From IMG/VR virus record IMGVR_UViG_3300045015_000053: a stretch of DNA of 64,000 bases, one strand, 5' to 3'. The stretch's first letter is position 1. Every line of letters starts with the position of its first letter. The position numbers were made by a program, and so were the translations under genes. Under the pieces are notes generated by a model. It saw only the letters and a program-made list of their open reading frames with translations. It searched no databases and was not told where the DNA came from. The DNA comes from a virus (Duplodnaviria > Caudoviricetes). Below are positions 1 to 64,000 of the stretch, piece after piece.

Positions 1-1
1 G

Positions 2-265
2 TTACGGGAACTACGGACGAACGCGGGCCTCAGCCAGTTCCGATTGGCCGAACTAGCTGGTGTTCCGTTCCGCGAAGCGAGCCGACTGGAACACGGTCGG
101 CCCGTCCCGCCCGAAACGAAGGCCAAACTGCTCGCCTACTTCGGCGTGACCGAGTTCGATGATCCTCCGATGGACGCGCCGGCCGACAACCCGGCGCGTC
201 CATTCCCAGACGATGATGACGACCTCTACCGTTGTCAGTGGCCTTTACCCATTCCGAGGCTGTAA
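2..265 (+). CDS. XRE-family HTH regulator (5' truncated by window edge)
   Basis: Frame from nt 2 reads LRELRTNAGLSQFRLAELAGV..SRLEHG, a typical XRE/Cro HTH pattern. Confidence 0.7.
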   Translation, partial: LRELRTNAGLSQFRLAELAGVPFREASRLEHGRPVPPETKAKLLAYFGVTEFDDPPMDAPADNPARPFPDDDDDLYRCQWPLPIPRL

Positions 266-267
266 AC

Positions 268-468
268 ATGATCGGTGCTTTCATCGGGTTCGTCATCAGT
301 TTGCCGTTCGTGATCGCGGTCGATAGCGTCAGCAACTGGTGGATGCTGTGGGCCGCTCTGATCGGCTTCTTCTTTGAACTCGTCGTCCGGCTCGGCGGCG
401 GGGAAGGATTCGGTGACGCCCTCTTACACTTCGGAGCATGGTCATGGGTCGCAAGCGAGACAACGTGA
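268..468 (+). CDS. small membrane protein
   Basis: ATG 268, two hydrophobic stretches. Confidence 0.45.
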   Translation: MIGAFIGFVISLPFVIAVDSVSNWWMLWAALIGFFFELVVRLGGGEGFGDALLHFGAWSWVASETT

Positions 469-788
469 AAGCTCTCGAAAAGTTCAGCACCGCCGAACTC
501 GAAGGGGAGATCGTCAGACGCAAACAGGGCAGCAGCGAGTGGGGCTATGTCGTCATGACCAATGACGAGGACTATGACGACAAGCGCCCACGATTCGGCA
601 TCGTTAACGTCAAATACTGGCAGAAAAACGAGGGACTCGAAGATCGCTGCCTCGGCCACGACGTTCGTCTCCCTCGCGGGTTTCACGAGTCGCAAGAGTC
701 CCAGTATACATACAGCGGCACTCTGAAGGACGGGAAGACGGCACTTGATAGTGCCGGTTTCAAGTACCTCGGCGAGTGTGACGATTAA
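438..788 (+). CDS. hypothetical protein
   Basis: ORF track, codon usage matches neighbours. Confidence 0.55.
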   Translation: MVMGRKRDNVKALEKFSTAELEGEIVRRKQGSSEWGYVVMTNDEDYDDKRPRFGIVNVKYWQKNEGLEDRCLGHDVRLPRGFHESQESQYTYSGTLKDGKTALDSAGFKYLGECDD

Positions 789-797
789 GGTGCAATC

Positions 798-1004
798 ATG
801 GCAGAAGAACGGAACAAGAAGTGTCCGGCGTGCGGTGGGACGGGAGAACTCGCCACCTCTCACCGCTTTACCTGCTACGAGTGTAACGGCCACGGCAAAG
901 TCACCGACTCCGAACACGCGAGGATCGCCAAGAGCGAGGCCGAAATCGGCCGTGCCTTTGACGCCAGACTGACCGCGAGTGAATACCGACAGATGGGTGG
1001 ATGA
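798..1004 (+). CDS. small DnaJ-type zinc-finger protein
   Basis: CPACGGTG and CYECNGHG (CxxCxGxG x2). Confidence 0.65.
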   Translation: MAEERNKKCPACGGTGELATSHRFTCYECNGHGKVTDSEHARIAKSEAEIGRAFDARLTASEYRQMGG

Positions 1005-1423
1005 TGTTCGCGGTTCTTGTTTCTGACGGCACGCTGGAAAACAAGTGGGGACTGGACATGTTCGCCGTACTCTGTTCGGACGGTGCCATAACCGTCGAAG
1101 ACGTGACCGGAGCCTGCCGCCGCGAGCAGTGGGTTCCTTTGGCAGTCACCCGGCCGCGAGGTCAGCCCGAAGCCAACCCCACCCTTCTGCTGTTCGACAA
1201 CGAGCGAACCGCGCGGAAGTTCGCGATGAAGAACTTCCCGAAGGACTGGCTCGTCTCGGTCGTACAACTCGCCGACGCCGACCACGAGTGGGTGAAAAAC
1301 AGGGGCTGGCTGACGGAGAAAATCGACTATCCACGCACCATGAACTCACACCCGGACTACGAATTGACATACGCCGTCCTCGAATTTAGGAACGTCCCCG
1401 ATGTCGGCATCATCCGAATGTGA
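1001..1423 (+). CDS. hypothetical protein
   Basis: start overlaps previous stop. Confidence 0.55.
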   Translation: MMFAVLVSDGTLENKWGLDMFAVLCSDGAITVEDVTGACRREQWVPLAVTRPRGQPEANPTLLLFDNERTARKFAMKNFPKDWLVSVVQLADADHEWVKNRGWLTEKIDYPRTMNSHPDYELTYAVLEFRNVPDVGIIRM

Positions 1424-2372
1424 CAACGATCTCGATGCCAAAAGCCGAGTGGCCAGAGAGGTTTTCGACCAACTGCCTCTCCGCAAGAAGGTCGAGTTTG
1501 TCCTGCTTTACGGGGAGTGGCAGTACCGCCCCGCAGAGTCAATCGCGGCCGAACTCGGCGTCACGGTGAAAGAGGTCCAGTGGATTCTGGGCGAGTTGGT
1601 GTTCGACGGTATTGCAGTGCTTCACTCTCACAGCGATTCATACAGACACGTTGAGAGGACGAACGTGGAAATGAGCCGCGAAGAGAAGTCGCTCAAAGAA
1701 GCGATGTTGTGGGAGAAAGCTCGGCCAATCGATCCGAACACATTCCTGCCGATAGACGATCTTGCTTCGGGCGAATCCGTACTCGATACGGATCAAGATG
1801 AGATGTGTGAAACCGCAAACGCTGGATTCTCTATGTCAGCGAATCCACGACCGCAAAGACAAAAACATCGCCGACACATGAGGGACTTGGTCATGTTGAC
1901 TGGATACCTGCCGGAAAACCTGATCGTCAAGGCGATCACGGACGCCATGATGCACGCCCGCGAGGTGTCCGAGCGGGAACACATCAAGGCCGACCGCATC
2001 GAGCGTGTCAACCAGTTCATCGTCAGCCTGCGCCGTCAACTCGGCTACATGGACGACAAGTACCGTACCGAACGTGAGTACCTGTCCGCGAAGCTCACGA
2101 ACAAGGAAGTCTGGTACGACATTGGCGTGTTGAACCCGGAACGCATCTGGGGCATCCACGACATGCCGTACACCACCGTTCAGCGGTGGGTTCTCCAAGC
2201 TCAAGCCGGAATTTCTGTCACCGGCAACCTTCAGCAAGCCATTGATGGTAGCCTGATGAACCTGAAGGGTACGATCTTGGTGGCGCAGGGTTGCAACCTT
2301 GTCACCGACCAACTCAACAAGGACGCGGACAAGGTGGTTTCTGAAATGGCGGCAATCGCCGCCAATCTCTAA
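1401..2372 (+). CDS. hypothetical protein with N-terminal winged-HTH-like segment
   Basis: AESIAAELGVTVKEVQWILGEL. Confidence 0.55.
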   Translation: MSASSECDNDLDAKSRVAREVFDQLPLRKKVEFVLLYGEWQYRPAESIAAELGVTVKEVQWILGELVFDGIAVLHSHSDSYRHVERTNVEMSREEKSLKEAMLWEKARPIDPNTFLPIDDLASGESVLDTDQDEMCETANAGFSMSANPRPQRQKHRRHMRDLVMLTGYLPENLIVKAITDAMMHAREVSEREHIKADRIERVNQFIVSLRRQLGYMDDKYRTEREYLSAKLTNKEVWYDIGVLNPERIWGIHDMPYTTVQRWVLQAQAGISVTGNLQQAIDGSLMNLKGTILVAQGCNLVTDQLNKDADKVVSEMAAIAANL

Positions 2373-2386
2373 GAGGACCGAACGTC

Positions 2387-3121
2387 ATGGGCAACGATCC
2401 GCAGACACAACAGCCGACCAACTTCGACCGCTTCTTCGCCGTTCTCGGATTCGATCCGGGGAAGGAAACGGGTCCGAAGGAAGAGGTCAAGGGACTCGGT
2501 CTGTTCGCCGAGGCGATGCGTGAAGTCGTCAAGGAACGCACCGAGGCCAACAAGGTCAAGGCGGTCGCCGCGATCCGTCAGGTGATCGACCTGAAGACCA
2601 AGTGGGACGACGAGGAACGCAAGTTCCTCGTGAGCAAGAACAAGTTCTTCAACGACTTTGGCAAGGTCGTCGCGAAGATCGAAGCCATGTCCCGTGGTGA
2701 AAGCCTCACCAGCATCGAAGCGTCCGAAGCCCGCGAGAAGGAAGGCGTCGAGAACGTCGTGCCACAAACGGCCGGCGCGGAGTTCGACCGCCTGTTCAAG
2801 ACGCTCGGTTTCGATCCGAGCCGCGAGGTCGGGCCGAAGGAAGAGGTCAGTGGTTCCGGCCTGTTCGCCGAGGCGATGAAGGAAGTCGTCAAGGAGCGGA
2901 CGGAGGCGAACAAGGTCAAGGCCGTGGCGGTCATCCGTCAGGTGATCGACCTGAAAGCCAAGTGGGACGAAGAGGAACGCAAGTTCAACTCCGCGAAGAA
3001 GAAGTTCTTCAAGGAGTTCGACAAGGCGCTCAAGCGGATCGAGGGGATGGCTCGCGGGGAGAACCTCGCGAGCGTCGAAGCGAAAGAGAAGGAAGAAGAA
3101 GGCGGCAAGAAGGACGAGTAA
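2387..3121 (+). CDS. protein made of two tandem ~120-aa helical repeats
   Basis: FDR..LGFDP..E.GPKEEV.G.GLFAEAM.EVVKERTEANKVKAVA.IRQVIDLK.KWD twice; nucleotide period 360 (2423 vs 2783). Confidence 0.8.
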   Translation: MGNDPQTQQPTNFDRFFAVLGFDPGKETGPKEEVKGLGLFAEAMREVVKERTEANKVKAVAAIRQVIDLKTKWDDEERKFLVSKNKFFNDFGKVVAKIEAMSRGESLTSIEASEAREKEGVENVVPQTAGAEFDRLFKTLGFDPSREVGPKEEVSGSGLFAEAMKEVVKERTEANKVKAVAVIRQVIDLKAKWDEEERKFNSAKKKFFKEFDKALKRIEGMARGENLASVEAKEKEEEGGKKDE

Positions 3122-4201
3122 TCAGTCCGAATCGGCGATCACGACCCACGCATTGTGGGTCGTGTCCCATTTCGGCAGTTCGGCGATGCCACTCTGTTCG
3201 TAGCCGAAGCTGATCTTGAAGTCGTCCCCGTACCGGCCTTTGGTCTTGGTGTTAACCTTGCCCATGAGCCGGACATTTCTTTTCATGTACTCCGAATACC
3301 CGTAGTTGCTTATGCCATTGTAAAAATCATCGATGTAGTCAGGTACGTCGAGTTCGATCACGCCCTGGCTCCAGCCGTGGTATTGCACCATCGCTCTGTC
3401 GCCGTCCCGCATCAGTTTCGGCCATTTTACATCGGCCATAAACCGTTTCACGAATTGCGGTTTGGTCATCTTTGTTTCGTCGGCCAGATCTTCGTGTACT
3501 TCCGGTGGTTGGAACTCGGCCATCGCCTCTGCCACTTCGGGTTCGCGTAGGAAGTCGATCTTCTGGGCCTTCTCGCCACGCAGTTTGTTGATGGCGTCTT
3601 TCATCTCGTCAACTTTGCCGCCCATCCTCTGAACCCACTCCTTGATCACCTCGGCCATAACCGCCGCGAAGATCTTGTCGGCGATGTTGTCGTAGCCGTT
3701 CGCGAGGCCGGCGACGAACCGCTTGGTCCCTTCCGCCCAAGCCGCACTGCCCACGTCGTCAAAGAGTTCTCCGTCAACCTCGAAGACGGCGTCAATGATC
3801 GCTTCCGTCGTCTCGTCGTCCAGTTCTTCTTTTTCTTTGAGGTGCTTCCGCAGTTCTTCCATGTGCTTGTTGACTTCGAGGACGTAAGCCGCTGTTTTAC
3901 CGGCACGCCACACCTTCGACCCACCCGACACAGCCCCGGATACGATCTTCCAGATACTTGTTGCCGCGCCTACAACGTTGCCCGTCGCCGCACTAGCCGC
4001 CAACCCGGTGACGCCTTTGGCGAGGCTCCAGGCGTCACCTGCGGCACCGGCCACGTCTTTGTTCCTCATCGCGTGTGCGGTCGCCACACTCGAAGTCGAT
4101 GGCTTGCCCAAGATCTTGTCCTTCAAGTCTTTCAGCCTGCCCTCGTCAATGAGCGGATCGCGGTTCTGAACGTATTCGTTGAATGATAGTGGTCACGCCA
4201 T
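3122..4201 (-). CDS. hypothetical protein; likely true start ATG 4201 with in-frame TGA at codon 3
   Basis: GGAGG then ATG GCG TGA CCA CTA TCA TTC AAC GAA TAC in frame with track ORF 3122..4126. Confidence 0.55.
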
Positions 4202-4265
4202 TTAGCCTCCGTTTTTAGTTAGACTTGGTTGGTGAACTTTGCCGACCCGCGACTATAATTTCATC

Positions 4266-4778
4266 ATGAGCAAAGAACAAACAATTCAGCACATCAACCG
4301 CGTCCGCAAGCTGATGAGCCGGGCCGTCTCCAGCCTCGTCGTTCGCGCCGTCAAACACGATGAGAGCAAGCTCAAGTCGCCCGAAGTCGAGATCTTCGAG
4401 GAATACACACCAAAACTTGCCGGAAGCACATACGGCAGCGAAGAATACGAGAGCTTCCGCAAGGCGATGAAACCGGGCCTTGACCATCACTACGCACACA
4501 ATTCTCATCATCCTGAGCATTTCGCCGATGGCGTTCACGGGATGAGTCTTTTGGACCTTTTGGAAATGGTGTGCGACTGGAAGGCCGCGACCGAACGACA
4601 CAACGACGGGGACATCCTCAAGAGCCTCGAAATCAACCAGAAGCGGTTCGGCTACGACGACAATCTGAAGAAGATCTTCTTCAACACCGTCAAGGAACTC
4701 GGTTTTCTGAACGAAGTGCCTACAGAACAACCGAAGCCGAACCCGGATCGTCCGGTATACCCGCGAAAAGAGGGATAA
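4266..4778 (+). CDS. HD-like phage protein (DUF5662-like)
   Basis: HI..V...HDESK...HHY.HN.HHPEH...DLLEMVCDW.AA. Confidence 0.7.
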   Translation: MSKEQTIQHINRVRKLMSRAVSSLVVRAVKHDESKLKSPEVEIFEEYTPKLAGSTYGSEEYESFRKAMKPGLDHHYAHNSHHPEHFADGVHGMSLLDLLEMVCDWKAATERHNDGDILKSLEINQKRFGYDDNLKKIFFNTVKELGFLNEVPTEQPKPNPDRPVYPRKEG

Positions 4779-5158
4779 TGTCAGCCTACGAACTTGCAGA
4801 AACACTCAAAGAGTTGTTACTCGAAGATGGCCGCGAAAATCCCTTCTACATGTCAAGCGACGACAAGGGTGACAGGTACAAAGCGGCCGTTACCGAAGTC
4901 ATCAAAAGACTTCAACACAGATTCGACAAAAACATGCCCAAAGAGGTTGTCACCGTTGGCGATCTCCGCGCCGCGTTGAGCTATTCGGAGGACGAAGAAC
5001 CCGTCGTCTTCGATCTCAAGGAAGACACAGTTTACGGGCAGAAGACCGTTCCGCTCAAATGCAGCGGCGTCGGTTCCAGTGGCGGCGGCAGGATCACGGT
5101 CCTCTGGCTCGACAAGAAAAACTACCCAAAAGACTACCTCCCGAAGAATGATGACTGA
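4778..5158 (+). CDS. hypothetical protein
   Basis: TAATG stop/start overlap. Confidence 0.55.
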   Translation: MSAYELAETLKELLLEDGRENPFYMSSDDKGDRYKAAVTEVIKRLQHRFDKNMPKEVVTVGDLRAALSYSEDEEPVVFDLKEDTVYGQKTVPLKCSGVGSSGGGRITVLWLDKKNYPKDYLPKNDD

Positions 5159-5162
5159 ATCC

Positions 5163-5175
5163 GGTCTATACTGAC
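5163..5175 (+). promoter_or_regulatory. GGTCTATACTGAC motif (copy 1 of 4 exact)
   Basis: exact copies at 5163, 27701, 46378, 51453, each 23-32 nt before a start codon. Confidence 0.6.
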
Positions 5176-5204
5176 CCGGATTCCATACTCAACCAGAGGC
5201 TGTC

Positions 5205-5804
5205 ATGGAAAGCGCCATTTATGGCAAAGGCATGGCCGGCAAGGGAGTTACGCCGTCCATCGCCCTTTGCAATCCGAAGTACGCTCACAACGTGGGTACG
5301 ATTGTCCGCGCCGCTTCTTGTTTCGGAGCGAAGCAAGTTTGGTTTTCCGGCAACCGGGTGTCGCTCGACCCGAAGAAGGGGGAGCGGTTGCCGCGAGAGG
5401 AGCGGATGAAGGGCTACAAGAACGTCGAACTGCGTCAGTACGACTACTTCTTCGACATGTTCGAGAAGGACGTGGTTCCGGTGGCGATTGAGCTTCGCCC
5501 CGGCAGCGAGTTGTTGACGGACTTCGTCCACCCGGAGAAGGCGTTGTACGTCTTCGGGCCGGAAGACGGCAGCATCCCGCAAGTCATGATGCGTCACTGC
5601 CATCGGTTCGTCGTGATCCCCACACACCACTGCGTCAACCTCGCGGCGGCGGTCTACATGATCCTGTACGACCGCATGTTGAAGCGGCACCAGACCGGCG
5701 AGGAACCGATCACCTCGATGGACGAAATCCTGAAAGAGAATCGGGGCTGGTCGTCGCCCGACAACAACGGCGAAACCCGTGACTTGCTGGAAACGATGAA
5801 GTAA
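5205..5804 (+). CDS. SpoU/TrmH-family (SPOUT) RNA 2'-O-methyltransferase
   Basis: NPKYAHNVGTIVRAASCFG; FGPEDGSIP; CVNLAAAVYMILYDR. Confidence 0.85.
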   Translation: MESAIYGKGMAGKGVTPSIALCNPKYAHNVGTIVRAASCFGAKQVWFSGNRVSLDPKKGERLPREERMKGYKNVELRQYDYFFDMFEKDVVPVAIELRPGSELLTDFVHPEKALYVFGPEDGSIPQVMMRHCHRFVVIPTHHCVNLAAAVYMILYDRMLKRHQTGEEPITSMDEILKENRGWSSPDNNGETRDLLETMK

Positions 5805-5808
5805 AAGG

Positions 5809-5838
5809 CTCCCCGTGGCACAAACCACGGGGGGTTTT
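5809..5838 (+). terminator. intrinsic terminator
   Basis: CCCCGTGG-cacaaa-CCACGGGG followed by GGTTTT. Confidence 0.7.
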
Positions 5839-5855
5839 GCTAAAAATGGCCTATA

Positions 5856-6401
5856 GTGACGGTGTTTCCACAAGAAGGGGATGTTGCCGTGAACTATGCT
5901 CGTAAGCTTCTCGCTTGGACGAACCGCTCCGAGAAGCCGTATGCGACTCACTCGGTCGTTTTGGTCGTAGAAGACAACAAGCGGAAAGGCACCTTCGGGC
6001 TGTGCATCAACCGCCCCGCGCCGATCCTGCCGTGTACCTGTGGTCAGTGTCCGGTTCCGCCCGTGCCTCTGTACCTCGGCGGGCCGAAGCATCTTGACAA
6101 CCGATACTTTCTTCTCCATGATCAACCGCTGGCTGCGGACAAGCGTGACCGCGTCATCGAAAAGGTGTACGTCTCATGCCCATACGCTCTGAAGGAACTT
6201 CAGGGTGAAGGCAAGGACCGGGGCAAGATGATCACCGGGTACTTCCACTGGCTTCCCGGCGAACTCGAAGAAGAGGTCGCGATGGGCTGGTGGGAGGTCA
6301 ATGACAAGCCCACGCACGAACAGGTTCTTGTTTCGGAACCGCGCCACGTTTGGGGGAAACTGGTCCCCCTGACCGAACGGATCTATCCGAGTGCGAACTG
6401 A
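5856..6401 (+). CDS. YqgE/AlgH (DUF179)-like protein
   Basis: VVLVVE...GTFGLCINRP; LYLGGP; GYFHW.PGELEEEVAMGWW. Confidence 0.8.
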   Translation: MTVFPQEGDVAVNYARKLLAWTNRSEKPYATHSVVLVVEDNKRKGTFGLCINRPAPILPCTCGQCPVPPVPLYLGGPKHLDNRYFLLHDQPLAADKRDRVIEKVYVSCPYALKELQGEGKDRGKMITGYFHWLPGELEEEVAMGWWEVNDKPTHEQVLVSEPRHVWGKLVPLTERIYPSAN

Positions 6402-7465
6402 TGCTCACCTGTCCCGAATGCGGCGCGGAAATGATTCTCCGCGAGACGACGAAGTACACCTACAAGAACGGCGACCCTCGCAAGTTCTACGGGTGCAGCA
6501 GATGGCCGGATTGTAACGCCACGCACGGCGCACACCCCAACGGTTCGCCGTTGGGTGTTCCGGCCAACAAGGAAACGAAAGACGCTCGAATCGCCGCACA
6601 CGCGGCCTTCGACGGCCACTGGCAGGAACTCGGCCTTCAACGCAACGAGGGCTACCGGCTGCTCAGGGACATCATGGGTATGAGCAAAGAAGAAGCTCAT
6701 ATCGCCAACTTCAACAAGGAACAGTGCCAAACATTGATCGACAAGATCAAGCAACGCAGGGAGAATCCGATGGTCAGGGGCTTCAAAGGCGTCACCTTTT
6801 CTGGCGCGGACTGTGACACCGAGATCGGGACTCTCGTTGAGCTTCAGGGGCGGTTTCCGTACATGGAGGTTGGCGTTCTCTGGTCGCTGACGAAAGCCGG
6901 TACTCCGCGTTACCCACACCGAGATTGGATCGAAAAGGCCACCGAGCGTGGTCTGCGGTTCTCGCTGCACCTGTGCGGCAAGGTCGCGCGGACGATGGTA
7001 GAAGGCACCGAAACACCGGAAATCCCCGGCAAGCCGAAACGCATCCAGATCAACTGTAACGGGATGCGGGGGATGACGGGCTGGTTCCGGGCGTTCCACT
7101 CGATCATCCAAAAGAACACGGAACTGGACAGCGACCTTCAGTTCATCATTCAGGCCGGCGAAGCGGCGGGTGCGTACTGGGTCGGCCGTGCCGAGGGCGA
7201 AGGTCACAACGTCGCGCCGCTGTTCGACAAGAGCGGCGGGCGTGGTGTGGAGACGGACGACTGGCCCGCCCCGCTCGCGGTCAGTTACAACGGGTACGCG
7301 GGCGGCATCGGCCCGGACAACGTGCAGGCGGTCGTGAAGAAGATCGGGACGTTCAAGACCGACTTCTGGATCGACATGGAGTCTCGCATCAGGACGGGGG
7401 ACAAGTTCGACTTGGACAAAGTCGTCCACGTCCTCAATCTCGTGGACACAATGATCGAACGGTGA
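6401..7465 (+). CDS. topoisomerase-type Zn-ribbon/DUF3268-like domain in frame with TrpF-like TIM-barrel phage protein
   Basis: CPECGAEM..FYGCSRWPDC; second half has LFDKSGGRG, GYAGGIGPDNV, WIDMES; internal GGGAG-N6-ATG at 6770. Confidence 0.65.
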   Translation: MLTCPECGAEMILRETTKYTYKNGDPRKFYGCSRWPDCNATHGAHPNGSPLGVPANKETKDARIAAHAAFDGHWQELGLQRNEGYRLLRDIMGMSKEEAHIANFNKEQCQTLIDKIKQRRENPMVRGFKGVTFSGADCDTEIGTLVELQGRFPYMEVGVLWSLTKAGTPRYPHRDWIEKATERGLRFSLHLCGKVARTMVEGTETPEIPGKPKRIQINCNGMRGMTGWFRAFHSIIQKNTELDSDLQFIIQAGEAAGAYWVGRAEGEGHNVAPLFDKSGGRGVETDDWPAPLAVSYNGYAGGIGPDNVQAVVKKIGTFKTDFWIDMESRIRTGDKFDLDKVVHVLNLVDTMIER

Positions 7466-7468
7466 CAA

Positions 7469-7693
7469 ATGACTCTCGAAGAACTGAAAGAAATCGTGAT
7501 CGAGAAGTTCAAGGCGTCTTTGATTCAACGCAATCAGTGGTCAAAGGTGATCATTGATTCCCCAGACGTTTTGCGAGCCGCCATTCTTCAAGAGGACGGG
7601 ATGATTATCGCTTACGGCGACATCATCAAAACGATTGACCCGGATTGGGAACTGGACCCCAATTTCAAAGCATACGAAGTACAAACAGGGTGA
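7469..7693 (+). CDS. hypothetical protein
   Basis: ORF track. Confidence 0.5.
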   Translation: MTLEELKEIVIEKFKASLIQRNQWSKVIIDSPDVLRAAILQEDGMIIAYGDIIKTIDPDWELDPNFKAYEVQTG

Positions 7694-7700
7694 GGAAGTC

Positions 7701-8009
7701 ATGACGCTTCAAGAGATCTATGCGATCATCTGGAAAGAAGGCGTGAATTCGCCTTCTTTGCCGCGAGGGTGGCTTCTTCCGCAAAACCTGAAACCGGCCC
7801 AGATCAACGAACATTTCCCGGTCGATGCTTTGGTCATGGTTATGGCCGATTCTTACGGGGAACGCGATTTCGTTTACCCGAATCTGAGAAAGAGATCGTG
7901 GTGGTTCGGTCGTGTCGAGGCAGCAACAAGTGACAGGAACGTTCGTGTCAGAAGTACGTTTTCGGGAGCAGTTCGTTCGGTTCCGTACAATAAGATCAGG
8001 ATTTACTAA
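7701..8009 (+). CDS. hypothetical protein
   Basis: GAGG-type RBS before ATG 7701. Confidence 0.5.
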   Translation: MTLQEIYAIIWKEGVNSPSLPRGWLLPQNLKPAQINEHFPVDALVMVMADSYGERDFVYPNLRKRSWWFGRVEAATSDRNVRVRSTFSGAVRSVPYNKIRIY

Positions 8010-8010
8010 C

Positions 8011-8448
8011 ATGACCGTCGTCTGCCAGAACCGCAAAGCCCGCTTCGATTATGAGGTTGTCGAAACCGTCGAAGCGGGTATTGTGCTGAAAGGCACGGAA
8101 ATCAAATCCGTGCGAAACCACCGCGTTTCTCTCGACGGAGCGTATGCCAGCGTGGACGCCGGAAACGTTACGCTAGTCGGCTGCAACATCGAGCCGTATT
8201 CGCACGGCAATGTTCACAATCACGAAGCCAAGCGTGACCGACGCCTGTTGCTCAACCGGAGCGAGATCGACAAGATCGCGAGCAAAGCGGCGGTGAGGGG
8301 GTTCACGTTGATCCCGCTGTCGATGTACATCAAGGACGGTCGCGCCAAGATCGAACTGGCCGTCTGTCGCGGTCGGCAGACGCACGACAAGCGGCACGCC
8401 ATCAAGGACCGCGAAGTGAAGAAGGCGATGAAACGGGGAAAATTCTGA
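8011..8448 (+). CDS. smpB: SsrA-binding protein SmpB
   Basis: NRKARFDYEVVETVEAGIVLKGTEIKSVR; RDRRLLLNRSEI; KIELAVCRG..HDKR. Confidence 0.95.
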   Translation: MTVVCQNRKARFDYEVVETVEAGIVLKGTEIKSVRNHRVSLDGAYASVDAGNVTLVGCNIEPYSHGNVHNHEAKRDRRLLLNRSEIDKIASKAAVRGFTLIPLSMYIKDGRAKIELAVCRGRQTHDKRHAIKDREVKKAMKRGKF

Positions 8449-8518
8449 TTTTTCATGCCCGCGCAGGCGGTCGAGGCGACATACCTCTATAGAAGACCGC
8501 TCCCACATGAGGTGTATC

Positions 8519-9001
8519 ATGACGAATCTGGCAAAGCTCCATCAGGCGGCTCGGTTAATCGCCGAGGTCAACGCAACCCTCAACAACACCAGTCGCAAGT
8601 GCGACTGCTGCGGGTTGACGGTCTACGAGAAACCCGACGAGTGGGATCTGAAACAGATGCTCTCGGCCGCGTTGAGCAGAGTCGAAAAGGTCGTCGGCAA
8701 GATGAAAAACAACGACAAAAAAGACCAGCGGGTCACGCCCGCTGCGATGATTCTGGATGTGGACGGGGTCGCCATCGTCAACAAAAAAGATGGCGTCAAC
8801 CCGGATCAAGATCCGGCCAACATGCTGTTGTTCGACCGCTTCGGTGACGGGCGGTGGTACATCGCCTATCTTTCCAAAAAGACTTTGGGGGATAGTTGGG
8901 TTATGGTGACCGTGTATTCCACCGAAAACGGCAAGCGTGTCTCGTGTGATTACGGAGTTTCACCCGAAAACCAACTCACACGCATCCGTAAGGTTTCGTA
9001 A
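8519..9001 (+). CDS. hypothetical protein
   Basis: GAGG RBS, CDCC motif. Confidence 0.5.
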   Translation: MTNLAKLHQAARLIAEVNATLNNTSRKCDCCGLTVYEKPDEWDLKQMLSAALSRVEKVVGKMKNNDKKDQRVTPAAMILDVDGVAIVNKKDGVNPDQDPANMLLFDRFGDGRWYIAYLSKKTLGDSWVMVTVYSTENGKRVSCDYGVSPENQLTRIRKVS

Positions 9002-9094
9002 GAAAAGAAACCCGAAATTCCTATCAACTGCGTGTATTTATAGGAACGGCGGCGCGAATCCCACGCCGCAAACTTTTCCAAGTAAAAGAGGAAT

Positions 9095-9601
9095 ATGGGT
9101 TCCAAACCACACAGCAGGCCGTGGCACAACGGCACAATCGAAGACTGCGAAATCAAAGAGCCGAGGCTCTACAATCGCGAAGAAGTCGATCAGCCGATGC
9201 TCGACATTCGCGAAGAGGCCAACAAAGCTCGCGAGAGCGGGATCATCGGCGAGTCCGGCGCGGAAGCATTCTTCTGCAACACCACCGTCTGCATCAAAGA
9301 GAAGAATGACGCCTTGAAGTTGTCGGGCCTCCAGTGCCACGACGACCTCATCATGGATCTGTTCAAAGAGAAGTGCGAGCAGTACAAACGCGGTCACGAC
9401 CGCATCAAAGACATCCGCGAGGAACAGGTGCAGCAAGAAAAGCTGCTCGAAGCTCTCGCTTTGAAGATCGGTTACGACGCGGTTTCCTTCTCGGAGTACG
9501 GCGTCAAAGTCAGTCGCGGGTTGTTGAAGCAGAACTTCCCCTCGATTTACGACAATCGCGGGCGTAGAATCGAAAACTACGGTGACGGTTGGGATGCCTG
9601 A
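9095..9601 (+). CDS. hypothetical protein
   Basis: GAGG RBS, ORF track. Confidence 0.55.
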   Translation: MGSKPHSRPWHNGTIEDCEIKEPRLYNREEVDQPMLDIREEANKARESGIIGESGAEAFFCNTTVCIKEKNDALKLSGLQCHDDLIMDLFKEKCEQYKRGHDRIKDIREEQVQQEKLLEALALKIGYDAVSFSEYGVKVSRGLLKQNFPSIYDNRGRRIENYGDGWDA

Positions 9602-9610
9602 GATTTTTGG

Positions 9611-9639
9611 TTGACAACGGTGCGAAACTGGCCTACATT
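9611..9639 (+). promoter_or_regulatory. sigma70-type promoter
   Basis: TTGACA-N17-TACATT. Confidence 0.7.
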
Positions 9640-9676
9640 GATTTCATCAGGCCGCAGCACCACCCGTGGGCCGCAA

Positions 9677-9706
9677 CCCCGGAGCGAGCCAAAATTCGCT
9701 CCGGGG
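9677..9706 (+). promoter_or_regulatory. 11-bp GC hairpin in 5' leader of pth2-like gene
   Basis: CCCCGGAGCGA-gccaaaat-TCGCTCCGGGG. Confidence 0.65.
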
Positions 9707-9731
9707 CATTTAACTCAAACTGGATACTACG

Positions 9732-10112
9732 ATGAAGACTCAGATCACTGCCGAACACCTGTAGGTTTCTGAAGAGAACACTCCGTACTGTTACCTCTTC
9801 TTGCGGGAAGATCTTCCCCGCGTCTACAGTGCGGTCCAAGCGTGCCATGCCGCCATCGGCGGCGGGCAGTTCTTGATCCCCCAAAACATCCCACACCCGC
9901 ACCTCGTTCTGCTCAGGGCTTCCTCCGAGCAGGAGCTTCGCAACATCGCGTCCCGTTTGGAACGCGACGGGGTACGTCATTACGTTTTCACCGAGCCAGA
10001 CATCGGTAATCAAACTACTGCGTTGATTACCGAGCCGGTATATGGTGACAAGCGTCGAGCGTTCCGTCGTTATCGCTGTGTGAACGAACCGCCGAAATTA
10101 GATAGCGGATAA
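9732..10112 (+). CDS. Pth2-like peptidyl-tRNA hydrolase with in-frame TAG at codon 11
   Basis: MKTQITAEHL*VSEENTPYCYLFLREDLP..AVQACHAA..HLVLL..EQEL..F.EPDIGNQTTA. Confidence 0.75.
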
Positions 10113-10150
10113 TTGTATGGAAACACATATGTGTTTCCATACATGGCGGC

Positions 10151-10630
10151 ATGGAAACAATCACTTGTATTCGATGCCGCCAATCCAAACCTCCAGAAGC
10201 TTTTCGTTTTAGAAACAAGTCTCTGGGGAAACGAGACACGCGATGTCGCGAATGTTTTTGCGACTATCACAAGCTGGTTTACGACCGGCTAACACCAGAA
10301 CAAAAACAACAAAAAACGAAGTCTTCAACCGACTGTCGGAGGCGACTTAGGGCGAAGCTACATGCGGTGGTGTGGAATTACCTGTCTACGCACCCATGTG
10401 TGGATTGCGGTGAAAACGACCCGGTCGTTCTGGAGTTCGATCACCGCGATCCTGAGCAAAAAGTAGAAACGATCTGCGGCTTGCTCAGAAATCTGGCTGA
10501 CAACCACACGCTGCTGACTGAAATTGCAAAATGCGACGTAAGGTGTGCCAATTGCCACCGACGCAAAACAGCAAAGCAATTTGGTTGGCACGCATTACGA
10601 GAGACTTATTATGAACACGAAAACGAATGA
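10151..10630 (+). CDS. HNH endonuclease
   Basis: CVDCGENDPVVLEFDH...KCDVRCANCHRRKT; N-terminal CxxC pairs. Confidence 0.85.
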   Translation: METITCIRCRQSKPPEAFRFRNKSLGKRDTRCRECFCDYHKLVYDRLTPEQKQQKTKSSTDCRRRLRAKLHAVVWNYLSTHPCVDCGENDPVVLEFDHRDPEQKVETICGLLRNLADNHTLLTEIAKCDVRCANCHRRKTAKQFGWHALRETYYEHENE

Positions 10631-11102
10631 AAAGGGTGCCTTCGAGGGTCGATTTGGTTGGCACCCGTGCGACCGGGAAACCTACCTCAAGCTGAAGCTG
10701 ATCCACAAGGTCTTCTGGGAGTCGATCTTCCGGTCGGCCCAGTGGTATCGGTGGGACCGCAAGGAACCCCAGAACCGCGTACAGCGGTTCCATCGGGTCG
10801 AGGGCAAGCGGGAGAAGCTGTTTCCGCCGAAGCCGCTGCCCGAACCGAAGCTTCCGCCGTACCTGCTGAAGATCGAACACAAGAAGATCCACCGGACGTA
10901 CACCGGGGACTACAAGCAGTGGATCGACCACGAGAAAGAAGTGGTCTGGTACACGCTGAAGATGAACCCGGACCTGTACGCGGCCGTCGCGGACTTCCAG
11001 AACGCGCGGACGCCGGTGATCGAAAGTCAGGTTCGGCCGCTGTCCTGCACGGCCGAAAAGATCGAAACCCTGTACCAGCAAGCCGTGGAGTGGCTTCGCT
11101 GA
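10611..11102 (+). CDS. hypothetical protein
   Basis: ORF track, typical codon usage. Confidence 0.55.
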   Translation: MNTKTNEKGAFEGRFGWHPCDRETYLKLKLIHKVFWESIFRSAQWYRWDRKEPQNRVQRFHRVEGKREKLFPPKPLPEPKLPPYLLKIEHKKIHRTYTGDYKQWIDHEKEVVWYTLKMNPDLYAAVADFQNARTPVIESQVRPLSCTAEKIETLYQQAVEWLR

Positions 11103-11107
11103 GAAAC

Positions 11108-11144
11108 AAGAAGCCCGGTAGTCAAAAAGACTACCGGGCTTCTT
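11108..11144. terminator. 16-bp perfect inverted repeat, probable bidirectional terminator
   Basis: AAGAAGCCCGGTAGTC-aaaaa-GACTACCGGGCTTCTT. Confidence 0.75.
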
Positions 11145-11153
11145 ACATAACGT

Positions 11154-11738
11154 ATGCAAACGTCTTTCCTTTTGTGGATCGAAAACAAAGATCCCGAACT
11201 CGCCCGTCTGTTGGAAGCGGAATGGGGCCGACGCGACCGCAAGGGCCGCGTGGGACTCATCGCCGGTTCCGCCGCCGCTGCCGCCGCTGCTCTGGCTGGA
11301 GCTTGGTGGATGGGCGGCAGCGATGCAAAACCCACTTCCCACGCCGCGCCCCTGCCCGCACAAGTTGCTAAGAAAGAAGCCTCTCCGAAGCCGGTTTCGA
11401 CGGAATTAGACTGGTACACGGGGCCGGACAAAGAGTATATTTTCAAGTACGCTTGTGACCCGTCGAACAACGGAAACACTTACTTCCGTTACTATGGTAG
11501 AGACGGGGCGACACAAGAGGGTTGGATCGCCAGAGTTCAGATGCCGGCTTCCGACACACAACCTCTGCGAGACGAAGACCTCGAAGCCCGGTTCAAGAGG
11601 CTCGCCCACGACGCCACGGACAAGATGAAGGACGTAAAGTGGCAGATCATAGCAAAAGGCCGAAAGAATCCGTACCCCAGAGAGGCGGGGACGGTGGAGA
11701 TCGTGCTGTACGCCAAAAAACCAGTCGGAGAAAGATGA
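11154..11738 (+). CDS. single-TM protein with MQTSFLLWIE N-terminus
   Basis: Ala/Gly-rich TM segment; N-terminus resembles other M-x-F-x-x-W starts. Confidence 0.6.
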   Translation: MQTSFLLWIENKDPELARLLEAEWGRRDRKGRVGLIAGSAAAAAAALAGAWWMGGSDAKPTSHAAPLPAQVAKKEASPKPVSTELDWYTGPDKEYIFKYACDPSNNGNTYFRYYGRDGATQEGWIARVQMPASDTQPLRDEDLEARFKRLAHDATDKMKDVKWQIIAKGRKNPYPREAGTVEIVLYAKKPVGER

Positions 11739-12736
11739 GCGAGACTGAAACCCAGTCGCCCGCCCGTTACCGTATTCAAGTAATTGTGAACCGCGAGATC
11801 ATCTGCTCGCCCGCGAACGTGGACGAAACCGTGTCCTTCGAGTTGGGACGGCTCGCCAGTATGGGCTGCACATGCGTCGGCCACAACGTCACCAAGATCA
11901 AAGAAAAGCCCCAGAAAAAGCGGCTCGGCGAGTTCACGCTCGATGACGTGATCCCCTACATCGCTACCTGCTCCCAACGAAACTACGTCGCCAACGGCCA
12001 CACCTACACCGTGCGAATGAACTCGCAGCGGTACTTCGTGTTCCGCGACAGTCCGAGTTGCGTGGCGTGCGGCTTGACCGGCACCAAGATGATCTTGGAA
12101 CAGCATCCCGGTGACAAAACCGCTCACTTCAACCTGTACGCCGAAGAGAACGGCGAACTGGTGCTGATGACGAAGGACCACATCCGCGCCAGGAGTGCCG
12201 GCGGCGAGGACCGCCACAGCAACTACCAGACGATGTGCAGTATCTGCAACAACATCAAGGCACACGAGTCGGTCGCACTGGAAGACCTCAGAAATCTGAG
12301 AGCGATCTACAACCGGCACGTCAACACGATGGCGAAGCGGGAATTGCACAAGGTTCTCGAAGAGGCCAAGAGACAGGTCGTCAGGAAGTCACTGCAAGAG
12401 GCGAAATGGGACGCAACTTACATTACGCAGCAGGATCTGAACGTTTTTGTCTATACTGACGGGGAACTGGAAGCGGTCAGCGTTTACGCGCCGCTCGACG
12501 GCGAACACGTCTCTTGCATCTGCAAGGGGTGTCCGATGTCGGGAACGGTAGTCAACGGCTGGTTCGTGGCCGAACTCGTGGACGGCACCAAAGTGCGTAT
12601 GCCGTCTCGGTTCGTCAGACTCCTCGAAAAGAGTGGCGACGATGAAACGGGACTGTCGGACTCTGGAACTGCGTGTAATGACTTCGCCGAAGACTTGGGA
12701 GAAGTTCAAGCAGAAGGTGCGGGAAGCACGTCCTGA
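11735..12736 (+). CDS. HNH endonuclease-domain protein
   Basis: CVACG..MTKDHIRARSAGGEDRHSNYQTMCSICNNIK. Confidence 0.85.
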   Translation: MSETETQSPARYRIQVIVNREIICSPANVDETVSFELGRLASMGCTCVGHNVTKIKEKPQKKRLGEFTLDDVIPYIATCSQRNYVANGHTYTVRMNSQRYFVFRDSPSCVACGLTGTKMILEQHPGDKTAHFNLYAEENGELVLMTKDHIRARSAGGEDRHSNYQTMCSICNNIKAHESVALEDLRNLRAIYNRHVNTMAKRELHKVLEEAKRQVVRKSLQEAKWDATYITQQDLNVFVYTDGELEAVSVYAPLDGEHVSCICKGCPMSGTVVNGWFVAELVDGTKVRMPSRFVRLLEKSGDDETGLSDSGTACNDFAEDLGEVQAEGAGSTS

Positions 12737-13109
12737 TTTCCCGCCCTACGCCCGCGCCTTCTGTGCCATGCTCCTGTACGTCTTGGAGAACGCCGACGAA
12801 GGCGTCTTCAAAAGCAACCAGACCGCCATTCTCGCCCGCCTTCCCTTCACTCAGTACAACATGATGGTTGGGCCTGAGCGGGACAGGCAGCTTTTCTTCT
12901 ACACCCCGTTCGGCGACACGATCTTCGTGACGGACGAAAAGCACTTTTTGGACGAAACGACCTCAAGTGACGCACTTCTGGAGCCGATCCAGATTGTGTA
13001 CCCCGATTGCCTCGACCGCGACGAACTGAAATGGACGCGATTCCCGCTCCCGTTCGGTTCACACGGCCAGAACGCGATCAACCTGAACTCATTCGGAAAA
13101 TGGTCATGA
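12678..13109 (+). CDS. hypothetical protein (paralog-like to next gene)
   Basis: IQIVYPDC..W..F..GQNAINL. Confidence 0.55.
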   Translation: MTSPKTWEKFKQKVREARPDFPPYARAFCAMLLYVLENADEGVFKSNQTAILARLPFTQYNMMVGPERDRQLFFYTPFGDTIFVTDEKHFLDETTSSDALLEPIQIVYPDCLDRDELKWTRFPLPFGSHGQNAINLNSFGKWS

Positions 13110-13552
13110 AAGATCTTCTTCGCAATCTGCATGTCGTCACCACGCACCAAACGTGGAGCCTGTTCGTGAAACAGGTTTCTGCAATCCCAGAGGCCACGCC
13201 AGAAACCGCCTTCCGTCAGATTCTGAAAATGGCAATTCAGACCTTCCCCGCAGCACGGTATTCTGACAACATGAAGGCACTGCGCAAAAGATGGGAAGGG
13301 AAAGCGGCCAGCGTCAAGGCGTGGACTGCCAGCATCGGTCTGCCTAGCGAGGCCGAAACCTTCCAGATCATCCCGGCCGAAAATAGGCTTGTGTTTTCCG
13401 CCGAGAAGTGTGGTGTGCCGTTTTTGGAAGACATGATCCAGATCGCATATCCTGAGTGCATGTACAAGCCGTTTAACTGGATGCCGTTTAGCCGTCAAGT
13501 AGTTTTTGAAGGTCAAAACAAGTCCGGCATTAACATTGGAGACGTGAAGTGA
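13106..13552 (+). CDS. hypothetical protein (paralog-like to previous gene)
   Basis: IQIAYPEC..W..F..GQNKSGINI; ATGA overlap. Confidence 0.55.
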   Translation: MKDLLRNLHVVTTHQTWSLFVKQVSAIPEATPETAFRQILKMAIQTFPAARYSDNMKALRKRWEGKAASVKAWTASIGLPSEAETFQIIPAENRLVFSAEKCGVPFLEDMIQIAYPECMYKPFNWMPFSRQVVFEGQNKSGINIGDVK

Positions 13553-14826
13553 ACCCCAACATCCGCCCACTCCCCGACAAAATCGGCGTCGGCTTCCTGA
13601 GTCCTGAAAAGATCGGCGCGAGCGATTACCGCGAGGAGCGGGCCGCTCACGTCTGGCACTACTTCTTCACACCAGAACGTTGGACTTGGCCGCTGTGGGA
13701 CTCGGCCGATCAAGAGAAACCCGGCCCGTCGTTCAAGATCGACGCCTTCTCGCCCAATCTCAACAAGAGCCTGCACTTCGGCCATTTGCGTCAACTCGCA
13801 CTGGCCCATTGCATCGGCCGTCTACTGCCACGCACGCAATTCGTTTCGCTGTTGGGATGCACCGGCATCCTTCAGTCGGCACAAGACGAACTGAAGGACT
13901 GGCTCGATTTCCTCAACATGCGTCCGAAACTGTACTACGACGCCCTGATGCCGCACGACCCGACCATCGTGGAGCGTCACGATGGAGAAGGCGACAAGGC
14001 CGGCGCGATGGTGTGGGACGGACCACTCGGCCCGGTCGTCGTCATGCGGAAGCCGGACGAATCGGGTCACCGCCGTCCGACTTATGCCTTCCACGATCTC
14101 GCTTTTGCGAAGATCGTGGGACCGGACTATTACATCACCGGCGCGGAACAAGTTGAACACTTCCGCAGTCTGGGGTTGGGCAACAAGCACCTGCCGATGG
14201 GCCTCGTCGTTGACGCCGAGGGCAAAAAGCTGAAGAGTCGTTCCGGTGACGCGATGACGGCCAAAGAGGGCTTCGAGGCGGTCGAACTCGCCATGAAGCC
14301 GGTTCCAGATCCGAAGAAGATCGTCTGGAACATCGTGGCGTGGAACATGCTGTCGGTCGGCCGCAGCACGAACGTCAAGTTCGAGCCGGAAAAGTGGGTG
14401 AAGCCGGAAGCTCCGGGGATGTACTGCTCGTACACATGGGCGCGGCTGTACTCCGCTCTGGGCGGGCTGTACCGTGGCGACGGCAGTGACATGACCCAGA
14501 GCGATGCGGAACTGGCGGGGTATTCTCAGTACCGCCACTACTACATCGCGAAGGCTCGCCAGAGCATGGACCCGGCTCCGCTGGCGAACTACCTGTACGA
14601 TCTGTGCCGCCGCGCTACGAAGGCGTACCACAGCGAGCGTATTCGTGACGGTCGTCGCGGGTTCCAGTTCGCGGTGAGCCACGCGATGAACGGCATCTAC
14701 GACTGCATGAACGCCCTCGGCCTGTTCCCAATCAAGATGCGGGAGGAAGACGATGTTCGAGACAACGGGGCCGCATTACTGCCCGAACTGCGAGCCGATA
14801 CTGAACAAGAAAGACCGTCGTGTTGA
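13549..14826 (+). CDS. argS: arginyl-tRNA synthetase-like protein (compact)
   Basis: FSPNLNKSLHFGHLR (HIGH), KLKSRSG (KMSKS-like), YITGAEQ.EHF, DALR-like MYCSYTWARLYS. Confidence 0.75.
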   Translation: MNPNIRPLPDKIGVGFLSPEKIGASDYREERAAHVWHYFFTPERWTWPLWDSADQEKPGPSFKIDAFSPNLNKSLHFGHLRQLALAHCIGRLLPRTQFVSLLGCTGILQSAQDELKDWLDFLNMRPKLYYDALMPHDPTIVERHDGEGDKAGAMVWDGPLGPVVVMRKPDESGHRRPTYAFHDLAFAKIVGPDYYITGAEQVEHFRSLGLGNKHLPMGLVVDAEGKKLKSRSGDAMTAKEGFEAVELAMKPVPDPKKIVWNIVAWNMLSVGRSTNVKFEPEKWVKPEAPGMYCSYTWARLYSALGGLYRGDGSDMTQSDAELAGYSQYRHYYIAKARQSMDPAPLANYLYDLCRRATKAYHSERIRDGRRGFQFAVSHAMNGIYDCMNALGLFPIKMREEDDVRDNGAALLPELRADTEQERPSC

Positions 14827-15022
14827 CGAGCCGCTGAAGCTGGTCGTCAAGAACTACTCAGGGTGCGCCGTGGACATCGCCGTGTGTCCCCGGTGCAATC
14901 ACCGCTTCCAGATCTCGTACAAGGTCGATAAGGTTTTGGACGTGGAAGAAGAGTTTCGCAAGATCGAGAGGTCTTACGAAGAACAGTACGCAAACATTCG
15001 AGACAAAAAGAAGAAGAAATGA
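14753..15022 (+). CDS. small Zn-ribbon protein
   Basis: CPNC ... CPRC. Confidence 0.55.
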   Translation: MFETTGPHYCPNCEPILNKKDRRVDEPLKLVVKNYSGCAVDIAVCPRCNHRFQISYKVDKVLDVEEEFRKIERSYEEQYANIRDKKKKK

Positions 15023-15402
15023 CACTCGAAGAGTTCCTCGCCGCACCGTATCCCACCAACGCATTCATCGACCGCGAGGGGTGGGACACGTTGTACGTCC
15101 GCAAGGCTCCCATTGGCGTCAAGATCAACGGCAAAGTCCACCGCGTGAACAAGGTCTTCACGTTCGCGAACATCGGCGTGGACGAGCCGGGGCAAGGACT
15201 GTTCACTAAGTTGGTTGAGGAGTTGGTGGCACAAGGGTGGGCGATCTACGTCGAGTGCGTCCACGACTTGAACCCGCGATTCCAAGACGGGTTGCGGCGG
15301 CGCGGTTATCTGGAGTTGAGGGAAGAGGGCGGGCGGTCCTCGAACTTTCTGTTCAACTACGAGGGACACACCCACGAATGGGTGTATCACGGCGGAATTT
15401 AG
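15019..15402 (+). CDS. GNAT-like protein
   Basis: ANIGVDEPGQGLFTKLVEEL..IYVECV..NPRFQDGLRRRGY. Confidence 0.5.
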   Translation: MTLEEFLAAPYPTNAFIDREGWDTLYVRKAPIGVKINGKVHRVNKVFTFANIGVDEPGQGLFTKLVEELVAQGWAIYVECVHDLNPRFQDGLRRRGYLELREEGGRSSNFLFNYEGHTHEWVYHGGI

Positions 15403-16076
15403 AGTTCGCGGGGCGACATAATCTTGTCGTACTTGTCGTAGTTGATGTAATCCCTCATCGCCGAACACAGGTATTCGGCCGTCAGTTCAGAGATGCCCCG
15501 GTCGTTCCTGATGTTGCGGGACAGTTCGATCTGCATGCTCGACACTTTGTTGTCGTACTTGTGCTTGCGGAAGAATTGGTTCATGTTGTTTCTGGCCCAC
15601 CCACTGTACATGCCGCCGGACTTCCCGACCCACACGTCCATGCCTTCGTTCTGCAACAGCGTGTAGAACAGGTTCTTCCTCCACGGTTCGCAACTGAAGC
15701 TGTTGGGCGACCCCGCGCCGTAGCCGATCACGGCGTCAACGCCGGGTTGAGCGGCCATACCGTGGATGAAGAAGATGTGGCAGAAGGGGTTCTTTTTCAG
15801 TATCTCGTTCTTGAGCGTCCAGAGCGGAATCAAGAACTCGTCAAACACCACATCGACCATGTGGGTCTGGTTATTACAGTCGGCCGTTTCGGTCGCGTAA
15901 TCGTAAGCACTGCCCCGTCGCCAGCCGTGGTTGATCACCGCGCTGCACTGCAACAGATCGACCAGATGGTGGGCGACGATGTCCGTGTTCACGTCGTCGC
16001 CTTTGGCCGCGTGAGGAGCGACGATCAGAATGGGCGACTTGCGTCCCCGGTGAATGCCAACTCGTTCCAAATACAT
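15399..16076 (-). CDS. Zn-dependent hydrolase-like (N-formylglutamate amidohydrolase-like) protein
   Basis: LIVAPHAAKGDD.NT; FFIHGM; QIELSRNIR. Confidence 0.45.
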   Translation of the reverse strand: MYLERVGIHRGRKSPILIVAPHAAKGDDVNTDIVAHHLVDLLQCSAVINHGWRRGSAYDYATETADCNNQTHMVDVVFDEFLIPLWTLKNEILKKNPFCHIFFIHGMAAQPGVDAVIGYGAGSPNSFSCEPWRKNLFYTLLQNEGMDVWVGKSGGMYSGWARNNMNQFFRKHKYDNKVSSMQIELSRNIRNDRGISELTAEYLCSAMRDYINYDKYDKIMSPREL

Positions 16077-16093
16077 TGTACCCCTCTGGTATT

Positions 16094-17677
16094 CTAGCCC
16101 TTTTTCCTTACCGCGAACCAGTCCCAGTCGTATTTGTTGAGGTAGCTACAAACGTGGCTCCCCAGTTCTTTTGAGTAGCTCTCTTTGCAGTCTTCCCAAC
16201 CGGCCAGCCTCAACATGCTCGCCCACCACTCCATTGATCTTATGCAGAGGTGGGTCGGATCTTCGTTTTCATTCGCACGCTTCTGTCTGTCAAATGAGTT
16301 GGCCGTATCTAGTACCGCAAAGAAAGTAGCTCCAGACCGACAGACGCGATTCAACTCTTTCAACACGAACGGAACCAGTTCCGGCCTCATGTGTTCGAGT
16401 ACCTGTTGCGAGTGAACGCCTGCGAACTTTTGATCCTCGAACATGTGCATGTTAGCGCCGTCGCCAACGTAAAGTGGGATTTCGGGCCATTTCTCTCGGC
16501 CCAGTTTGACGGTGTATTCGTTCAGGTCGATTCCAGACGGTTTGCAGCCGTTTTCTTGAAGTCCCTTCGCAATCGCGCCGCACGCACAACCGAACTCAAG
16601 TACCTCTTTGCCTCTCCACTTCATGCAGTCGGCGATCCATCGGCCGTACTCTCGCTGCCAATCTCCGTAGGCGGCATAATCACACCCCGCCTCTTTGTGC
16701 TGTTCGTAGTAGGCTCGGTCATACGCGGTGGACCTGAGCAGTTTGGACTGTTGCATCGGGTTGCCGCAGTACGGAGCCGTTTTCAGCTTCTCGACAACCG
16801 TTTCCAGCAGCGTTGATCTGAAGTCGGCGTAGCGGCGGTATTGGTACTTTCGCTCGAAGTATTCGATGCCGAACGGACGGTTCTTGGCCTTCATGAACTT
16901 GCCGGCGTCGGACGGGATCAGGTGCAGAACGTCGCTCAACTCGAAGAAGTGAATCGGGTGGTGCCTGACCCAAATGCCGATTGACGGCGTTTGAGTAGCG
17001 CCGGCGACGTGTAACGGCCCGCTGTCAACTCCGATGAACAGTTTCGACTTCGAGATCAACGCGGCGATTGTCGCCATGCAGCCGGTGCTGGTGCCGCCCC
17101 ACATCGGGTGAAGTTTGTCCGGGTTGAAGATGGTGCGTTGATCGGGGAGCGGGCTTCTCCGGTCCCAGTCGAGGATTACCGGCGTGTAGTCGTTCCGAAC
17201 GAGGTGTCTGCACACTTCGCCGACATCATCGTGGTTGATGTTCTTCTTGTCCTGGCTGCTCGTACCCTGATAGTGGATCGTGACGATTCCCTTCGACGGC
17301 GGCAACGACTTCAGGTAATCGTCAACGAGACTGAGGTGTTGTCGTTCGGGGTCGATCTGATACCTGAACAGCGACTCGTCGGGAGCGATTTTGAACTCTT
17401 CCAGAAGAGATCTGGTGACTTTGCCGCTCGGCAGGTTTTCGTAGCACTGTTGCGGCTCGAACCATTTTGTCGATACGATCTGGTCGAACGTGAGTTTGGG
17501 TGGCCGCGAGCCGCGAACGAACGAGTTTTCGCAAAGTTGTCTGAGGCCGGTGTGTTTGCCAACGGGGATCTCCGTAAACACCTTCCAGTCGGGTCGGTAT
17601 TTACGGAGGTGTTTGAGTACGATGGAGAACTGAGCGGTGTCGCCGAGGCCGTGGTTGTGGCTGATAAGTACGTTCAT
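16094..17677 (-). CDS. GT9 (heptosyltransferase-like) glycosyltransferase fused to class I SAM methyltransferase
   Basis: HGLGDTAQF; LFIGVDSGPLHVAGA; C-terminal LEFGCACG..GIDLN..VLEH. Confidence 0.85.
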   Translation of the reverse strand: MNVLISHNHGLGDTAQFSIVLKHLRKYRPDWKVFTEIPVGKHTGLRQLCENSFVRGSRPPKLTFDQIVSTKWFEPQQCYENLPSGKVTRSLLEEFKIAPDESLFRYQIDPERQHLSLVDDYLKSLPPSKGIVTIHYQGTSSQDKKNINHDDVGEVCRHLVRNDYTPVILDWDRRSPLPDQRTIFNPDKLHPMWGGTSTGCMATIAALISKSKLFIGVDSGPLHVAGATQTPSIGIWVRHHPIHFFELSDVLHLIPSDAGKFMKAKNRPFGIEYFERKYQYRRYADFRSTLLETVVEKLKTAPYCGNPMQQSKLLRSTAYDRAYYEQHKEAGCDYAAYGDWQREYGRWIADCMKWRGKEVLEFGCACGAIAKGLQENGCKPSGIDLNEYTVKLGREKWPEIPLYVGDGANMHMFEDQKFAGVHSQQVLEHMRPELVPFVLKELNRVCRSGATFFAVLDTANSFDRQKRANENEDPTHLCIRSMEWWASMLRLAGWEDCKESYSKELGSHVCSYLNKYDWDWFAVRKKG

Positions 17678-17685
17678 CCGCCTAT

Positions 17686-17781
17686 TTAGCCGCGTCCCAG
17701 AACTCTTCCGCTTTCGTCATGGCGGCGATGATGTTGTCCGCGCCGGTGGCCATGCCAGTCGGCAGTCAACCACGTCTTCAT
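17686..17781 (-). pseudogene. metallophosphoesterase remnant (deletion scar)
   Basis: MKTWLTADWH then out-of-frame unrelated tail; ATG overlaps upstream stop. Confidence 0.5.
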
Positions 17782-18152
17782 TTGACTTCTCTGTGTTCGT
17801 GACCAATGGGGACGCTCATAACCCCGTGTTCGCGACAGGATCGGATCTCGTTCGGATCGTTGTCGTAGTGAAGGCTGACGCCAAGTTCTTTGGCGAACGG
17901 GCCTTTCGGCATGTGGGCAGTATAGACCACTTTGAGGTGATCCAGCCCCAGAATCTTGAGATGCTCGATCAGTACGATTCGGTCTGGTTTATTAACCCTG
18001 TACCACTCTTCTTTGTCGTGCGACGGATCGCGGGCGGTGAGGATTATTACCTCGTCTCCGAAAGCGATGTGATTGTGCAGGATCTCGCAGATGTGTTCGA
18101 CGTGGTCGTGGACGCCGGAAATCGTGTCATCGAAGTCGAAACTAACCTTCAT
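17778..18152 (-). CDS. HAD-superfamily phosphatase-like protein
   Basis: MKVSFDFDDTI (DxD motif I); LHYDNDPNEI. Confidence 0.7.
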   Translation of the reverse strand: MKVSFDFDDTISGVHDHVEHICEILHNHIAFGDEVIILTARDPSHDKEEWYRVNKPDRIVLIEHLKILGLDHLKVVYTAHMPKGPFAKELGVSLHYDNDPNEIRSCREHGVMSVPIGHEHREVK

Positions 18153-18817
18153 GCGTAACTCCTGTTTAGATTCCCTTCGTATTTTACACCATTCACAATT
18201 CTTGTTGTAGCCCAAAGAGGGCGAAGATTGGACAAAGCGTTTACTACAGATGGCGGGGTGTTTTGATGGAAGGCTGCGACGGGGATGATATGGTCAACGT
18301 GCCATTCTCCGTGGTTATCCCAAGACATTCCTTCAGTCCAAAGGGACTCTAAGTGCTTTCGGAGTTCCTTCGCCGAATAGCCCAACATGTTTATCGTTCG
18401 GTCGTTTTTCTTTGTGTTCATCCTTCGCAAAGATCCCGACAACAACGAACGCCAGACAACAATTGGCTTGTTCTTTTTACGCCATTTGCGTGCATAATTT
18501 GCAGCCCGTTTTTTCGATGACGGTTTGGCCCAGTACGCGGGGTAGTTTGCATTTGTCCTGGCTTTGATTGATTCTTTGTTTTTCTGGTAGTGGGCTTTTT
18601 TGTACTCTTTGACACAAGGCAGTTTCTGTCGCTCGCACATGCGAGCTATTACCGATTTGCGATTTGCGGCGTACCAGTTTTTCTTTCGCTCGCTATTTTG
18701 TGGATAGGTTTTGCGGCAGTCGCGGCAATAAGGTTGCAGGCCGTCTTTTCGAGAGGCATCCTTCCCAAAAGCGACTGCCGGCTTTAGCACGGAACATTTG
18801 GCACAAAGTTTGTTCAT
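18149..18817 (-). CDS. HNH endonuclease
   Basis: CAKC..CRDC; WHVDHIIPV...NALSNLRPLW. Confidence 0.85.
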   Translation of the reverse strand: MNKLCAKCSVLKPAVAFGKDASRKDGLQPYCRDCRKTYPQNSERKKNWYAANRKSVIARMCERQKLPCVKEYKKAHYQKNKESIKARTNANYPAYWAKPSSKKRAANYARKWRKKNKPIVVWRSLLSGSLRRMNTKKNDRTINMLGYSAKELRKHLESLWTEGMSWDNHGEWHVDHIIPVAAFHQNTPPSVVNALSNLRPLWATTRIVNGVKYEGNLNRSYA

Positions 18818-18958
18818 GTTGGCTCCTAAATACGGAATCCTATGCAGCAAATCGAGATTAACATTGTTGACCTGACCTCTGCCATTCTAGAGGTTCGTTC
18901 TTATTTCGCAAAGCGCGGAATTCGAGTGAACCTTGCCAAGAAAAAAGCGCAGCACAAC

Positions 18959-18987
18959 TTTACAAGTGGCCCACTTTTGCCTATCCT
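18959..18987 (+). promoter_or_regulatory. sigma70-type promoter (TTTACA class)
   Basis: TTTACA-N17-TATCCT; same class at 31202, 34174, 38489, 39281 (N16), 43958. Confidence 0.65.
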
Positions 18988-19019
18988 GATAAAACCAACT
19001 GAACCGGGAGGGAGCAACA

Positions 19020-19343
19020 ATGGGCCACGTCTTTTTGAAAGAAGACGAGTTTCTGGCGGCGTCGGCCGAGATTCGGCGTAACCGCCACGGCTACCGAGTC
19101 CAGCACGGCTCCCAAACCTATTACGTCTGGGCTTCCACTTCTACCCACGCGATGGGCCTCGTCGCCAAGCACACTCAGGCGATGACTTCCGAGGTCTACA
19201 CCCAACGCGAAATCAAACACAACGTCTCGGCCCCGTCAACCATTGACGCCAAGCTCGTTTCCTACGTTTCCGCGATGACTCCCGACCAGCAGCAGAAACT
19301 TCGCGAAATCCTTCGCGCAATTCCAGAGACTCCGCAGTCCTGA
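19020..19343 (+). CDS. hypothetical protein
   Basis: GGAG RBS. Confidence 0.55.
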   Translation: MGHVFLKEDEFLAASAEIRRNRHGYRVQHGSQTYYVWASTSTHAMGLVAKHTQAMTSEVYTQREIKHNVSAPSTIDAKLVSYVSAMTPDQQQKLREILRAIPETPQS

Positions 19344-19382
19344 ACTTGTCAGGGGTGTGGCGTCTCTCATTCGAGGTGATTT

Positions 19383-19628
19383 ATGGGTGTCGCCAACTAC
19401 GCGATCCTCGAAAACCGGAGCAACGACAAGGTTCTCGTGATCGAGGATCGCGGCCCGTGGCACAGGTACAAAACTGTGACCAACGCGGCCGAAGAGGTGG
19501 TCGCCGAGTTGCACGCCTCCGGGCGGCTCGGCACCCGTCGCCTGTTCTACTACGACAGCGACGGGCGGAAAGACGAACTCACACACAACGGGAACGGCGT
19601 GTTCACCGGCTTCGCTCCCGGCAGTTGA
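19383..19628 (+). CDS. hypothetical phage protein
   Basis: GAGG RBS; TVTNAAEEVV..L..RRLFYYDS. Confidence 0.6.
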   Translation: MGVANYAILENRSNDKVLVIEDRGPWHRYKTVTNAAEEVVAELHASGRLGTRRLFYYDSDGRKDELTHNGNGVFTGFAPGS

Positions 19629-19636
19629 GGACGATC

Positions 19637-19882
19637 ATGCCACAGGTCGATTTTGCCGCGAACCACCGAGAGATCTTGGCCTCTCTGTGGATTACGGAAA
19701 ACCAGAAGAAATTGGTCGAGATGGACACGCCCGGCAGCAACGAGGCGTGGCGTGCGTTGGCCGCAATCATCCTGACCGAAAAGCACGCGATGTACCTCGC
19801 GCGGCACGAACCCAGACTCCTCGAACAGTGTCAAAAGGCACTGCTCTCGAAGGGCGAACCCAAACAGGAACCCAAGTCATGA
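19637..19882 (+). CDS. hypothetical protein
   Basis: GAGG RBS. Confidence 0.5.
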   Translation: MPQVDFAANHREILASLWITENQKKLVEMDTPGSNEAWRALAAIILTEKHAMYLARHEPRLLEQCQKALLSKGEPKQEPKS

Positions 19883-20259
19883 CCATCTGGGAAGCAGAGA
19901 TCGGTTTCCGTCGCGTTGTTCAGACGCCCGGCAACACCATCGAAAAGATCAGTGCGGCAGCGGAACAGGAGTTCCAGCGGCTGACCGGAACCGACTCGGA
20001 TTTCTTGTTTTGCAAAGTCGGGGATCTCGACCCCATTCAGAGGAAGATCCAACATATCGGCAACGAGCCGATCACTGTGTTCGAGATCAAGATCGGCGTC
20101 GAGGACAACGTGAAACTCCCAGACGGCGCGGACCTCCCCATGCGTCTGGCGGTCGGAGCAGCGTTCGCGAAAGTGACCGGCTTCGGCCAAGACTACTTGT
20201 ACAGCGGGTGGGGTGCGAGCCTGACGCCCGACGAACTCAACCGACTGGAGAGCAAGTGA
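19879..20259 (+). CDS. hypothetical protein
   Basis: ATGA overlap. Confidence 0.55.
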   Translation: MTIWEAEIGFRRVVQTPGNTIEKISAAAEQEFQRLTGTDSDFLFCKVGDLDPIQRKIQHIGNEPITVFEIKIGVEDNVKLPDGADLPMRLAVGAAFAKVTGFGQDYLYSGWGASLTPDELNRLESK

Positions 20260-20885
20260 TGCGTCGTGCCGTCAAGATCACCAACAAGACCGAATTCTGC
20301 ACGCGGGCCATCCGCAGCATGATTCTGGCGGTGGCCCGGCGGGAACTCAAGAAGGGCGAATACAAAAACTTCGTCGTCAATGTCGGGACGCCCAAGAGCG
20401 CATTCGTGACCGGGAACGCCATGATCTCCCGGCACGGTGCGACGGCCAGCTTCTCACTGTTCATCCCGAAGGCCCAGACCGACATGGTTGAAGTCGCCAA
20501 CCGCGTCAAGACGTGCCTCGATTACGTTCGCGGGCGGTTCGGGTACAAGGACGGAACGCTGTTCCGCGACTGGTACGAACGCAAGGGCAAAGCCGAAGAC
20601 TTTCAGTACCTGCCATCCCAGACGCTCCCGAAGGCCGCGCCGAAGCCGCCGAAGGCCAAAGGTGCCGCAGCCGCTCTGGAAGGCATGGCGAAGGCTCAAG
20701 AGCGTGTGACGCATTGGGAAGGCCGGTTGCGGTCGGCCGAGACTCGCCTCAAGAAGTGGAGACGACGGTTGCGGTACTACGAAAACCGCAGCCACGATCT
20801 CGGCAAGTCCGAGGCGGCGGCGAAGGAAGCCAACAGCATGACGGCTTCGGAGTTCAGCAAGATGACACCCGTCAACGAGCAATGA
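20259..20885 (+). CDS. hypothetical basic protein
   Basis: TGATG overlap; C-terminal coiled segment LKKWRRRLRYYE. Confidence 0.55.
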   Translation: MRRAVKITNKTEFCTRAIRSMILAVARRELKKGEYKNFVVNVGTPKSAFVTGNAMISRHGATASFSLFIPKAQTDMVEVANRVKTCLDYVRGRFGYKDGTLFRDWYERKGKAEDFQYLPSQTLPKAAPKPPKAKGAAAALEGMAKAQERVTHWEGRLRSAETRLKKWRRRLRYYENRSHDLGKSEAAAKEANSMTASEFSKMTPVNEQ

Positions 20886-20894
20886 TTTCTGGAA

Positions 20895-20923
20895 ACAAGA
20901 GCGGCGTTTTACGCCGCTCTTGT
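20895..20923. terminator. 13-bp perfect inverted repeat
   Basis: ACAAGAGCGGCGT-ttt-ACGCCGCTCTTGT right after stop. Confidence 0.65.
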
Positions 20924-20955
20924 CATGTCTTTTCTTGGGTCGGGAAAAACTTTGG

Positions 20956-20989
20956 CGCAATTTCGGAGACGGCGGATTCCTGTGCGTAT
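20956..20989 (+). promoter_or_regulatory. CGCAAWTYCRGAGAC-N14-YTTGT class motif (first of 7 copies)
   Basis: 15-mer at 20956, 22148, 23315, 37214, 39703, 45225, 63781; five have YTTGT exactly 14 nt downstream (this copy has CGTAT). Confidence 0.65.
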
Positions 20990-21032
20990 CGGTAGTGTGG
21001 ACACGACGATCACAACCCAAACGGAGCGAGCC

Positions 21033-22145
21033 ATGAGCCGCACGACCACTTTCCGCAACCAGAGCTACAACGTCATCGCCTACCCGTTGAGCCAGATCAT
21101 CGGCACCGACAACTGCCGTCGTCCCTGCCCGATGCTGTGGAACCTCGGCCTCGATCCGTGGGAGGCGTACCGCCAAGTCATCAGTGACGACCTTGCCGAA
21201 GTGCGGAAGGGCGTGGCGGTTCTGGAACAGTCGCCCCGGTTCTGCGAGATGGCGGCGACCCTCAAAGACGACACCCAACTTCAGGCCATCGGCCTTCGCA
21301 GCTACCGCGCCCGCGCCGGCAAGGTGGAAGGCGAGCAGCAGTACGAAGACCGCGCGGCCCTCTCGTTCGGCAACGGCCGGTTGTTCGGAATGGCGTTGCT
21401 GGAAGGGCGGCGGAAGCTGGCCCTCGCGGACGGCGAGAAGGTCAGCAAGACCCCGCTCACCATCGACGCGATCCTGATGCGTCTGACGCGGGAAGAGAGC
21501 TACGAGTTGAGCATCATCGAGAACGACAAGCGTTCCGAGATGGATGACCTCGACTGGGGTCTGCTGTTCGACCGCGACCTCAAGACGGTCAACCCGCAAA
21601 CCAAGAAGCTGCACACGATCAAGGAAGTCGCGGAGAAGCGGGGCAAGAACTACCACTGGGTTCGCGGCCGTGCGGCTCTGCCGTACCTGCCGGCCGAAAT
21701 GCTCGCCGAGATCACCGACTGGGACAAGGTGAACATTGACGCCCTCTGCCAAACGGCGTTGACGTACAAGGCGGGCGCGAAGCAGGACGCGGTCGTGGAT
21801 CAGGGCGAAGCCCCCGCGACTAGCACCGTGCCGACCAACAAGACTTCCGATGCGGTCGCGATCCTGTCGATGGACTCGGACGGCGAAGAAACGCCCTCGA
21901 CCGGGACCGGGAACGAGCCGAAGAACGAAGGCGAAGGCGACAAGGAAACCGTCGTCCAGACCCCGGAGCGGAAGTCGCGGTTGCCGCGTTCGGTTCAGCC
22001 GAAGAAGCGTCGGACGGTGATGACGATGAAGGAAATGGGCGAGTTCTTCGCCGAACAGGAAGACGACGCGGCGAAGGCGATCATCGCGCAGTGCATGAAG
22101 ATGACCGTCGAAGAGGCGAAAGCTTACGCCGAAACGCTGAACTGA
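21033..22145 (+). CDS. ParB/Spo0J-like protein
   Basis: QLQAIGL..GNGRLFG..LSIIENDKRSEM..TIKEVAEKRGKNYHWV; acidic tail. Confidence 0.65.
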   Translation: MSRTTTFRNQSYNVIAYPLSQIIGTDNCRRPCPMLWNLGLDPWEAYRQVISDDLAEVRKGVAVLEQSPRFCEMAATLKDDTQLQAIGLRSYRARAGKVEGEQQYEDRAALSFGNGRLFGMALLEGRRKLALADGEKVSKTPLTIDAILMRLTREESYELSIIENDKRSEMDDLDWGLLFDRDLKTVNPQTKKLHTIKEVAEKRGKNYHWVRGRAALPYLPAEMLAEITDWDKVNIDALCQTALTYKAGAKQDAVVDQGEAPATSTVPTNKTSDAVAILSMDSDGEETPSTGTGNEPKNEGEGDKETVVQTPERKSRLPRSVQPKKRRTVMTMKEMGEFFAEQEDDAAKAIIAQCMKMTVEEAKAYAETLN

Positions 22146-22289
22146 CACGCAATTTCGGAGACAAGCGGAAACCCCGCTTGTCTCTAGTGTTGCCCAAAGA
22201 ATCGCCCGGCTCTCGCGTATCACTCTTGACGGCACTAAGCTGTCCGCGTAAACTGGGTCAGTTGTAAAGACTACAAACCGGAGAATGCC

Positions 22290-23291
22290 ATGACGGACTT
22301 CGACGTGATCGTCCCGCACAAGTCGGTCAGCAGCGAACGCCTCGGCGAGTGCTGTGAGATCATGATTCGCGGCAACGACGCTTACCGCAAGTGGATGCCG
22401 AACATCACCCGGCGTCGGAGTCGCGAGTGCCGCGACCTGATCGTCAAGGGCAAGAGCGACGAGGTTCTGAAGTACATTCCGGCCGAGCGGCACGCCGAGT
22501 TCAAGGCCGATCTGCCGGTGATCTGCAACGTCGAGTCCGTGATGAACGACTTGCTCGGCCACCACGTCAGGATGATCGTCAAACTCGCAACCCGCTGGTC
22601 AAAGACCAACGAGGGCGAGAAGTCGGCGAAGCGGTCCTACTACGACGGCGGCGATCTGGCGAGCGAAGGGTTCATCGCCATGTTCGACGCCATCCGCAAC
22701 TACAACCGGGACCACATCAAGTTCGTGACCTACGCTTGGACCACTGTGAACCGCCGGATGTTCGCCTCCCTCATGGCGACTTCCCCCATGTCTTGCTTCA
22801 CGCGGCAAGAGCAGAAGATGCTCAAGAACGCCGTCAAGAAGCAGTTGGAAACCGGGAACCGCAATCTGGCGGATGCGGTCGCGGGCGGTGTCGTGACGGG
22901 CGACCAAGCCGCGCTGGTGCGGGAAATGCTCACGATCAAGGTGGTTCTGGCGTCCCGTCTGGAAGAGTCGATGGGACCGGACAGCGAGGGGTTCGACTTC
23001 ACCAGCATGCGGGAAGGCGTCTCTACCGACCGTTCGGGGCAGCCCAACGATGCTTGGGGGTTGTACGACTTCATGGAACGTGCGGAACTGGACGACTGCG
23101 AGCAGGACGTGCTGTTGTCGAGCCTCACGCCCTTCCGGGGCTGGCAGGCCGAATGCTCCACGCGGCACAACCTGTCGCGAACCTCCGTCCACAACATTCT
23201 GCAACGGGCGTGCAACAAGATTCGGCACGTTGCCGGTCTGCGCGAAACCGACGCCAACATCGCCCAGTTGATGGTGTCGATGTCTGACTAA
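22290..23291 (+). CDS. sigma70-family RNA polymerase sigma factor
   Basis: region 2: HVRMIVKLATRW..DLASEGFIAMFDAIRNYNRDHIKFVTYAW; region-4-like C-terminus. Confidence 0.75.
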   Translation: MTDFDVIVPHKSVSSERLGECCEIMIRGNDAYRKWMPNITRRRSRECRDLIVKGKSDEVLKYIPAERHAEFKADLPVICNVESVMNDLLGHHVRMIVKLATRWSKTNEGEKSAKRSYYDGGDLASEGFIAMFDAIRNYNRDHIKFVTYAWTTVNRRMFASLMATSPMSCFTRQEQKMLKNAVKKQLETGNRNLADAVAGGVVTGDQAALVREMLTIKVVLASRLEESMGPDSEGFDFTSMREGVSTDRSGQPNDAWGLYDFMERAELDDCEQDVLLSSLTPFRGWQAECSTRHNLSRTSVHNILQRACNKIRHVAGLRETDANIAQLMVSMSD

Positions 23292-23382
23292 GAAATTGTC
23301 TCATGGAATGAGGGCGCAATTCCAGAGACTTCGCCCTAGACTGTTTGTTAGTAGCGTCGGCATACCCTAACAGGAGTTCGAG

Positions 23383-23829
23383 ATGAACGAGCAACCCTAC
23401 TTCGGCTGGTACTCTCAAGAAGCGGCCGAAAACTACGGTAGCGTGATCTACGTCAAAGACGGTGTCAACATCGAATGCACTACCGTCGCCAAAGACCCGA
23501 ACTATCAGTACGGGTTCAAGGACGCCGTGTTCCTCGGCGAAGTCGGCCAGTACAGCCACAAGGGGCGGCACGGCACCAACGAACCACGCCAGTTCACGCC
23601 GCTACGCGAATTCGATCCCCCGTTCACGCTCAAGAGCCACCTCAACTACCCGGTTATCGCGCCGGAAAAGGTTCAGGAGTTCATCGACAAGCTCAACGCG
23701 AGCGGCTTCACCTTCGACAAGTCGCTCGCCGACGTGAAGAAGGTACAGGTTCAAGAAGAATGCGATCAGCCGACCGTTCTGGCGGTCGAGGCCAACGGCG
23801 ACACGGTCGTCGTTTCGGGAGGCAAGTGA
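23383..23829 (+). CDS. hypothetical protein
   Basis: AGGAG RBS. Confidence 0.55.
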   Translation: MNEQPYFGWYSQEAAENYGSVIYVKDGVNIECTTVAKDPNYQYGFKDAVFLGEVGQYSHKGRHGTNEPRQFTPLREFDPPFTLKSHLNYPVIAPEKVQEFIDKLNASGFTFDKSLADVKKVQVQEECDQPTVLAVEANGDTVVVSGGK

Positions 23830-24335
23830 TGAACCTCGCCGACCTTCGAGCCGCCCGCGACGAAACAGCCGTCGCACACACGCTGCTCCGCGACCAGATG
23901 AGTAACGAGATTAGCCAGCGGCTCGAAGAGGCGAAAAGACAGATCAGCAGGGAAGTTCACGACAAGTACAACGTCGAACTGGAACGGGCCTTCAAAGCCC
24001 GAACAGAAGCGTTCACGGCCTGCCAGAAGGCCGAGGTCGCGGCTGCTGCGGAAAACGCCCCGGTTCCGGTCGGCACCAAGCTGATCGGTTGGGGATACCC
24101 CAAGTACGCCGGCTACGGGGCCAAGCGTGAGGCTCAGGTTACTGGTGTGCTGGAGGTATATTCCAACAGCACACAGGTGCAGGCCAACGCCCGCCGGAAG
24201 ATGATGCTGTCGCCCGGCGTTTACATTGTTCGGTTGCTCAAGAAGGACAACACGCCCGGCGCGATTGTCGAACGCTACGGCGTCGGCAAATACGTCTGGC
24301 TCCCCGAAGGCGAAACCCCGAAAGAGGGCAAGTGA
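23829..24335 (+). CDS. hypothetical protein
   Basis: TGATG overlap. Confidence 0.55.
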   Translation: MNLADLRAARDETAVAHTLLRDQMSNEISQRLEEAKRQISREVHDKYNVELERAFKARTEAFTACQKAEVAAAAENAPVPVGTKLIGWGYPKYAGYGAKREAQVTGVLEVYSNSTQVQANARRKMMLSPGVYIVRLLKKDNTPGAIVERYGVGKYVWLPEGETPKEGK

Positions 24336-24913
24336 TGGTTCGCACACTGGCACAAGAAGGCCGCGCACCGACAGAGGCTCACTACCTCTCCGACCACGGC
24401 AAACCGCTCGAAATGTCGAACGGGTTGTACAAGCGGGTGATCCCGTTGAAAGAGGTCGCGGCGACCGGCCACTACTCCGATATGGCGAAGCTTGCCAAGA
24501 TCTTCAATCACGAAGTCTTGGAAGACAATCACGGGACGTGGCGGTGGCGGCGGAACCTCCTGACGACATGGGTTTTTGAACACGGGCCGTTCCACACGCC
24601 CTCAAACACGTCCGACGCCACCGACCACAAAGAGCCGTGGGCGCGGCCCACGAAGCAGTATCGCGGGACCATCGACCTCAACAACCTGTGGACCGACTTC
24701 CACAACGGAATGTTCTCGCTCGAAGAGATGATGAAGTTCTACATGGAGATCGGGTACTCGCTCTGTGGTTACGCGGAGGTCTTCGGCCAACGCGAGGCGT
24801 TCGAGTTCGGACTGCCCGACGCCAAGAAGCCGAAAGGGAACCGCGACAGTTACACCGAAACGCTGATCGACTACGTCGCTCGCGTCCACAAGGGGAAGGT
24901 ACTCAGTCTGTGA
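24332..24913 (+). CDS. hypothetical protein
   Basis: ORF track. Confidence 0.55.
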   Translation: MMVRTLAQEGRAPTEAHYLSDHGKPLEMSNGLYKRVIPLKEVAATGHYSDMAKLAKIFNHEVLEDNHGTWRWRRNLLTTWVFEHGPFHTPSNTSDATDHKEPWARPTKQYRGTIDLNNLWTDFHNGMFSLEEMMKFYMEIGYSLCGYAEVFGQREAFEFGLPDAKKPKGNRDSYTETLIDYVARVHKGKVLSL

Positions 24914-24917
24914 CGCC

Positions 24918-25445
24918 ATGAACGAATTCATCTACGACAAGATCTTCATTTTGAATGGAGATCAAACCCTCCCCGACGATCTGGCGGCGTTGACGGTCGC
25001 TGCTGTCAACGCCGCCTCTGATTTGAAGCTGACCCAAGTTCCCAGTTTCGATGACGTGAAGCGAGAAGACGATGGCGACTTCTACACGGCAGCCAACTCC
25101 GCGAAGGAAGAAAACCTGTATGTCGCGACTGTCGGCGTGGCGTGGTTCAAAGACCGGCGCGGCCTCAAGCACGTTCGTGTGATCGGTGCGACGGTGAAGT
25201 CCAAGTCGTGGAAGTCGAACCGCCTGTGGCCCGCCCACCTCGTGCCGGCCGAGGTCGTCTACCCAGGAGTTCGTTGGGACGGCAGCGGGTACACCCTCCA
25301 CTGCAAGTGCGGCCGACAAATGGCGTGCGAAGCCCCGCGTTGGAACGGCCGGACCTGTGAAATCTGTCAGGAGTTGGAGCAGTATGCGAAGGACAACGAC
25401 GGGGCCGAGGTGTATTTGCCCGCGCAAAAGCGGAGACAGAAATAG
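24918..25445 (+). CDS. hypothetical protein with Cys motifs
   Basis: CKCG..C..CEIC. Confidence 0.5.
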   Translation: MNEFIYDKIFILNGDQTLPDDLAALTVAAVNAASDLKLTQVPSFDDVKREDDGDFYTAANSAKEENLYVATVGVAWFKDRRGLKHVRVIGATVKSKSWKSNRLWPAHLVPAEVVYPGVRWDGSGYTLHCKCGRQMACEAPRWNGRTCEICQELEQYAKDNDGAEVYLPAQKRRQK

Positions 25446-25481
25446 GTGTGCTTGTTATGGGTGTCCCCATGAGGTAGAGAG

Positions 25482-25889
25482 ATGTCTGCTGTAAACAAGA
25501 ACGTCCTGACGATCCGCTACATCGGCCCCGACGACGCACACGAGTACGTCGTTCAACGCGGCGATAAAATGTTCTGGAGCGGCTTCAACTGGGTGAAAAC
25601 CATTGACTCCGCGAAGGTGTTCACCGACCACAAGGCGGCGCAAGCCACGGTCGCGGCCCTGATGCACCAGCGGCACAAGGGTAAGCCGAGCCGCAAGTTC
25701 AAGTTGAACGTCACCGTCACCCTGACCGACGAAAACGTTCAGAACATTCCGGCCTCCTCGCTCGCCGCGTGGTTGCACGCCGCGCTGCGGCTGGACATCG
25801 AGAACTTGATCTACGGCGACGGCCCGACCGCCGACAGCTACGTCAAGGCACGGATCGAGATGTCCTCGTTCCAAGAAACCCCGGAGTGA
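25482..25889 (+). CDS. hypothetical protein
   Basis: GAGG RBS. Confidence 0.55.
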   Translation: MSAVNKNVLTIRYIGPDDAHEYVVQRGDKMFWSGFNWVKTIDSAKVFTDHKAAQATVAALMHQRHKGKPSRKFKLNVTVTLTDENVQNIPASSLAAWLHAALRLDIENLIYGDGPTADSYVKARIEMSSFQETPE

Positions 25890-25892
25890 GCA

Positions 25893-26117
25893 ATGGTTGC
25901 CGTCAACATGTCCAATTTCGGGTTCGACGGCGACCGGCCGTTCACGAAGGAAGACGCCCTCAACTTCGAGGGCGAGAACGTGGCTGTCAAACTGTTTGAT
26001 TCGGGGCTTTCTCGCATCTGCGAGGGCGTCCTGAGCGAAGTCACTGACACGACGATCAAGGTCGGTGACGAAGTCCTCCTCAACGAGTGCGTCCGCAAAG
26101 TCACCTTCAAGGATTAA
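25893..26117 (+). CDS. hypothetical protein
   Basis: ORF track. Confidence 0.5.
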   Translation: MVAVNMSNFGFDGDRPFTKEDALNFEGENVAVKLFDSGLSRICEGVLSEVTDTTIKVGDEVLLNECVRKVTFKD

Positions 26118-26120
26118 GTC

Positions 26121-26921
26121 ATGCCCGCCAAGAAGCCCGCCAAAGAAGTCGATCCGCTGGACGATTTCCGCAAGAAGATGAACCGTGAAAACCGCGCCAA
26201 CAAGAAAGCGTTGGATGGCCTGAAGGCCAACAAGCACTTCAATGCTGAGACGGTCATGGCCGAGCTTTTCGCCGGTCTGGAATGCGGCTCCCTTCACATC
26301 GGTTGGGCGTTAGACAAGTTCTGGGGTCTGAAGGTCGCGGAGACGATGCCCAAGCTGCAAAAGATCTACGACGAGGCCGTGAAGCGGAACTACACCCGCG
26401 AGAACAACCTGTCCTTCAACGACATGGACGACAAGCTGTTCGTCATGCCGCACGACCAGTATTGTGTCCTCTGCCACGAGTTGCAGAGTTCCAACTACGT
26501 CTACGTCTGGGAACGGAACGCGCCGTCCAAGTTCCAGAAACTGCACGTCCGGCGTTACTTCGACGTACTGAAGGTCGAAGACAAGTTCGACAAGCAGGAA
26601 GAAGCCGAGTTCAAGAAAAAGGTTCGTGAGAAGGGCAAGCGTGCGGGGATCATCGCCGCGCAACGGTTCGTTGAGAACTACGCCGACGACTACCCGGAAA
26701 ATCCGTACCCGAAGCGGCTCTCGCTGGACAGCTACATCAAGGCCGGCTTCGAGATGAAGTACGGCGACTGCCGTGACGAGGGCTACATCCTGACGTGGGA
26801 CCAGTTCCGCGACTCGGTTGATCGGTCGTACTACGAACACAGTCGGATCGAAGCAGTCCTCGACTGCTACATTCCGAGCATCGAATACGCACTCTTTGAA
26901 GAAGGGCGGGAAGAAGAATGA
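26121..26921 (+). CDS. hypothetical protein
   Basis: ORF track. Confidence 0.55.
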   Translation: MPAKKPAKEVDPLDDFRKKMNRENRANKKALDGLKANKHFNAETVMAELFAGLECGSLHIGWALDKFWGLKVAETMPKLQKIYDEAVKRNYTRENNLSFNDMDDKLFVMPHDQYCVLCHELQSSNYVYVWERNAPSKFQKLHVRRYFDVLKVEDKFDKQEEAEFKKKVREKGKRAGIIAAQRFVENYADDYPENPYPKRLSLDSYIKAGFEMKYGDCRDEGYILTWDQFRDSVDRSYYEHSRIEAVLDCYIPSIEYALFEEGREEE

Positions 26922-27691
26922 AGCTCACATTCGCCGGTGTCGGTTCGGCCTTCACCGACAGCCGTTACTGGCAATCGAACATGTTCTTCACCTCGAAGCA
27001 GGGGAAGAGATTGATGATCGATTGCGGCGGTGATGCCCGGTTCAGTTTCGGCGAACACGGCGCTACCAACCGCAACATCGGGGATTGGTCGGATGGCGTT
27101 TACATCAGCCACCTTCACGCCGACCACATCGGCGGGCTGGAGTGGTACGCCTTCTGCACCTACTTCAATCCCAACGTGTCGCGGCCCAAGTTGTTCATCG
27201 TGGACGAACTGGTCGATCCGCTGTGGGAGAGCTTGAAGGGCGGGCTGGCCTCGCTGGAAGGCAAGGTCATGACGCTCGAAGACTTCTTCGACGTGCGTGA
27301 GTTGCACATCAACAGCAGCTTCGTCTGGGAGGAACTGAACTTCACCCCGATTCAGACCGTTCACATTATGAACGGCATGGGGATCGTGCCTTCTTACGGG
27401 TTGCTCGTCAAAGAAAACGGCAACCCCGCGACCGCGTTCATCACCACGGACACGCAATACTGTCCGCGCCAGATCGAGCGATTCTACGAACGCTCCAGCA
27501 TCATCTTCCACGACGCCGAAACCGGCGCGAGACGGAGCGGCATTCACGCATACTACGACGACCTCAAGACGTTGCAAGCCGAACACAAGGCGAAGATGTG
27601 GTTGTATCACTACAACCCCGACCCGACCCAAGAAGCCGAGGCAGACGGGTTCAAAGGGTTTGTGAAAAAGGGACAAACCTTCGAGATCTAA
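26918..27691 (+). CDS. MBL-fold metallohydrolase, RNase Z/cAMP-phosphodiesterase-like
   Basis: LMIDCG; SHLHADHIGGL (HxHxDH); FITTDTQ; IFHDAE; WLYHY. Confidence 0.85.
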   Translation: MKLTFAGVGSAFTDSRYWQSNMFFTSKQGKRLMIDCGGDARFSFGEHGATNRNIGDWSDGVYISHLHADHIGGLEWYAFCTYFNPNVSRPKLFIVDELVDPLWESLKGGLASLEGKVMTLEDFFDVRELHINSSFVWEELNFTPIQTVHIMNGMGIVPSYGLLVKENGNPATAFITTDTQYCPRQIERFYERSSIIFHDAETGARRSGIHAYYDDLKTLQAEHKAKMWLYHYNPDPTQEAEADGFKGFVKKGQTFEI

Positions 27692-27736
27692 AGTCTTCTC
27701 GGTCTATACTGACGGTGAAGAAAGAGGACTCAAAAC

Positions 27737-28132
27737 ATGATCAGCCCAAAAGAACTCCGCAAACTGACTGACGAAGCTCTGGTCAACGCCGAGAAGGAAC
27801 GAACTCGGCAGGCCGAGGAGCAGTTGCGGATTGCCGAAGAGAACAAAAAGAAACGCGAGAACCGCGCCGCGACGATTCTGGCCGAGATCCCCGCAAAAGC
27901 TCGCGAGGCGGCGGTGAAGGGGAGTTGTTCGGTCGCCATCATGCGACTAGAATACCCTGAGTTCGACAAACCGTCCGGCACCCACTTCGCCCTTTGCGAA
28001 CCGCAATGGTTGAAGGGCGCGGCCAAGATCGTGTGGGATCACTGCGTCGAGGCCAATCTGAAGCCGAGGCTGGAACACTGGCACGACGGCGTGGGCATCC
28101 ACGAGAGCTTCGACATCATCGTACAATGGTAG
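27737..28132 (+). CDS. hypothetical protein
   Basis: GAGG RBS. Confidence 0.55.
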   Translation: MISPKELRKLTDEALVNAEKERTRQAEEQLRIAEENKKKRENRAATILAEIPAKAREAAVKGSCSVAIMRLEYPEFDKPSGTHFALCEPQWLKGAAKIVWDHCVEANLKPRLEHWHDGVGIHESFDIIVQW

Positions 28133-28139
28133 TCTTCTT

Positions 28140-28772
28140 GAAGGGTAGGCCACAACCAAAGGGTGGCCGGCTCGGTAAGAGCCGCAGTCGGGAATCTTGC
28201 CCGGTCTGGCATACATCGTGATAGACATAGTATGCCCACGAGGAGCCGCGCGAAAACTGGTGTATAACACTGGTGGCCTAGACGAATCCAAAGTCGAGAA
28301 ATTGGGACGGTGGTAACGTCGTAAGCGTTACCGCACCAACGCGAAAAATGGCCCGGTCGCTCTGGGGAACAGGGCGGCGACGAGCAAAGGTCGAAAACGC
28401 CGTCCGTGGTTGACGTAAAACTAGCCCTTCCTGGCGCGAAGTGAAACTCGTTGTGTTTTCTGGTTGTCGCTACAACCGGCCCCATTTCAACAGTTGGGGG
28501 CAAATTAACTGGCCCTTTTCAATGGTTGGGGTAACTAACTAGCCCTTTTAAGCGGGTTGGGGCAAGCTCAGGAATCTGAGCGGACTAACTGCCGATCTTG
28601 TCAGTTCTCCGTAACTGAACTGACCCGATGACGCCGGATCGTGAAGCCGTCCAGCTAGAAAACCCGTCATGCGTGTGGTTCGCCATTGCATGGGGATGCT
28701 GGCCCTTGAAATAGATCGTTCCGGCGTTTGACGCACTCATCGCCCCGGTCAGAAATGGCCGGGGCGTTTTCT
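28140..28772 (+). ncRNA. candidate large structured ncRNA
   Basis: ~640-nt intergenic stretch without a convincing CDS, at least 10 stems, UUCG/GAAA tetraloops, ends in terminator. Confidence 0.55.
28741..28772 (+). terminator. intrinsic terminator
   Basis: CGCCCCGGTCA-gaaa-TGGCCGGGGCG-TTTTCTT. Confidence 0.8.
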
Positions 28773-28845
28773 TGTTCCAAAAAACTCGGACAGCCGCCCG
28801 TAGTCACCGTTAAGAACCAACGTCGCCCCCAACAAGGTACTCAAG

Positions 28846-29598
28846 ATGAGCAGCATCCACATCACGAGCTTCGTTCGCCGCCAAACCCCGCAGAGCGGTT
28901 TCTCGCACTGGACGATCAGTGACGACGAACTGATCTCTCGCGTGGTGGCGGGCCTCCCCAACGCCAAGCGGGGCTACCGCGACGGCGTGTTACTCGTGCC
29001 GGTCAAGCCGGACGGGTTCTTCGCCGGCCTCGTCAAACTCAAGGACGGGGACAAGCTCGTCGGCGAGTACAAAGCACGCAGACCCGGCGAAGACCCACGC
29101 AAGTCAACATACGCCCTCGACGGCGTCAAGATGCCCGCCGTGAGCGTGTACGTCGTCCTCTACGCTCACGACGTGTTGGCCGAGAAGAACGAAAACGAAA
29201 CCGACGCGGCGTTCGAGGTCGTGTCCGTCAACGCGAACGTGACGGAAGAGGAAGCTCCGATTCCGACCGGCGCTCTCATCGCCAACCACTTCGGGCTGTC
29301 CGGTGGCACGAACACCAACATGACGGACAGCGAGTTCGTCGCGTTGCTCCGCAAGAGCGTGGAGTTCTGGAAGGACAAGGCTTTGGCCTGTCCGCAGGAA
29401 CTGAAGCCCGACGCAGTCGCAGTTGATATTTTCAACTGCATGTTCCGTGGGTGGGCTGCTGGCGACTTCCGCCTCGCGTCCGGCATCAGCTATGGGCAAG
29501 TGATCGAGTGGACGAAGTCGCAGGGCGGCGATCCCACACCGCTACTCAGGCGAATGGCGGAACTCGAAGAGTTGGCTAAGAACTACAAAGACAGCTAA
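28846..29598 (+). CDS. DUF3228-like protein
   Basis: FVRRQ..S.FSHW; GYRDGVLLVPV; VVLYAHDVLAE; NHFGLSGGT. Confidence 0.65.
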   Translation: MSSIHITSFVRRQTPQSGFSHWTISDDELISRVVAGLPNAKRGYRDGVLLVPVKPDGFFAGLVKLKDGDKLVGEYKARRPGEDPRKSTYALDGVKMPAVSVYVVLYAHDVLAEKNENETDAAFEVVSVNANVTEEEAPIPTGALIANHFGLSGGTNTNMTDSEFVALLRKSVEFWKDKALACPQELKPDAVAVDIFNCMFRGWAAGDFRLASGISYGQVIEWTKSQGGDPTPLLRRMAELEELAKNYKDS

Positions 29599-29640
29599 AA
29601 GACGGCTCGACAATTTAGCCGCAGGAAACACATCCTGCGG

Positions 29641-29647
29641 CTAAATA
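29641..29647 (+). promoter_or_regulatory. CTAAATA late-promoter-like element
   Basis: exactly 5 nt before ATG; same geometry on - strand at 17683-17689 and 57927-57933. Confidence 0.55.
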
Positions 29648-29652
29648 GTTTC

Positions 29653-30228
29653 ATGAAAACCTTCGCAGAGTGGCTCGCCGTGGAAGCTCGCGCACCCAAG
29701 AACGAGTTGTTGCAATACGCACCCAACAAGAAGTATTTCACCATTTCTCCGCAATGGCACGACTTCTCTATTTGGTTTGAAAAGCAACCGCCGTCCGACG
29801 CCGAACTCAGGATGATGGCCGAAATCATCAGCGGTCACGGATTCCCGACCAGAGTTGCCAAGACGGGCGAGCAATGGCCCTACAGCGGTGACAGGCGGTA
29901 CGACGATCTGGCTGACGAAATCCGTCACAAGTGGGACGTTGCAGTTGATGACGCCGTCGAGGGCGTCCGAAAGTATCGCGCCGTTGTCGGCAGGAAGATC
30001 TCACACGGCACTCACCACGACGGCGGCGAGCGGATGCCATTCTATAACGACCAGATCGCCACCATCGTACACAACCTGCGATACGTCAAAGACGACCCCG
30101 AAAAAGCCAAGAAGATGTTCGACGCAATGGACCGCAACACCAAGTTCATTCTCGTTCACGACGCCGGTATGTTCACCTCGGACGGCGCATTGACTCCAGT
30201 CGCATCACAGTACCTCCGAGGCTACTAA
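29653..30228 (+). CDS. hypothetical protein with MKTFAEW N-terminus
   Basis: resembles T4 internal-protein capsid-targeting sequence. Confidence 0.55.
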   Translation: MKTFAEWLAVEARAPKNELLQYAPNKKYFTISPQWHDFSIWFEKQPPSDAELRMMAEIISGHGFPTRVAKTGEQWPYSGDRRYDDLADEIRHKWDVAVDDAVEGVRKYRAVVGRKISHGTHHDGGERMPFYNDQIATIVHNLRYVKDDPEKAKKMFDAMDRNTKFILVHDAGMFTSDGALTPVASQYLRGY

Positions 30229-31184
30229 CTAAGATGAGGGATTGCCTTCTCGCCCACCCACGCGAGAATCTTGGTATCACCACGCTCTACCGCCTCGATC
30301 CAGCGGTGTTTGCCTTCGATAACGACCACCGGCCCTTTCACTGTGTAGGTGGGGTGTTTGCTCAACACTTCGTTCGCTTCCACGATGATCGGCCCTAAGC
30401 TTTGGCTGCACGGCAGGTACTGCGGTCCTGTCGGTTTGAGTTTGGCGGTTTCCACTTCCATCAACTTGAACTTCTTGCTCACCACCAGATCAATCGGCAC
30501 CGGGTCCAGCATTCCACGCACCTGATGCTCGTCAACTTCGGCTGCGTACTGGAAGAAACCCCACGAAACGGCTTGTTTGAAGAAGTCCTTCATCTTCCCG
30601 AACATCACGAACTTCTGGTCGTCGTCCTCCACGATTCCGTCTTTGGCCGCGAACGCGGTCATGGGATTCTTGTTTTCCGATTTTAGCAGCCGGCTCAGGT
30701 ACGGGAAAACGGCGGGCGGCACCAGTGATCGCGCCGCTTCGTAGCCTTTGTTGATGCACACGTCTTTGACGGTACTGGATCGGATGTTCCTGATCTTGTC
30801 CGGGCCGAAGACGTAGTAGAAGTTGAGTTGCGGGCCGTGCGCCCGCATGTTCCGCTCGATGGCCTGCTCGTACACCAGATCGCGAGCATCGCGAACCCCA
30901 CGAACGAGACAGATGTCGTTAAAATGAATGCCGCGTTCTGCGACCTGTTTCTTGCACCAGTCAACTGTCGTGGGGGTGTCAAGTATCTGGACGTAGGCTT
31001 TGGTGTGGGAGATTGATAGGGAGAGCATGTCCGCGCGTTCGCGGAGGGTGAAGGTGTAGTGCTTGGCGGGGTTGGGGCCAATGACCGCCTGAACCTCGTC
31101 GGCCATCTTGCAGGCTTGTTCGATGAGGTAAACGTGGCCGAGTTGTACGGGATCGTAACTGCCGGCGACGACAGCGATTTTCAT
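30225..31184 (-). CDS. coaD: phosphopantetheine adenylyltransferase fused to ParB/Srx-like domain
   Basis: GSYDPVQLGH; LVRGVRDARDLVYE; RSSTVKDV; C-terminal PIIV..VVIEGKHRW. Confidence 0.75.
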   Translation of the reverse strand: MKIAVVAGSYDPVQLGHVYLIEQACKMADEVQAVIGPNPAKHYTFTLRERADMLSLSISHTKAYVQILDTPTTVDWCKKQVAERGIHFNDICLVRGVRDARDLVYEQAIERNMRAHGPQLNFYYVFGPDKIRNIRSSTVKDVCINKGYEAARSLVPPAVFPYLSRLLKSENKNPMTAFAAKDGIVEDDDQKFVMFGKMKDFFKQAVSWGFFQYAAEVDEHQVRGMLDPVPIDLVVSKKFKLMEVETAKLKPTGPQYLPCSQSLGPIIVEANEVLSKHPTYTVKGPVVVIEGKHRWIEAVERGDTKILAWVGEKAIPHLS

Positions 31185-31255
31185 CTTATTCCTCGAACTG
31201 GTTTACAATGTGACCTAGCCGGCCTATTTTGATTTTACCACGAACGGGGGTTCCC

Positions 31256-31609
31256 ATGACGACGACTGACGCGATTCGGAAGGCTCTCACCGACTATCGT
31301 CGGGATCAAGTAGCGGTCATTCACCAGATGGCCCGCGAACGCGGCATGGACGAACGCGACCTCTCCGTCGCGCAGTACCGCTACTTGATTCTCGAAGAGG
31401 CGTCGTGGTCCGAGAAGGCGTCCCGCGCCACCTGCCTCCCGGCAGACGAGCGGGAGATGGAGAGCCGCTACGCCGCGAAACTTCGCTCCATCGCCTCCAA
31501 CATCACAACCAGCGAGAAGGATCATGGGCTTCAACACGACGGTGGTCGTTCTGAACGACGTTCTGGGCGAAATCGAGAAGGACGAAAAGTTCGGCGAGAA
31601 GCTCGCTGA
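31256..31609 (+). CDS. hypothetical protein
   Basis: downstream of TTTACA-N17-TATTTT promoter. Confidence 0.5.
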   Translation: MTTTDAIRKALTDYRRDQVAVIHQMARERGMDERDLSVAQYRYLILEEASWSEKASRATCLPADEREMESRYAAKLRSIASNITTSEKDHGLQHDGGRSERRSGRNREGRKVRREAR

Positions 31610-31838
31610 CGCGATCAAGTCGTTGTCCGGCCCCGACCCCGTTTCCATGTTGGGTGGCGGGGTCAAGGTGCTGGCAACGCACCACAACAGCAACGTAGCT
31701 GTTGTGGCGGTCGGCGGCAACTACGGAACGGTTCTCGCGTGGGGACCGGACGTTTCACACCACACCTACGAAGGTCAAGAAAAGCTTCTCAAGGCTCTGG
31801 CCGAGAAGCTCGGATACCGCCTTACCAAGAAGCCATGA
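31524..31838 (+). CDS. hypothetical phage protein
   Basis: MGFNTTVVVLND; ORF track. Confidence 0.6.
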   Translation: MGFNTTVVVLNDVLGEIEKDEKFGEKLADAIKSLSGPDPVSMLGGGVKVLATHHNSNVAVVAVGGNYGTVLAWGPDVSHHTYEGQEKLLKALAEKLGYRLTKKP

Positions 31839-32089
31839 AATACATCGTCTGGGATCTGATTTCTGACTACGACGGCTTCTGGCAAACCGAGTGCGCCACT
31901 TGGGAAGAAGCTGTCGCGTGCGTCCGTGCGGCCTGCAAAGAAAACAAAAAGGCTCTCGCCCAGTTCAAGAAGTGGCAAGAGGGCAAGATCGCCGAAATCC
32001 GCGTCATGGGCAAGGGGTTCGGCAAGTCCGAAGCCACCGAAGTCAACGTCTTCGTCACCAGCAAAAAACTCACCGAGCCGCAAGAATGA
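31835..32089 (+). CDS. hypothetical protein
   Basis: ATGA overlap. Confidence 0.5.
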   Translation: MKYIVWDLISDYDGFWQTECATWEEAVACVRAACKENKKALAQFKKWQEGKIAEIRVMGKGFGKSEATEVNVFVTSKKLTEPQE

Positions 32090-32457
32090 ATCTCGCGTTC
32101 TTCAACTTCTCCGTCAAGATGACCGACGCCGACATTCGGCGCTCGGTCTACGAGGCAGCCGTCATCACCCAGAAGATGGGCGAAGGCGTACTCGTCAGCA
32201 TCGACGGATACGACAACGACCCCCGCGACCTCTGGAACATCCCCGAAGTCGTCGTCTTTGCCAAGCGATTGGTCGCCAACGGCGTGTGCAGCGTAGCCGT
32301 CGTTTCGACCATCCTCGACCCGAAGTTCGACGGGCCGGGTGGCAGACCGTTCGGCGGCTTCGAGGTCTGGTTGCTGCTGGTGGCCGAGAAGGTGGGCGTC
32401 CCGTACAACGCGGCACCCCCATCGGTCCCGCTGCCGGTCGCCAACGGCAAGAAGTAA
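32086..32457 (+). CDS. hypothetical protein
   Basis: ATGA overlap. Confidence 0.5.
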   Translation: MNLAFFNFSVKMTDADIRRSVYEAAVITQKMGEGVLVSIDGYDNDPRDLWNIPEVVVFAKRLVANGVCSVAVVSTILDPKFDGPGGRPFGGFEVWLLLVAEKVGVPYNAAPPSVPLPVANGKK

Positions 32458-32458
32458 A

Positions 32459-33664
32459 ATGACCGCTGACGTGCGGACATATCATTGTGTCCGCACGTCC
32501 TTTGTCACATTTACATGGGTGCCAATCATGCCTGCTTCAGTCAAGCCCCCGTTGGTTTCCGAGCTTCAATACTTCAGCCGCATTTGCGCCCAAGCAATCG
32601 GTCGCGTCAAGCCGGAAAACCTGTTCTTCTTCTCGATCCAGAACATCAACCAGATCCACCGCGATGCACTGCTCAACACGAGCGTGTTGCTGGACACGTT
32701 GCCGCTCGGCGAGAACTGTGCCACGGTTCTGTCCACGTCAATTCGCAAGTCCCCCTTCAATCAGCTTTCGATCAGGCTGATGTATCAGAAAGACACGGGC
32801 GTCAAGTATGCTCTGCTCTACTACCTGAACAACTTCGGACAGGCCCAATACTATCTGGTCGTCCAACAAACCAAGTTCAGGAAACTTTACCAGTACGCAA
32901 TCAGGACCGGGCGGAACAACCTGAAGTTGGAGCCGCCGGTTCTTTACGACAACGTGATCGACAAGATCAACGACCTCGTCATGGGCGTCAAGAAGGACCG
33001 GGTCTTCAAAGACTACGGCATCCGCCTGAATCGCGGTCTGATCTTCTACGGCCCACCGGGTAACGGCAAGACGTTCGCGAGCAGGTACATTCAACAGCTT
33101 TGCGCCAAACACCTGATACCCTGCGGCGTGTACAAGACCGTTGACATCGAAGTCGCGTACAAGGAAAACAGACTGGCCCACGTTTTCAACGTGGCACACG
33201 TTCAAATCTTCGATGACGTGGACATCAACCTGTTCGTTCGTCGGGGTGCGAACACGGTAACGTCTTCGATCCTGTCCGCAATGGACGGCGTGACGACCAG
33301 CCAGAAAGCGTGTCTTCGGTTCTTCACGACCAACGAAGACATCGACAGCATGGACTACGCTTTCCTTCGCCCCGGACGCATCGACACCTGCGTCAAGATT
33401 GACAAGCCCGACCAGAAGTTGACGGCCATCTTTTGGGAGCGGTGGAAGAAGAAACCGAAAGAACTGGTGGTCGAAAAGCTGGTGAAGGCTTCGGCCGATA
33501 TGTCCTTCGCGCAGATGGAGTTTCTGAAGATCATCCTCGTTCAGAACTTCCAGCAGAACAAGCAGTGGGACATTACGAAAGCGGTCGAGATGCTGAAGGC
33601 GTCTTATTCGAGGCGGCGCGGCAAGAACGCCGGGTTCCGCCCCGACACCTGTGTGGAAGAATAA
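32459..33664 (+). CDS. AAA+ ATPase
   Basis: Walker A GPPGNGKT; Walker B QIFDDVD; SRH LRPGRID. Confidence 0.9.
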   Translation: MTADVRTYHCVRTSFVTFTWVPIMPASVKPPLVSELQYFSRICAQAIGRVKPENLFFFSIQNINQIHRDALLNTSVLLDTLPLGENCATVLSTSIRKSPFNQLSIRLMYQKDTGVKYALLYYLNNFGQAQYYLVVQQTKFRKLYQYAIRTGRNNLKLEPPVLYDNVIDKINDLVMGVKKDRVFKDYGIRLNRGLIFYGPPGNGKTFASRYIQQLCAKHLIPCGVYKTVDIEVAYKENRLAHVFNVAHVQIFDDVDINLFVRRGANTVTSSILSAMDGVTTSQKACLRFFTTNEDIDSMDYAFLRPGRIDTCVKIDKPDQKLTAIFWERWKKKPKELVVEKLVKASADMSFAQMEFLKIILVQNFQQNKQWDITKAVEMLKASYSRRRGKNAGFRPDTCVEE

Positions 33665-33739
33665 AACCGCCGCTTCCCTATCACGATTTTTTTTGATATG
33701 ATAGGGTGGGGTTGAAGGCGGTTTACACAAAGGTGTGTT

Positions 33740-33928
33740 ATGAAGATGTCATGGGACGATTTCCGTTATCTGGGTTACATCCTCTTCGGCGTGGGCATCG
33801 CCACGCTCGCCAAGTCGGGCGGCATGGCCTGCGCGGGCTACGAGATCTCGCCCACTCAAACAGGCATCTTCGGTGCTGTCTGTTTGATCTTCGGTAGCTC
33901 GTGGTTGTCTCGTACCGACAAGAAGTGA
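33740..33928 (+). CDS. small two-TM protein
   Basis: two hydrophobic helices. Confidence 0.5.
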   Translation: MKMSWDDFRYLGYILFGVGIATLAKSGGMACAGYEISPTQTGIFGAVCLIFGSSWLSRTDKK

Positions 33929-33932
33929 GATC

Positions 33933-34139
33933 ATGAGCAAGCACAAGAAAAAGTTCGGCGTCTACCACTGGGACACGTTCGACAACACGAGCCTGTTCCT
34001 AAAGGACTTCGACACCGAAGAAGAGGCCGAAGCGTTCGTCCACGAACGGTATGCCGGTCGCATCCGAAGTACCGGCGCGGATCGCGTGGACATCGTTGAA
34101 GGTCCGGGGCATGTGGTTCAATCTTTTTCTGTAAGTTGA
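33933..34139 (+). CDS. hypothetical protein
   Basis: ORF track. Confidence 0.55.
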   Translation: MSKHKKKFGVYHWDTFDNTSLFLKDFDTEEEAEAFVHERYAGRIRSTGADRVDIVEGPGHVVQSFSVS

Positions 34140-34228
34140 TCCTGAAAAATTACTGCGAATTCAATTTCGCATCTTTACAACAGGCGCAGGAAACTTTAGA
34201 CTCTAAGAACACTCAACGGAGGTTCGTC

Positions 34229-34714
34229 ATGAGTTTCGAGGAAGTCCTGCGGCAGAAGATCAGCGGCACCAAGTCCAAAGTCGGCCGCAGCGTGCTGAAG
34301 GTCGCTCTGGGCGAGTTCCAGCAGAAGAACGCCAACGGAAAGGCTACCGAACAGGACGGCCTTTCCGTTGTCGAGAAGATCATCAACGGCAACCGCGAAA
34401 CGCTCGCCGTTTTGAAACAAGAAGACGCCCGTCGCGCCGACCTCGAAGAAGAGATCGTTACCCTCTCGTCGCTCCTCCCGACCTACCTGACGGCGGATGA
34501 GGTGTTGGAGAAGGTCCGCGCCGACAGTTCGCTGTTCGGGGAAGTCAATACAGTGCTGAGTCAAGGCGACAAAACCCGTCCGGTCGAAGACCCTGCGAAC
34601 GCCAAGCTGGTCGGTCGCGCGACGGGTTCGGTCGTCAAGTTCTTCAAGTCGGCAAACATTGCCGTGAAGGGCGACACCGTCAAAGAAGCCCTGTCGCGGT
34701 TGTTTCGTGAATAG
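34229..34714 (+). CDS. YqeY/GatB-like protein
   Basis: VLKVALGEFQQK..VVEKII..NRET..EEIVTLSSLLPTYLT. Confidence 0.65.
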   Translation: MSFEEVLRQKISGTKSKVGRSVLKVALGEFQQKNANGKATEQDGLSVVEKIINGNRETLAVLKQEDARRADLEEEIVTLSSLLPTYLTADEVLEKVRADSSLFGEVNTVLSQGDKTRPVEDPANAKLVGRATGSVVKFFKSANIAVKGDTVKEALSRLFRE

Positions 34715-34722
34715 GAGCTAAC

Positions 34723-35115
34723 ATGTCCACCATCGCTGACACGACCGAGTTCTCTCTCGACATCGGTGTCAACCCCGGTTTCTTCCACGACAACGCGGTT
34801 AAAGACCCGTTGAAGGTGGTCGCAGACCTGTGGCAGAAGTTCGCGGAAGAGATCTTCAAGGACTGTAACGTCTACGTCGCGGCGGTGATCTGCCCCACGA
34901 AAACCGTGTACAACACGGCGTGGGGCTGCCCGGCCGGTGGCGAAGACACCATCACCATCCACGGCGTTCGGAACCCGGAATTCACTCCGAACGAGGACGT
35001 GTGGAAGGTGACGGTGGGCCGCGTGGCGATTCGGTTGGCGAAAGAACTTCAACAATCTACGGCCTACTTGGTGTTCAGGAAGGTCGAGTTGTTGTACCTC
35101 AAGGCGAGTGCCTAG
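34723..35115 (+). CDS. hypothetical protein
   Basis: AGGAG RBS. Confidence 0.55.
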   Translation: MSTIADTTEFSLDIGVNPGFFHDNAVKDPLKVVADLWQKFAEEIFKDCNVYVAAVICPTKTVYNTAWGCPAGGEDTITIHGVRNPEFTPNEDVWKVTVGRVAIRLAKELQQSTAYLVFRKVELLYLKASA

Positions 35116-35117
35116 TC

Positions 35118-35456
35118 ATGCCGAAGCCGAACCCGCTGAACGAGATCCCCATCGCGCAGATCCTGTACCTGCACAAGATGTTCGGGGTCCAGCAAAAGGC
35201 AGAAAATCACGTTTCAATCGATTTTCTGCCCTATACTGTGCAGATCAAGTGGCTCGTCGCGGAGATGCTGAAGCGTTTCCCGAAGAGTCCGTGGACCGAA
35301 AAGCTCGTTTACCGTACCCTCATCCGGCTGCGGAAAGCGGACTTGGTCGGGAAGACCGAACGCGGCGGCAACGAACAGCCCCCGCAGTTCCCCGACGATA
35401 ACGACCACGGCGGCGAGAACGAAAAACTCGTCTTCCAAGAAGAAGGCGAAGTCTAA
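35118..35456 (+). CDS. hypothetical protein
   Basis: ORF track. Confidence 0.5.
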   Translation: MPKPNPLNEIPIAQILYLHKMFGVQQKAENHVSIDFLPYTVQIKWLVAEMLKRFPKSPWTEKLVYRTLIRLRKADLVGKTERGGNEQPPQFPDDNDHGGENEKLVFQEEGEV

Positions 35457-35471
35457 CCAAGAAGGTGTCCC

Positions 35472-36875
35472 ATGTTCAAGTGGCTCAAGCGATGGTTCGG
35501 TATGGACGACGAACCCGTCCGAAGCGACGAGTTCGTCCGTCAAAAACAAGAATTCGACAAGCACAAGGCTCGCGTTGTCGAAACCTCAAGGACCGTCTCG
35601 AAGCCGGTTTCCATCCCGACGATTTCAACCGCCCCGAAGCCGCAATTACAGCCCTACGTCGGCCACGACGAAGCTGTCATCGTGGCCTGCTTCTTCAACC
35701 CCCAGAACTCGCCGTACCGCCTTCTGGCCTTCCAGAAGTGGTACAGCAGCATCAAGCACCTGAACCACCGCATCATCGAGTGCCTCATCGGTGACGCCGA
35801 GAGCCAACTGCCGGAAAGCCCGTACATCACGCAGGTGACGACGGACTCCCTGCTGTGGCACAAGGAATCGCTGCTGAACAAGGTGATCTCCGAACTGCCC
35901 TTCCAGTACAAGTACGTCTTCTGGCTGGACACGGACGTACTTTTCACCAACCCGAACTGGTTGGTCGAGGGGGTCGAGAAGCTCCAGACGGCCAAGATCA
36001 TTCAGCCGTTCGAGTATTGCGTCCACCTCCAGAAGAACCAGACGGCTCCCGACTTCGATGTCAACCAGTACCGCTCGCTGGTCAACGACGCGAAACGTCG
36101 GCACCCGATGCTGTGGCGCAGCTTCCTCGCGAACTGGGTGACGTGCCGCGAAGCCGCTCTGAACCACAACTACGACGTTCACGGTCACGTCGGGTTCGCG
36201 TGGGGCGCACGCCGCGAAGTTCTCGACCGCACTCAACTGTACGACAAGGCGTTGATCGGTGGTGCGGACCACATCATCGCGCACGCGGCAACCGGGCAGA
36301 TCCCGTGCAACTGTATCAGCCGGGCGTTCACCCTCGACATCGACGGGGTGGCCGAGTGGTCGAAGGATTTCTTCGACTCGGTCGGCGGCAAGGTGGACTT
36401 CGTGAGGGGCGACCTGTACCACATCTGGCACGGCGAGGTGAAGGACCGCGAGTACCTGAAGCGGATCGTGGAGTTCGCCCCGGAGATCCAGTTCATCACG
36501 CGGCGGGACGCCAACGGGCTGTGGATCTACGACGGCAGCAACCCGTACATGAAGCGGTACTACCGCAAGCGGGAAGTCACCGTCTACGAGCCGGAAGAGT
36601 TCGGCGGGTTCGACGCCGGGTTCTTCGAGGAGATGGGCTACCAACTGGCCGATCTCGCGATGACCTTCGGTCAGCCGACCTGTGACAACACCGGCGTTAC
36701 CGACGAGCCGCAAACGTCGTATAATGACGGCAGTCAGACGGTTTCCGATCCCGAACCGTCGATTCCGTCAGCACCGGCCGCAGAACCCGTCCAGTCGTTC
36801 ACGCCGGCATACGAGCCGGGCCACTGGGACTACACGCCGCCGGGCGCGGAAGACCGGGGATCGACCTTCTCGTAA
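35472..36875 (+). CDS. glycosyltransferase-like (GT-A) protein
   Basis: VACFFNP; LWHKESLLN; YVFWLDTDVLF (DxD); GHVGFAW; LIGGADH. Confidence 0.6.
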   Translation: MFKWLKRWFGMDDEPVRSDEFVRQKQEFDKHKARVVETSRTVSKPVSIPTISTAPKPQLQPYVGHDEAVIVACFFNPQNSPYRLLAFQKWYSSIKHLNHRIIECLIGDAESQLPESPYITQVTTDSLLWHKESLLNKVISELPFQYKYVFWLDTDVLFTNPNWLVEGVEKLQTAKIIQPFEYCVHLQKNQTAPDFDVNQYRSLVNDAKRRHPMLWRSFLANWVTCREAALNHNYDVHGHVGFAWGARREVLDRTQLYDKALIGGADHIIAHAATGQIPCNCISRAFTLDIDGVAEWSKDFFDSVGGKVDFVRGDLYHIWHGEVKDREYLKRIVEFAPEIQFITRRDANGLWIYDGSNPYMKRYYRKREVTVYEPEEFGGFDAGFFEEMGYQLADLAMTFGQPTCDNTGVTDEPQTSYNDGSQTVSDPEPSIPSAPAAEPVQSFTPAYEPGHWDYTPPGAEDRGSTFS

Positions 36876-36884
36876 GGCGAAAAC

Positions 36885-37235
36885 ATGCTCGGTATGAACC
36901 TCAATGCGGGAAAGCGTAAGTTGCTTTCCCGCATTCTCATTAAGAAGCTCAGGCTAAAAGGCAAGAAGTTCGTCTTCAAAGACGGCGTACTCTTTAGCGT
37001 CAAAACGGGGCTTGCAATGGCTACTACGAAGGGGTCTGAAGCTGCTCACAAGGCGTGGGAAACACGTCGCCGCAGAGCCGCAACGGGCAAGTCTGAGAAA
37101 ACCCCGGCTGAAAAGGCGTGGGACACGCGGCGAAAAAACGAGGCAATTGAGGAACAGGCGAACATCGACGCCATCAAGATCCTCGATGATCTAGCCGCCG
37201 AGCGGGAGTCTGGCGCAAATTCGGAGACTTCTTGA
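36885..37235 (+). CDS. basic protein with repeated KAW(E/D)TRR motif
   Basis: AHKAWETRRRR and AEKAWDTRRK. Confidence 0.5.
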   Translation: MLGMNLNAGKRKLLSRILIKKLRLKGKKFVFKDGVLFSVKTGLAMATTKGSEAAHKAWETRRRRAATGKSEKTPAEKAWDTRRKNEAIEEQANIDAIKILDDLAAERESGANSETS

Positions 37236-37268
37236 CGAGCCACTTGTCCTCTTCAGGAGGACCGTGTC

Positions 37269-37601
37269 ATGAAACAGCGTGCGACTTACCCGAAGACCTA
37301 CGCCACCATCGTCGGTTACGTCATCCACGGCTACCGTGTCAACCACGGGCATCGGGTGAACGGCACCTTCACCCCCGAAGAGTGGCGTGTCGTTGCGTAC
37401 CGGCCGGGCAAGCGTCGGTACTACTACGAGAACTTCACCATGACCGTCAGGCTCGAAAACGGGGAAGAACTCGTTCTCGACCGTGAGCAAATTGCCTATA
37501 ACGGGAAGAGAGACGGGTCGGCCAAGATCGGCGCGAAGATCAAGATGTACCATCACCCGCGAGACACCCGTCAGTGGCGGTACAAACTGCTCGGAGAGTG
37601 A
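37269..37601 (+). CDS. hypothetical protein
   Basis: AGGAGG RBS. Confidence 0.55.
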   Translation: MKQRATYPKTYATIVGYVIHGYRVNHGHRVNGTFTPEEWRVVAYRPGKRRYYYENFTMTVRLENGEELVLDREQIAYNGKRDGSAKIGAKIKMYHHPRDTRQWRYKLLGE

Positions 37602-37602
37602 C

Positions 37603-38055
37603 ATGACTAGCGACGAGCGGGACCGTCTCAACTACCGCAAAGCCAACCAGAAGTATTACGGCCTTACCGATGAGCAGTGCGACATGCACATGGAACTCAT
37701 GGGTAAGGCCATTTCGCTTTGGCCCGCCGCACTTCAGACCCACTACCAAGAACAGTGTGTTGCCGAGGAACCCTCCGAGGAAAACGTCAACTACTGGGTG
37801 GCCGAGTGGTTGAAGGCTGGCAACACTCTCGAAGACCCCTACAAAAACGAAACCGAAGAAGAGGCCGAAGCCGGTCGGCGCGAGGCCATCAAGTTGCTCG
37901 GTTTCGATCCGAAAGACGATACGCCCGGCATGGACCTGACCGATTTCGTCAAGTCGGGCGAGTTCCCAGACATCGCGAAACCGTTCCCCAAAGAGGTGAG
38001 CGACCTCTTGAAGAAACAGTACGAGAAGAACAAGAACAACAAAAAGAAATGGTGA
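37603..38055 (+). CDS. hypothetical protein
   Basis: GGAG RBS. Confidence 0.55.
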   Translation: MTSDERDRLNYRKANQKYYGLTDEQCDMHMELMGKAISLWPAALQTHYQEQCVAEEPSEENVNYWVAEWLKAGNTLEDPYKNETEEEAEAGRREAIKLLGFDPKDDTPGMDLTDFVKSGEFPDIAKPFPKEVSDLLKKQYEKNKNNKKKW

Positions 38056-38059
38056 AACA

Positions 38060-38207
38060 CGCGGCTGGTGCAAAGAGACGGGCTAACCACCCGTTGCTAG
38101 ACACGATCCACAAATTAGCACGCCGACCAGCAAGCCATAAAGAGCGGGGATGTATGGTTCCCGCAGTCGGAGATCCCCAGTGGAGAATCGGGAGCCTGGG
38201 GGCCGCG
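38060..38207 (+). ncRNA. candidate structured intergenic RNA
   Basis: closing stem CGCGGCT/GGCCGCG enclosing ACGGG/CCCGT, GCGGGGA/TCCCGC, CCCCAG/CTGGGG stems. Confidence 0.35.
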
Positions 38208-38231
38208 CGTCTTACAACCGGAGAGATTCAC

Positions 38232-38486
38232 ATGGCAGCTACTAAAGAAAAGCTTGAGATCACTACCGAGATATGGGGTCTGAACATTGTCTTCAAGGCC
38301 GGGAGACTCGGTGTGGTTTTCACCACACCAGAAGGCCATCGCAAAGTTTCGTGGACGCCACTCCCGCCAAAAATGGCCGAAACGATCAAAGCCGAGATTG
38401 AGAAGCACGTTGCAGCGAAAGAAGCCAACGCGAAACTTACTCCGCAAGAACTTGCCGACAAATACGCAGAAATGATGGGAACTTGA
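38232..38486 (+). CDS. hypothetical protein
   Basis: GGAGA RBS. Confidence 0.55.
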   Translation: MAATKEKLEITTEIWGLNIVFKAGRLGVVFTTPEGHRKVSWTPLPPKMAETIKAEIEKHVAAKEANAKLTPQELADKYAEMMGT

Positions 38487-38528
38487 CCTTTACAAATCGC
38501 CCGCTGTAGCCGATCCTTATGGTGCCTT

Positions 38529-38759
38529 ATGACCAAAACGAAGAAAGAGCCTCGGAATCTGCTCGCCCTCACCGAAGAAGAACTGAAGGCGAAGCCACTC
38601 ACGATGGTCGAGCAGAAAGTTGCGATTCTGCTTCTGAAAGCAGTGGCGCAATACACTGAGGTCACAGAAGTTCTGTTCAGGGCGCAGGCAGAAGAACTCG
38701 AACGGCTCAGGAAGTTCGAGTTCGACCACACCGACCACGACTACGCCAAAGGGTGCTGA
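38529..38759 (+). CDS. hypothetical protein
   Basis: downstream of TTTACA-N17-GATCCT. Confidence 0.5.
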   Translation: MTKTKKEPRNLLALTEEELKAKPLTMVEQKVAILLLKAVAQYTEVTEVLFRAQAEELERLRKFEFDHTDHDYAKGC

Positions 38760-38760
38760 A

Positions 38761-39189
38761 ATGTCCGAGAACGCGAAGCTCATCATACCCGACAAACTGA
38801 AGATCGGGTTTCAGAAGCGAGAAGGAACTTACACCGGCAAGCTCGCCTTTGTCGTCTACATCGACAGCAAGGGCGTGCTTCGCAAGGCGGGTGTCTACAT
38901 CTTCAACGTCGCGACAAAAGACGACTTCATCGCCGACTCCAAGTACGACTGGATCGCCGAAGCGATCAAGAGCATGCCGAAGATCATGCGTGAGTCGGGC
39001 ATCAAGTCCGTGGCGATCCCGGCTCTGGGCTGCGGACTCGGCTGTTTGGATTGGAAGGTCGTCAAGCAAATGATCGTCACAGAGGCGACACGGCCGGTCG
39101 AACACAAGAGCATCGTTGACGACCAGCCGGTGGTGAAGACAGTGGAAAACTGGCACGACATCGAAGCGGAGGTCTATGAACCGCTGTAA
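38761..39189 (+). CDS. chimeric ORF: unrelated N-terminus plus C-terminal half of a macro (DarG-like) domain
   Basis: YIFNVATK..SKYDWI..IKSVAIPALGCGLGCLDWKVVKQMI; macro N-half absent. Confidence 0.6.
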   Translation: MSENAKLIIPDKLKIGFQKREGTYTGKLAFVVYIDSKGVLRKAGVYIFNVATKDDFIADSKYDWIAEAIKSMPKIMRESGIKSVAIPALGCGLGCLDWKVVKQMIVTEATRPVEHKSIVDDQPVVKTVENWHDIEAEVYEPL

Positions 39190-39249
39190 CCGACAACTCT
39201 CGGCCGCACCTCAACCACCAAGTCGAAACAACTCACAAAACCACTCCTC

Positions 39250-39280
39250 AAGAACGATGGGAACTTCCCATCGTTCTTTC
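39250..39280. terminator. 14-bp inverted repeat terminator
   Basis: AAGAACGATGGGAA-c-TTCCCATCGTTCTT then T-rich. Confidence 0.65.
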
Positions 39281-39325
39281 TTTACAAATGGACGTTTTGT
39301 CCTATCATGACGGCTGGAGACTACC

Positions 39326-39604
39326 ATGAACCGCAAGTACAATAATCTGACTGGCATCCCGATCTTCAACGACATGGAGCGGGCGTTACTCCATGCCGAA
39401 CTGATCTCGCGGCCCTGCAAGGTCTGCGGGGCCAAAACGGGGTTCCTGTGCCGTCAAGGGAAGTGGAACGGCACAAAGAGCGTTTACAACGCCAAAGACC
39501 CTAAAATGGAGGCTGGCAGGGTTCATATGGGGCGTCTGCCGGCCGGTTTTGATTCCGAAAAAGCGGTTGACGAAGCTCTGAAAAGGATGAAGGGCAATGC
39601 GTAA
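39326..39604 (+). CDS. small Zn-finger protein
   Basis: CKVCGAKTGFLC..H; GGAG RBS. Confidence 0.55.
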   Translation: MNRKYNNLTGIPIFNDMERALLHAELISRPCKVCGAKTGFLCRQGKWNGTKSVYNAKDPKMEAGRVHMGRLPAGFDSEKAVDEALKRMKGNA

Positions 39605-39769
39605 GATCCTCGTCGCGGTCCTGTCAATGGTTGCCGGGGCCGCAATCGCGTGGTTTCTGACCACGCCCGACGCCCACAACAAACTGGTGCAGGTAATTTC
39701 TGCGCAAATTCAGAGACACTGAGCCTGCTCGCTTGTAAGGGGTAAGTTGAAACCCCACTGGACACTGAA

Positions 39770-41479
39770 ATGGCACTTTCCACCAACATCTTCGACGCGA
39801 AGTGCAGCCGTTGTCCGACCACGTTCGGTGCGAAGCAAGGCTTCTACGAGAAGACCCAGAACGGGATTGTCTTCTACTGCAAGAACTGCGCTGCCAAAGT
39901 CGGCGAAAGCCCGGCTTCCGTTCCGGTCAACAACACCCGGCGGCTGACCGCCAACTTCGAGATTTTTACCCCGAAGGAACCGGACAACCTGCCCATCATC
40001 CGTGCGTTCCCCGGCGCTCGCTGGACCGGCCAGTGCTGGTCCGTTAGCCGCGAAGAGGGGGACCGCGTCCGCGTTCTCGAACTTGCCGACCGCCTCGGCC
40101 TTCAGGTCGATCCGAGCCTCCGCACCATCAAGTTGTGCGGGCGGGCCGAGGCCGCTAAGACGCGCGGGCTGTACCCGTTCCAAGTCGAGGGCGTCGATTT
40201 CGTCAGCAAGAAGGCTCACGCCCTTCTCGGCGATCAGATGGGACTCGGCAAGACCGCCCAGTCGCTCATGTCGTTGGAAGAAAGCGACCGCGTTCTGGCG
40301 GTGGTTCCCGCGAGCCTCAAGAACAACTGGCGGGCCGAAATCCTGCTGTGGCGTCCAGAGTTCAAGATCAAGATCATCAAGAAGAAAACCGACTTCGTTC
40401 TGCCGGTCGCGGGCGAAATCGTCATCATCAACCGCGAATTGCTCCCCGACTACCTTACTCCCGTCAAGGTCGAGGGCGAGAAGTACCCCGTTGCCAAATG
40501 GCCCGAAGGGGTTCGGCAGTACGTCGGCGAGATTCTTGTCATTGTTGACGAGGCTCACAAGTACAAGAACTGGCAGGCCAAGTGCAGCAAGAAGATGGGG
40601 CAGTTGAGCCGCGCGGCCCGAAAGGTTATCGCGTTGACCGGCACCCCGCTGCTCAACAAGCCGGGCGACCTGTTCGGCGTCCTGTCGAGCGTCGGCATGG
40701 TGGGCGAAGTGTTCGGGACGTGGAACCGCTTCAAGGAACTGTTCAACGCCCAAGACGGCCAGTACGGACTCGAATGGGGCATGCCCAGTCCCGAAGTGCC
40801 GGAACGTCTCCGTCGCGTCATGCTCGCCCGCCGCCGCGAAGAGGTGCTTCCGAACCTCCCGCGCAAGCAATACGTCGATCTGCCGGTGGACAACACCAAG
40901 TCCATCGACAAGCAGTTGGACGCACTGGACAAGGTCCACGGCAAGTTGTCCCGCGAAGGCGGCAGGCTGCCGCCGTTCCAAGACTTCAGCCGCATCCGCG
41001 CCGAGATCGCCGAGGCCCGGATTCCCGAAATGCTGGAGTTCGTGGAGAACTGCGAGGAACAGGAAGAACAGCTTGTGGTGTTCTCCTACCACCTCGCACC
41101 GCTGGATCAGTTGGCGATGCGTGAAGGGTGGGCGGTCATCAGCGGCGATACGCCGCTCGATCAGCGGCAGCAGATCGTGGACGCCTTCCAGCAGGGACAC
41201 TTGAAGGGCGTCGGGCTGACGATTCAGGCCGGTGGCGTGGGTCTTACCCTCACGGCCGCGAACAAGATGCTGTTCGTGGACATGGACTGGGTTCCGGCGA
41301 ACAACTGGCAGGCAGAAGACCGCATCTGCCGTATCGGGCAGGAAGCTGACAAGGTGACGATCTATCGGATGGTCAGCAACCACCCGCTCGACCGTCACGT
41401 TCACACCCTGCTCGCCACCAAGATCGCTTTGATCGAGGCGGCGACGTTACAGCAAGCCAAAGCGGTATTGCCCACATGA
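39770..41479 (+). CDS. SNF2/HARP(SMARCAL1)-like helicase with N-terminal Zn finger
   Basis: LGDQMGLGKT; IVDEAH; LTGTP; AGGVGLTLT; QAEDRICRIGQ. Confidence 0.9.
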   Translation: MALSTNIFDAKCSRCPTTFGAKQGFYEKTQNGIVFYCKNCAAKVGESPASVPVNNTRRLTANFEIFTPKEPDNLPIIRAFPGARWTGQCWSVSREEGDRVRVLELADRLGLQVDPSLRTIKLCGRAEAAKTRGLYPFQVEGVDFVSKKAHALLGDQMGLGKTAQSLMSLEESDRVLAVVPASLKNNWRAEILLWRPEFKIKIIKKKTDFVLPVAGEIVIINRELLPDYLTPVKVEGEKYPVAKWPEGVRQYVGEILVIVDEAHKYKNWQAKCSKKMGQLSRAARKVIALTGTPLLNKPGDLFGVLSSVGMVGEVFGTWNRFKELFNAQDGQYGLEWGMPSPEVPERLRRVMLARRREEVLPNLPRKQYVDLPVDNTKSIDKQLDALDKVHGKLSREGGRLPPFQDFSRIRAEIAEARIPEMLEFVENCEEQEEQLVVFSYHLAPLDQLAMREGWAVISGDTPLDQRQQIVDAFQQGHLKGVGLTIQAGGVGLTLTAANKMLFVDMDWVPANNWQAEDRICRIGQEADKVTIYRMVSNHPLDRHVHTLLATKIALIEAATLQQAKAVLPT

Positions 41480-41730
41480 TCGTCAAAGACATCTACACGA
41501 ACCCCGGCCTCGTGTCGGGGTTCGACTTTGCCAAAAACGGCCGCGAAACACTCGACTGGCTGCGTGAGATGTGGCAGTGGAATCGGGATCGTCGCGCCCG
41601 GTCTATCCTCGACAAGTTCTCTCGCAAGTTCGCCGCGTGGAAGAAGAAGCAAGAGGAAGACAAGAAGTACAAGGAAGACTTGAGGTTCGTTCTGAACGCT
41701 CTGAATAAACTGGCTCGTGAGGCCGCTTGA
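41476..41730 (+). CDS. hypothetical protein
   Basis: ATGA overlap. Confidence 0.5.
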   Translation: MIVKDIYTNPGLVSGFDFAKNGRETLDWLREMWQWNRDRRARSILDKFSRKFAAWKKKQEEDKKYKEDLRFVLNALNKLAREAA

Positions 41731-41731
41731 C

Positions 41732-41941
41732 ATGACAGAAAAGGAACACATTAAGCTGTCTCGACTCGGCGATCACTTCTGGCTGGCTTACAGTCGGTTG
41801 ATCGCCGAGACGCTGAAGCAGGCACCCGAACACCTGCGCCCGCATCTACTGGCAATGTTACAAGACAAGTCGTCGGTATACGGCTCGGTCTACGAACGGT
41901 ACATGCAAGGAGACTCCGTTGAAGACCCCAACGCCGGGTGA
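41732..41941 (+). CDS. hypothetical protein
   Basis: ORF track. Confidence 0.45.
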   Translation: MTEKEHIKLSRLGDHFWLAYSRLIAETLKQAPEHLRPHLLAMLQDKSSVYGSVYERYMQGDSVEDPNAG

Positions 41942-42307
41942 AATCGCCACCCTCTACGGCCAGTACATCTACAACATCGCCCGGCGGATGCTGCGGTGCG
42001 ATGCTGACGCGGAAGACGTTCTTCAAGATGTGCTGAAGACCGTGCTTTTGAAGCTGCATACCTTCAAGGGCGACTCCGATCTCAAAACGTGGCTCTACCG
42101 CGTATCGTTCAACGCGGCTCTGGCGGCGCGAGAGAAAATCGTCAAGAGGCAGGCCCGTTTCTGCTCCTGTGACTGGTCATGTCCCACTTCGAGGACAAGA
42201 GCAACGGCCAGATCGGAATCGAACTCGGATTGAGCTTGCCGGCAGTCAAAAGCAGACTCCACCGCGCACGTCGCAGGATGCACAAGCTCTTACAGGCTTA
42301 CTACTAA
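41919..42307 (+). pseudogene. split/frameshifted ECF sigma factor
   Basis: region 2 (YNIARRML..AEDVLQDV..DLKTWLYRVSFN) in one frame; region 4 (SNGQIGIELGLSLPAVKSRLHRARRRM) in another, ending TAA 42305-42307. Confidence 0.75.
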
Positions 42308-42344
42308 CAGTTCTTGTTTCCATAAGCTACAGAGCCTGTAAGCT

Positions 42345-42375
42345 AACAAGCTACAAGCCCTGTAGCTTGTTTTCT
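42345..42375 (+). terminator. intrinsic terminator
   Basis: AACAAGCTACA-agccc-TGTAGCTTGTT-TTCT. Confidence 0.65.
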
Positions 42376-42454
42376 GTCTTGCGGTTTGTTGCTCGGCGAT
42401 GTAAAGTAAACTAAGTTGCGGCGAGTACAATCTCGCTAAACCAAGAGGTTTGCA

Positions 42455-42919
42455 ATGCCCGCGAAAAACTTGACTCCAGCCGACCGCCTCTCTCTGAACA
42501 AGGCCGAAGACCTCACTACCATCGCGTCCTACAGGGTCGCGACCGTAGGCAACGAAGGCGTCACCTCCACGCCGAACGGCCTGATGATGAGCAAGAGGCT
42601 CACTCTGCTCTCGGTGGGCGAGATCAATCCGTTCTGCGAAGAAGGTGTCGAGGACGACATCGCTAGGTTCAAAACGCCCGAAGAGGCGGAAGAGGCCAGA
42701 GACAAGTACGTCCGCGAGATGGCCGGCGTCGGGATTACCGCGAAGGTGGTCGTCACGGCGGTAAACGCCGCAGGAACCGTTCTGGCAATCGACGGCGAGT
42801 TCATCAGTGTGCCAGACGACGAGTTCGTTGACGACGGCAGCGGCGACTGGAAAGATGACGAGTGCGAAGGCGGTATGTGTAATATGGACGGGGTGTGCGA
42901 CAAGCACCAATCCCGATAA
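42455..42919 (+). CDS. hypothetical protein, acidic Cys-containing tail
   Basis: GAGG RBS. Confidence 0.5.
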   Translation: MPAKNLTPADRLSLNKAEDLTTIASYRVATVGNEGVTSTPNGLMMSKRLTLLSVGEINPFCEEGVEDDIARFKTPEEAEEARDKYVREMAGVGITAKVVVTAVNAAGTVLAIDGEFISVPDDEFVDDGSGDWKDDECEGGMCNMDGVCDKHQSR

Positions 42920-42949
42920 CCGTTTCTGGACCGTGGCGGGGGCCGAACC

Positions 42950-43429
42950 ATGCCTAACAAACAGTTGAACCGATCCGAGATAATCGCGTTGGGTGACAAC
43001 AAACCGTTCACCAGCGCGGCCAAAGAAGTCGGAATCGCACCCAGAAGCTTCGTATCGCTTTACCGCACGATGGGCGGCGAACGAAAAGGGTGCATCGAGA
43101 GGAAACCGCCGGGCCGTCGCGAGCTTGTTGAAGCTCTGAAGGCGAAGACGAAACGCGAGGTGGCGGAACACTACGAAATCGGCTACAAAACCCTCATCAA
43201 GTGGATCAAGAACTACAAGATCCGCGATCAGATCTTCACCCCCGACATGATGAGTCTGGCTCGCGCGGCCCGAATGCTGAAGGTGAGCAGGATGACGCTC
43301 TCGAACTGGTACAGGGAGGGCAAGGTGCCGGGAGCGGTGAAGATCAACGACACGAGGGTGATGGTGCCAAAAGCTACCGTCAACATGTTGCTGTTGATCA
43401 ACAAGAAGAAAGAACTCGGCGATACATAA
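42950..43429 (+). CDS. multi-HTH DNA-binding protein (MerR/excisionase-like C-terminal HTH)
   Basis: REVAEHYEIGYKTLIKWIK; SLARAARMLKVSRMTLSNWYREGKVPGAVK. Confidence 0.7.
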   Translation: MPNKQLNRSEIIALGDNKPFTSAAKEVGIAPRSFVSLYRTMGGERKGCIERKPPGRRELVEALKAKTKREVAEHYEIGYKTLIKWIKNYKIRDQIFTPDMMSLARAARMLKVSRMTLSNWYREGKVPGAVKINDTRVMVPKATVNMLLLINKKKELGDT

Positions 43430-43433
43430 TGGC

Positions 43434-43952
43434 ATGAATAGCGAACAATACGGGAAGATGGTGGCCGAGATCGCTCGACTGTACGTCTGTGAAAACAAAT
43501 CCTATCTGAAGACCGCAGTCAAGACCGTAATCAACCTGACCCCGGCCGTGATCTTCGCCAACTCACCCCGTGAACCCACCGAAGACGAACTCCTCGAAAC
43601 CGTCGAACGACACAATCCGTTCGCGGTCGAGGACATGTCCGAAGAACTGCGATACCGCTATCTGGCCGTCTGCAAGCTCGAACTCGACATCGCCGACGCG
43701 GTCAAAGCCTATCGCGTCGAGCGGGCGGTCATTTCACACTATCGCTTGCTCGAAGACCAAACCCGTTATTTGACGTGGCTGGAAGCGGCACCGGAAATAG
43801 AGGGTAAGAAGGACGATGAAATGGCCGAATTCAACCAGTTGAATGAGGCCGAAGAGGTCGCGCACTGTTACACGTCGGTCATGTCTGCCGTTGGAATTCG
43901 CCACGATGTTGAGGTCGTCGGCTTCAACCGTTTCCACGAACGCATCTCCTAA
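43434..43952 (+). CDS. hypothetical protein
   Basis: ORF track. Confidence 0.5.
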   Translation: MNSEQYGKMVAEIARLYVCENKSYLKTAVKTVINLTPAVIFANSPREPTEDELLETVERHNPFAVEDMSEELRYRYLAVCKLELDIADAVKAYRVERAVISHYRLLEDQTRYLTWLEAAPEIEGKKDDEMAEFNQLNEAEEVAHCYTSVMSAVGIRHDVEVVGFNRFHERIS

Positions 43953-43992
43953 AAGGGTTTACAAACTGCCCCGTTTTGTCGATAATGGGTGC

Positions 43993-44199
43993 ATGGACCC
44001 TGAAACCCGAAACTGGTTAATCGAATACATCAGTTGCGAGAGCAACCACCGCTGGTTCGTAGTAAGCTGCCCGGCCGATTGGGATCAACGTCGCGTCCAA
44101 GAACGCGCGGAATCCAATTGCGGCGGGTGCGGTGACGACATGGCCGAAATCCTGTCGGTTAGCGAAACGCACGAAGAATCCAACCATAACTGGAGCTAA
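43993..44199 (+). CDS. hypothetical protein
   Basis: downstream of TTTACA-N17-GATAAT. Confidence 0.45.
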   Translation: MDPETRNWLIEYISCESNHRWFVVSCPADWDQRRVQERAESNCGGCGDDMAEILSVSETHEESNHNWS

Positions 44200-44200
44200 C

Positions 44201-44692
44201 ATGGGCCTCATCCGTCGCGGCGCGTTCTGCAACGAATCCACGCTGTTCCAGCGGGTCTGTGCGCCTCGAAAGACTTCCGTCTTCTGCTTCGGCGGCGGGG
44301 GTTCTGGCCTCTCCAAAGAATCGCAGGAAATGATCGACAAGTATTTCGGGTGGGAGTACATGGGCGAGGCACAGTTCGAGTTCGGCAAAGCCGCCGAGTG
44401 CCTCGCGTTCATGTTCGAGAACCGTGACAAACTCGTCACCTGCGAGAACAACGGCTACTTCTTCCTCGTTCGCGAGGACGTGAAGGACCAAGCCTTCGCA
44501 CAGTTCGCGGCGGTTGAGAAGAAGGGCGGCGGTCACGGCCGCAGTCTGGGGCTGAAGCGAGCCGAAACCCTCGGCTGGTTCGATTTCGAGAACGGTTACT
44601 TCGTCGGCCGCACGGCCGAGATCCGAGACGCGGTCAAGCAACTGCTCGATGAGGACGCGGAAGATGAAGCCCCAAACGATCTTGCCAATTGA
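44201..44692 (+). CDS. hypothetical phage protein
   Basis: GGAG RBS; EYMGEAQFEFG. Confidence 0.55.
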   Translation: MGLIRRGAFCNESTLFQRVCAPRKTSVFCFGGGGSGLSKESQEMIDKYFGWEYMGEAQFEFGKAAECLAFMFENRDKLVTCENNGYFFLVREDVKDQAFAQFAAVEKKGGGHGRSLGLKRAETLGWFDFENGYFVGRTAEIRDAVKQLLDEDAEDEAPNDLAN

Positions 44693-45224
44693 AGGCCCGA
44701 TCAGGTTCAAACCGGACGCCGACAAGGGCTACAGGGAACTTGTCGGCGCACTCAGGCCGCACTACGCCTCGATCAGCGGCTACGATCCGAAGACCGTAGT
44801 TCATTTGCTGGCGAGCATGTGGGCGCACCCGGCCAACGAGTACGAAGCCACGAAGCTTCTGACTGGCAAGCCCGCGCAGATCTACCACCACCTTCAGCCG
44901 CCCGAAGGGGACTACAAGATCGAGGCGATGGGCGTCAGCAGCAACCTAGTGCGATTCCTACACGGTTGCGACATCCTGTTTTATCGGTACGAGAAAGATA
45001 ACCCGCTCGAAATCATCAGCATGTTCGCCAAAGACAGGTGCTTCCTGTCGCTCGATCCGATTTCGACCACGGATTTTGAAGCCGGGATGTTCGGTGAGTA
45101 CGATTACCGGGGCGTATTCGTCGTCTACCAGTTGGGCGTCCGCGCCTTCCCCGAATGGTCCGAAGCCGTGTGGAAGTCCTTCCAGTGCGAAGTACAGCCG
45201 CACATCATTTTCTCAATGCCGTAA
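44664..45224 (+). CDS. hypothetical protein
   Basis: ORF track. Confidence 0.5.
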   Translation: MKPQTILPIEGPIRFKPDADKGYRELVGALRPHYASISGYDPKTVVHLLASMWAHPANEYEATKLLTGKPAQIYHHLQPPEGDYKIEAMGVSSNLVRFLHGCDILFYRYEKDNPLEIISMFAKDRCFLSLDPISTTDFEAGMFGEYDYRGVFVVYQLGVRAFPEWSEAVWKSFQCEVQPHIIFSMP

Positions 45225-45296
45225 CGCAATTTCGGAGACATGGTTCCTGAACGCTTGTTAGTTGCGGGTTCCACTCAAACTCGATGAGGAAGTGCA

Positions 45297-45641
45297 ATGC
45301 CTGTCACGCTCGCGGCACCGAGGGAGTTGACTTTGGTGCCTGTGTTTCATGTGAAGAACGCCGAAGAACTTGAACGCCTCCAGAACGAGTTCTCCCAGTT
45401 CAAACGCCGATTCGAGTTGGCCTCCTACATCGGCGAGGACAAGGTCATCAACGTGTTCGTGAGCAACGAGTACACCACTCTTTCCGAGCGGACGGTTATC
45501 ACGGTCTGCGCCTGCAAGATTACGCTAAGGGACACGCGCGATCTCGGCGAAGTGTGGTCCTCTCCGGTCGAAACCTTTTACCGTTTCGGTAACGGTATCA
45601 AAGCCCAAATCTTCGTCATCCGCAACACGATGCCAAAATGA
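45297..45641 (+). CDS. hypothetical protein
   Basis: GAGG RBS. Confidence 0.5.
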   Translation: MPVTLAAPRELTLVPVFHVKNAEELERLQNEFSQFKRRFELASYIGEDKVINVFVSNEYTTLSERTVITVCACKITLRDTRDLGEVWSSPVETFYRFGNGIKAQIFVIRNTMPK

Positions 45642-46420
45642 AACCAATACCCGAACTCGGCAAACGCTACTATCGCAAACGCGGCATGACCGCGTCCGTT
45701 CGCCTTGTCACCAAGATCGAAGGTGACAAGGTGTTCTGGCGTTTGCTCTACGGCCCCGGAGCCAAAAAACACCCAGAAGGACAAACCACGCTCAACGGGA
45801 TGAAGAGGTGGATGACGGCCGAATACAGCGGCGACGAAAACTACTACAGGCTCGACGGCGCGGTGATCTACCAAAGCTACCTCGTCCAGAACGTTGACGG
45901 CGAAACAGCGTTCCGCTGCGGTCGCAAACGCGCCCTGTTCTACCTCCGCAAAGGATACGCCGTTGAGGTCGGTGATCACCTCATCAAGCTCGTTACTTCT
46001 GAAACGGTGGACCGCCTGAAGCAATTGCACGGCGAGGAACTCACCCCGTTCTTCATGGCTGTTAAGAATCAAAAATGCGTCGTCTGCGGCGTTGACCGGC
46101 CGCTCACACGGCACCACGTCGTGCCGCGCCGTGTCACGAAGATCCTGCCCAAGACGGTGAAGTGCCGTATCTCGAACATCCTGTTCGTTTGTGTGAAGTG
46201 TCACTCGAAGTACAACGACAACGACATCCAACACGAAGAACTCGATCCGCAAGCTTGGGTCGATCACTTCAACAAGGTGATGGAGCCGAAACAACTGCCA
46301 GAAGGATGGACGATTTTCACTGTCAAAGAGGGCGTTTTAGACGAAAACGGAGATCCGCCGCCACTTCAGCCGGTTCCGGTCTATACTGACCAAGTTGTCG
46401 AAACCCCTGGTGGAGTCTGA
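45638..46420 (+). CDS. HNH-domain protein (EXD2 C-terminal-like)
   Basis: CGRKRALFYLRKGYA; KNQKCVVCG..LTRHHVVP..NILFVCVKCH. Confidence 0.7.
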   Translation: MKPIPELGKRYYRKRGMTASVRLVTKIEGDKVFWRLLYGPGAKKHPEGQTTLNGMKRWMTAEYSGDENYYRLDGAVIYQSYLVQNVDGETAFRCGRKRALFYLRKGYAVEVGDHLIKLVTSETVDRLKQLHGEELTPFFMAVKNQKCVVCGVDRPLTRHHVVPRRVTKILPKTVKCRISNILFVCVKCHSKYNDNDIQHEELDPQAWVDHFNKVMEPKQLPEGWTIFTVKEGVLDENGDPPPLQPVPVYTDQVVETPGGV

Positions 46421-46422
46421 AC

Positions 46423-46797
46423 ATGGGCAAGATGAACATCAACGGCGTCGAGTACGACGTTCCTAACGGTTCGAGTGTGTCGGTGGTCAACGGTGTGGTG
46501 ACAATCGGCGGCAAACAGGTTACGAGCTACACCGAGCCGGTCAAGCTGAACGTGTTCATCACCGGCGACGTGGGCAGCGTCAACGCGGCCGGCAACGTCG
46601 AGGTTCGCGGCAACTCGAAGGCCGTCGATGCCGGCGGGAGCGTGGATGTCGGCGGCAACGTGGACGGCAAGGTGGATGCCGGCGGGAGTGTCACCTGCAA
46701 GGATGTGAAGGGCGATGTGGACGCGGGCGGCAGCGTCACCTGCGGGAACGTTTCCGGCAGCGTGGACGCGGGCGGCAGTGTTAGTTACCGAAAGTAA
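46423..46797 (+). CDS. Gly/Val-rich beta-solenoid repeat protein
   Basis: VDAGGSV four times at ~15-aa period. Confidence 0.7.
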   Translation: MGKMNINGVEYDVPNGSSVSVVNGVVTIGGKQVTSYTEPVKLNVFITGDVGSVNAAGNVEVRGNSKAVDAGGSVDVGGNVDGKVDAGGSVTCKDVKGDVDAGGSVTCGNVSGSVDAGGSVSYRK

Positions 46798-46807
46798 AGG
46801 TGCAATC

Positions 46808-47164
46808 GTGAGCGGAACCAACGCAGTTGTCGAAGTTGACATCGGCATCGACAACGTCTACGGCCACCAATTCGTTCAGAACGAAGAGGTGCGAAACACG
46901 GATCGCGGCCAGCAGGCCGTCTACCCACTGAGCCAGACCAACTTGGTCGTGGGCGGGCTGTGTGGTTCCGTTTACCTCGGCGACCAGCACATCGGGTTGG
47001 TCGCCGACACAACCGATGGGTACAAGATCATCGACCCCACCGGCAAAATCGAGTCGGTGCGGATCAACCGCACTACCGGCAAACTCTTCATCAACTGGAA
47101 GGAACCGATCAAGGCGGGCGAATCCCGCGTGATCGTCTCCTACGAGTACGGCACAAAGGGCTGA
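46808..47164 (+). CDS. hypothetical beta-rich protein
   Basis: AAGG RBS, GTG start. Confidence 0.5.
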   Translation: MSGTNAVVEVDIGIDNVYGHQFVQNEEVRNTDRGQQAVYPLSQTNLVVGGLCGSVYLGDQHIGLVADTTDGYKIIDPTGKIESVRINRTTGKLFINWKEPIKAGESRVIVSYEYGTKG

Positions 47165-47165
47165 G

Positions 47166-48281
47166 ATGAACATCCTCCGCAAACTCGTACTACGCATTCA
47201 CGAAACTCCGACCCGTGCCGTCCTCGCCATCACCGGGGGCGGCACGGAAGCAATCGGGGAGCTTCTGCGTTATGGACAAGGCTCCAGCACCATTCTGGAA
47301 GCCGTCGTCCCATACGACCAACAAGCGTTCCGCGACTTCGTCAAAGGCACGCCCGACAAGTATTGCTCGTCGGAAGCCGCCAACGATCTCGCGGCATCGG
47401 CTTATCTTCGCGCCCGCCAATTAACGAGCGAAGGGCCGGTCGTCGGCGTGGGCGTCACCTGTTCGCTCACGAAGGACGGAGAGCGAGCGGGCCGCAAGCA
47501 CAACGCATACATCGCCGTACAGGGTGACGACTCGACATACGAGTGCGAGGTTCTGCTGAAAGATGCCGTTCGCACCCGCGCCGAACAAGAGGCTCGTGTG
47601 GCCGAGGCCATCATCGGCTGTCTGGCGATGATGTGCGGAATCCCGGCGTCCGAAAATTGCATGTCACACAACCTCATCTGCAACGGCACCCACTACGGCG
47701 TCGGGCAAGAACTGATGGATGTGTGCAGGGGGCAACTGGACGTTACGCCGCAGTGCAGCCGCGAAAATCGCGTCATCTTCTCCGGGGCGTTCAATCCGCT
47801 CCACGCGCAACACGAAAAGATCGCGGCGAAGGTGGCCGAACTCACCGGGCAACGTGTCGATCTGGAAGTCTGCATCAAGAACGTGGACAAGCCCGCGCTC
47901 AGTCACGCGGTCATTCATCAACGGCGTGACCATTTGAGTGTGGCTATGTACCAGAAGGATTGGGCCGGTTCACTGTTCTGGACCAGCACACCCACCTTCA
48001 AGCAGAAGGCTCTGGCCTTCCCGAAGTCCACCTTCGTCATCGGGTGGGACACCTTCACGCGGCTCAACGATCCCAAGTACGGCGATCTTGACGAAGCCGT
48101 GGCCGTGTTCAGGAAGATGGGTACAAAATTCCTTGTCTTCCATCGTATCATCAACGGCGTATCCAGTGCGGACGCCCCGGCGACCGAATGGCGAATGGCC
48201 GAGTTCGCCAAGATCATCTCGGCCGAGGAACTTCCTCCGGTCGATATTTCCAGCACTCAGATCCGTAACGCGGGAACCTGA
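47166..48281 (+). CDS. CinA-like domain fused to NadD/NMNAT-like nucleotidyltransferase
   Basis: AITGGGTEAIGELL..GSSTILEAVVPY; GAFNPLHAQH; FVIGWDTF.RL.DPKY; DISSTQIR. Confidence 0.75.
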   Translation: MNILRKLVLRIHETPTRAVLAITGGGTEAIGELLRYGQGSSTILEAVVPYDQQAFRDFVKGTPDKYCSSEAANDLAASAYLRARQLTSEGPVVGVGVTCSLTKDGERAGRKHNAYIAVQGDDSTYECEVLLKDAVRTRAEQEARVAEAIIGCLAMMCGIPASENCMSHNLICNGTHYGVGQELMDVCRGQLDVTPQCSRENRVIFSGAFNPLHAQHEKIAAKVAELTGQRVDLEVCIKNVDKPALSHAVIHQRRDHLSVAMYQKDWAGSLFWTSTPTFKQKALAFPKSTFVIGWDTFTRLNDPKYGDLDEAVAVFRKMGTKFLVFHRIINGVSSADAPATEWRMAEFAKIISAEELPPVDISSTQIRNAGT

Positions 48282-48283
48282 AC

Positions 48284-48661
48284 ATGGAACTCAAGGCGCT
48301 ATACACCGAAGGCAACAAGCCCGAAAGCGTCGATAAGGCCGAGGAAACAAGAAAAGTCTTCCTCGACGCCATGAAGACTTTTCTGGCGATGCCGACCAAT
48401 CCGGTTCTTAGCGCCGAGCAGAAGAAGAAGATCACGGACAAGGTCGAGTGGCTGCTGGCGAACGAGTTCCGGCCGACGTTCTGGCGAAATCTGGACTGCC
48501 AACTGAACCTCCGGGTCATCGAAGGCGTCGTTCAGATGACGCCGAAGCTGCTCGTGTGGGCAGAATACCGGAAACAGTCCGTTCCGAAGGTGAAGGAAGG
48601 CCAGACCATCCCTCACGCCAAGAACGGGAAAATCATCAGAAGCGCAAAGGGACTGTCATGA
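48284..48661 (+). CDS. hypothetical protein
   Basis: ORF track. Confidence 0.5.
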   Translation: MELKALYTEGNKPESVDKAEETRKVFLDAMKTFLAMPTNPVLSAEQKKKITDKVEWLLANEFRPTFWRNLDCQLNLRVIEGVVQMTPKLLVWAEYRKQSVPKVKEGQTIPHAKNGKIIRSAKGLS

Positions 48662-49263
48662 AGAACGTCTACAAGGTCAACGGGCTTCCGTTCTGGAACG
48701 CCAACGAGATTGCCGAACGCGAACACCTCGTTCGCGTTTTCCCTCTTTACCTAGAAGAGTTTTTGCGAACCGAGAACGCCGCGTGGCACTCGCACCGCAT
48801 CGAAGCTCCCGTCCTGACGCCGCACGACCACATCAACCCCAACTACACTGATCAGGACGTGTGCAAAGTGTACGACCGCCACATCGAGAACGGCGAGCCG
48901 CACAAAGCCTACTTCGAGTGGGCGGTTCGCGGCTGGCTCTCCGACGAAGCACACCGCTACCCGATGGGGAAAGGCGCTAAACCCGAATACTCCTACTGGG
49001 ACGGCCAGAAACTCAGCTACGTCGAAGCCCGCAAGAAGATCTACGCCCCGCTGTACGCCGGCGCGGTCGAACACACCGACGCCTTCAAACGCCTCAAAGA
49101 GATCTACGAGGCCGAGAAAGAGATCTGGCTCTGGGACTTCGACGCCTACGACCACCACAAGCTCGGCATGACCTACGAGCAGGTGATCAATTCGGAAACA
49201 AGAAAGATGGGCCACTGCTTCGTCCTCGGCATGCTACTCGAAAACCAACGGGTGTGGGAATGA
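48658..49263 (+). CDS. probable chimeric ORF (class II aaRS-like N-terminus plus unrelated phage domain)
   Basis: NGLPFWN..EI..RE..WHSHRIEAPVLTP then abruptly KVY..YFEW..RYPMGKG..YVEARKKIYAPLY..WDFD. Confidence 0.4.
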   Translation: MKNVYKVNGLPFWNANEIAEREHLVRVFPLYLEEFLRTENAAWHSHRIEAPVLTPHDHINPNYTDQDVCKVYDRHIENGEPHKAYFEWAVRGWLSDEAHRYPMGKGAKPEYSYWDGQKLSYVEARKKIYAPLYAGAVEHTDAFKRLKEIYEAEKEIWLWDFDAYDHHKLGMTYEQVINSETRKMGHCFVLGMLLENQRVWE

Positions 49264-49499
49264 ACGAAAAGAAACTGATACTCGTTCGGGTCGAACAGTA
49301 CGTCAGCCCCGAATGGGGACAAGACCGCACCCAGTGGGTCAGGTACTTCTTGGCACCCGACCTCGAAACTGTCAAAAAGACCGTGTACGAGCGGTACGGC
49401 AAGCCACACTACTACAGCATGGACCGCGAAGAACTGAAATACAGCTTCAGCGAAGAACAGTTCGAGACACTCGACACGAGGATCGAAGACCGTGAGTGA
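49260..49499 (+). CDS. hypothetical protein
   Basis: ATGA overlap. Confidence 0.5.
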   Translation: MNEKKLILVRVEQYVSPEWGQDRTQWVRYFLAPDLETVKKTVYERYGKPHYYSMDREELKYSFSEEQFETLDTRIEDRE

Positions 49500-49500
49500 T

Positions 49501-49620
49501 ATGAAAAACAAACTGCAAAAGGTCGTCTTCCTCAAAGACCACCGCTGTTTCAAAGCCGGCGAAGAGGTCGAGTTCGGCCCCGCCGTCAACCTGCTTGAAA
49601 CCTGTCATGAGCGTATGTAG
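49501..49620 (+). pseudogene. truncated SMC/AAA-ATPase-like N-terminus
   Basis: MKNKLQKVVFLKDHRCFKAGEEVEFGPAVNLL then stop after 7 more codons, just before the expected Walker A. Confidence 0.5.
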
Positions 49621-50004
49621 TATTACAAGACAAAGTTAAAAAAGGAGATAGCCGTGACCAAGTGGAAAGCGACGTGGCGGTGCGACCTAGAAGAAGAATT
49701 CTGCACCGACTTCCACGTCTACGAACTCGACACCCAGACACTCAGCGAAGCCGCACTGTTCATCGAACAGGACATCGGCTGTCGCGGCACCCTCATCAGC
49801 CTCGAACGCGAACTATGAACTACACGCGGCAATCGATCCTCGAAGCCCTCAAACTCGCCGGCAAGCCCATCAACCGCGACAAGCTATTCAAAGAGTGGAT
49901 CGAATACGCCGACATGGACCTCGTCCGCTTCAGCGAACAAGTGGTGACGGGCAGCGGCACGCTAATGGTCTTCAACGCCGCCGTCGTAGACCTCCTCAAC
50001 AGTC

Positions 50005-50256
50005 ATGAACCCCGCACAAGAAGTGTGTTTCAAACTGATCGTCAAATTGACACGCGGCCTCGAAGCACAAGGGGTACTCGCCACTTATCCGTACCTAAGA
50101 GAACAATCGGGCAAACAAGCTCCAAGCACGATCCCGCACTTTGAACACTGCTTCCGGCAAGCACTCAAAGACGAACTGATCTTCGACATCAAGGGGTTGT
50201 ATTCCACCAAGCGGCCCGGCGGCATCCGCGACCTCGATGACGGCTGGCAATCATGA
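50005..50256 (+). CDS. hypothetical protein
   Basis: ORF track. Confidence 0.45.
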   Translation: MNPAQEVCFKLIVKLTRGLEAQGVLATYPYLREQSGKQAPSTIPHFEHCFRQALKDELIFDIKGLYSTKRPGGIRDLDDGWQS

Positions 50257-50585
50257 CCGACAGTTACAACCCAAGCCCGACCGAAGGTTACATCTGTCGA
50301 AAGTGCCGTTGCACGCAAGGGTTCCTCTTGCCGTCCGGCATGACCGTAGTCTGCCTGAACTGTCCGTGGGAAGAAATGGTTCCAGCAATGATACCCACAG
50401 CACCAGCGAACTACCAAAAAGACGGAGTCCCCAAGCACTTCAACGACTTGAAGGACTACGAGTACCAACTGCTCGTACTCTTCAAGAAACTCCTCGAAAA
50501 CGGCCCGCAAAGCCCCGACCAACTTTTCGAGTGGTCGAGCCGCCAGTATCGCTTTGAACACCCCGTCGCGAGCTATCGGTTTTAG
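50253..50585 (+). CDS. small Zn-ribbon protein
   Basis: CRKC..CLNC; ATGA overlap. Confidence 0.5.
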   Translation: MTDSYNPSPTEGYICRKCRCTQGFLLPSGMTVVCLNCPWEEMVPAMIPTAPANYQKDGVPKHFNDLKDYEYQLLVLFKKLLENGPQSPDQLFEWSSRQYRFEHPVASYRF

Positions 50586-50729
50586 GCCGCAGCCACCGAC
50601 CCCGCAGTCAACCGCCTCTGCCTCCTTGCCTTCTTGCACCAAGAATATCTCGAAATGCACGACGGCAAGATCACCCTGCCCCAACCGCGAACGCTCGACG
50701 CGTCGTGGCGGGCCTAACCGGAGAAACAC

Positions 50730-50945
50730 ATGCAGTCCCTCAAGCTCGCCCTCGACCTCTTCCCCGGACTTGACACGGGCGAAAAGACATGCACCATCCG
50801 CAAGGGGAAACGAGATATTGACCTCGGCCCCCTGCTCCTCGCATCCCCTTGCGGCAATCAGAGCCGCGAAGTCTACGTCTACGAGGTGCGGGTCAAAACC
50901 CTCCACAACCTCACCCAAGACGAGGCATACGCGGACGAAGCCTAA
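50730..50945 (+). CDS. ASCH-like protein, possibly truncated
   Basis: GEKTCTIRKGKR; LTQDEAYAD. Confidence 0.5.
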   Translation: MQSLKLALDLFPGLDTGEKTCTIRKGKRDIDLGPLLLASPCGNQSREVYVYEVRVKTLHNLTQDEAYADEA

Positions 50946-50946
50946 A

Positions 50947-50980
50947 CGAAGAAGGGGGAACCGAAACTCCCCCTTCTTCG
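50947..50980. terminator. 13-bp inverted repeat between convergent genes
   Basis: CGAAGAAGGGGGA-accgaaac-TCCCCCTTCTTCG. Confidence 0.7.
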
Positions 50981-51118
50981 CTACCGTGGCGGCGGGGCCG
51001 GCATCGGGTAAGGTACGGCTGGTGGCGGAATCATCACGTCGTCGCATTGGCACTTCTTCTTGCGGTGGACGCAACCCACACACAGAACCACCGCCAGCAG
51101 CAGAATCACATTCTTCAT
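50981..51118 (-). CDS. 45-aa proline-rich lipoprotein (not in ORF track)
   Basis: AAGGAG RBS; MKNVILLLAVVLCVGC lipobox-like; PPPAVPYPMPAPPPR. Confidence 0.6.
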   Translation of the reverse strand: MKNVILLLAVVLCVGCVHRKKKCQCDDVMIPPPAVPYPMPAPPPR

Positions 51119-51496
51119 GACGAACTCCTTTAGTTGGGCCGGATCAGTCTACACCGCCACAACCAGTACCGGAGGCCGAACAATGAATCAAGACCAACAA
51201 CCGCCAGCTACAGACCCGCACGCCCCGAAACACCTGAAACCGCTCCGCATCTTACGCAGAACCCCGAACAGATCACCGAGGAACTCAAAGCGAGAGCCTC
51301 GAAGGTCAAGAAGAAGATCGCACGACTCGAAAAGCTGAAACGGGTCAGCCACGAAGTCATGCGGATGCGGTGTTGCGCGGCTCCCTAGTTAAGAACAAAC
51401 TAGCAGAGCGTCATGCCAAAAAAGTGATTTCCCCAATGGGAGATGCCATTTTGGTCTATACTGACATCCTCGTGATTAAGGGCGAGGGCGACAGCA

Positions 51497-52972
51497 GTGA
51501 AGAACTTCAACGTGGCAACAGATTCCTTGTTCTTTGTCGCCGAGGGCGATCAAGAAAAGCTCGTTTCTGCTCTCGACATCGAGAAGAACGGCAAGAAGTA
51601 TTCACAGTTTCTTGGCTCGCCAATGCAACAGGCGACCTACATGAACGCCATCGTCGCCATCCTCAGCGATTTGAAGGCCAATGGGAACACGTCCCAATAC
51701 GACATGTCCACCTTCATGCAGCAGCCCGACTTGTCAACCAAGTACAACATCTACTTCCCGTGGAAAACGCTCGCGAAAAACGATGTGCATCGCGAGATCG
51801 GCTATTGCAGTTCACGGATTCCTGTAGGCCAAAACGAAGCGTATCGTTTTAACCCGCACCCACAAGCTTTTGAGTACGAGCTTTGCCAACGATGCTGCGC
51901 ATATGGTTTTTTGGAAAACATCCTGTTTGCCCGTAGTGGTGGGCAAGGATGGAGTCCTGCTTTGGCCGGTGAAAACCCCCTGTATGTCTGGAAGACCGGG
52001 GAGAACCTCGCCGACTTCATTCAACTGAACAGCGGCCAGCCTGAAAAGGCCGGGTGGGACGTTCTGAAAACCCTCGGTACTCCAGAATCTCCCAACTTGC
52101 TAACGCGCAATCAAACATACACATACAACCCAAGACTGATGGAATGTGTGTGGAAGGCACCGCTACAACCTTGCTTTTTGTGCGGCGACTGTGAAATGCC
52201 TCATGGCAGTGAAATGTATTCTCGTGGGATCAATACGAAGTTTACCAAAGAGTCACTTTTGAAAGGCTTTCAGAAGAAATGGCACGGGTTCAAACCGACC
52301 GAGAAGGAACATTTCTTAATTGTCCCGTGCGAAGATGATAGGAAACTTGTGCGTAAAGACGGCAAACGCATGATCGCTACGGCAGACAACAAAACTATTG
52401 CCGAAGCCGCCTACGCTCAATTTGGTGACAAATGGATCGCAATCGGAATGATGGTTGAAAGTGTTAAGAAGTCCTCGATTTTCGAGCAGTATCTCGTGAC
52501 CCCTGACACTTGCCCGCAGCGAAGGAAACAGCCCCCGCACAAAAACTTCAAGAAGAGGCTTGACGGCTCAAGGCCCAAAGTCGTTGTTCCAAAACCGATC
52601 ATCTCTACAGCGGAGGTAAGCCGCGAGATGATCGCAAAGGCCGTCGCATGCCTGAGCGAGATCCCCCAAGAAAAGCTCGCAATGTTACGCAACGCCTGTT
52701 ACGGCGCGAGGCATGAAAGCGATGCCGAGGTGTTGGATTTTCTGGACGGTCTTTGGCGGAAGGTTTACCAGAAGACCCGACTGACTTTCAAGAGGGTCTT
52801 TTTTCAACTGGTTCTCGCCTACGCCTGCAACCCGCGCAGTCGCAAGAGCGGTTACCTTGCTAAACATTTGGCTCGCAACGTTCAGCTATTGGCACAATCG
52901 CCCTGTTCTGCCGTTGTGTTCGGCGAAGTCGATTGGTACTGTGTTTTCTCAACCATGTGTGGAGTGAAGTAA
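51497..52972 (+). CDS. cas8e: type I-E large subunit Cas8e(Cse1)-like with probable C-terminal Cas11(Cse2) fusion
   Basis: first gene of cas7-cas5-cas6 operon, FNVATDSLF start; C-terminus LAMLRNA..LVLAYACNP..LARNVQLL..EVDW resembles Cse2. Confidence 0.6.
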   Translation: MKNFNVATDSLFFVAEGDQEKLVSALDIEKNGKKYSQFLGSPMQQATYMNAIVAILSDLKANGNTSQYDMSTFMQQPDLSTKYNIYFPWKTLAKNDVHREIGYCSSRIPVGQNEAYRFNPHPQAFEYELCQRCCAYGFLENILFARSGGQGWSPALAGENPLYVWKTGENLADFIQLNSGQPEKAGWDVLKTLGTPESPNLLTRNQTYTYNPRLMECVWKAPLQPCFLCGDCEMPHGSEMYSRGINTKFTKESLLKGFQKKWHGFKPTEKEHFLIVPCEDDRKLVRKDGKRMIATADNKTIAEAAYAQFGDKWIAIGMMVESVKKSSIFEQYLVTPDTCPQRRKQPPHKNFKKRLDGSRPKVVVPKPIISTAEVSREMIAKAVACLSEIPQEKLAMLRNACYGARHESDAEVLDFLDGLWRKVYQKTRLTFKRVFFQLVLAYACNPRSRKSGYLAKHLARNVQLLAQSPCSAVVFGEVDWYCVFSTMCGVK

Positions 52973-52973
52973 A

Positions 52974-54485
52974 ATGGCTACGCTCAGAAATGTGTTCCTC
53001 GGCATGTCGCAAATTACGCACTACGGTGCGGGACTTCCGAATCGCGACAAGAGCGGTGTGTACAAACATATCCCCGTGGGCAACGTGGATCGCGGGATGG
53101 TGTCGCCACAGTGCCGCCGTCAGCACGTTCGTGAAGAGATCGTCAAGCGTATGCCGCACCTCGAACTTTCCGACCAGACGCGGCACTACCCAGACATCCT
53201 CATCCCGATGTTGACAGACACGTCCGATAAATTCGGCGGCGTCGCGTTGACCGAATCGGAAGCAAATGTGGTCATGCAGTATTTCCGCACCCTGCTACAG
53301 AAGAAGACCCGCGAAACGAAAAACGGTCGTTCAAACGCCACCTACAAACATTGGCCGGACTCCATGCGACTGGTGGCTGCGGCATGTCGAAAAATCAAAG
53401 AGAATGGCGGGCAACAATGGTCCGACATTTCCACCCCGTCATCCACCATCGTCATCGAGAACATTCTCGCCGATCTGGGGCTTGAGAAACAGGACAAAAA
53501 CGATGACGATGATGATGACAAGAAAGATCCCGAACTGGAAGCCACTCGCAACCGAATCCTCAAAGAACTCCCCGGCCGCATGGAGGCCGCGAAGATCGGT
53601 TACGATCAAGGTAACGAATTGAAGGCACTCGTTATCGCCATCCGCGATAACGTGCCGCAAGAGCAGCCGGAACAAGCGGAGAAAATCGAGAAGCCCAACC
53701 AGAAGCCTCAAGCCGGTGGCAAGAGGGGTGCCAAGAAGACCGTCGAAACCAGCGGACTGGATGAAATTCGCGATAATTTCAAGAAAGCCTTGCTCGCAGA
53801 GACGAGCAAAATCAAGGGCAAGAAAATGCTTCGGCTTTCTGACTGGTGTGTGCCGCCATTCGACGTAGCCCTGTTCGGCAACATGCCCAACGAGAACCTC
53901 CACCGGCAGGTTACGCCCGCCATGAACAACACGGCGGCTATCTCAGTCAACCCGTTGGCCCCGGTCACCGTTTTCAATACCATCGTTGATACCAAACGGC
54001 CGGAATCGAACATGGTGCCGGATCAGAGCTACATGTACGACGCCGTTATGTACTCGTTCGACATGCTTGACTCCAACCAGTTGTTCCAGAACATGGAGCG
54101 AGAGGCCACGGTCGCAGAAGTCGAAGCACTGATCGCGTCGTTCATCGAGTCACTGCCCGGTGCCAAACGCGGCACCTCGGCGATCAATTCGCCGCCGATT
54201 CTCGTATCAATCGTGCTGTCGGAGTACAACCAACTGTGTTGCGAACGCGCCTTCGTAGAGGCAATCAATACGCAAACGGATGATGTTTCACGCATCGCCA
54301 CCGAACGGCTGTACGGTTTCATGCAGAAGAACCAAGAACAGTGGGAACCTCTCGATACGTTCGTCTACTCGGTCGATCCCGTACCAGAGAAACTCAAAGC
54401 CCGAACCTACCGCAACACGCGGAAGTTCGCGCGAGCCGTCGCCGAACGCTACGTTGAACTGCGTTGTAGCGTGACCAAGAAGTAA
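52974..54485 (+). CDS. cas7: type I-E Cas7 (Cse4/CasC) with large insertion
   Basis: LPNRDKSGVYK..G..RGMVSPQCRR..RE; DVALFGNM; AISVN; DAVMY; LPGAKRGTSA. Confidence 0.8.
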   Translation: MATLRNVFLGMSQITHYGAGLPNRDKSGVYKHIPVGNVDRGMVSPQCRRQHVREEIVKRMPHLELSDQTRHYPDILIPMLTDTSDKFGGVALTESEANVVMQYFRTLLQKKTRETKNGRSNATYKHWPDSMRLVAAACRKIKENGGQQWSDISTPSSTIVIENILADLGLEKQDKNDDDDDDKKDPELEATRNRILKELPGRMEAAKIGYDQGNELKALVIAIRDNVPQEQPEQAEKIEKPNQKPQAGGKRGAKKTVETSGLDEIRDNFKKALLAETSKIKGKKMLRLSDWCVPPFDVALFGNMPNENLHRQVTPAMNNTAAISVNPLAPVTVFNTIVDTKRPESNMVPDQSYMYDAVMYSFDMLDSNQLFQNMEREATVAEVEALIASFIESLPGAKRGTSAINSPPILVSIVLSEYNQLCCERAFVEAINTQTDDVSRIATERLYGFMQKNQEQWEPLDTFVYSVDPVPEKLKARTYRNTRKFARAVAERYVELRCSVTKK

Positions 54486-54538
54486 AACGAAGACCACATT
54501 TCCCGATTTATCGGGAGTCACCAATAAAGGTCCAAGAC

Positions 54539-55597
54539 ATGAGCGTCATCAAACTGTTTTTGGCCGGCTCACGACAGTGTTACGGACTCGAAAATATCGG
54601 CCAAACCAAGCCGTGGCCGACCAAAAGCGCCGTCGCTGGCATCGTGGCAAATGCGCTCGGCCTCGACTACAAAGACACGACCGAATTCCTCAAAGATTTC
54701 AATAAGACCAAAGTACACGTTCGCGTGGACTCTCCCGGTTCTATCTGCGAAGACTTCCAAGTCGCCACCGGGTTTGGTGATGCAAACGGCCGCGCCCGCA
54801 CAATGAAGGAAAAGGTTGCTTACGTCGATAACGGGGTCGTTAAAGAATATAACGCCCCGAAAAAAACCATGTTTACACCCACATACCTCTGCGATGCGAG
54901 GTTCATGGTTTTTATCGAAGGCCGACGCGAGGTTCTCGAAACTTGGGTCGCCGATCTCGAACGGCCCAAACGTCCCCTTTATCTCGGACGGTCGTCATGC
55001 CTCCCAAGTGAAAACATCTTCGTGTCCCACGAGGACCGAGACATTCAGGAACTGATCGAGAACAGTGTACTCGAACTACTGCCGGGAACCAAATACGAGG
55101 GTCAAAAAACACTCAATACGATCATGGAAGTCCAGAGTGGCGGGTACTTCATCCGAGATGTCGTTCTTACGTTCAAACCGAGCCACACACACGGTTCACG
55201 AATGGTTGTTCAAAAGCCAGTGGTCGTGAAAAATGTTGTCCCGTGGCTGCAAGGCGTGGGCCTTTCCGGGCGAAGAAATCGTCCGAGTAAAAAGGCACGC
55301 GATGAACGCCTTTCATATGACAACAATCGTTGCGTCGAGTGCGGGGCAGTCAAGGACGTGCAATATCACCACGTCACATACGAGAACTATGGGTGTGAAA
55401 AGCTCGAAGACGCCCGAACCCTCTGCGTCATTTGTCACCGCGCCTGCACGCTTCTCAACAGTCAATTCGGTCACTTTGATCCGAGGGAACTGCCAGAAGA
55501 AGATTACGAGGTCTACCGGAACGTGCGTGACCAGATCGCGGTAGAACATATGAGGATTTTGGAATCAAGAAAGCAACTGCCGAAGTTGCCCTACTGA
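54539..55597 (+). CDS. cas5: type I-E Cas5 fused to C-terminal HNH nuclease
   Basis: PTKSAVAGIVANALG; VRVDSPG..DFQ; YLCDARF; PLYLGRSSCLPS; then CVECG..YHHVTYE..E..D..TLCVICH. Confidence 0.9.
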   Translation: MSVIKLFLAGSRQCYGLENIGQTKPWPTKSAVAGIVANALGLDYKDTTEFLKDFNKTKVHVRVDSPGSICEDFQVATGFGDANGRARTMKEKVAYVDNGVVKEYNAPKKTMFTPTYLCDARFMVFIEGRREVLETWVADLERPKRPLYLGRSSCLPSENIFVSHEDRDIQELIENSVLELLPGTKYEGQKTLNTIMEVQSGGYFIRDVVLTFKPSHTHGSRMVVQKPVVVKNVVPWLQGVGLSGRRNRPSKKARDERLSYDNNRCVECGAVKDVQYHHVTYENYGCEKLEDARTLCVICHRACTLLNSQFGHFDPRELPEEDYEVYRNVRDQIAVEHMRILESRKQLPKLPY

Positions 55598-55638
55598 TTC
55601 AGCCCATTCCACTATGTCCCATTTTTTGGGAGACTCTT

Positions 55639-56253
55639 ATGTATCGATGCTTCCTGAAGGTCAAACCCAGTGCCATGATGTCCAGACTGTACGACTGGCA
55701 CGGGTGGTATGGAATCATTCTCAACGGGTGGCAAGACACTAGGTTTCATCAACAGCCTCGGTCAGAAAATCGATCCATCCTGTACCGGGTCGAGAACGAA
55801 CAGATTGTCGTTCAAAGTACAGAACGGCCAGATCAGCCAATCCGCGCACCAGAGATCGCCAGTTGTGTGATCGAGGAGTATAACCCGAAACCATTCGGGA
55901 AGACCAACATCGAAGTGGTCATGGCCGTTTACACGCGGGGCAAGCGGACCAAAGGCGTTGCGCCGCCCGGAGTCAGAAAGAACCCCACTGCCGGACTATA
56001 CCTGCCACTCGAAAAGCGACAGTTCTTCCTCCGCAAAATGCAAGACAACGGGTTCGTCGGCGACATCATTTCGCTATCGGTCGGCCAGACGTTTTCGTTC
56101 TCTTCACCTCACGGTCAAAGTAGAATTGAACTGCCGGTGGCAAACTTCAAAGCCACAGTGGACATCAAGGACACTAACGCCTTCCTCGACATGATGAAAC
56201 GAGGCGTCAGCCGCAACAAAGATTCTGGCTGTGGACTTATCGTTCTGCGATAA
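55639..56253 (+). CDS. cas6e: type I-E Cas6e (Cse3)
   Basis: ILYRVE..IVVQS..PD; C-terminal G-rich loop GVSRNKDSGCGLIVL. Confidence 0.8.
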   Translation: MYRCFLKVKPSAMMSRLYDWHGWYGIILNGWQDTRFHQQPRSENRSILYRVENEQIVVQSTERPDQPIRAPEIASCVIEEYNPKPFGKTNIEVVMAVYTRGKRTKGVAPPGVRKNPTAGLYLPLEKRQFFLRKMQDNGFVGDIISLSVGQTFSFSSPHGQSRIELPVANFKATVDIKDTNAFLDMMKRGVSRNKDSGCGLIVLR

Positions 56254-56309
56254 TACGCGAGAGCAGAGGTGTTGAACACTTCCTCTGAATTCGATCTTTG
56301 AAAACTTAG

Positions 56310-56363
56310 ACAATTACGCCACGCGAGCTACGCACAAGGCAACCCCTCGCGTGGCGTAATTGT
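56310..56363. promoter_or_regulatory. 18-bp perfect inverted repeat in CRISPR leader
   Basis: ACAATTACGCCACGCGAG-N18-CTCGCGTGGCGTAATTGT. Confidence 0.8.
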
Positions 56364-56397
56364 AGTACCGATAATAGTTCGATTTGTGGCCATGAGC

Positions 56398-57294
56398 CTC
56401 AAACCCTCAATCCCATTCATTGGGAGTTGTCATCTTACCAAGCTCGATGTTCAAGTGACGCCCGCAGACCTCAAACCCTCAATCCCATTCATTGGGAGTT
56501 GTCATAATTGCTCTTTGAGACGCAGCAACTTCGAGACTTCCGACTCAAACCCTCAATCCCATTCATTGGGAGTTGTCATGGCGAGCGGCTGCTTCGGGTG
56601 ATCCAGAAGAAAGAACTCAAACCCTCAATCCCATTCATTGGGAGTTGTCATCCGATCTTCATGGGCAACCTTCAGGAAGGCACAACCCCGCCTCAAACCC
56701 TCAATCCCATTCATTGGGAGTTGTCATCGCTCGGTGCTGGTCTGCGAGTCGGACGGTGAATGCTCAAACCCTCAATCCCATTCATTGGGAGTTGTCATAC
56801 GAAGGACGGCAAAGGGAAACTTGGCATGGTCCGGCTCAAACCCTCAATCCCATTCATTGGGAGTTGTCATCTCTGGGTTCTGGTCCGGCGGCAGCAGCTT
56901 CTTCATCAAACCCTCAATCCCATTCATTGGGAGTTGTCATCCGTACCCGACCGCTTTGGAAACAAGAATGCCCGCCTTAATCCCTCAATCCCATTCATTG
57001 GGAGTCGTCATAGCAGCTCAGTGTCGATGGTCGCGAGTTGCGAGTCCGCTCAAGTCCCAATCCCATCTTTTGGGAGTTGTCATCTGGGAGCCGCAAGCCG
57101 ATGGGTAGAAGACCAGCAATTTTTGTAACTAATCCCATTTCGTTCGGAGTCGTCATAAGACCGACAGATGGGCAGCATGACTGGCTGCAAATTCAATCCC
57201 ATTTTTTTGTTGGGAGTTGTCATGACGGGTTCGATGGCCTGGATTGCGCTGATGGCACACTTCTCAAACTCGTCCCATTCATTGGGAGCTACCT
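56398..57294 (+). CRISPR. CRISPR array 1: 13 repeats (36 nt), 12 spacers
   Basis: CTCAAACCCTCAATCCCATTCATTGGGAGTTGTCAT at 56398, 56470, 56544, 56616, 56692, 56763, 56835, 56905; degenerate copies at 56976, 57049, 57121, ~57187, 57263; first ten spacers 34-40 nt. Confidence 0.97.
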
Positions 57295-57921
57295 GACTAA
57301 CTCAATCACCTTCGGCGGCACCTTTTCCGAAACGTAATAGGACGGCCACCTGCTGTCCTCCGAACCACGCCCGTCATTCTGCAACTTGTCTTCCAACACC
57401 GACCGCTTCACCTTCAACACCACCACCGGCGACGGCCGATCCGAATTGTGTTCCTCATGTTCCTCCACCCTCTGCTTCCAGAACTTCACCCCGCCCTTCT
57501 CGGCAAAAAACACCTTGCCCGAACTGTAGTCCGAGTAGTTCGTAAACTGCTTGACTGCCGTAGGAGACAACCCGTTCTTGCGAATCAGCGGCAACCGCGA
57601 TTTCGTCGTAACGTGGTAAAGGTAATCGTCCTTACCTTCCTTCTGAATGGCCTCGCGGTCCAACCTAGCGGCCAATTTCTCGTGATCGACGTTCCTGTAA
57701 CGCTTCGCCAGTTCGCGGTAAACGAACGCGGCGTAACCCTCGGACACGCCGAGCTTTTTGCCAATCTCCGCAATCGACAAACGACCCGTCGCAGCCAGTT
57801 GCTGCATCGCCCACGGCTTGATGGAAGGCTCAATCGAGGTGTACCACGCTTCCCACGCCTCCCACGGGTCGCCGGCAGAAGGCGGAACACTCATTTCTAG
57901 CCACAGTTTGAAAGTCGTCAT
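57289..57921 (-). CDS. ADP-ribosyltransferase-fold (KptA/Tpt1-like) protein
   Basis: YLYHVTTKSRLPLIRKNGLSP; KVFFA; VVVLKV; YYVSEKVPP; starts MTTFKLWLE. Confidence 0.55.
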   Translation of the reverse strand: MTTFKLWLEMSVPPSAGDPWEAWEAWYTSIEPSIKPWAMQQLAATGRLSIAEIGKKLGVSEGYAAFVYRELAKRYRNVDHEKLAARLDREAIQKEGKDDYLYHVTTKSRLPLIRKNGLSPTAVKQFTNYSDYSSGKVFFAEKGGVKFWKQRVEEHEEHNSDRPSPVVVLKVKRSVLEDKLQNDGRGSEDSRWPSYYVSEKVPPKVIELVR

Positions 57922-57936
57922 GACCCTATTTAGGGC

Positions 57937-57965
57937 TTGACGCACATCAACAAAAAGCCTAATCT
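57937..57965 (+). promoter_or_regulatory. sigma70-type promoter
   Basis: TTGACG-N17-TAATCT. Confidence 0.55.
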
Positions 57966-57999
57966 GACTTCCACACAGAACAACAAAAGGAATTCCGAC

Positions 58000-58552
58000 A
58001 TGAGCCGCTCCGTCATCTGCCGCTGCCGCCACGAAGACTGCGGGCAAGACACCTTCGTCGCACACATTGACGACAACCGCCTGCTGCCCCGAATGCGGAC
58101 GGCAACAGTCACCCGACGTACTCGGCGTCCCCAACGGCCTGTACAAGCACTACAAGGGCAACACCTACCGCGTCACCGGCTACGGTCTGCTCACCGACCC
58201 CGAAACGCGAGTGGTTTACTACCACAACATCGAGACGCCCGACCAACTGATGGCCCGGCCGACTACAATGTTCATCGAGAACGTCAACGGTCAGCCCCGG
58301 TTCCAATACATCGGCGGCGAAAGCCCCAACACGTTCCCCGCCCTCGTGAAAGCCGAACTGGAACGCGCCCGCAGACTGCATCCGGGCAACCAACGCTGCC
58401 TGCACGAAGCATACGGCGTTCTTCAGGAAGAAGTTGACGAGTTCTGGGATCTCGTCAAATTCAAGAAACCCGACCCCAAGAAGGTACTGGAAGAACTGGT
58501 TCAGGTCGCTGCTATGGCACAGAGAAGTGCCGAAGATCTGGAACTCACATGA
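58000..58552 (+). pseudogene. frameshifted Zn-ribbon + DUF1653 + MazG-like protein
   Basis: ATG 58000 CRCRHEDC frame; next frame CCPECG, GLYKHYKGNTY (DUF1653), EAYGVLQEEVDEFW..EELVQVAAMA (MazG-like). Confidence 0.6.
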
Positions 58553-58716
58553 GACGACACAACACGTTGCCCGACGATGAATTCGACTACTACCCGGAAG
58601 AGAAGCCCCCGCCGAGACAACCACAGTGGCTCGGCATCGTCGCCCTCGTCGCCCTGCTCGTGATCCTTGTGTTCGTCTTACACGATTCGGCCGTCAAACT
58701 CGGACTCGTCAAATGA
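58549..58716 (+). CDS. small single-TM protein
   Basis: ATGA overlap; WLGIVALVALLVILVFVL. Confidence 0.5.
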   Translation: MRRHNTLPDDEFDYYPEEKPPPRQPQWLGIVALVALLVILVFVLHDSAVKLGLVK

Positions 58717-59017
58717 AAAAGGCATTCAACGTGTTCGCCCAGTTGTTCCTCGCCACAAAACACCACACGGCAGCTACATGCCAGACTTTGAGTATCCTGA
58801 TCGTTTTGTGGAGGTGAAAAGCCCGTGGACACTTGCAATTTGCAAAGGCGAGAAACCAAGTAAAAACAACTTGTGTAGTGATGTGCAATGGCGTAAGATC
58901 CAGTACGTTAACGACCACTTCAAAACGGTTGAAGTGGTCGTACTATCCAAAGCGGAAGCCGCAAAGCTTTTCGCCAAAGCTCAAACGGGAGTCCTCCAAT
59001 TCGCTACGCCAGCATAG
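58667..59017 (+). CDS. PD-(D/E)xK nuclease-like domain, possibly fragment
   Basis: YMPDF...FVEVKSPW; no good start/RBS. Confidence 0.5.
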   Translation: MCSSYTIRPSNSDSSNEKGIQRVRPVVPRHKTPHGSYMPDFEYPDRFVEVKSPWTLAICKGEKPSKNNLCSDVQWRKIQYVNDHFKTVEVVVLSKAEAAKLFAKAQTGVLQFATPA

Positions 59018-59104
59018 TACCTCCCCGACCTCAAAACCTGCCTGCAACGCGCCGGGATCACCGAAACCAACGTCAAACTGAAGGGTTTCCATGAAGACGG
59101 CAGC

Positions 59105-60088
59105 AGACCAATGGCTTAGGCAGGTGCAGGCAAGGTTGTATGCGATTCGCTTACGGTCTGCAAGCTATCGGTCAAGACCAATGGCTTAGGCAGCAGTCAG
59201 CCTTGAGGACTACGAAAGAACGCATGTCTGCAAGCTATCGGTCAAGACCAATGGCTTAGGCAGATTCCGCTCATCTGGTTCCACTTGGGGTATATCGAAT
59301 CTGCGAGCTATCGGTTACGACCGATAGCTCAGGCAGGAGGGTTGGCGACGGCAGGCATCGGCGCTCTGCGTGCTATTGGTTACGACCAATCGCTCAGGCA
59401 GCCGTCCGTGTCTGGGATTGCGACGACGTGCAGCATCTGCGAGCTATTGCTTACGACCAATGGCTCAGGCAGTAGCTGATGCCGAGTTCATCGGCAACCT
59501 GCGAGTTATCGGCTAAGGCCAATGACTCAGGCAGGACGACTACCTCGATCTGACGCCACTTCTGCGAGTTATCGGCTAAGGCCAATCGCTCAGGCAGAAC
59601 CGCTGCCTCGTGTTGCCAATGATGACCGCGACCCTGCGTGCTATTGGTTACGACCAATCGCTCAGGCAGCCCCAGTCGAACAGGACGTTGGCGACGGCGT
59701 TCATCTGCGTGCTATTGGTTACGACCAATGGTTCAAGCAGATTCGGCAGCATTACGGATCTTTTCGATGAACCTGCGAGCTATCGGTCAAGACCAATGGC
59801 TCAGGCAGAACTATAAGCCCGTGTCGCCTGTCTGCGAACCATCTGCCACGGCTCATGGTTCAAGCAGGTTCAAGCAGGACATCCTGCTGTTCGACTCTCT
59901 GACCGCAAACGACTGCGAGCTATCGGCTAAGGCCAATCGCTCAGGCAGTGTTGGATGTATGCGAAGTCGCCGTTGCTCGCCTGCGGGCCATCGGTTGCGA
60001 CCAATGGCTCAAGCAGATCTTGAAGTTCGCGTCATTGCATTTGTTCTGATACCTGCGAGCCATCGGTTACGGCCAATGGCTCAAGCAG
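59105..60088. CRISPR. CRISPR-like array 2: 14 full + 1 partial 36-nt hairpin repeats, spacers 23-45 nt
   Basis: consensus CTGCGAGCTATCGGTTACGACCAATGGCTCAGGCAG at 59158, 59228, 59301, 59366, 59437, 59499, 59562, 59634, 59705, 59773, 59832, 59913, 59981, 60053; unique spacers. Confidence 0.85.
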
Positions 60089-60355
60089 AAGCACTACGTC
60101 GCACTCGCCACAGGCTCGCAACCTAAACACCCCGAACACCCGTAAAACGACAACGGCCAACCCGTCACCAGATCGTCACCACGACGCTCAAAAACCAACC
60201 CGGCATCTTCAACAGCTACCAAGAGGCCATCACAACACTCGCGCAATACGCACAACACGCTCCCCGATTCAAACTCGGCGACCAAACCGACTACGAACTC
60301 CACCTCAAAACGTTCACCGATAACTACAACTACGACAACTGAAAGGCACACAACC

Positions 60356-60787
60356 ATGAACCGCCGCGAACTCCTCTCCCTCCCACTGCTCGCCCTCACA
60401 CCCCCACAAAACCCCCTCCAAGTCCAAATGATCAACTACCAGGGACCGGGAAGACCCAACGATGTCGATCCCAAATGGGCAGAAAGGCTCCTAGAAGGCT
60501 CTACAATCGATCTTCCGAACACGCAAACCCGCTACCTACACCAACGAAAACAAAACGTGAGCATCCAAGCCACTAACTTCCTACACGCCAACGTCTTCAA
60601 CCACGTTGACGAGGTCAAAAAGAAAGCCGCCAAAGCCTTCCCACACTCCTACAAAGGCTTCTGGCAAGATCACACACACATTCACCTCCAACTGGACCAA
60701 ATTGTTCACTCCATCCCGCAACCCGCCCCTACCCCGTGGAACGACGAACAGTCGGTCCACAGGGGCAATGATGGGCAAGGCTATTAA
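60356..60787 (+). CDS. hypothetical protein with Tat-like signal
   Basis: MNRRELLSLPLLAL. Confidence 0.45.
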   Translation: MNRRELLSLPLLALTPPQNPLQVQMINYQGPGRPNDVDPKWAERLLEGSTIDLPNTQTRYLHQRKQNVSIQATNFLHANVFNHVDEVKKKAAKAFPHSYKGFWQDHTHIHLQLDQIVHSIPQPAPTPWNDEQSVHRGNDGQGY

Positions 60788-60805
60788 CAACTGGGGTCCG
60801 AAACC

Positions 60806-61042
60806 ATGAGTGACTTCATCTGCATCCACTGCCGCAAAGAGAAAGCCAAACCACTCACGGAAGAGGAACGGCCGTACTTCTGTACCAAGACCTGCGCCAC
60901 CAAATACGCACTCAACATCGCCAACAAACTCGCCGACTGCCCCAACTGCAAATCTACCCTCACACACAGACGGGGTGGAGGGTACTACTACGACAATGAT
61001 CGCAGGTGCGGGGAGTGCGGACACACATGGGAGCCGAAATGA
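60806..61042 (+). CDS. small Cys-rich Zn-finger protein
   Basis: CIHC..FCTKTC..CPNC..CGECG. Confidence 0.6.
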   Translation: MSDFICIHCRKEKAKPLTEEERPYFCTKTCATKYALNIANKLADCPNCKSTLTHRRGGGYYYDNDRRCGECGHTWEPK

Positions 61043-61260
61043 ATAAGGAAGACAAACGCCGACTCCGAAACCTCAAGAAGAACATCAAGAAGCTCGGTCA
61101 CCAGAAACAACGACACAAAACCAAACAACTCCTCAACCAAGACCCGACCAACGAGGAGCTACAACAGGACAATACCGACTACGGCAAACTTGCCTCCGAT
61201 ACCCTCAACGGACTCGACAAGGATAAGACACGGAAGACCGAGTGGCACCAGAATACATAA
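61039..61260 (+). CDS. small basic protein
   Basis: ATGA overlap. Confidence 0.45.
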   Translation: MNKEDKRRLRNLKKNIKKLGHQKQRHKTKQLLNQDPTNEELQQDNTDYGKLASDTLNGLDKDKTRKTEWHQNT

Positions 61261-61264
61261 CGAC

Positions 61265-62236
61265 ATGGAAATCTACCAAGACATCGTCGTCAAGGGGAAC
61301 CTAGTCAAAAAAGGAATTCGCCCCTGCGAGGAACGCTACCAAGCCGTCAGAAACGTCTGCCGACTCTTCCAAAGACCTATCACCGTACTCGACATCGGCG
61401 CGAACCTCGGCTACTTCTCCTTCAAACTCGCACAAGAGTTCAAAGGCACCTTCGTCATGATCGAAGGCGGCAAAGAAGAACAAAATTACCTCCTCACCCT
61501 CTGCAAACTCAACGACAACAACCAAGTCGTTCTACTCAACAAACACATCACCCTACAAGACCTCAACGAACTCGCAAACACCGAACACTTCGACATCACT
61601 CTCGCACTCAGCGTCATACACTACTTCAACGAACCACTCGACCAAGTCTTCAAAGCCATGACCAGACTCGGCAACTACCTCGTCATCGAAATGCCACACC
61701 CACAAGAACACGCCCACAACCAACACCGCGTACAACAAGAACCACTCCCCCTACACGAATACCACACCGAAATCCTCACCCAAACACCCACACACACCGC
61801 GCCCGGACTCAACAGGGACACAATACTCGTTCACTGCCCACAGAAGACACTCGACAAACCGTACTGGGACTGGCTCCCACACAACAGCTTCTACCAGAAA
61901 CCCGAAATCGTCTCCACACACGAACTCAAATACATCCAGTTCCAACGCAAACCCGACTCCCGACACTGGATCGATGGCATCAACTTCTCCACCTTCATCG
62001 CACTCAAAGGCAACTTCCCCACCAAACACAAACTCGTTCAGCAACTCAAGAAAATCGATACCTCAAACTCCACCGACACCCGACAGTGGAACATGATCCT
62101 CTCCAGAGACACAATCACACCCATCGACCACAAAGACCCACAAGCACCACACACCAACCCACAACACGAAAGAAATTGCCTCGACACCATCATCCAACGC
62201 TTCCAGAACGACCAACTCGCACCCAACGCCCTCTAA
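61265..62236 (+). CDS. class I SAM-dependent methyltransferase
   Basis: VLDIGANLGYFSF; FDITLALSVIHYF. Confidence 0.8.
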   Translation: MEIYQDIVVKGNLVKKGIRPCEERYQAVRNVCRLFQRPITVLDIGANLGYFSFKLAQEFKGTFVMIEGGKEEQNYLLTLCKLNDNNQVVLLNKHITLQDLNELANTEHFDITLALSVIHYFNEPLDQVFKAMTRLGNYLVIEMPHPQEHAHNQHRVQQEPLPLHEYHTEILTQTPTHTAPGLNRDTILVHCPQKTLDKPYWDWLPHNSFYQKPEIVSTHELKYIQFQRKPDSRHWIDGINFSTFIALKGNFPTKHKLVQQLKKIDTSNSTDTRQWNMILSRDTITPIDHKDPQAPHTNPQHERNCLDTIIQRFQNDQLAPNAL

Positions 62237-62238
62237 AC

Positions 62239-62347
62239 ACGCGACAATAGCTCACAGGCTATATCCCCGCGCTACTATAGCCCCACGCGACAATAGCCCC
62301 AGAGCTATAGCTTCACGAGGCTATATCCTCACCGGAGCTATAGCCCC
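62239..62347. repeat. cluster of short degenerate direct repeats
   Basis: ACGCGACAATAGC x2, AGGCTATATCC x2, CTATAGC x3. Confidence 0.65.
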
Positions 62348-62399
62348 ATGCACACATACACACACCAAATACCATCCACATATACTCCCACACATCTAT

Positions 62400-63780
62400 C
62401 ACCACATTCTAATCAGCCCCGCAAAAAGTCTGTGCTAAAACATGAACAGCATACACCCTGGACCAAACAGAACCCTGTGCAGACATAATCAGCACAAACA
62501 CAAATATGTTTTACTTCGCCCAAAATGTCCGAGCCGCTGATTTCAAAGCAATCCATACACACAAATAAACATCAATGCCAACTAATAGAAACTCGCAGAT
62601 CGGCGACTAATAGCACCCGAATCCTCACCAACTACTATTAGAAAGTTGTGTGCAACAGGCCGACAACACACCCCTTGACCCAGGTAAAGTCTGATCCACT
62701 CAAGCCAAATACCTCTGTGCAAAGGACTTCTGAACAAATCGGTGTATCTCAGATAAATTACGCTCAGGAAGGCGTCGAGAACTGATTGACTGGATTGTCT
62801 TTGTGTCGGTTGGAGGCGCTTGATCCAAGTGGTGGTTTGGTAGCGAGATGGGAGCGGAATAGAAAATGGGCCTAGTCCGTTTGCCACCCCGCCCGCCAAA
62901 AATCCTCACGCCCAGGTGCGATAAGACATGAGGAACAAATCCCAATCAAATTCAACTTGAAGAAACGATGTGTGCAGAATGATTTTCAAAGTGAGATAAT
63001 GTGGGACAGTGGTAATACAACCCCACCGAACATGTTGAAATTCAAGACAAATAAGCATGTAATTGTTTGACTTATACCTGAATTGTGTCGAAACCATCGA
63101 GCTAAAACATGCCGGGGCAGAGTCACTCCGGGGGGTCTGTGCAAGCTGGTGAGAGTCACTTTGTGCTAGGGGAGAGGTAATCGCGCCGCGACCCCTGGAT
63201 TAGCTCTGGGGGTTCTGTGCAAGGTGTTTGGCGTATAACTTTGCTGGTTCTCGGAGGAGTTAGTTGGCCTATCGGGTGAGCATGGCTTTGCCGGGGCAGA
63301 ACGGTACATAAGCGTCATTATCGGACTGACTGTAGTTCTGTGCAGATGGTTCTTAGGGAGAGGGACATATGGACAATGGATATTTCTACTGTCCATATGG
63401 CGAAAAATGACCGAACGGCGAGCATCTTGTCGGGAGAAACACGGACAAACTCAGGGGGAAACGCGACATTCATTTCCGCACAACAGGATCTCGCGTTCCC
63501 AGTTGTGTGCAGTGCGGTTCCCAGTTGAGTACCGAGCGGCGCGGCAGTACCTGGGGAGTACCTCCAGGCTCCCGCGTCCCGCCTGAGTACCTTTCGGCTC
63601 CCGGTCGGGGGTTCCGGGGCAGCGGCGACCGAAACTAAAGCGATCTTCAGAATGAAGTTTTCAAAGCGTTGTACTTTGCCTTTCGGCAAAGGTTTTTCAT
63701 GGCGTTGTACCGGCGATAGTGCTATTTGTTTTTCATAGCGTTGTACCTGCTGGGTTTCACACCATGTGCGGGCGGTGCCG
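62400..63780. other. putative replication origin region
   Basis: ~1.4 kb without convincing CDS, AT-rich core, C>G to G>C skew flip, 8x TGTGCA, 3x 17-bp iteron-like repeat. Confidence 0.55.
63658..63746 (+). repeat. three 17-bp direct repeats at exact 36-bp period
   Basis: TTTTCA(A/T)(A/G)GCGTTGTAC at 63658, 63694, 63730. Confidence 0.85.
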
Positions 63781-63839
63781 CGCAATTTCGGAGACTTGGT
63801 TTGCGCCGCGTGTAGGGTTACACGAACTTGGAGGTTGTC

Positions 63840-64000
63840 ATGCTGATGGCAGAACGGCTCGCGCTGGCTTGGATGGACGGCGAGTACAGCCTGATGTTGA
63901 ACTTGCTGCGTGAGTTGGACACGCCGCGAGCGTTCCGCATGGGCGTGCGTGTCTACACGATGATCGAAGCCCAGTGGGGCAACGGCGCGGACTTCCTCAA
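63840..64000 (+). CDS. hypothetical protein (3' truncated by window edge)
   Basis: GGAGG RBS, ATG 63840, open to end. Confidence 0.55.
   Translation, partial: MLMAERLALAWMDGEYSLMLNLLRELDTPRAFRMGVRVYTMIEAQWGNGADFL

Follow-up and report, generated by a model that had tools for sequence, protein, structure and literature searches.

The end of a 401,933-bp lake-water metagenome contig with the gene content of a huge phage raises the question of what a second repeat-spacer array does beside a CRISPR system that already has an array of its own. The window, i.e. the whole 64,000-nucleotide stretch of DNA that was analyzed, is the end of this contig. It carries a Cas8-like gene (51497-52972), a Cas7 gene (52974-54485), a Cas5 gene with a C-terminal HNH-like region (54539-55597) and a Cas6e gene (55639-56253), an operon that corresponds to the published Cas5-HNH variant of type I-E (PMC11794572, PMC10910872). 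The local phage system has neither Cas1/2 nor Cas3. Its cognate array, henceforth referred to as array 1, lies on the + strand at 56398-57160 and combines regular 36-nt repeats with spacers of 34-40 nt. The second array, array 2, is found about 2 kb past the end of array 1 (57160). The results presented below show array 2 to be genuine and unusual for a CRISPR-like RNA array, and the functions discussed for it are putative.

Array 2 occupies positions 59106-60088 on the + strand and comprises 14 full 36-nt direct repeats and one truncated copy, in agreement with the original prediction of a 36-nt repeat array at this place. Alignment of the 14 full copies revealed 16 invariant columns out of 36 (bases 1-4 and the last four, A10, T11, G19, C21, A24, T25, T29 and A31) and a mean column identity of 89%. 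Any two copies differ at 0-13 of the 36 positions, and variants occur along the whole array. The spacers measure, in order, 34, 34, 37, 29, 35, 26, 27, 36, 35, 32, 23, 45, 32 and 36 nt (mean ∼32 nt). Their range is thus 23-37 nt with a single exception of 45 nt, in line with the 23-45 nt given in the original prediction, and this exception is accounted for by a 10-11-nt tandem (slippage) duplication of the 3' end of repeat 12 at 59868-59878. The shortest spacer, of 23 nt, also adjoins repeat 12. Apart from one 12-mer common to spacers 4 and 9, a level of sharing seen in 4 of 300 shuffles, all spacers are unique, again as predicted.

A generic CRISPR array has at least three direct repeats, each 23-55 nt long, and regularly placed unique spacers that resemble one another in length; its repeats are near-identical, with decay at the trailer end only, and cognate cas genes adjoin it. 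Array 2 displays the first of these features. It does not display the second, its repeat heterogeneity being far above that of working CRISPR arrays, nor the third, the nearby operon belonging to array 1. Two other readings of the repeats were discarded. The repeat period is irregular, and because the periods of 59-81 nt are not multiples of three, the reading frame shifts between units and array 2 is not a coding repeat. A reading as antisense sequences to start codons was rejected as well, the number of ATG triplets in the spacers being near chance.

When folded singly, all 14 full repeats adopt the same hairpin, with a mean MFE of −15.4 kcal/mol. It closes end to end, as originally proposed: the CUGC and GCAG ends pair as a terminal helix of 4 bp, an invariant A (A31) and the G or A after it form a 2-nt bulge in the 3' arm, and the 11-bp stem beyond is capped by a loop of 4 nt. 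Across the 14 repeats, 91.7% of the cells of this structure are paired, and pairing falls to 15-40% if the partner is slid by 1-3 columns. A fold of the whole array was set aside as uninformative, as palindromic repeats pair with one another.

Variation on this common structure can be followed from copy to copy along the + strand. Of truncated repeat 1 (59106-59123), only the 3'-terminal 18 nt are left, and repeats 2 and 3 have the same 18 nt at their 3' ends. Repeat 2 (59158-59193) has the loop CAAG and a compensated A5-U30 pair; repeat 3 (59228-59263) is identical to it, while the spacers that flank it are unrelated. A perfect 15-bp hairpin of −22.1 kcal/mol is formed by repeat 4 (59301-59336). 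Repeat 5 (59366-59401), an ATTGGT/ACCAAT variant, recurs unchanged as repeat 9 (59634-59669). Between these lie repeat 6 (59437-59472), repeat 7 (59499-59534), which joins compensated U8-A27 and C15-G20 pairs to a UAAG loop, and repeat 8 (59562-59597), with a U8.G27 wobble and C15-G20. Repeat 10 (59705-59740) shows a G7.U28 wobble and an AA bulge, and repeat 11 (59773-59808) the loop CAAG. Repeat 12, which together with the duplication of its last 10-11 nt extends over 59832-59878, is the most diverged copy, with 10-13 differences from most others and 7 from repeat 15; it nevertheless still forms a hairpin (A7-U28, C15-G20). Repeat 13 (59913-59948) has C15-G20 and the loop UAAG, repeat 14 (59981-60016) a G6.U29 wobble, the loop UGCG and an AA bulge, and the final copy, repeat 15 (60053-60088), a U15.G20 wobble and again an AA bulge. 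All compensatory changes listed in the original prediction are present, namely GGC/GCC, GAGT/ACTC at 59499, AAGC/GCTT at 59158 and 59228, and ATTGGT/ACCAAT.

Both sides have changed with pairing kept in 5 of the 15 pairs (5-30, 7-28, 8-27, 12-23 and 15-20), and a covariation score as high as the one observed did not occur in any of 500 shuffles, although this control overstates independence since the sequences are 14 paralogous copies of one locus. The hairpin is kept by compensatory change and may be selected for its structure, as judged from 14 related copies at a single locus. A covariance model of the repeat scores each copy at 52-62 bits (E about 1e-8). Most copies also keep a C12.A23 mismatch and a U.G wobble at 9-26, and all keep the asymmetric bulge. 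Correction between palindrome arms by template switching would be expected to erase the bulge, the persistent C.A mismatch and the U.G wobble, which argues against a purely mutational origin of this kind. The parts that do not change are the terminal helix, the bulged A, two A-U pairs and the last base of the loop, which itself occurs in five variants (UACG, CAAG, UAAG, CACG and UGCG). A mid-stem that can change wherever pairing is preserved, combined with a few fixed bases, is what recognition of the hairpin shape and of these bases by a protein would be expected to leave. We know of no described CRISPR array with compensatory variation among its own repeats, and in this respect array 2 is unusual compared with the arrays described.

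Folding energy favors neither strand (−15.4 versus −14.9 kcal/mol). Three weaker clues favor the + strand as the one on which array 2 is read. Wherever a change on one side alone has left pairing intact, in four cases, the result is G.U on the + strand and would be A.C on the − strand; all five loop variants match YNMG on the + strand; and the array lies among co-directional genes. The + strand carries every downstream gene as well as the closest genes upstream (58067-59017), and no terminator-like site was found between any of these and the array. The upstream genes are a DUF1653 gene (58067-58552), a 55-aa membrane-like ORF and a nuclease-like ORF (58778-59017); they are preceded by a gene with a weak HTH match on the − strand (57289-58065).

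The order of the repeats also holds information. Adjacent repeats are more alike than under random orders (p = 0.02), and the identity of repeats 2 and 3, together with the matching 18 nt of repeat 1, around unrelated spacers fits insertion between duplicated repeats. Such identical neighbors fit the footprint left by CRISPR adaptation, which gene conversion could mimic. The most uniform repeats are at the left of array 2 and the most decayed one, repeat 12, is towards the right, which suggests that the leader is on the left. The 88 nt in the leader position, between the upstream ORF and truncated repeat 1 (59018-59105, + strand), are neither AT-rich nor promoter-like. Upstream of array 2, neither a sigma-70-like site on the + strand nor a copy of the 13-mer that recurs in this phage, GGTCTATACTGAC, was found.

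Could array 2 nevertheless serve the CRISPR system next to it? The repeat of a relative of this system, with 44% identity in Cas5-HNH, ends in the same 13 nt, TGGGAGTTGTCAT, as array 1, which identifies array 1 as the cognate array of the local operon. The array 2 repeat does not contain this motif and its 3' end is paired, whereas in the crRNA repeat of Type I-E and HNH-Cascade an 8-nt handle extends freely from a short stem-loop. The proposals that the array 2 repeat is unrelated to array 1 and has no free 8-nt 3' tag are therefore both upheld. Lacking the 3' motif of the lineage as well as a free handle, array 2 is predicted not to serve the local Cascade. On sequence grounds, it is not cognate to the Cas8-Cas7-Cas5::HNH-Cas6e operon and has nothing in common with that repeat family. 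Beside the Cas5-HNH relatives (44% and 35% identity), which are on contigs that are short or do not have one, no second array was found.

The two arrays differ in their dynamics too. In contigs of three samples, array 2 is the same base for base; fragments of it in runs from 2018 and 2019 depart from this sequence at no more than a few positions, by C>A or G>T calls of low depth. Array 1 differs by 507 nt, i.e. seven units, in another assembly. Spacer turnover in array 2 was thus not seen in three samples and the 2018/2019 fragments, against seven units in array 1. Together with repeats that are heterogeneous and spacers of loose length, this lack of turnover and the truncation at the leader end indicate that array 2 does not acquire spacers at present.

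No second effector was found in the 59 kb that precede array 2 or in the ∼15 kb that follow it. The largest ORF on the + strand of the window encodes an SNF2 helicase of 569 aa, and comparison of the window's large unassigned ORFs with the PDB gave nothing similar to Cas12. Overlapping contigs extend the sequence by ∼11 kb beyond the window; the ORFs in this part are at most 421 aa long and have no Cas-like domain. The original prediction that no matching effector is present in the window is thus confirmed and extended to the next ∼11 kb. It had also considered that the repeat might match a known subtype whose cas genes lie just outside the window; there are no cas genes in these ∼11 kb and no Rfam match. 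The ORFs downstream of array 2 (143, 78 and 77 aa, and a methyltransferase) gave no match to Cas proteins, toxins or defense systems. The covariance model detected no further copy of the hairpin in the 64-kb window or the ∼11 kb beyond it, ∼75 kb in total.

The nuclease-like ORF next to array 2 (58778-59017, + strand; 79 aa, or 116 aa from a TTG at 58667) has a PD...ExK motif and was considered as a processing enzyme for the array. In an exhaustive search, it matched only the C-terminal ∼80-residue domain of HTH/NUMOD3 proteins of 225-450 aa, which are homing endonuclease-like, and this role was rejected. Its sequence indicates that it is probably a truncated homing endonuclease and not a Cas protein. 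A single-sequence fold of this ORF had a pLDDT of 35 and was unusable.

Relatives of the repeat were searched in IMG/VR, in 185,579 prokaryote species represented by a single genome each, in JGI metagenomes and in Rfam. A strict degenerate pattern of the repeat had 0 matches in IMG/VR, the reference genomes and the JGI metagenomes. A pattern of two repeats built on the invariant columns had 0 matches in IMG/VR and the metagenomes and 3 in the genomes, all unrelated: they include a His/Cys-rich coding repeat and a cyanobacterial repeat, and none matches the covariance model. With a very loose pattern of ends plus bulge, more than 119 matches were obtained in IMG/VR; ten loci with double matches were checked and none scored with the covariance model, and one of them, read in detail, proved to be a coding tandem repeat. 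No match of the repeat to Rfam, including its CRISPR-DR families, passed gathering or E-value thresholds. In the collections searched, the repeat family of array 2 has no relative.

Spacer targets were likewise found neither in cultured phages nor within the 64-kb window, and spacer 9 in codon-degenerate form had no target in the reference genomes or IMG/VR. Contig pieces carrying array 2 spacers only were not found in eight lake metagenomes. The absence of targets has little power for array 2, as array 1, which is presumably functional, has no target either. A look for RNA sequencing runs containing the locus gave none.

The original prediction likened the repeat, with its paired ends, to those of class 2 systems, in particular Cas13b. 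In Type VI-B (Cas13b), the 36-nt repeat has ends that pair over 4 bp around an interrupted hairpin, and spacers are ∼30 nt long. Array 2 shares the paired ends, the 36 nt and the interrupted hairpin, a likeness for which the Cas13b side is established knowledge. In contrast to the GUUG/CAAC ends of Type VI-B, those of array 2 are CUGC/GCAG, and its spacer length is variable. A two-HEPN Cas13b adjoins Type VI-B arrays; neither Cas13b nor another HEPN protein is encoded near array 2. The resemblance of the paired ends stands, but the scaffold of Cas-lambda fits the topology at least as well. These two effectors differ in guide order, the guide following the repeat for Cas-lambda and preceding it for Cas13b.

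Arrays of Type V Cas-lambda (Cas12n) share with array 2 their location on phages, the repeat length of 36 nt, a terminal stem, a two-purine 3' junction and an inner stem-loop. In the Cas-lambda2 crRNA, the ends of the 36-nt repeat form a 5-bp stem, two adenines make up the junction on its 3' side and a stem-loop lies within; the guide comes directly after the repeat, and a ruler mechanism cuts it inside the spacer to a length of 16-18 nt (PMC12141684). With trimming of this kind, variable spacer length would be harmless. All 14 repeats of array 2 have the topology of this published description, topology alone being compared. On the other hand, the inner stem of Cas-lambda is a distorted one of 6 bp with a U-rich loop, compared with 11 bp and a tetraloop in array 2, and the Cas-lambda repeat has a 3-nt 5' overhang and other end sequences, whereas array 2 has no overhang and heterogeneous repeats. 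Moreover, Cas-lambda genes are normally located ∼500 nt from their array, while no RuvC protein of ∼740 aa is encoded over the 59 kb before or the ∼15 kb after array 2. By this comparison, the topology of array 2 is of the class 2 crRNA scaffold type, as a resemblance of function; it stops short of membership because the defining adjacent effector is absent.

Other known elements were compared in the same way. RNA anti-CRISPRs (Racr) and viral crRNA-like RNAs are, like array 2, phage-encoded repeat hairpins without cas genes that could occupy a Cas protein (PMC10651486; bioRxiv 10.1101/2024.10.29.618823). Racr are solitary units or mini-arrays that closely resemble the known repeat of a host and in many cases directly follow a promoter; array 2 has 14 diverged copies, no matching repeat in the searched collections and no promoter, so that neither the mimicry nor the layout of Racr is found. 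Orphan or compact arrays of huge phages also lack cas1/cas2, with an effector that is missing or in trans, and the same phage carries in addition the compact Cas3-less Cas5-HNH Cascade (PMC11794572, PMC10910872). Repeats in ordinary phage arrays are near-identical, whereas array 2 has variants throughout, linked by compensatory changes in the stem. REP/BIME elements are reminiscent of array 2 as imperfect palindromes of ∼35 nt with a bulge, situated between operon genes and with compensatory stem variation. REPs, however, are dispersed genome-wide, often in alternating orientation, and come with a RAYT transposase, while the copies of array 2 are co-oriented at one locus, with no RAYT and no copy elsewhere in ∼75 kb. 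A Type III toxin-antitoxin (ToxI-like) locus, in which identical repeats follow one another head to tail with no spacers and a ToxN-like gene lies downstream, does not correspond either, given the unique spacers between the repeats and the lack of a ToxN match downstream.

Co-oriented palindromic 36-nt repeats, unique spacers of ∼32 nt and identical neighboring repeats are most simply explained by a CRISPR-type array. Our preferred reading, held tentatively, is that of an orphan, non-acquiring array of this type, with a rightward transcript and an RNA-selected hairpin, that supplies guides or decoys for an effector elsewhere. We infer the transcription, strand, processing and partner protein of array 2. 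Array 2 would be transcribed from left to right together with the small operon ahead of it (the DUF1653 gene, the 55-aa gene and the nuclease remnant). In the RNA, each repeat would fold into a closed hairpin with a bulged A plus purine on the 3' side and a tetraloop, and a putative partner protein would read the hairpin shape and the few fixed bases. The resulting hairpin-tagged guide RNAs, or hairpin decoys, might then act with or on an effector encoded elsewhere, by the phage, its host or a competing phage. The local HNH-Cascade should not use this RNA, as the topology of array 2 is unlike that of a Cas6/Cascade repeat. Against the preferred reading stand the heterogeneous repeats, the spacers of 23-37 nt, the truncated leader-side repeat without promoter, and the lack of a nearby effector, of a spacer target and of turnover. 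It is unlikely, in our estimate, that array 2 is at present a working RNA device of a hitherto undescribed type, cas-less and non-acquiring, with structurally co-evolving hairpins and an unrecognized effector, delivering guides or a multivalent decoy against an RNA-guided nuclease of a rival phage or the host.

Three other explanations have to be weighed. A multi-hairpin RNA could itself be the product, acting as a decoy or sponge for a hairpin-binding protein or protecting the operon mRNA, with the spacers as mere linkers; proposed sponge targets are a Cas protein of the host or a rival phage (as for an RNA anti-CRISPR), a toxin (as for a pseudo-ToxI) or another RNA-binding protein. Both this product and its proposed targets we consider rather unlikely, though to be taken seriously. 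Constraint on the hairpin alone with loose spacer length, the static state of array 2 while array 1 turns over, and the location inside a co-directional transcription unit without terminator would all agree with it, and phages do use repeat-mimicking RNAs against CRISPR (PMC10651486; bioRxiv 10.1101/2024.10.29.618823). A sponge, however, needs neither unrelated spacers between identical repeats nor CRISPR-like spacing. The RNA anti-CRISPRs known so far, moreover, consist of a single repeat or a mini-array with close similarity to a known repeat of the host, and nothing similar to the array 2 repeat exists in the 185,579 reference genomes, IMG/VR, the JGI metagenomes or Rfam CRISPR-DR.

Alternatively, array 2 could be a dead relic, captured from a host or another phage, that has lost its leader and effector and owes its conserved hairpin to an active past. 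The truncated first repeat, the degenerate mobile nuclease gene at this truncated end, the lack of promoter, cas partner and turnover, and the decay of repeat 12, which is marked by a slippage duplication and adjoined by the shortest spacer, are what a relic would show. Yet 14 of 14 copies still fold, 16 of 36 columns are still invariant and the sequence is unchanged across samples and years, albeit over a short time span, and we regard this explanation as quite unlikely. Finally, the imperfect palindromes could function in the DNA itself, as protein-binding, cruciform or single-strand sites in replication, packaging or recombination, in which case the apparent compensation might stem from template switching between palindrome arms. 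The repeats are indeed palindromic and fold equally well on both strands, the array lies 2-3 kb from a strong change in GC skew that was read as an origin, and an ORF with a nuclease domain adjoins it. This domain, however, is that of a homing endonuclease without the DNA-binding part, the irregular spacing (59-81 bp) means that the sites are not phased, the one-sided changes are all G.U on one strand, and neither dimer sites nor template-switch correction yield a fixed asymmetric bulge and a retained mismatch. A DNA-level element, and with it template switching as the source of compensation, therefore seems improbable, the most doubtful of the explanations considered here.

Standard CRISPR finders penalize arrays with diverged repeats, and array 2 suggests that a repeat-spacer array can persist with such repeats, held by structure alone. 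If a protein binds the hairpins, the locus would mark an RNA-guided effector or an RNA decoy strategy that is invisible to searches by sequence similarity. Should array 2 be a working device, covariation within an array would offer a usable signature for finding others of its kind; should it be a relic, it would be a record of how phages gain and lose arrays. The presence of a second, independent RNA array beside a Cas3-less HNH-Cascade suggests layered RNA-based conflict among co-infecting elements. The same Cas5 protein is also encoded on a contig of 475,914 bp.

The 267 nt that follow the last repeat (60089-60355, + strand) are C/A-rich and contain neither a canonical ORF nor a terminator. 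Within them, an open frame of 71 codons, free of ATG, GTG and TTG, runs along the + strand from 60127 to 60339, with its stop at 60340-60342.

Array 1, the cognate array of the Cas8-Cas7-Cas5::HNH-Cas6e operon (window 56398-57160, + strand), differs in length between two assemblies of the same phage. In the Logan contig L002 it is 507 nt, or seven repeat-spacer units, shorter than in the window (compared at window 56506-56906), while the flanks of the array are 99.8-100% identical between the two assemblies. The unit number of array 1 therefore changes in nature: units are gained or lost despite the absence of cas1 and cas2 near the array.

Spacers 5 and 7 of array 1 are alike over their 5' ends (about 15 of 21 nt), and Tandem Repeats Finder calls this same stretch (window 56728-56904) a repeat with a period of 143 nt. 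The two may be directed against variants of one target. Between the cas6e stop codon and the first repeat lies a perfect inverted repeat of about 18 bp (window 56310-56363), which could act as a terminator, an attenuator or a regulatory hairpin within the leader.

Upstream of the operon, the window encodes a 569-aa SNF2 helicase (39770-41479), 10 kb from cas8. In L009, a contig from a relative with 44% Cas5-HNH identity, a 568-aa SNF2-family helicase is located immediately 5' of cas8 (compared region, L009 483-7027). The helicase may be associated with the Cas3-less HNH-Cascade.

Array 1 and the orphan array 2 are separated by four genes. Among their products, the protein encoded at 57289-58065 (- strand) has an HTH-like region, and its C-terminal part weakly resembles the RNA 2'-phosphotransferase Tpt1/KptA (E = 0.17). 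Another, at 58667-59017, is a stand-alone PD...ExK nuclease domain (79/116 aa) belonging to a family with weak Pfam coverage (RE_endonuc, E = 8e-4). In its homologues this domain forms the C-terminal part of HTH/NUMOD3 proteins, so the window's version is probably what is left of a homing endonuclease after truncation. Directly 3' of array 2, an open frame of 71 codons (60127-60342) has a protein-like sequence yet lacks an ATG, GTG or TTG start. Either a degraded gene or translation from a non-canonical start codon could account for it.

Array 2 fragments from the 2018 and 2019 runs carry single-base differences (G>T, C>A) at low depth, at window 59472, 59847, 59962 and 59978, which may reflect sequencing damage instead of variants. 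Slightly beyond the window, close to where the 401,933-bp contig stops, some 68 nt that include a GC-rich hairpin are duplicated in tandem (19500-19640 of the extending contig L001); this duplication may explain the assembly break.
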